From Elsinoe ampelina (taxonomy: Eukaryota): a stretch of 23,504 nt of DNA. How positions within the stretch are numbered: position 1 is the first letter of the stretch; every line of letters begins with the position of its first letter. Of this stretch, positions 1 through 23,504 are shown piece by piece. The stretch covers positions 825,516 to 849,019 of the forward strand of contig ML992511.1 in the NCBI GenBank assembly GCA_010093995.1, given 5' to 3'. The position numbers and the translations under genes are program-made. Under the pieces are notes generated by a model. It did no database searches, was not told the origin of the DNA, and saw only the letters and a list, made by a program, of their open reading frames with translations.

Positions 1-64
1 CATCGGTATCATCATTTCATTCACCCCTCCCGATCCCCCCCATATCTCCCCTCCAACATGCCAC

Positions 65-3000
65 CTAAGCACCCACCCCCACCGCCCCCCTTCCGAGCCC
101 CAGCAAACTCTCCGCCGCCTCCCTCCTCCTCATCTCCTCCCTGACCTTCCTCTTCCTCGCCCCCATCCCCCGCTCCACATACCTCGTTTCCCTCCCCTCA
201 TCCACAAACTCGATGCGTTGAATAATGAAACTCATCCCATCGTGGTCGCCGCCCCAAGTACGGGACTTGAGGTGGTGCAGGACGCTGCCTTCGTATTTAC
301 TCAAGGGGGGCAGGATGACGACTGTGATGTGCATGTCTCTGTCTGCAGGGATGAAGACGGGGTGGACAGGCTTGGTGTCGAGTTTGTCGGGTGTTTCGTT
401 CGAGTGAGGGGTGTCGCCATTCGTCTTGTCACCGTTTGTGCCGTTCATTTCGGTCTGGGCTTCGAGGGCGCGGAGGTCGTCGCTATAGGCACCAAAGTCG
501 CCTTTGATCCAGCCGCTGTGGACGGCTGCGGCGACGACGTCAGAGTCGTCGGTGTAGATCTCTGTGCCCCAAAGAGCGCGGCGGTCGCAGATCTCTTCGA
601 GGCCGCCAGCGACGGGAACAGATTCGGCGTAAGATGACGCTAGATAGGACCGAGGGACGCGGATGGTGAAGCTGCCGTTCTCCTTTTCTGGGAAGTAAGG
701 TATGGGTCCAGGTGCAGCGGCGAAGAAACGCTTCATCTCCTCCAGAGGACGTGGTTTGTTTGATGAGAGTGTCAGATTCGGAGAATAGAGAGCAGATCCG
801 AGGTGGACTCGCGGCTTGGTGAGAGCCATGTCAAATACTTCTTGAGACTTGACGTGGATCTTAGGAGCAGGTACTGGAGCTGCAGGCTTCGTATGGTGAT
901 GGTGATGAGTGGTATGTGGTGGATGAGCGTGGTGATGGTGGTGGTGATGCGGCGGAATAACCGGTGCAGCAGCCGCGGTTGATGGGAAACGAAGAGTGTT
1001 GAAGCCTCCACGAGCAGCAACTCCATCCTCGGGCGTATGGTGATGATGGTGGTGCGCAGGGTGATGTGGATGCTGATGATGATGGTGGTGATGGGCTGTC
1101 TTGGCTCGCTTGCCTCTGTGCTGACCCGTCGGAGTGCTTCTGCCATTGATACTATCTCCATCTTCCCGCGTGGCGTCGCTTCGATCTGCGCGATGCAATA
1201 CTGATGTACCACCGACGACGTTCTCGTGTTCACCAATGTCGCCATTCCGCTCGTGATCACCGTCGGCAAATCTTGACGGACTTAGGCGCGAAGGTGTGAG
1301 GTTTCCTGACGCTGAGAATGGCCCATTAGGCGTGCCAGCTCCTCCAACACCACTGCCTAGACCGGAGAACATTCGGCCAAACTCATACTTGATGGATGGT
1401 GTGCCGCCCGGCCCAGTTAGTCGTGGTTGCGCTCCTTGGACAGCTTGTGGAAGAGGCGAAGCACGTCCTCCTTTGCGATTCAGCTCGGGACTGACGGTCA
1501 AGAAAGCTCTCGGTATGGGATGGCCATCGTCATCACGACGTCCGCGTGGCTGAGATGTCGTCTCGAGACGATCGCGATCTTGAGGCGCATAGTGTCGGAA
1601 TCTCGACTCGAAGCCGTGGTCGCCTGCGCTCGGTGGTGAGCTTGCTCCTGCCGGTACAGATCGAGGCTCGAGTGGACGGCGGTCGTCATACTCGGGTCTC
1701 CGCTCAATCGGCCCATAAGTATGTCTCGCGTAAGGATCTCGATCATCTCTATGTGGTGGTGGTGGGTAAGGTGCGTGATTCGGCGGTTGTTGTGTTTCGA
1801 CCTGCCGGCCGTGGTCAATCATGGGTCTCATGTGTCTTTCATCAATGTCGTAACGATGCTGAGGCTCAGCATGATGTGGTGGATACTCGCGGAATCCTCC
1901 TGGTACTCTGTGTTCTGGTTGTGCTGCTGCCCTCCATGCTTCGATCCTCTCTTGTACTGATGACGCGGGCTGACTGTTGGGTCGAGGTGGAGCGCCACCT
2001 CCGTTGATGTGAGGCGATGGTCCGACGACAGAAGTCGGGGAAGATTGGTAGGGTCTGAAGCTCGGTGGACCAGCTGGTGGCGGGGGTGGTCCTCCACCAT
2101 ACGCACGATTTGAGAACCATCTCTCTCTTTCGTCGCGTGGCTCAGGGTCTGCATATGCTAGACCACGTGGACTGAGTGGTCGTGGTGCTCTTCCATAATC
2201 TTCTCTCATGCTTGTTGACCTTGCTCTTTTGGGGGATAATTGGGGTGTAGATTTTATTGTAGGCGAGTTCTGGGTTGTGACTGCCTTTGGTGATCGGTCT
2301 CCAGCTCGATCGTTGCCGATGAGAGAGCCAATCGACATGCCACCTCCCGGTCGTGAGCCAAAAGGCGGGAGGTCGCGCGCGCCAGGGTATGGCGATTGCG
2401 AAGGAGGTCCTCGAGGATGATGGTTGGGGAAGGATGGTGTCGCCGCACTTGAGGGTGATGGAGGAGGCATATTTCGGGACGCGAACGGCGGAGGGGGTGG
2501 TGGTTCGAGCGGACCTGTGACATTGTCAGCCGATGGCGTATGTTCTGCGCTTGCTTTTACTGACCTCCGTATCTAGGTGGACTGCCCGCTCCTATCGACC
2601 GTCTTCGAGCGTCCTCATATGCATTGGGATGTCGGCTGGGATCAAACTGTGGAGGAGGTTGATGATGCGGCGGATGCGACAAGGATGGTGGGAGTTGAGG
2701 ACCTGCGCGAAATGATCGATTAGTTTCTTCTTCGCTGGAATTGATGGACTGCAGGAGAGCTTTTGCAGAGCTTCGCGGTTGCGGAAACTGCCGAGAGTAT
2801 TTTGAATGCGACTCATGCGATCGACGAGCAGCCACATCCTGTTTCTGCACTTTCTGCAATTCCACCAGTCTTCGCCAAAGGTCTATCTGCTCCATCATAT
2901 TCTCGTTGACTTACCAGGTTGTGCGGCCCATGCTCTTTCCCCGACCATGGGCGTCAGTGGAGCCCCGACTTGACCTCCATAGCTGTCCTTTCTCCGATGC

Positions 3001-3170
3001 TGAGAGCTGGGCATAAAAGGATCTCGATTGTGGAAAGGATCTGAGAAGGGTATTTGGACTGGAGGTTGCGCTGTCTGAGGTGGTTGATAGACGGGCATAG
3101 GTGCTGGAGTTGTGCGTGGTGTTCCTCTCTGTGACCTCTGTCCTTCGTGGTGGTGATGATATGGGTCCAT
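65..3170 (-). CDS. RXT3: Rxt3-domain histone deacetylase complex (Rpd3L) subunit; exons 3170-2915, 2702-2565, 2514-65; ~947 aa
   Basis: C-terminal LWGTEIYTDDSDVVAAAVHSGW and SRTWGGDHDGMSF motifs are typical of Rxt3, preceded by a long Pro/His-rich disordered region. Introns 2914-2703 (GTAAGT..ACTAAT..CAG) and 2564-2515 (GTCAGT..GCTGAC..CAG) join ORFs 2895-3170, 2557-2898 and 65-2470 in frame (2844 nt). Confidence 0.85.
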
Positions 3171-4105
3171 TACAGCAAGACCAGCGGTGGTCGTATGTGG
3201 ATGTTATTTGGAAGTCTTGTGCGAGTGTCGGAACAACAGCGCATGGTGATGATGTTGCGGTCAGTCAAAGGCGGTCAAGCTCGCTGCATGGTGCCTGAGG
3301 AGTGGGAAGAAAGCTCGTTTGCGTAGCTTGACACGAGACGTTTGCAGATGAAGAAGGCCGTTTTGTCGGTGAGTGGATGCAGGAAAGGCGACGAATGTTG
3401 AGAAGGGGTACCGCGCAAAGCGAAGAGTGTCACAAGCAAGCCGGGCCCTGCAGATCTGTGACAAAGGCGTTCCTCCTGGATGTTTTGGTGGACCTTTAGG
3501 AGAGAAAAAGGATGGTGGTGCTTTGATCAAAAACGCGGAGAAGCAGAAGCAGCTTGACTTCAACTGAAAGGTTCGGACTTGCCCTGAAGAACGCTAAGAT
3601 CACAGCGCTTGACCCCAAACAGCATTCCCCACCCTTCCCGCCGCGCTGGCTCCTGCCGTACCTTGCCAATCCATCGGTTCGACTTTTCTCGCGACGTCAC
3701 AAGGCAATCATCTGCAACAATTAAGCTTTGGCTCTATCGGTAGCCTGCAGATCCTCCTGCAGTCATTCTCGCTGCTCATCACATGTGAGAGTCTTTTCTT
3801 TGTTTGCAAAAACACGTGTCGTGTGACGGGGTTTTGTCTTCTTCTGATCTTCACTTTTCTCACGCGACTTGGAGCAGAAGTCATATATCAGCCAATCAAA
3901 TTGCATTTGTGCTTACAATCCAGGTTATAGTGCTCCTCTGGAAAGCATACCTCGCGGTGTTCATCTCTGTAGAGGAGCTGTTGCTAGTACATCCATTGAT
4001 TTCATTGGGCTCAAGCCCTTGTGGCATATGAAAGCTCGATACCGCAAGCTGTGAGAGCCGTGGAAGCGTGTCTCTGATTTATATCGTCGTGCTATAACCC
4101 TCGAC

Positions 4106-5884
4106 TCATTCGTTGTTCCCAGTGGCAACCCCCCAAAAATACCCACACCAGCTTCCAAGTACCAGTGCGATCAGACTGAAGAAGCAAATCTTCGACACAC
4201 GCTTGTTCCATGACCCAAAAGTGCCGTAGAACAAGCCTTTACGTTCGTTGAGTGTGGTTCCGTTCGCTATCCGCTTCTTCCGGCTCCACTGAAGATGTCG
4301 AAGATCTGGTGTCTTCCATGACGCTACGATGAGGGCCAGGCTCACCAGAACAGAGCATCCAGCGAGAAAGACATAGACTATGGTGACTCTGTCGTAGGAA
4401 TTGTTGTCTGCGTCCTGAATCTTGCCAGTAATGACGCGGACGATGATGTTCATGCTAGATTACATCAGTCGATAGTATGTATCAAGTAGAAGAATACTCA
4501 CGCATTGTTCATGGTGATCTTGATTGAGTATGCCGTCCCGAACACTGTGCTGTCCCACATCGTCGTCCGAGTACTGTCAATGATTGTCGTGGGACCAAAG
4601 CAATAAGCAATAGCGAAGATGCCGTAAGAGGCTGCAGTGCCTTTGACGGCGCCTGAGAAGCTGACCAGCAACATTGACAAGAAGACACCTAGGCCACAGC
4701 CAACCACTGTCTTCATGTCAGCTACATGCCAGGATCATAGTTTACTTGAACATACAAATGGAGATTCTTTGCCCGTAGATGTCGAGGAAAGCCCCTAGAA
4801 GAGGCACAATGAAGAAGCCTGTGCTATTGGTCAGATACCCTGTTCACGCTTCACACCACGAATACATACCACCGTACTGAAGCAACGCAGAGTACCAGCC
4901 AGCTTCAATGGAAGAACCCCCAAACCTTTGTTCCGCAAGTTCTGTGGCGTTCTGGAGGAACACAATGGCCGTGCTTGTCTCGAAGAGAGAGAATCCCATG
5001 ACAGCCCAGAAAGTCCAAGGGAGTTCCAAGACCTTCTTGTACTGAAACTTCTTAGATTTTTCCGAGAGCTTTTCTCCACTTGCCGGATCATTGATGCCAT
5101 GGAACTTGCGATTGGCGAGTTTGGTGAACCAATAGAAGACGACAGTCATGACGTTCGATGAACAAGTTCATGAACACCGCTACCCAGAAGACCCAGGCAA
5201 AGTTGCCGGTCTTCTCGGCTATGATGTTGGCAGATGACTTGCCCGCGAAGGCGCCGATCTTGCCGATACCCAGCTCGAATCCAATGGTGGAGGCGAATCC
5301 GTTGCTCGGTGCGAACCAAGAAGAAAATACCTTGTACTGAGCAACCTGGGTAGCTATGTCGCCGAGAGCACGGACAACCCTCCCGGCCATCATGAATTTA
5401 TACGACTTGGTCTGAGCTGCAGCAGCCACCAGGATGGATCCGACAGAGTAGATGATATTGCCGTAAAGCATCGCACCTTCGGGGATCAGCTGGTACGTAA
5501 ACATGCATACTAGAGTCACATACCGGCTCCTCCTATCCTGTCCGTCACAATACCACTCAGCAGCATCAGAGCAGTGACCATAAAATCCTCGCTCGCTTCC
5601 AACAAAGCAAATTGGGTGTTGTTGATCTTCAGCTCCTTCTTGATCGTTGTCTTCATAGCACCAGTGAGACCAGAACTCCATTGCGAACCAAAGCCGATAG
5701 CAGTCACAAGGACGACGGCCATGAGCTTCCAGGGCAGTGGTACGGGCTTTCGATCGATTGAATTGTCCGAGGAAGCTCGACTAGAGGCGCATACCGCAGT
5801 GGCCTCGGACTTTTCGTTGTCTACATCGTCATGGTCGTTGAGATACTGGCTGTGGCTTACAGCGGTTCTGTTGGTATCGGCCAT
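4106..5884 (-). CDS. MFS transporter (MFSD1-like), 5 exons (5884-5524, 5476-4870, 4818-4756, 4706-4502, 4454-4106), interrupted by a +1 frameshift near 5158 (pseudogene or sequence error)
   Basis: Multiple hydrophobic helices, motif-A-like GIVTDRIG and motif-B-like AGRVVRALG. Four canonical 47-51 nt introns. The spliced length is 1585 nt, one more than 528 codons; removing base 5158 restores FMNLFTNVMTVVFYW. Confidence 0.85.
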
Positions 5885-6094
5885 CCTCGAATGAGTGAGG
5901 TCAGCAATATCTCAAGTCGAGCTGTAAGTGATGAGGTTCAAGGAGAGACGTAAGCCCTACGAGGTGTCTCTACTATCGGGTACTCATGGTGGATCTTATC
6001 GCAGTATTTCAACACATGTACGCCGTAATCGGAGACAAGCCATAGGAGAACGATTTAGATCAGAAACATTATGCAGTGGGCCGGTGTGAGCAAC

Positions 6095-6320
6095 TGAGCT
6101 GGCATATGGATCGACATATCCAATCAGATAAGATGGGTAAAGATCAAGCATTTCCTGCCGTCGAAGACCCAAGCGACAATTTGCTTGTGGAGCTTCGTAA
6201 ACGTGTCAGTGCCGAGTTCGAGACAACCGAGGAGAAAATTGCGAAAAAAGAGGTGCAAAAGGGGTCGATCTCAAGACAGTGAGCTGTGATATGGGCCGAG
6301 ATGTCCAATCAGATAAGATG
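6095..6320. promoter_or_regulatory. Duplicated 41-bp element (6095-6135 and 6280-6320) containing CCAAT and ATCAGATAAG GATA sites, upstream of the MFS gene
   Basis: tgagctggcatatggatcgacatatccaatcagataagatg versus tgagctgtgatatgggccgagatgtccaatcagataagatg (35/41 identical, last 17 nt identical). The repeat is seen directly; the regulatory role is inferred. Confidence 0.55.
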
Positions 6321-6635
6321 TCTGATCTAACTTTTTTCTGCTGAAGAAAGCCAGAAAGCCGGAAAGCCACCAGTCTTGGAGCTCATCCGATGTTTAGCCA
6401 CATGCCGTGCTGCCCAAGGTGCCCGTTTATGCTCCCACCATTGTTCACGGATACTACATACTCCTGCGACCTCGGCGACAGGCAGCGGACAAGGGAGCTG
6501 TCTCATGCAAGGTTTGTGATGAGCTATTCTTTGTCAACAGACACGTGTTGGGGGTGATGCTTCTTTGTCTTTCGTACAAACAGACTGAGCATAGTGCTAC
6601 ACTACTTACCAGACCGCCTACCTTTTGAACACCAT

Positions 6636-7841
6636 CTATGGTGTCTGCTCTCGACTCTCTGCTGGTGTGGTACCCGCTGGTGTGTTGTATGCTGGCGTAT
6701 TATTGTGAATGTTCGCACCCGGCAGACCATTCCCAGGACCAGCCGGACGCAAGGGTAGAGGCTGAGTACCAGCGAGCAGATTCTGCGCGGCAGCAGCCGC
6801 GTCTCGGAGAGCCTGCTGCTCGGCCTGTTTATCTTCCTCGATCAGTTCTCGACCTCCTTCAAGCCCTGCCAGCACCTCCTTGTAGAACCTGAGACTGCGG
6901 CGGAGTGACGACGCACGAAGTTCGCAAGTCGATCGCGCAAACTCGTTGGCCTCCACGTCGCGCCGCTCGTTCAAGTACCTGCTGAATTCTCCTTGCGTCG
7001 GAGCATCTGGCTGAGCACTTACCAATGCCCACAGCTCCCACCATGCAGGTCCGCTCGGCAGTTTGATGAACGAGCCGTAGACTTCTGCGTCCGTCTCGAG
7101 CAGATCCTCCATGTCCTCGACGCTCTCCTGGATATCAGCAATGTGTTCCTGAATGACGTCCGATTCCACGAATCGCATAGCTGCAAAGTGCGTCCTCAAC
7201 AGCTCGTGCTTACCTGCGGCCTCTCTTGCCATCCTGCCCATTTCCTGAATACTGTTCTTCACACCAGGCTTGGGTATCCCGCCGTTGTCCTTTGTCTGGT
7301 ACATCTCATCGAACAATAGAGAGATGAATTCCGGCATGGTGTTCCACTCCAACACTATCCCTGCAGAGTTGACAGCAACGCTCAGCTCAAAGACCTGTAT
7401 TGCTGTAAGTTTGGGTATATTAGGCCTGAAATAATACAGTTCATAGTTATCCGCGAATTCCTTACACTCTTCTGGATCCAGAACCGGCTGGGATCCATCA
7501 CAGAACTTGAACATCATGGTCAAGTCGATGTTCTCCGTGGGCATAAATCTGAATACATAGTCTCGGCTCCCAAACAGGTTGTGGCGCTGGTACTCTTCAC
7601 CCTCGGGGATCATCTGGAGCGCGCGCTGGAGGAGACAGCCGAGGCCCCCAGCCATGTATGCGCCGAGGAGCATGTTGATCTTATGGAGTGGGCCTGGGGA
7701 GGGAAAACTCCTTGGCTCTGCTTGGTCGGATATCTGCTGCCGAACGCTGGCATTCCATCTTTCCGCAAGAACTCTGTCAAGAGCAGTGGTATCGAAGCTC
7801 GGAGGTGTCGGAGTTGGAATCAGCTTTAGCATGGGAGCCAT
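6636..7841 (-). CDS. Hypothetical protein, ~401 aa from the likely ATG at 7841 (the open frame extends to an ATG at 7988)
   Basis: Uninterrupted 450-codon ORF with protein-like, acidic and helical composition and a low-complexity C-terminus. No domain recognised. Confidence 0.7.
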   Translation of the reverse strand: MAPMLKLIPTPTPPSFDTTALDRVLAERWNASVRQQISDQAEPRSFPSPGPLHKINMLLGAYMAGGLGCLLQRALQMIPEGEEYQRHNLFGSRDYVFRFMPTENIDLTMMFKFCDGSQPVLDPEECKEFADNYELYYFRPNIPKLTAIQVFELSVAVNSAGIVLEWNTMPEFISLLFDEMYQTKDNGGIPKPGVKNSIQEMGRMAREAAGKHELLRTHFAAMRFVESDVIQEHIADIQESVEDMEDLLETDAEVYGSFIKLPSGPAWWELWALVSAQPDAPTQGEFSRYLNERRDVEANEFARSTCELRASSLRRSLRFYKEVLAGLEGGRELIEEDKQAEQQALRDAAAAAQNLLAGTQPLPLRPAGPGNGLPGANIHNNTPAYNTPAGTTPAESREQTP

Positions 7842-8310
7842 ACTTGTTTTCTTCTCAGAGTAAAATGATGTGGCTGTGCAGGGTTTTGTATGAGAATGCT
7901 TGATAGAAGAACTGAAAAGCGTGTTATATGTCCTACCTAACCATTTCCTTATAACCAGTCTCGTTGACCGTGCACACAAAGAAGACATGTCCGATCAAAG
8001 CCGATTCAAAGGGATCTATATGAGATGCCTTTGTCTATACCCACATTGTTGTGTTCTTTGTCCATTCGATACATGAAGCTGCTAGTGTGGTGAAGTGACT
8101 AGGTGAATGTATAGGTGCACCAGAGTCATGGTGAAAGCGTCCCTCTGAAGGTTCGGCATTGCTGCTCAACCTTGCCGACAGCTTATTGACCATCCCCGGC
8201 TACGAGAATGGCGTCTCCCTTGCGACTGTTGGATAATTTCCGTTCCAGGACGTCTCATAGCATAAGCTAGCAGTGGAATGGCCAGGCCGTGTTGAATTGT
8301 CACTCAGATC

Positions 8311-9093
8311 CTACGATTCTGGCCCGGAACGTTCAATAGTGAATAGCACCTCGCGATCAGTCTCGACAGAGACCTCGTCAGCCTTGATATGATTGCTTGT
8401 GCTGACCTGACCACCCAGCTCAGTGGGCCAATCGACGACATCCCATTCGAAACCTTCGATCGTGATTGTTGCCGGCCCGAAGACAGGCAATATCCCAGCG
8501 TTCTCCGTGATCCGGCCTTCGCGAACCGGTACAGCTATCGTAGTCTTTCCTTTGGGAAGGATGAATGAGATACTGCTCTCTGAGAAGAGCCAGATAGTGA
8601 TATTTGGATGCTGCCTCTGTTGGCGGTAGAGTTCGGAAAGGAGTCCGATACCTTGGTCAACTCTTCCGGAGAGAGACCCTAGTACGATGATATTGGTCAG
8701 GGAGGGCACCGAGGCTATGACTCTGCCTATCGATTTTTCAAAATCTGTGTGATATTGATCGCCATCCTTGGTGACTGGCACATTATGACGCTCGTAGTAT
8801 GCTCGGACATCGTCTCGCAAAGAGTCCAAGTCGCCATGTATCTCGGTTGGGAGGTATGTTTCCAAGAGAGACTTCTGCTGACTGCTCAGAATGCTATAGA
8901 CTCGATTGGCGCCGCCATCTGCGCAGACTCGGTATGAAGTATTTGGCCAGATCTGCTTCACCAGGTCCGCATGGGATATGGGTGAGTTTAGCACGACCAG
9001 ACCTGCATGCTTCTCCGTAGGGCCTTCAATGCTGACGCTGGCGCTCCTCAAGAAATCGAGGGGCCTCAAGATGCCTCGACTTTGCTCTGCCAT
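8311..9093 (-). CDS. THI80: Thiamine pyrophosphokinase
   Basis: Intronless 260-aa ORF with CADGGANR, GDLDSL, DQYHTDFEK, GSLSGRVDQ and GFEWDV...GGQVSTSN motifs. Confidence 0.93.
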   Translation of the reverse strand: MAEQSRGILRPLDFLRSASVSIEGPTEKHAGLVVLNSPISHADLVKQIWPNTSYRVCADGGANRVYSILSSQQKSLLETYLPTEIHGDLDSLRDDVRAYYERHNVPVTKDGDQYHTDFEKSIGRVIASVPSLTNIIVLGSLSGRVDQGIGLLSELYRQQRQHPNITIWLFSESSISFILPKGKTTIAVPVREGRITENAGILPVFGPATITIEGFEWDVVDWPTELGGQVSTSNHIKADEVSVETDREVLFTIERSGPES

Positions 9094-9308
9094 ATTTGTG
9101 GACCTTTGGAGGTGCAGATGTTGAGTGTAGATCTACATTTGATGATGTTGCGCACCGCCACATGTGGCTTGTATCCCGATCGATCATCGTGGCTGAACCT
9201 TCGAAAGATTTCCTGAGGTCACTGCTAATCGTTTTCTTTTCTACATCTTCACGACATCACCGAATGTTAGACACCAACACCCTATAGCATCCGAGCGCTT
9301 GATTCAGC

Positions 9309-10142
9309 ATGTTGCGACAGTCACCACGGCATGTCTTGGCCGCTGCACGCCCCCGACAAGTCCCCCGAAGCGTCCTCTCCCGAAGATTTCTAAGCACAGC
9401 GCCGCCACATAAACTATCCCGATCATGGAAGAACTCATTCGCGCGTTGGGGCTTAGCTGGAGCTGCAGTATACTACTACAACACATCTTCCGCGTTCGCG
9501 GATGAGCCCGTATACACGGTACATGCGCCGCCAGAGACGAGACACGAGAACGAGCAGGAGGCATACCAGTCGATAGACGAGCTCGCAGCTGAGCGACAGG
9601 CACGGAAGACAAAGCAGGCAGCTGCCACATCACCAGCCGAGAGCCCAGATGTCGCTGTCTCCGGCTCGCCCGAAGAGCTGGAGGCCGAGGCCGATCAGCA
9701 AGGCGCATTCAACGAAGAGACGGGCGAGATCAACTGGGATTGTCCATGTCTGGGTGGCATGGCCTCACTTGAGCAGCCTTGTGGCGAGACTTTCAGGGCA
9801 GCATTCAGTTGCTTTGTGTTCAGCAAGGAAGAACCGAAAGGTGTTGACTGCATTGAGAAGTTCAAGTGAGCACAGCCATTCACCACAGCCGCTGATGCAT
9901 ATGCTAACAAACATGGCAGGGATATGCAAGAGTGCTTCCGCGCACATCCTGATGTCTATGGAACAGAGCTGGATGAGGACGAAGATCCCGAGCTCGTTGG
10001 TGAGGCAGGACCAGGTCAAGTTCCACCTGGAGCTGAAGTAGGCGTCGGTGCAGCCAGCGCACAGTCACCAGTATCACCCGCGCCACCAGCTGCTTCCAGT
10101 CCCGATCTACCGACCGCTTCTTTCAAAGAGTCGACTGAATAG
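9309..10142 (+). CDS. MIA40: Mitochondrial intermembrane space import oxidoreductase Mia40; exons 9309-9865, 9920-10142; 259 aa
   Basis: Arg-rich presequence, short hydrophobic anchor ([11 protein letters not shown]), [20 protein letters not shown] and twin CX9C motif. Intron 9866-9919 (GTGAGC..GCTAAC..CAG). Confidence 0.95.
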
Positions 10143-10561
10143 CGTCACTTCTGAGCTGCGGGTGCATAGCGTGGAATCCAGCATCAGGTAGATTTCGCCA
10201 CTCTCTGTACAAAATGTAAAACAGTTACACTACATAATTGTCCTTGCACGTGTCGACTAGAAACCGTAAACACACGTCGTCGTTCTGGTCAGATGAGGAG
10301 GTGCATTAAGGGGGAATTGCAAAGATCAGAGAGGCCACTCCAACTAGTTCTTTGCCGAGCGGGAAGCTTCGGGAGTGTCCAGCTCATCAATCTGAGGGTC
10401 CAAGCTGTTGTCGCTTTCGTCACCAAAAAAATTCATGCCCCAGTGAATTGTCAAAGCCATCTACAATTTACAAGCACCACTTCTCTCTCTCTTTCACTGT
10501 ATACTCGAGCACATAAGACTCAATTTCATATATCCTAGACCTCGCACAAGCCATACCCAGC

Positions 10562-11362
10562 ATGTTACAGCGGATCGCCCTCCGAGCTGCTCGATCAGCG
10601 CGTGTCGCAAAGACAGATCTGCCAACTCTATTCGCTACACACACATACAGCCCTGTTCTTTCTGCAGTACCTCAATCGCGCGCATTTACCGTCTCAAGAT
10701 CACGCCCTGCCGAAGCGGAAGCTGCCAAATCGGATGCAAAGGAGGAAGCGACCAAGGATATAAGCGCAGAGAAGCAGAATGCCACGGCTAAGGAATTAGA
10801 ACAAAAGACCAAGGAGGTGCTCGATGTTACAGTAAGAGCTCGCTCATGGACAGTCTACTCGTGCTAACCAGCGCACAGGACAAGTGGAAGAGGTCGATAG
10901 CAGACTTCCGAAACCTTCAGGAGCAGACCCGACGAGAAGTAACAGCGGCCAAGGAGTTTGCTATCCAGCGATTTGCTAAGGACTTGATTGAGAGCATCGA
11001 CAATCTGGACCGAGCACTTGACACTGTGCCCAAGGAGAAGTTGACGGATGAGAACAAAGACTTGAAGGCGCTGCATGACGGCTTGCGAATGACAGAGACT
11101 ATTCTCATGTCGACCCTGAAGAAGCATGGCCTGGAGAGATTTGACCCTAGCGAGGCTGGCGAGGTGTTCAATCCGAATAAGCACGAGGCTACCTTCATGG
11201 TGCCACAAGCAGAGAAGGCAGACAACACTTGCTTCCATACGCAGCAAAAGGGGTTCACTCTGAACGGCAGAGTTCTGAGGGTAAGTGCTCAGCGGTATCG
11301 TACCACGACTGGCATGCTAACAAGTACAGGCTGCTAAGGTCGGCGTCGTCAAGAACTCATAG
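10562..11362 (+). CDS. MGE1: Mitochondrial GrpE nucleotide exchange factor; exons 10562-10831, 10879-11280, 11330-11362; 234 aa
   Basis: Presequence, ADFRNLQEQTRRE, FAKDLIESIDNLDRAL, FNPNKHEA and KGFTLNGRVLRAAKVGVVK. Two canonical introns (10832-10878, 11281-11329). Confidence 0.95.
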
Positions 11363-12044
11363 ATGAGTTGTAATCTGGCTTTCGAGACACGGAAATGTTT
11401 GCGCATGGCATGGCGTTCAACACACGGCGCGATTGACATCCCCCCTCACTGGCTCTTATACGACCAGCAGTGTATGATATATGGCAAAAGTGTATGTATA
11501 GTTCGGAAATACGGTAGACGGAGACAAAAGATACAGAGATGGAAAAATGTCACAGTTCCCTCTAGAAGGACCTGTCACGAAGAATTGCTAAGCCTCGTTT
11601 GTTCCACTACCACGTCCTCGGTACCATGACTACCACCTAGTTCTTAGACGGAGAAATACTATTCATACCAGTGGATCTACCTGTCGCGTGCCCGCATTCT
11701 GTTTTCCTGGTCGGTTTTGCGGCGGTCGATCGGCAGAAACCGGGGACCCTCGGCTCGTGGGAAGAAAGCTTGGACGTCAGGCACATGCGTTCATCAACTT
11801 CTCCGCTCCCCGCGATCTGCTGCAATTGAAGCTTAGACTTGTGACTCCATCCATCCGCACTCGACCTCTACTCCTGGATGTCACAGCAATTCCCGGACGC
11901 CTCCATCAAGTTCACATGTTCAGGGCACATCCTTCTCGAGACTTGCGGCGGTAACAATCGTCCACAGCCGCATTGAAACTACCACACCAACCGAGGCCGA
12001 GGGGCCTGTAACACAAACACAAACGGCACTCCCCAACCGCAGTC

Positions 12045-13505
12045 ATGTCATGGAAGAAGACGGAGAAGCTCATGAGCACTATATCTCATTATGCACAATT
12101 CCCAGCTACCGGAGTGTCCCTCCGCCAGATGGTGCAGTTCGGCCAACGACCCAGTGTCGGCACGCTATACAGGGCGAGTAGCTTTCTCTCGGAGGAATTG
12201 CCCATCAGACTCGCGCATCGAGTGCAAGAGCTTGGGGATCTGCCAGATGGGCTGAACGAGATGCCGTCGATACAAAAGGTGCAGGATTGGTATGCGCAGT
12301 CATTCGAGGTAAGTCAAGGGATATGAGTCAAACATGGAGCTGCGCTTGTCAATCATGGACCTGTGCTTGTGAATCATGGAGCTGTGTTTTCCAACCATGT
12401 GGTTGTGCTAATCATTGACCAGGAAATCACCGAATTACAAAAGCCAAGCCTGTCAGCAGAGATCCGAGAACGACTGCTACGACCGAGCAGTGGAAAGGGG
12501 ACAGTAGCCTTTTCAGGGTCCAACAACCCCTCGGTCCAGAAAGGGCAGTACAGGTCACAACCGACGTCGAATGGAAACGGAGGGGCGAAGGGCTCAGGAA
12601 GCAAAAGATACTTCAGTGCAGGCGAAGATACGGGAGAATGGCCACCCGAGCTGGATGATTATAATGGTCGCTTCGCGCGGACACTCGACAAGATCAAGCG
12701 AAGACATGACGGAGTCGTCACCACCGTTGCCCAAGGTATTCTGGAGTACAAACGGAAACGACAAAGGATGCAGATCGATGCTACGATTCAGCAATTCCTG
12801 GATCGTTTCTACATGAGCAGAATAGGCATTCGCATGTTAATAGGGCAACATATTGCGTTGACTGATCAGCGCTCAAACTCGGACCCCTCTTTCGTTGGGA
12901 TAATTTGCACCAAAACCAATGTCCAGGAGCTTGCGCAAGAGGCTATCGAGAATGCTCGCTTCGTATGCGAGGACCACTACGGACTCTTTTCCGCGCCCAA
13001 TGTACAGTTGGTCTGCCCGCCAGATGTGTCTTTCCCGTATGTACCGGGGCATTTGAGTCACATGCTCTTTGAGATCCTAAAGAACTCGCTACGCGCCGTT
13101 GTCGAAAGACACGGCGAAGACCAGGAGGAATTTCCGCTTACCAAGGTCATCGTCGCTGAAGGCAAGGAGGATATCACAATTAAGATCTCAGACGAAGGAG
13201 GGGGTATACCAAGGAGTGCTATCCCTCTTGTATGGACCTACATGTACACTACTGTCGACCAAACACCAAACCTGGATCCGGACTTCAACCAGAATGACTT
13301 CAAAGCACCTATGGCAGGATTCGGATACGGCTTGCCCATCTCGAGGCTCTATGCAAGGTACTTTGGTGGTGATCTCAAGCTGATCAGTATGGAAGGGTAG
13401 GTGATTTTTTTGGTCGCTATATACGTGCTGACAATGTTCAGTTATGGCACGGATGTATATCTCCATCTCAACAGACTATCATCATCATCAGAACCGCTAC
13501 AGTGA
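12045..13505 (+). CDS. Mitochondrial pyruvate dehydrogenase kinase / BCKD kinase family protein; exons 12045-12308, 12423-13396, 13442-13505; 433 aa
   Basis: EELPIRLAHRV, FLDRFYMSRIGIRMLIGQH, N-box EILKNSLRA, G1 ISDEGGG, G2 AGFGYGLPISRLYARYFGGDL and terminal GYGTDVYLHL..SSEPLQ. Introns 12309-12422 and 13397-13441. Confidence 0.93.
12333..12412 (+). repeat. 21-bp minisatellite (three full units plus one degenerate unit) inside kinase intron 1
   Basis: catggagctgcgcttgtcaat / catggacctgtgcttgtgaat / catggagctgtgttttccaac / catgtggttgtgctaat. Confidence 0.8.
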
Positions 13506-13808
13506 CAACGACCCGTCATGAGGGAAGAGTGGGCGTCCCCGGGATTGACGCGCGGAGTTAACAGCCAGAGGAGTGGTGGCGGTGGCAAGGCCAAGACGGA
13601 TTTTGACAGGATCCAGAACCTGACCATGGCAACAAGAGCCATGAGGCTGAAGCCAATCAAGAGAGACTTCAGTGACAGAGAGGTCAGTGAGCGAAGACAA
13701 GTGGGAGACATGGAGGAGATGATGAGCCGAGGGGGAAGCAAAGGTTCACCAGGGACCGATGGCAACAGTCCATGGTGGAAGAACGTTGGCATGGATGAAG
13801 GGCTGTAA
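13506..13808 (+). other. Candidate readthrough extension of the kinase (100 open codons in frame after its TGA)
   Basis: TGA 13503-13505 is followed in frame by CAA CGA CCC GTC ATG (13518) and stays open to TAA at 13806-13808. Confidence 0.4.
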
Positions 13809-14044
13809 AAACATATGCATACTATATGAATGGCAGGATATGAGTACAGCACATAGTATGTCACCATATCACCATGTCACCAATTTGGATTTTTGTGACA
13901 CCCCTTACGGTGAGCCAGATGTTGCAGGTGAGCCGAGGCCCCGCATTTCCCCAGCTTTCCGCATATCGTCGGCATTGACCAAACATGAGCTCCACCATGG
14001 AAACATTTCTCTTCCTCTCATCTGCACTTCAAAGCCTTTCCAAT

Positions 14045-15251
14045 ATGAAGGCCGCGATCCCTCGGGTACTACCACGTACATTGTCGCCGCGTCTACGAAC
14101 ACTTCAACGCCAACGCCGATGCTTGTCGACTCCACGACCCACGACTGACTTTGTCCGGGTCATTGACGTCGGACCTAGAGATGGTCTCCAGAATGAGAAG
14201 AAAAGCATACCGGTCGAAACCAAGCTTGAATTGATTCGAAAGCTGGCGGCAGCTGGACTTCAGACCATTGAGGCAGGCAGCTTTGTCAGCCCGAAATGGA
14301 CACCACAGGTATGTCTTTCAAAGCCTCCGCGGCGGATCTGGCTGATCCAGTCAGATGGCAGCTTCGGACGAGATCATGAAGTCGATTCTTAAGTCACCGC
14401 CCTCTTCGAGCTCCTCAGTGACATACCAATGGCTGCTACCGAATATGCGTGGTCTCGAAACCTTCAATTCCATCTACCTTCCTTCACAAGCCAACTCCCA
14501 ACCTGCTCCACCTAACGACTATGGTCCTTCGCTCAACACCTCCTCCGCTGATCCCAACGCCATGCCATCGAACCCTAGTCCGACAACTCCACAATCTGCC
14601 TCTCCTCCTCCATCACATGAGATCTCCATCTTCCTCGCCGCGACCGAGTCCTTCTCACGGAAAAACACCAATTGCTCAATCGCAGAATCACTCGAGCGTT
14701 TCGCCCCACTCATGGCTTCAGCACGGGATAACTCGATACCAGTAAGAGCATACATATCTGTGGCACTCGGTTGTCCCTTCGAAGGACCAGATGTGTCGCC
14801 TGCAAAAGTGGCGGAGCTGGCAGCGACATTATTAGAGATGGGGGCGGACGAGATTGCAGTAGCAGACACAACAGGGATGGGCACCGCGCCGAGGACAAGG
14901 GAGCTTCTACGGACATTAGAGAAGGCTGGCATCCGACCCGGTGATTTGGCGCTACACTTTCACGATACTTTTGGCCAGAGTCTCACGAATGTGCTGGTAG
15001 GATTGGAGCATGGCGTACGGACATTCGACGGGGCAGTTGGTGGTCTCGGTGGGTGTCCGTACAGTCCTGGTGCGACTGGGAACATCAGCACGGAGGACTT
15101 GGTGTACACGCTGCATAGCTTAGGGGCGGAGACTGGCGTGGATCTGGAGGAGCTGAGTCAGGTGGGCGAGTGGATTACCGGGGAGGTTGGAAAGGTGAAC
15201 GAGAGTCGAGCAGGAAAGGGAACGCTGGGAAGATTAAGGGCGAGTCATTAG
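14045..15251 (+). CDS. HMGCL: Hydroxymethylglutaryl-CoA lyase, mitochondrial; exons 14045-14308, 14355-15251; ~386 aa (in-frame upstream ATGs at 13985 and 13997)
   Basis: DVGPRDGLQNE, IEAGSFVSPKWTPQMA, ADTTGMG, HFHDTFGQ and GGLGGCPYSPGATGNISTEDL. Intron 14309-14354 (GTATGT..GCTGAT..CAG). Arg-rich presequence after the ATG at 14045. Confidence 0.93.
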
Positions 15252-15679
15252 TGGAACCTGTCATGGCGACTATCAAAAATTGATGTACATAAATGTTGGG
15301 CGAAGGTTATGGATGAAATGTGCTCCGGTCAGTCGACTGTTTGATACCAATCTTAGTTCGAGAGTTTGCTAACGTGTTCCAATGCTACTGGACTGTAGAG
15401 ACAGACCATCGACCAACATTACAGATCACGTGCAGCGTCACATGTGTCAACCGAGGCATAAGCTGGAGCGCCAAGAAGACCCTGAGTCAGTTCATCCCAA
15501 GGTTGAACTGAACACTATCTTACCATTTTACTAATCCATGATCAAATTAGATAATTATTGTCTTAATCTGCTGCTATTAAGGAGTTCTTTTGATTTAGTT
15601 ATCTTTTAGTATACTAGGTTAAGTATTTATGTAGTTATAATCTACCTTAGTTTAGTAGATTAGGCAGTAATTAATTCTA

Positions 15680-16108
15680 GGGTGGTTGAGTGGGTAATTA
15701 CTATACTCTAAAGAGTATAGTAATTACAACGTGACTTTTCGTGAAATTTTCGTGTTTTTTGATATTTTAACGTGCATTAGTAAGCGTATTTTACTAATAA
15801 AGATATTTTGTCTATACTATCAAAAATTCTGCATTTTTTAGTACTATTTTTGCTTATGTAATCTTAGATCCTGATTTTTAGTAGTGATTTTAAATTTCTT
15901 TCTTCTTCTAAAAATCAGGATCTAGGATTACGTAAGCGAAAGTAGTACCAAAAAATGTAGATTTTTTTATAGTATAGAAAAAATACTTTAGATTATAAAA
16001 GAAGCTTACTAATACACGTAAAAACATCAAAAAACACGAAAATTTCACGAAAAGTTACATTATAATTACTATACTCTAAGAGTATAGTAATTACCCACTC
16101 GACCACCC
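15680..16108. mobile_element. Foldback / MITE-like non-autonomous DNA element with ~200-bp inverted arms
   Basis: Ends are GGGTGGTTGAGTGGGTAATTAC and GTAATTACCCACTCGACCACCC. Arms 15680-15881 and 15908-16108 are reverse complements around a 26-nt spacer. TA flanks both ends. No coding capacity. Confidence 0.85.
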
Positions 16109-16290
16109 TAATTAATTTAATTCTATTTCCTCCCCTATACAAGTTAACAGTTATAAGCCCGGTATAACTACCCCTATATAAGTATATTACTTAGTTGCTT
16201 TTCTACTCTATTTATTAGTTAATTCTCTATTATTTTGCTTTTTAAGTATTAGAATCTATTAAGAACTGCCTTAACTATAACTATAGAATT

Positions 16291-16493
16291 TGTTAAGAAT
16301 ATAGCTCTCTCTAGATAATTAGGCTATGAAGTTATATAACCTTAAGTTATGTAATGCTAAGGCCTAGGGATTTATAGCTGTTCTTTCTTCTAGTAGATAG
16401 ACTTCTTTTAATTAACTAACTCGTCTATTACCTAACTAGTGTACGATTAGTTCTATATAATATTTCACCTCTAAACGTGCCTTCTACTTAATA
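16291..16493 (+). repeat. 5' LTR of the nested Copia element
   Basis: TGTTAAG...CTTAATA (terminal CA RIPed to TA). By manual alignment 192/203 identical to 21450-21652. Confidence 0.95.
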
Positions 16494-19400
16494 GGTTATA
16501 AGCCTAGAGCTATAGTATAAGTATAGGATTGTATATACCGTAGTTAAGTATCTACGTTATTAAAATTAGGCTAGATTCTATTAGTATTCTCCTCCGTTTC
16601 CTCTCTATTATCTTAATCCTAGACAGATTAGTAGAGGTAGTATAAAGCGTAAAAGACTAGTTACTTAGTGTATTAAGTAGGACATATTAAGATATCTACT
16701 ATAGATTTATTTCTATAATTATATAATAGCTACTATTTATTAGCTATAAATAACTAAATAACATTTGTTTTATTACTATTTTCTCTCTTAAGATTAAGCA
16801 CCTATTAATCTTATTAACAATTATCTAGTTAAGACTAGTATAGAGATCTTAACACCTAGAAGAATTAACTTAAAGGTTATTAACTTCCGGATCCTAACCT
16901 TTATCTATTTATTTATAAAATTCTCTTCTACTCTAGAATATATCTTTAGCTATAGAAGATAATAACACCTAATTAAGGCAGCTAGTGCCTATACTCTCTA
17001 AAGACAACTATAAGAAGTAGTTCTAATAAATAAAGCTCTAGCTTATATTAAAGAAGGTATTATAGACTCTTACTTCCCGTACTAAACTATTAGTAATAAC
17101 TCTAGGGTTATTATTAACTTCCTTATTTAACTCTTAATATTCTCCTCTATTAGTAGAGAAGAATAGTACTACCCTTTACTAGATCTATAGATATATCTCT
17201 AAGAGAGATTAAGAGATAATTTAGAAATAGTAGTAGGCTAAACTAGCTTAGGAGAAGCTAAAGAGCAAGTATATAAAGTAGATAGGTATATAAGTAAGAC
17301 AACTTTAGAAAGAGTTTATAACATATACTATAGGTAATAATATAACTATCTTAGATACCTAGTTATACCTAACTATGTTAGGAAGGAGAATTAATAGATC
17401 TTTAGAGATTAAGTAATACTTCTTACTAATAATAAGAATTTAAAGACTACTTAGTACTCTTTTAGCTTTATAGTTAACTATAAGAGATGCCTTAGATACT
17501 TAACTATACCTTAGTATAGATAAGATCTATAATATTCTTAAAGAAAAGAAAGTATAAAAGGGAGAAGGGGAATCTACTATATTTATAAGAGGTAGACTAT
17601 AACAAAGAACTAGTAGGAGCTTAAACTATATATATATCTTATATAAGGAACCTAGATATTCTATGTTAAGGTATCCTTATCTTTAATAAGCTAAGAAGCA
17701 TATCTAGCTATTCTATAGGGTTACTAAAAGGAGTAGCTCTATAAGGAGGTAGTTACCTAAGCGCTAGGAACTACTTAAACTTATAAGATAGCTTACTAAG
17801 AGAATAGACTCTCTTAAAGTAGCTAAATTAAGAAGGAAAGGCAAAGCCTATCTAGCTACTAAGGGAGGTTTATTATTAATATCTCTATCTCTACTACTAG
17901 AAGTTCTATCTAGAGATAAAGAGCTTAAAACTACAAGTTCTATATTAAAGATTTAAGGTAAGCTTCTATATTATTAGTAGATACTTAACTCTAGAGTATC
18001 TAACTATATAATAGATAAGCTAACTCTCTTTAGGGGCCTATTAAGCAAGATTTGCACTTAATAGATCTAGGTTAGGGGAGGTTACATTTAGTTATAGTTA
18101 ATAGAAACTACAATTATTAAGACTAAGAAGAGAGATAAGATAAAAATATAAGCTTTCTATATACCTAATCTTAGTGTTAATTTAGTCTTCTATTATAAGC
18201 TATATATAGATTTAGGCGTTTCTAGAGTTCTTAATTTAAATTCTTTTCTTGTCCTTAATTAGTAGAAGCAACTACTACTTAAAGCTAGAATTTGAGGGGG
18301 GGTATATATTATCTAATTCCTCTTTAAGTAATTAGCTAATTAAAAGCCGCATTCTAGATCTAAGCCCGGCTTAATTCTAGATCTAGCTAATTAAGATTTA
18401 GCATTCCTTACTACCTAGCTTATAATTATATTATAGACTAAGTATATATATCTAACCTAGGATAAGTAACAAGAGAATCTTATTAACTTAGGACCTAATA
18501 ACTCTAAGATAGAGTATTAGCTCTAGCATAGGAGATTTACTTACCTTAGAATTAAGAAGCTTAGGGATCTTTATAAAGTTATAACTCTTAAGAAACCTAT
18601 TAACCTAAACTATAATCTATCTATTCTATATAAGGTCTATTCCCTTATAAAGATAAGAAATAGAAGAGGTAAAACCTTATAAAGAAGACCTAAGGTTCTT
18701 TAGCTTATCTATATAAATATCTATAGTCCTATTAAAGTAAGTAGGGAAGGATTTAGATACTTTCTTAAGCTTATAGATAGCTACTTAAGGATAATATAGA
18801 TTAGACTACTTAAGATAAGAGACAAAGCTCTATAAAGGCTTATTAAGTAAAAGCTAAGAGTTAAGAAGGAAAGTAATACTAAGGTTAAGGTTACTAGATT
18901 AGATAATACTAGTAAACTTAATAAGATCCTAAAGTAGTAAAAGCGCTAAGAAGATATCTATTATATAACTACTAAGCTATATAATTTAATTTAGAATAGA
19001 CTAGTAGAGAAAGGTATCTAAACCTTAGAGAATAGCATAAGAGCAATACTTAAGGACTTAAAGATGCTAAATAAGTTCTAGCCTAAAGTAGTTTAGGTAG
19101 ATATATATCTAAGGAATAGGACAGTAACTAGACCTATAATTAATAATAAGCAAGTTATACCTATTAAGGCCTATATAGGTATTAAGCTATTAGTTAATTA
19201 TATTAGAGTCTAGGGCTATAAGGTATATACTTATATAAACCTAAAGTCCCTTCCTATATATAGAAGAAAAGACAAGCTTATAGATAGAAGGAGAGTAAGA
19301 GTATTTCTTAGCTATATAGATAGATCTAATAGGATATATAAGATATAGGCACCTAATAGGAAGGCAGTAATTATATTACTAAATGTTAAATTCTCTAAGT

Positions 19401-21449
19401 TTAAAAAAGGTAGTAATATTAATCTTAGTATTAGAATTAATACTATAAGTAATTAAGCACTAGTTAGGAGACTAGTTAGTAGACCAACTTAGATTTAGAC
19501 TAAGGTTAGATCTAAAATAGACTAACTAAATTAGCCTATTTAGAATAAAGTACCTATAGGGAGAATCTTCTTATATATTAAGATCCTAAGAGTTAACCCT
19601 ATTAATCTTATAGATTTCTAACGTAGAGAAGAGCTAATAGTTTAATCTTTACTAACTAACTATATAAGTTAATTACTTAAGAGATTAAGAGATAATAACT
19701 CTAATAATAAAGGCCCTAAAGCTAAGCACTATAGAGCTTTTATTGCTAAGTACATTAATTAGTAAGATAAGGTTAATAAGATTACTATAATAGCTTCTAT
19801 TAAGTAATATGTTCTAATCCTAAGGGACTACTATAAAGCTATTACTAATCTAGTATAGGGAAGCAAATAGTAGAAAGTAATTAATATAGAGCTTAATACT
19901 CTATACTTAAATAATATATAGGAAGAGGTTATTCCTCTAAAGGGATCTAACTTAGTAATATCTAAATAAGTCTTTAATATTAAGTATAATATAGATAGCT
20001 CTATTAAAAAGTTTAAGGCTAGACTAGTTACTAGAGGCTTCTTATAGAAGTATAGCATTAACTATAAAGACATATTTATACTAATAGTTAGAGTAGATAT
20101 ACTTAGGCTATTCTTCGCTATTATTTATATACATAACCTTAAGTATCACTAGGTAGATATTAATAACGCCTTTATAGAGTCTTTTCTTTATAAAAGGATC
20201 TATATAAGGCTACTACCTAGACTAAAGGTTAGTCCTAGATTTGCCTTCTAGATTCTAAGGAGCTTATATAGACTTAAGTAAGCTACTAGAGACTAGAACT
20301 AGCACTATATCTCTAAGCTCCTAAAGCTAGGCTTTACTTAGAGCAAAGTAGATCTCTATCTTCTTATATACTATAATAAGAAGATTATTCTTTTAGTTTA
20401 TATTAATAATATACTATTTATAACATAAAGCAAGAAGAATATCTAGTAGTTTAAGTAAGAACTTAGTAAGATTTTCAAGATTAAAGATCTTAGTAAGGTT
20501 AATAAAGTTCTTAGGGTTAAGGTTATAAAAGATAGACAATAAGGCACCTTAAGACTTAATTAAACCTACTATATAGATAATATGCTATAGAGGCTTAATA
20601 TAACCTTTAATAAGGTTACTCTAATAAAGTAGCTAATAGATAATAAGCTCCCTTAAAGAGCTTAGGAAAATAATATAAGGTTTAGTAGGACTAAATATTT
20701 ATATACTATTAGAAGCTAAATATACCTCGGTACTCTAATAAGGCTAGATACTACCTTTGCCTTAGAAAGGCTAAGTTAGTTTATAGCAGATCTAATAGAC
20801 AGTTATACTATTAAGATAAAGAGAATATTAAGATATATTAGATTAACTAAAGATCTTAGTATTATATTTAGGAGGAATAGAGGTAAGACTCTTAAGGGAT
20901 ACTCTAATTTAGATTATGTCTTAGATAAGTTAGATAAGGTTTCTATCCTTAGATATGTCTTTATACTTATAGGTAGTCCTATTAGCTAGATAAGTAAGAA
21001 GTAGAAGTCTATTTTAACCTCTACTATAGAGGCTAAATATATAGTAATATACTCTTATATAAAAAGATTATAGTTCCTGTCTTAGTTACTAAGAGACATA
21101 GGCTGTTATAGGATAGTTAAGTAATTACTATAGAGGCTAACTATAAAGGAATCTTAGAAAGTAATAATAAGATTACCCTTTACTACTAGGATTAATAGTA
21201 ATAACCGAGTAGCTCTTTTACTTATAAAAGAGCTATATACTTATAAAAGAGTAAAGTATATTAATGTCGCTTACTACTATATTAGGAGGCTATAGAGGGA
21301 CTAGAGGATTTAAGTAGAGTTTATAAGGATAGTAGACATAGTAGCTAATAGGTTAACTAAGCTATTATAAGGTTAAATCTTTATAAGGTTTATGAAGTAA
21401 CTTAGCTTATTATTAACCTAATAGCTTATCTATAGGAGCTAAGTAGAAG

Positions 21450-21652
21450 TGTTAAGAATATAACCCTCTCTAGATAATTAGGCTATAAAGTTATATAACC
21501 TTAAGTTATATAATGCTAAGGCCTAGAGATTTATAGCTGTTCTTTCTTCTAGTAGATAGACTCCTTTTAATTAACTAACTCGTCTATTACCTAACTAGTA
21601 TACGATTAGTTCTATATAATATTCCACCCCTAAACGTGCCTTCTGCTTAACA
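21450..21652 (+). repeat. 3' LTR of the nested Copia element
   Basis: TGTTAAG...CTTAACA, preceded by a purine-rich tract and followed by the GAATT TSD. Confidence 0.95.
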
Positions 21653-23504
21653 GAATTTAGGTATTAATAAGGAGATAAATAACTATAGATACTAACACCT
21701 TAATAGCTAGAACACCTATTATTCTTACTATATTAGCTAAATAGGCTAGCTAGCTATATATTATTAAGATAAGAGCATTAAACACTAAGATATAGAACCT
21801 TATTAATCCCTAGAAGACTATTAAACTAGAAGGGCTCTCTAAGCCTTAAAGGCTAGAGGTAGCAAATACTAACTTCTTAGCACTCTTCTAGATATATAAG
21901 GAGGAATAAGTATAGTATAATAAATAGCTTAAGGCCTTAGTAGATCTTACAAGCCTTATTTAGTTATTAATTGTACTATATGTTCTTACTATTATCTAAC
22001 TAGAGGAGGATCCTTATCCCTAGGCTATCCTTAGGGCATTAAAGAATAGATTTACTCTATCTAATATAGCTATTTAGCTTAAGGTTAAAGTACTTTAAAG
22101 GAAGTAGCTATCTAGTTCTTCCTTATAAAACATAGACTATTAGCTTTAGTAATAGAAAGAGGTTATAGATAAGGCTAGGAACTATAATCTACTAGAAGCT
22201 TAAGGCTTAAGACTATAAAGAGACTTCTTACTCTCTATCTTAAAAACTAAACTAGCATTTACTAATAAATACCTTATTAATCTAGATTTACTAACTCTAC
22301 TAACTATACTTAAACTAATTACTAAGTTTAGATAGTTTTACAAAATCTATAAGCTATATAGCACTATAAAGGCTAGTAAGGGAGCTATAGCCTTCCCTAT
22401 AGCTACTAAGAATATTCTTTATAAGAAACCTAGTCCCCCGAGAGAGCCTAAATATATATACTAAGGCAAGCATAAGTAGATTAAGTACTATTACTTAAAT
22501 AAGTATCTAAGGCTAGAAGAATAGATACTAAACTAGTAGACTATAAAGGAGGTCAAACAAAGGCTAAATAATAAGACTCTTAAAGAGAGAATTAAGGCTT
22601 CTATTACTAAGAAAGTATAACATTAGAAGGGGTTAACTCTACTAGTATTAATTAATATAGCTATTACTATTAAATTACACTTAGTATTTATCTTAGCTAC
22701 TACTAACATCTTAAGCTTATAGATACTAGATTCTAGAGCAACTAATTACATCTATAATTACACTATAAAGGACAGATATAAGGTTACTAGAATTATAAAA
22801 CCTTATAAGAAGCTATTCTATAGTAATACCTTACTTAGTATTAAGAGTTAGAGAACTATTAATATTATAGCTCTTTATAAAGAAAAGCTTATAACTATCT
22901 ATCTTATAAAAGTAGCTTATATACTATTAATTATAACTAATCTAGTTAGCCTTAGGAGGTTTATTAATAGTAGAGTCTACTAGAATACTTAAACTATAGA
23001 GATTAGCTATAAAGAAAGAGTACTCTTCTTAGTTATACTAAAGCATAACTAATATATCCTTAAGAATAACTCTAAAGTTCCTAATGTTACTACTATAGTA
23101 TTAAGGGATAATAATAATTGTCTACTATTAGCATTTACTATAGTTACTATAAGGACTAATTAATCTTAGTATAAAGTTATAGGCTATCTAAGCCTAGAGT
23201 CTATTAATTACCTTCTAACTACTATAGTTAGTAGTAAACTAACTCTAACTAAGCCTAGTTTAGCTTAACTAATTTATCTTAGGTCTCTATATTAGACTTG
23301 TAAGCTATTAAATACTTAGTAGATTATATTAAGAAGCCCTAACAATAAACTTGCTATATTAAAGCTATTTAAGAGAACTACCTTTAATATTATTATTAAC
23401 AGATTTACTAGCTATAATAAGGCAAGATATATAAGCTACTTTGCTTATAGGACTACTAACTATTAACTAGTTACTACCTATACTTATAGATATAAGATTA
23501 ATAA

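Follow-up and report, generated by a model that had tools for sequence, protein, structure and literature searches.

Probable programmed readthrough of a conserved stop codon in a pyruvate dehydrogenase kinase gene of Elsinoe ampelina and related fungi

The gene for pyruvate dehydrogenase kinase (PDK) in Elsinoe ampelina ends in a TGA codon, after which the same reading frame stays open for a long distance. The locus raises the question of whether this downstream frame (the tail) encodes protein and, if so, whether that protein is joined to the kinase. PDK inactivates pyruvate dehydrogenase, which gates the passage from glycolysis to respiration. We analyzed the gene within a stretch of 23,504 nucleotides (the window; GenBank assembly GCA_010093995.1, contig ML992511.1, positions 825,516 to 849,019, forward strand). 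A second, longer form of PDK very probably arises by programmed stop-codon readthrough of the hexanucleotide-only type I (CARYYA/CARNBA), because the context of the stop is leaky and many related fungi conserve the tail after the same stop. The features of the gene are as follows (coordinates of the window):

12045..12308, + strand: PDK coding exon 1, 88 codons, start MSWKK; 3' end set by spliced contigs of three runs (joint 12306 to 12421, cut +2)
12423..13396, + strand: PDK coding exon 2, the kinase core (Pfam BCDHK_Adom3, 3.9e-28; HATPase_c, 1.6e-09)
13442..13502, + strand: PDK coding exon 3, ending …YGTDVYLHLNRLSSSSEPLQ; the 45-nt intron before it (13397-13441) is spliced out in contigs of three runs
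13503..13505, + strand: TGA, putative leaky stop codon; a stop stands here in 75/75 related loci, and it is unaltered in transcript contigs
13506..13511, + strand: CAACGA, candidate readthrough-promoting hexanucleotide, fitting CARNBA (as in 58/59 distinct sequences)
13506..13805, + strand: predicted readthrough extension, 100 codons, QRPVMREEW … PWWKNVGMDEGL (79 cluster representatives, 334 profile proteins, dN/dS below 1)
13806..13808, + strand: TAA, second stop and end of the predicted extended isoform, read from the sequence
13809..13883, + strand: 3' UTR of the extended reading frame, with a poly(A) site near 13883 (contig X1)

Exon 2 of the window gene encodes a BCDHK_Adom3 N-terminal domain and a HATPase_c (GHKL) domain (Pfam), which place the product in the mitochondrial PDK/BCKDK protein kinase family; for an orthologue (locus L005), the best relatives of solved structure are PDK3, 2, 4, and 1 (E ~1e-61 to 1e-66). 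The two introns (114 and 45 nt, both GT..AG) are spliced in contigs of three runs. A sequence-only reading of the window had described a kinase ending in SSEPLQ at CAG-TGA-CAA-CGA, with the same frame open for another 100 codons, and an extended product of ~534 aa; both descriptions hold (SSSSEPLQ, TGA 13503-13505, CAA CGA, and exactly 100 open codons to TAA; 433 + 1 + 100 residues). It had also put the chance of 100 stop-free codons at about 1% under uniform base use; we calculated 1.2% at the composition of the tail itself (formula and 20,000 shuffles) and 0.26% at the composition of the window. Open frames are favored here because the tail is T-poor (13.9% T). In the window, the other two sense frames of the tail contain seven (+1) and five (+2) stops. 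An ATG lies at 13518-13520, 12 nt 3' of the stop.

Using the tail alone as query, we retrieved 80 metagenome loci and compared 59 distinct sequences; the loci are contigs of unknown taxonomy, and many are close relatives. The tail also has relatives in 79 clusters of short proteins annotated as "hypothetical" (HMMER), with cluster representatives all of 44-180 aa, and a profile of the tail was found in 334 proteins. The named members of this family belong without exception to the Dothideomycetes, and free-standing hypothetical proteins corresponding to the tail have been annotated in Elsinoe, Teratosphaeria, Dothistroma, Hortaea, Aureobasidium, and others. Friedmanniomyces is also among the names of the cluster members. 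PDK exon 2 is directly upstream of the tail on the same strand in 71/80 loci, and the remaining nine are without upstream DNA. All 75 loci that reach the junction encode the PDK C-terminus, a stop, and then the tail in frame, and the peptide GTDVY[LM]HLNRLSSS.EPLQ is encoded in 73 loci as well as the window. Tail and PDK stop share one frame in 71/71 loci, with that stop as the sole interruption in 69 (exceptions: L077 and L079); since no indel ever occurs in the 12-nt spacer, the shared frame is not independent of the conserved spacer.

Conservation of the stop context had been put forward as a test in the sequence-only reading, and both stop and context are kept in the relatives: a sense codon occupies the junction in 0/75 loci and a stop in all 75, and the hexamer 3' of the stop conforms to CARNBA in 58 of the 59 distinct sequences. 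The stop itself varies (TGA 32, TAG 25, TAA 2), and the hexamers are CAACGA (29), CAATTA (16), CAACTA (5), CAGCGA (5), CAATCA (2), CAACCA (1), and CAACAA (1). The last of these, the single exception to CARNBA, is from L077, in which the tail is also broken. The tobacco mosaic virus (TMV) signal TAG-CAA-TTA occurs in 16/59 distinct sequences, and TAG-CAA-CTA in five more. The sixth base of the hexamer is invariably A across the 59 sequences, even though the residue specified by the second codon varies (R, L, S, Q, or P). For the two codons of the hexamer, entropy at the third position is 0.42 and 0.00 bits, against 0.7-1.9 bits for the 19 upstream codons. Immediately 5' of the stop, AA is present in 41/59 distinct sequences, a context that promotes readthrough in yeast, as cited in bioRxiv 10.1101/2022.12.06.519325. 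No conserved RNA structure was detected 3' of the stop (median z -0.55 versus mononucleotide shuffles; 3/59 below -2). A small TGAC...GTCA hairpin is confined to loci of the TGA type.

Downstream of the stop, 57/59 tails are open, at lengths that vary from 77 to 141 codons, and a second in-frame TAA is present in 2/59. The preservation of the frame and the dN/dS below 1 that would mark the tail as protein-coding were both borne out, the latter in 908/908 pairs (medians of 0.06-0.38 by dS bin). Conservation is concentrated in five short blocks:

13506..13532, + strand: conserved block 1, Q[RL]PV(M)R[DE]EW, including ATG 13518-13520; Q1 and P3 invariant, V4 and R6 at least 90%
13542..13553, + strand: conserved block 2, (Q)GLTR (tail alignments)
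13620..13652, + strand: conserved block 3, LTMA.RAMRLK; L48 and K49 invariant, A45 and M46 at least 90%
13677..13709, + strand: conserved block 4, REVSERRQVGD; S61, R63, Q65, V66, and D68 invariant in 52 tails
13770..13805, + strand: conserved C-terminal block 5, PWWKNVGMDEGL; W90, W91, and E98 invariant, V94, M96, and G99 at least 90%

The last block reads PWWKNVGMEEG[LM] across the family. The absence of a peroxisomal PTS1 signal, suggested by the EGL terminus of the window tail, extends to the family consensus, MEEG[LMVI]. Neither the tail nor the antisense ORF matches a Pfam family, a search of the ESM Atlas with the tail as query returned no usable match, and the tail-only profile retrieves no PDK from solved structures at E values up to 10. 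The lone match of that profile in solved structures, a nickel ABC substrate-binding protein (E 0.32), was taken as chance. An AlphaFold2 model of the through-stop protein of L026 has a mean pLDDT of 46.5, with the tail below 50, and is too poor to interpret; a predicted complex of the kinase with the tail scored 0.03 and gave no verdict. An antisense gene (ORF 13442-13876, - strand) was also considered and rejected, because its frame, open in the window, is open in only 22/57 related tails; frames other than that of the kinase are not kept open among the relatives. These comparisons indicate that the tail is real coding sequence and that selection acts, in many related fungi, on the stop and its context, on the reading frame, and on the protein encoded by the tail.

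The tail lies within the PDK mRNA. Spliced contigs of three runs from three studies retain the TGA unchanged and continue past it into the tail, ending at 13883 (X1, followed by AAAAAAAA, A8), 13860 (X2), and 13834 (X6). A poly(A) site upstream of 13808 would have counted against the sequence-only reading; the site was instead located near 13883, 3' of the TAA of the tail. Eight intron-less contigs of ~2-3 kb from other sources (seven distinct sequences, L028 repeating L026) each span the complete PDK ORF with its stop and tail, and run on for a further 166-346 nt. There is no base change at 13503-13505 and no extra splice joint in contigs X1, X2, and X6, although contigs drop rare variants. 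The raw reads of one further RNA run (X21) included none from the stretch.

We propose that most ribosomes would terminate at UGA 13503 and release the 433-aa kinase, and that a fraction would insert a near-cognate aminoacyl-tRNA at the UGA, because the next six bases (CAA CGA) are expected to weaken termination. The latter ribosomes would translate 100 more codons to UAA 13806, generating a 534-aa kinase with a tail predicted to be mostly disordered and bearing the five conserved short blocks.

This arrangement resembles readthrough of the TMV replicase (UAG CAR YYA), for which the signal is likewise confined to six bases 3' of the stop; CARYYA drives TMV readthrough and is active on UGA and UAA as well (PMC3542737). 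Unlike TMV, PDK is a cellular, nuclear gene of fungi, and its loci use all three stop codons. The window hexamer CAACGA fits the yeast consensus CARNBA and not the strict CARYYA, because it has a purine at position 5; CARNBA is active in yeast (PMC4132726, which gives the yeast consensus second-hand). The CARNBA motif of yeast genes (PDE2 and others) is common to TGA-CAA-CGA of the window and to 58/59 distinct sequences. The CARNBA consensus in yeast was reportedly defined by Namy et al. in 2001, with PDE2 as a regulatory enzyme whose C-terminus is altered by readthrough. PDK would similarly be a regulatory enzyme with an altered C-terminus; in contrast to the yeast CARNBA genes, its long extension (77-141 codons) has an amino acid sequence of its own that many related fungi conserve. 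Cryptic peroxisomal targeting in fungi, said to have been described by Freitag in 2012 and Stiebler in 2014, reportedly depends on readthrough in a short UGA CU context, and likewise provides a metabolic enzyme with a C-terminal extension. However, the PDK tails end in EEG[LMVI] or DEGL without a PTS1, the context is CAR-NBA rather than UGA-CU, and the extension is ~100 aa as opposed to reportedly about a dozen.

The best-surviving alternative is that the tail is a separate protein of ~96 aa, unjoined to the kinase and translated from ATG 13518 on an internal transcript, or on the PDK mRNA by leaky scanning or termination-reinitiation. This is improbable, but a free tail protein made from its own start or by reinitiation retains a small chance, because the ATG is present in 50/59 distinct sequences and seven of the nine replacements are near-cognate starts. 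Such a protein would also accord with the free-standing hypothetical proteins listed by annotators in several genera, and with the small size of all 79 cluster representatives (only 44-180 aa). Against this, the ATG is gone in 9/59 (ACG 4, CTG 2, AGG, AAT, and ACT), with AAT and ACT in two lineages. In the ATG-less tails, the conserved RDEW and GLT blocks precede the first Met, which in 5/9 is only at tail residue 36-60, past conserved blocks. The spacer of four codons before the ATG is also conserved (Q, P, and V, and the NBA pattern despite a varying residue), which speaks against a separate start, since such a start gives no reason for its conservation. Transcript contigs represent one continuous mRNA, the gap from stop to ATG is just 12 nt, and, from general knowledge, reinitiation downstream of a 433-codon ORF is not expected.

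A further possibility, that the stop is lost from the RNA through A-to-I editing (UAG or UGA to UGG) or through alternative splicing past exon 3 and its stop, is less credible still, and we regard it as very unlikely. There is precedent for the former: in Fusarium graminearum, stage-specific A-to-I editing deletes the stop of the DBF2 kinase and gives that kinase a C-terminal extension (PMC13123824). As kinases extended past a stop, DBF2 and PDK are alike; however, the PDK transcript contigs of three runs read TGA throughout and contain only the expected joints (rare forms may be hidden), and the TAA found in 2/59 distinct sequences would take two edits. Editing also leaves the conserved CARNBA hexamer unexplained, and this hexamer together with the usage of TGA and TAA fits ribosomal readthrough better than editing of the DBF2 type. 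For exon skipping, one public gene model (P0093; Pyrenochaeta, 473 aa) splices exon 2 at its 3' end directly into mid-tail, but this model drops the conserved YGTDVYLHLNRL segment, and the genomic contigs L072 and L075, in which exons 2 and 3 are continuous, still keep the stop and the tail. Finally, a functionless tail, whether a fortuitous open frame in 3' UTR sequence rich in purines or the product of a recent nonsense mutation or assembly error, might draw on the lower stop-codon density of T-poor sequence and on the antisense frame that is likewise open in the window, but is already refuted by the significant protein relatives of the tail, a stop in 75/75 loci with three different stop codons, and dN/dS below 1 in every pair, besides the low probability of an open frame even at local composition.

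Returning to programmed readthrough as the preferred reading, the position of the stop may bear on what the extension does. The fungal stop is 3-4 residues past the conserved LSSS.E, at the point where animal PDK1-4 run on into their C-terminal tail (...ALS.ES.ERLPV.NK.AW...). A profile built through the stop aligns 5-15 positions beyond the stop column in 11/15 rows of solved PDKs, at low posterior probability (for example, ...qrpvmrde.w versus ERLPVFNKSAW of PDK3), and the BCKDK rows end before that column. The likeness to the animal tail rests on ~9 weakly aligned residues, because solved PDKs are not recovered by the tail-only profile, and the fungal tail is 2-3 times longer than the animal one, with other motifs. 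In animal PDKs the C-terminal tail has roles in lipoyl-domain docking and includes the DW motif. By analogy, our guess is that the fungal tail alters the working of the kinase, acting like the C-terminal tail of animal PDKs past the common ...LSS.S. boundary. A more elaborate and rather doubtful proposal is that a stop at the ancestral boundary between core and C-terminal tail yields tail-less and tailed kinases that would dock differently to the E2 lipoyl domain or regulate themselves differently via REVSERRQVGD and PWWKNVGMEEG. Termination efficiency might then set pyruvate dehydrogenase phosphorylation, as a translational rheostat on central carbon metabolism kept across the Dothideomycetes and possibly responsive to the state of the termination machinery.

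Current annotations miss the tail, list it as a separate "hypothetical protein", or fuse it to the kinase in a wrong model minus exon 3; the finding therefore corrects a recurrent error in the Dothideomycetes, a class with many plant pathogens. A literature search, with most subscription journals outside its coverage, found no published description of a PDK readthrough tail. If readthrough is confirmed, PDK would join the few cellular readthrough genes of fungi with a conserved, long, motif-bearing extension of a mitochondrial regulatory kinase, and would be a cellular gene with the hexanucleotide signal of tobacco mosaic virus; the tail would then be a handle for a new layer of pyruvate dehydrogenase regulation.

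The pyruvate dehydrogenase kinase (PDK) gene of the window ends in ...YGTDVYLHLNRLSSSSEPLQ, followed by TGA (13503-13505) and CAA CGA, and its frame is open past the TGA for 100 codons (the "tail"), up to TAA at 13806-13808. The coordinates and peptide given in the sequence-only reading, which had proposed programmed stop-codon readthrough yielding a C-terminally extended kinase, are correct, as is its 534-aa product (433 + 1 + 100). Exon 2 matches Pfam BCDHK_Adom3 (3.9e-28) and HATPase_c (1.6e-09), and a PDK orthologue encoded at a related locus has matches at 1e-61 to 1e-66 to solved PDK3, 2, 4 and 1. By chance, 100 codons in a row would stay open with 1.2% probability given the base composition of the tail, which is T-poor (13.9% T), and with 0.26% probability given that of the window; frames +1 and +2 of the tail region contain 7 and 5 stops, respectively.

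PDK and neighboring features in the window
12045-13505, + strand, PDK coding region, three exons (12045-12308, 12423-13396, 13442-13502)
14036-15251, + strand, HMG-CoA-lyase-like gene, next after PDK (Pfam HMGL-like, 2.9e-28)
10792-11337, + strand, GrpE ORF (2.1e-37)
8311-9132, - strand, thiamin pyrophosphokinase ORF (1.7e-28 and 9.1e-14)
65-2572, - strand, Rxt3-domain protein ORF (7e-35)

In the last 8 kb (15500-23504), G+C falls sharply to 0.27-0.29, against 0.49-0.58 elsewhere, and there is no ORF of at least 170 aa; this region looks like an AT-rich isochore, perhaps of repeats altered by repeat-induced point mutation.

Contigs from three sequencing runs of three studies (X1, 11853-13883; X2, 12036-13860; X6, 11858-13834) lack both PDK introns, which have GT..AG ends, and likewise intron 1 of the gene that follows, and are therefore transcript assemblies. 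They align to the window with zero base differences and zero extra joints, although contigs reveal neither rare isoforms nor expression levels; one RNA run of raw reads (X21) yielded zero reads here. Given these spans and the eight A that follow 13883 in the X1 contig, the TGA and the entire tail lie within the PDK mRNA. The poly(A) site is ~75 nt past the TAA of the tail; a site upstream of 13808, which would have spoken against readthrough, was not found in the three contigs. Transcript contigs of the HMG-CoA-lyase-like gene, which has a 46-nt intron near 14306-14351, start at 14036-14050, only ~150 nt past the PDK poly(A) site.

The tail is tied to the PDK stop across 80 metagenome-contig loci that were fetched by the tail family alone. 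PDK exon 2 lies directly upstream on the same strand in 71 of these (upstream DNA is too short in the remaining nine); in all 71 the tail and the PDK stop share one frame, and in 69 this stop is the sole interruption from the kinase to the tail C-terminus, the exceptions being loci L077 and L079. A relaxed search identified the junction stop in 73/73 complete loci and in two loci cut there (L033 and L071), with the other five starting within the tail. Thus, none of the 75 loci that reach the junction has a sense codon there; a fused, stop-less form, if common, would have turned up, because the junction was not part of the search.

When the 100 tail residues were searched with phmmer in a set of 1.84 billion cluster representatives, 79 matches reached E <= 1e-3 (seven of them E <= 1e-10); all are 44-180 aa long, and many start at tail Met-5 and stop at the last tail residue. 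A profile search with the tail family retrieved 334 proteins. Over both searches, the named members are all Dothideomycete and all "hypothetical protein" (Elsinoe batatas, E. australis, Teratosphaeria, Oleoguttula, Dothistroma, Hortaea, Aureobasidium, Friedmanniomyces, Pseudocercospora, and Eremomyces); those of E. batatas are 90-92% identical to the window tail, which points to an Elsinoe-like source for the window. No matching family was found in Pfam or the ESM Atlas. The alignment has five blocks: MRDEW, SQGLTR, LTMA.RAMRLK, REVSERRQVGDAE, and PWWKNVGMEEG[LM]. Frame preservation and purifying selection past the stop, both proposed as checks on readthrough, are borne out in relatives: of 59 distinct tails, 57 have an open frame of 77-141 codons, meaning that many indels have occurred, all frame-preserving, and Nei-Gojobori dN/dS is below 1 in 908/908 tail pairs, with medians by dS bin of 0.06 (dS 0.05-0.3, n = 15), 0.16 (n = 28), 0.38 (n = 293), and 0.25 (n = 572). 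Across the 57 open tails, the five other frames are entirely free of stops in 0, 1, 4, 22, and 0 cases; these counts speak against an antisense ORF at 13442-13876, which was discarded.

Certain tails depart from this pattern. L077 (1097-1400) and L079 (504-800) are interrupted by an additional in-frame TAA, at tail codons 21 and 32, past which the EVSERRQVGD and WWK blocks remain in frame; possible explanations are tail decay in one lineage, an error of sequencing, or another leaky stop. L080 (35-230) has a divergent C-terminus without the PWWKNVGMEEG block, and the tails of L027 (926-1288) and of three 180-aa public proteins (P0022, P0153, and P0158) extend beyond ...PWWKNVGMGEFFP....

Among the 59 distinct sequences the PDK stop is TGA (32), TAG (25), or TAA (2); it mutates, but into other stops only. 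The stop plus six bases reads TGACAACGA (25), TAGCAATTA (16), TAGCAACTA (5), TGACAGCGA (5), TAACAACGA (2), TAGCAACGA (2), TGACAATCA (2), TAGCAACCA (1), or TAGCAACAA (1). Conservation of the stop context, also proposed as a check, is seen in relatives, with a stop of any type at 75/75 loci and a CARNBA hexanucleotide in 58/59 sequences, the sole exception being L077 (CAACAA), whose tail is broken. At the two post-stop codons the third-position entropy drops to 0.42 and 0.00 bits, compared with 0.7-1.9 bits at the 19 pre-stop codons, and the second post-stop codon always ends in A although the encoded residue can be R, L, S, Q, or P. AA immediately precedes the stop in 41/59 sequences. These patterns indicate that the PDK stop and its context are under selection at the nucleotide level. 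CARNBA is described as stimulating readthrough in yeast (PMC4132726), where AA on the 5' side of the stop is also described as promoting it (bioRxiv 10.1101/2022.12.06.519325); UAG-CAR-YYA is described as the readthrough signal of tobacco mosaic virus, active on UGA and UAA too (PMC3542737). No conserved RNA structure was detected 3' of the stop (median z -0.55 against mononucleotide shuffles; 3/59 below -2). In TGA-type loci (window 13503-13521), TGAC (the stop and next base) can pair with GTCA of the conserved GTC-ATG, giving a hairpin of 4 bp around an 8-nt loop; because TAG-type loci cannot form it, it is unlikely to belong to the signal.

We consider it likely that the tail is made by programmed readthrough of the PDK stop, which would make PDK a cellular gene with type I programmed readthrough. 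A free tail protein might also be produced where an ATG exists, and 50/59 sequences have one 12 nt past the stop; however, it is replaced by ACG (4), CTG (2), AGG, AAT, or ACT in the other nine, in five of which the first Met comes only at tail residue 36-60, beyond conserved blocks. Moreover, conservation extends to the four codons ahead of the ATG, which carry the readthrough motif: Q and P never vary, and V is at least 90% conserved. ATG loss and these conserved codons favor readthrough, and additional initiation at the ATG appears unlikely. Removal of the stop by RNA editing or alternative splicing is, for both together, very improbable: neither is seen in the X1, X2, and X6 contigs (in which rare isoforms would not be visible), a TAA stop would require two edits, stop and tail persist in genomic contigs L072 and L075 even though the intron is absent there, and the lone fused public model, P0093, drops the conserved YGTDVYLHLNRL segment.

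The putatively leaky stop has led annotations astray. The gene model of P0093 (Pyrenochaeta sp., 473 aa) splices exon 2 into mid-tail, so that exon 3 is deleted, and JGI fragments P0089, P0091, P0092, P0099, P0126, P0163, and P0168 are free-standing tail ORFs named "pyruvate dehydrogenase kinase 2/3/4". Full-text searches, with most subscription journals outside their coverage, found no paper on PDK readthrough.

Regarding the role of the tail, its ends (EEG[LM] or DEGL) are not a PTS1, as the sequence-only reading had noted, and the PDK case therefore differs from the known fungal device of readthrough to the peroxisome. The AlphaFold2 model is poor (mean pLDDT 46.5; tail below 50), and a tail-only profile matched no PDK among solved structures. 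When a profile built from 14 through-stop PDK translations was aligned to solved PDK chains, the alignment crossed the stop column in 11/15 PDK rows, with low posterior probabilities (for example, "...seplq-x-qrpvmrde.w" against "ESF---ERLPVFNKSAW" of PDK3), and five BCKDK rows ended ahead of the stop. This alignment suggests that the PDK stop may be placed where animal PDKs run on into their C-terminal tail.
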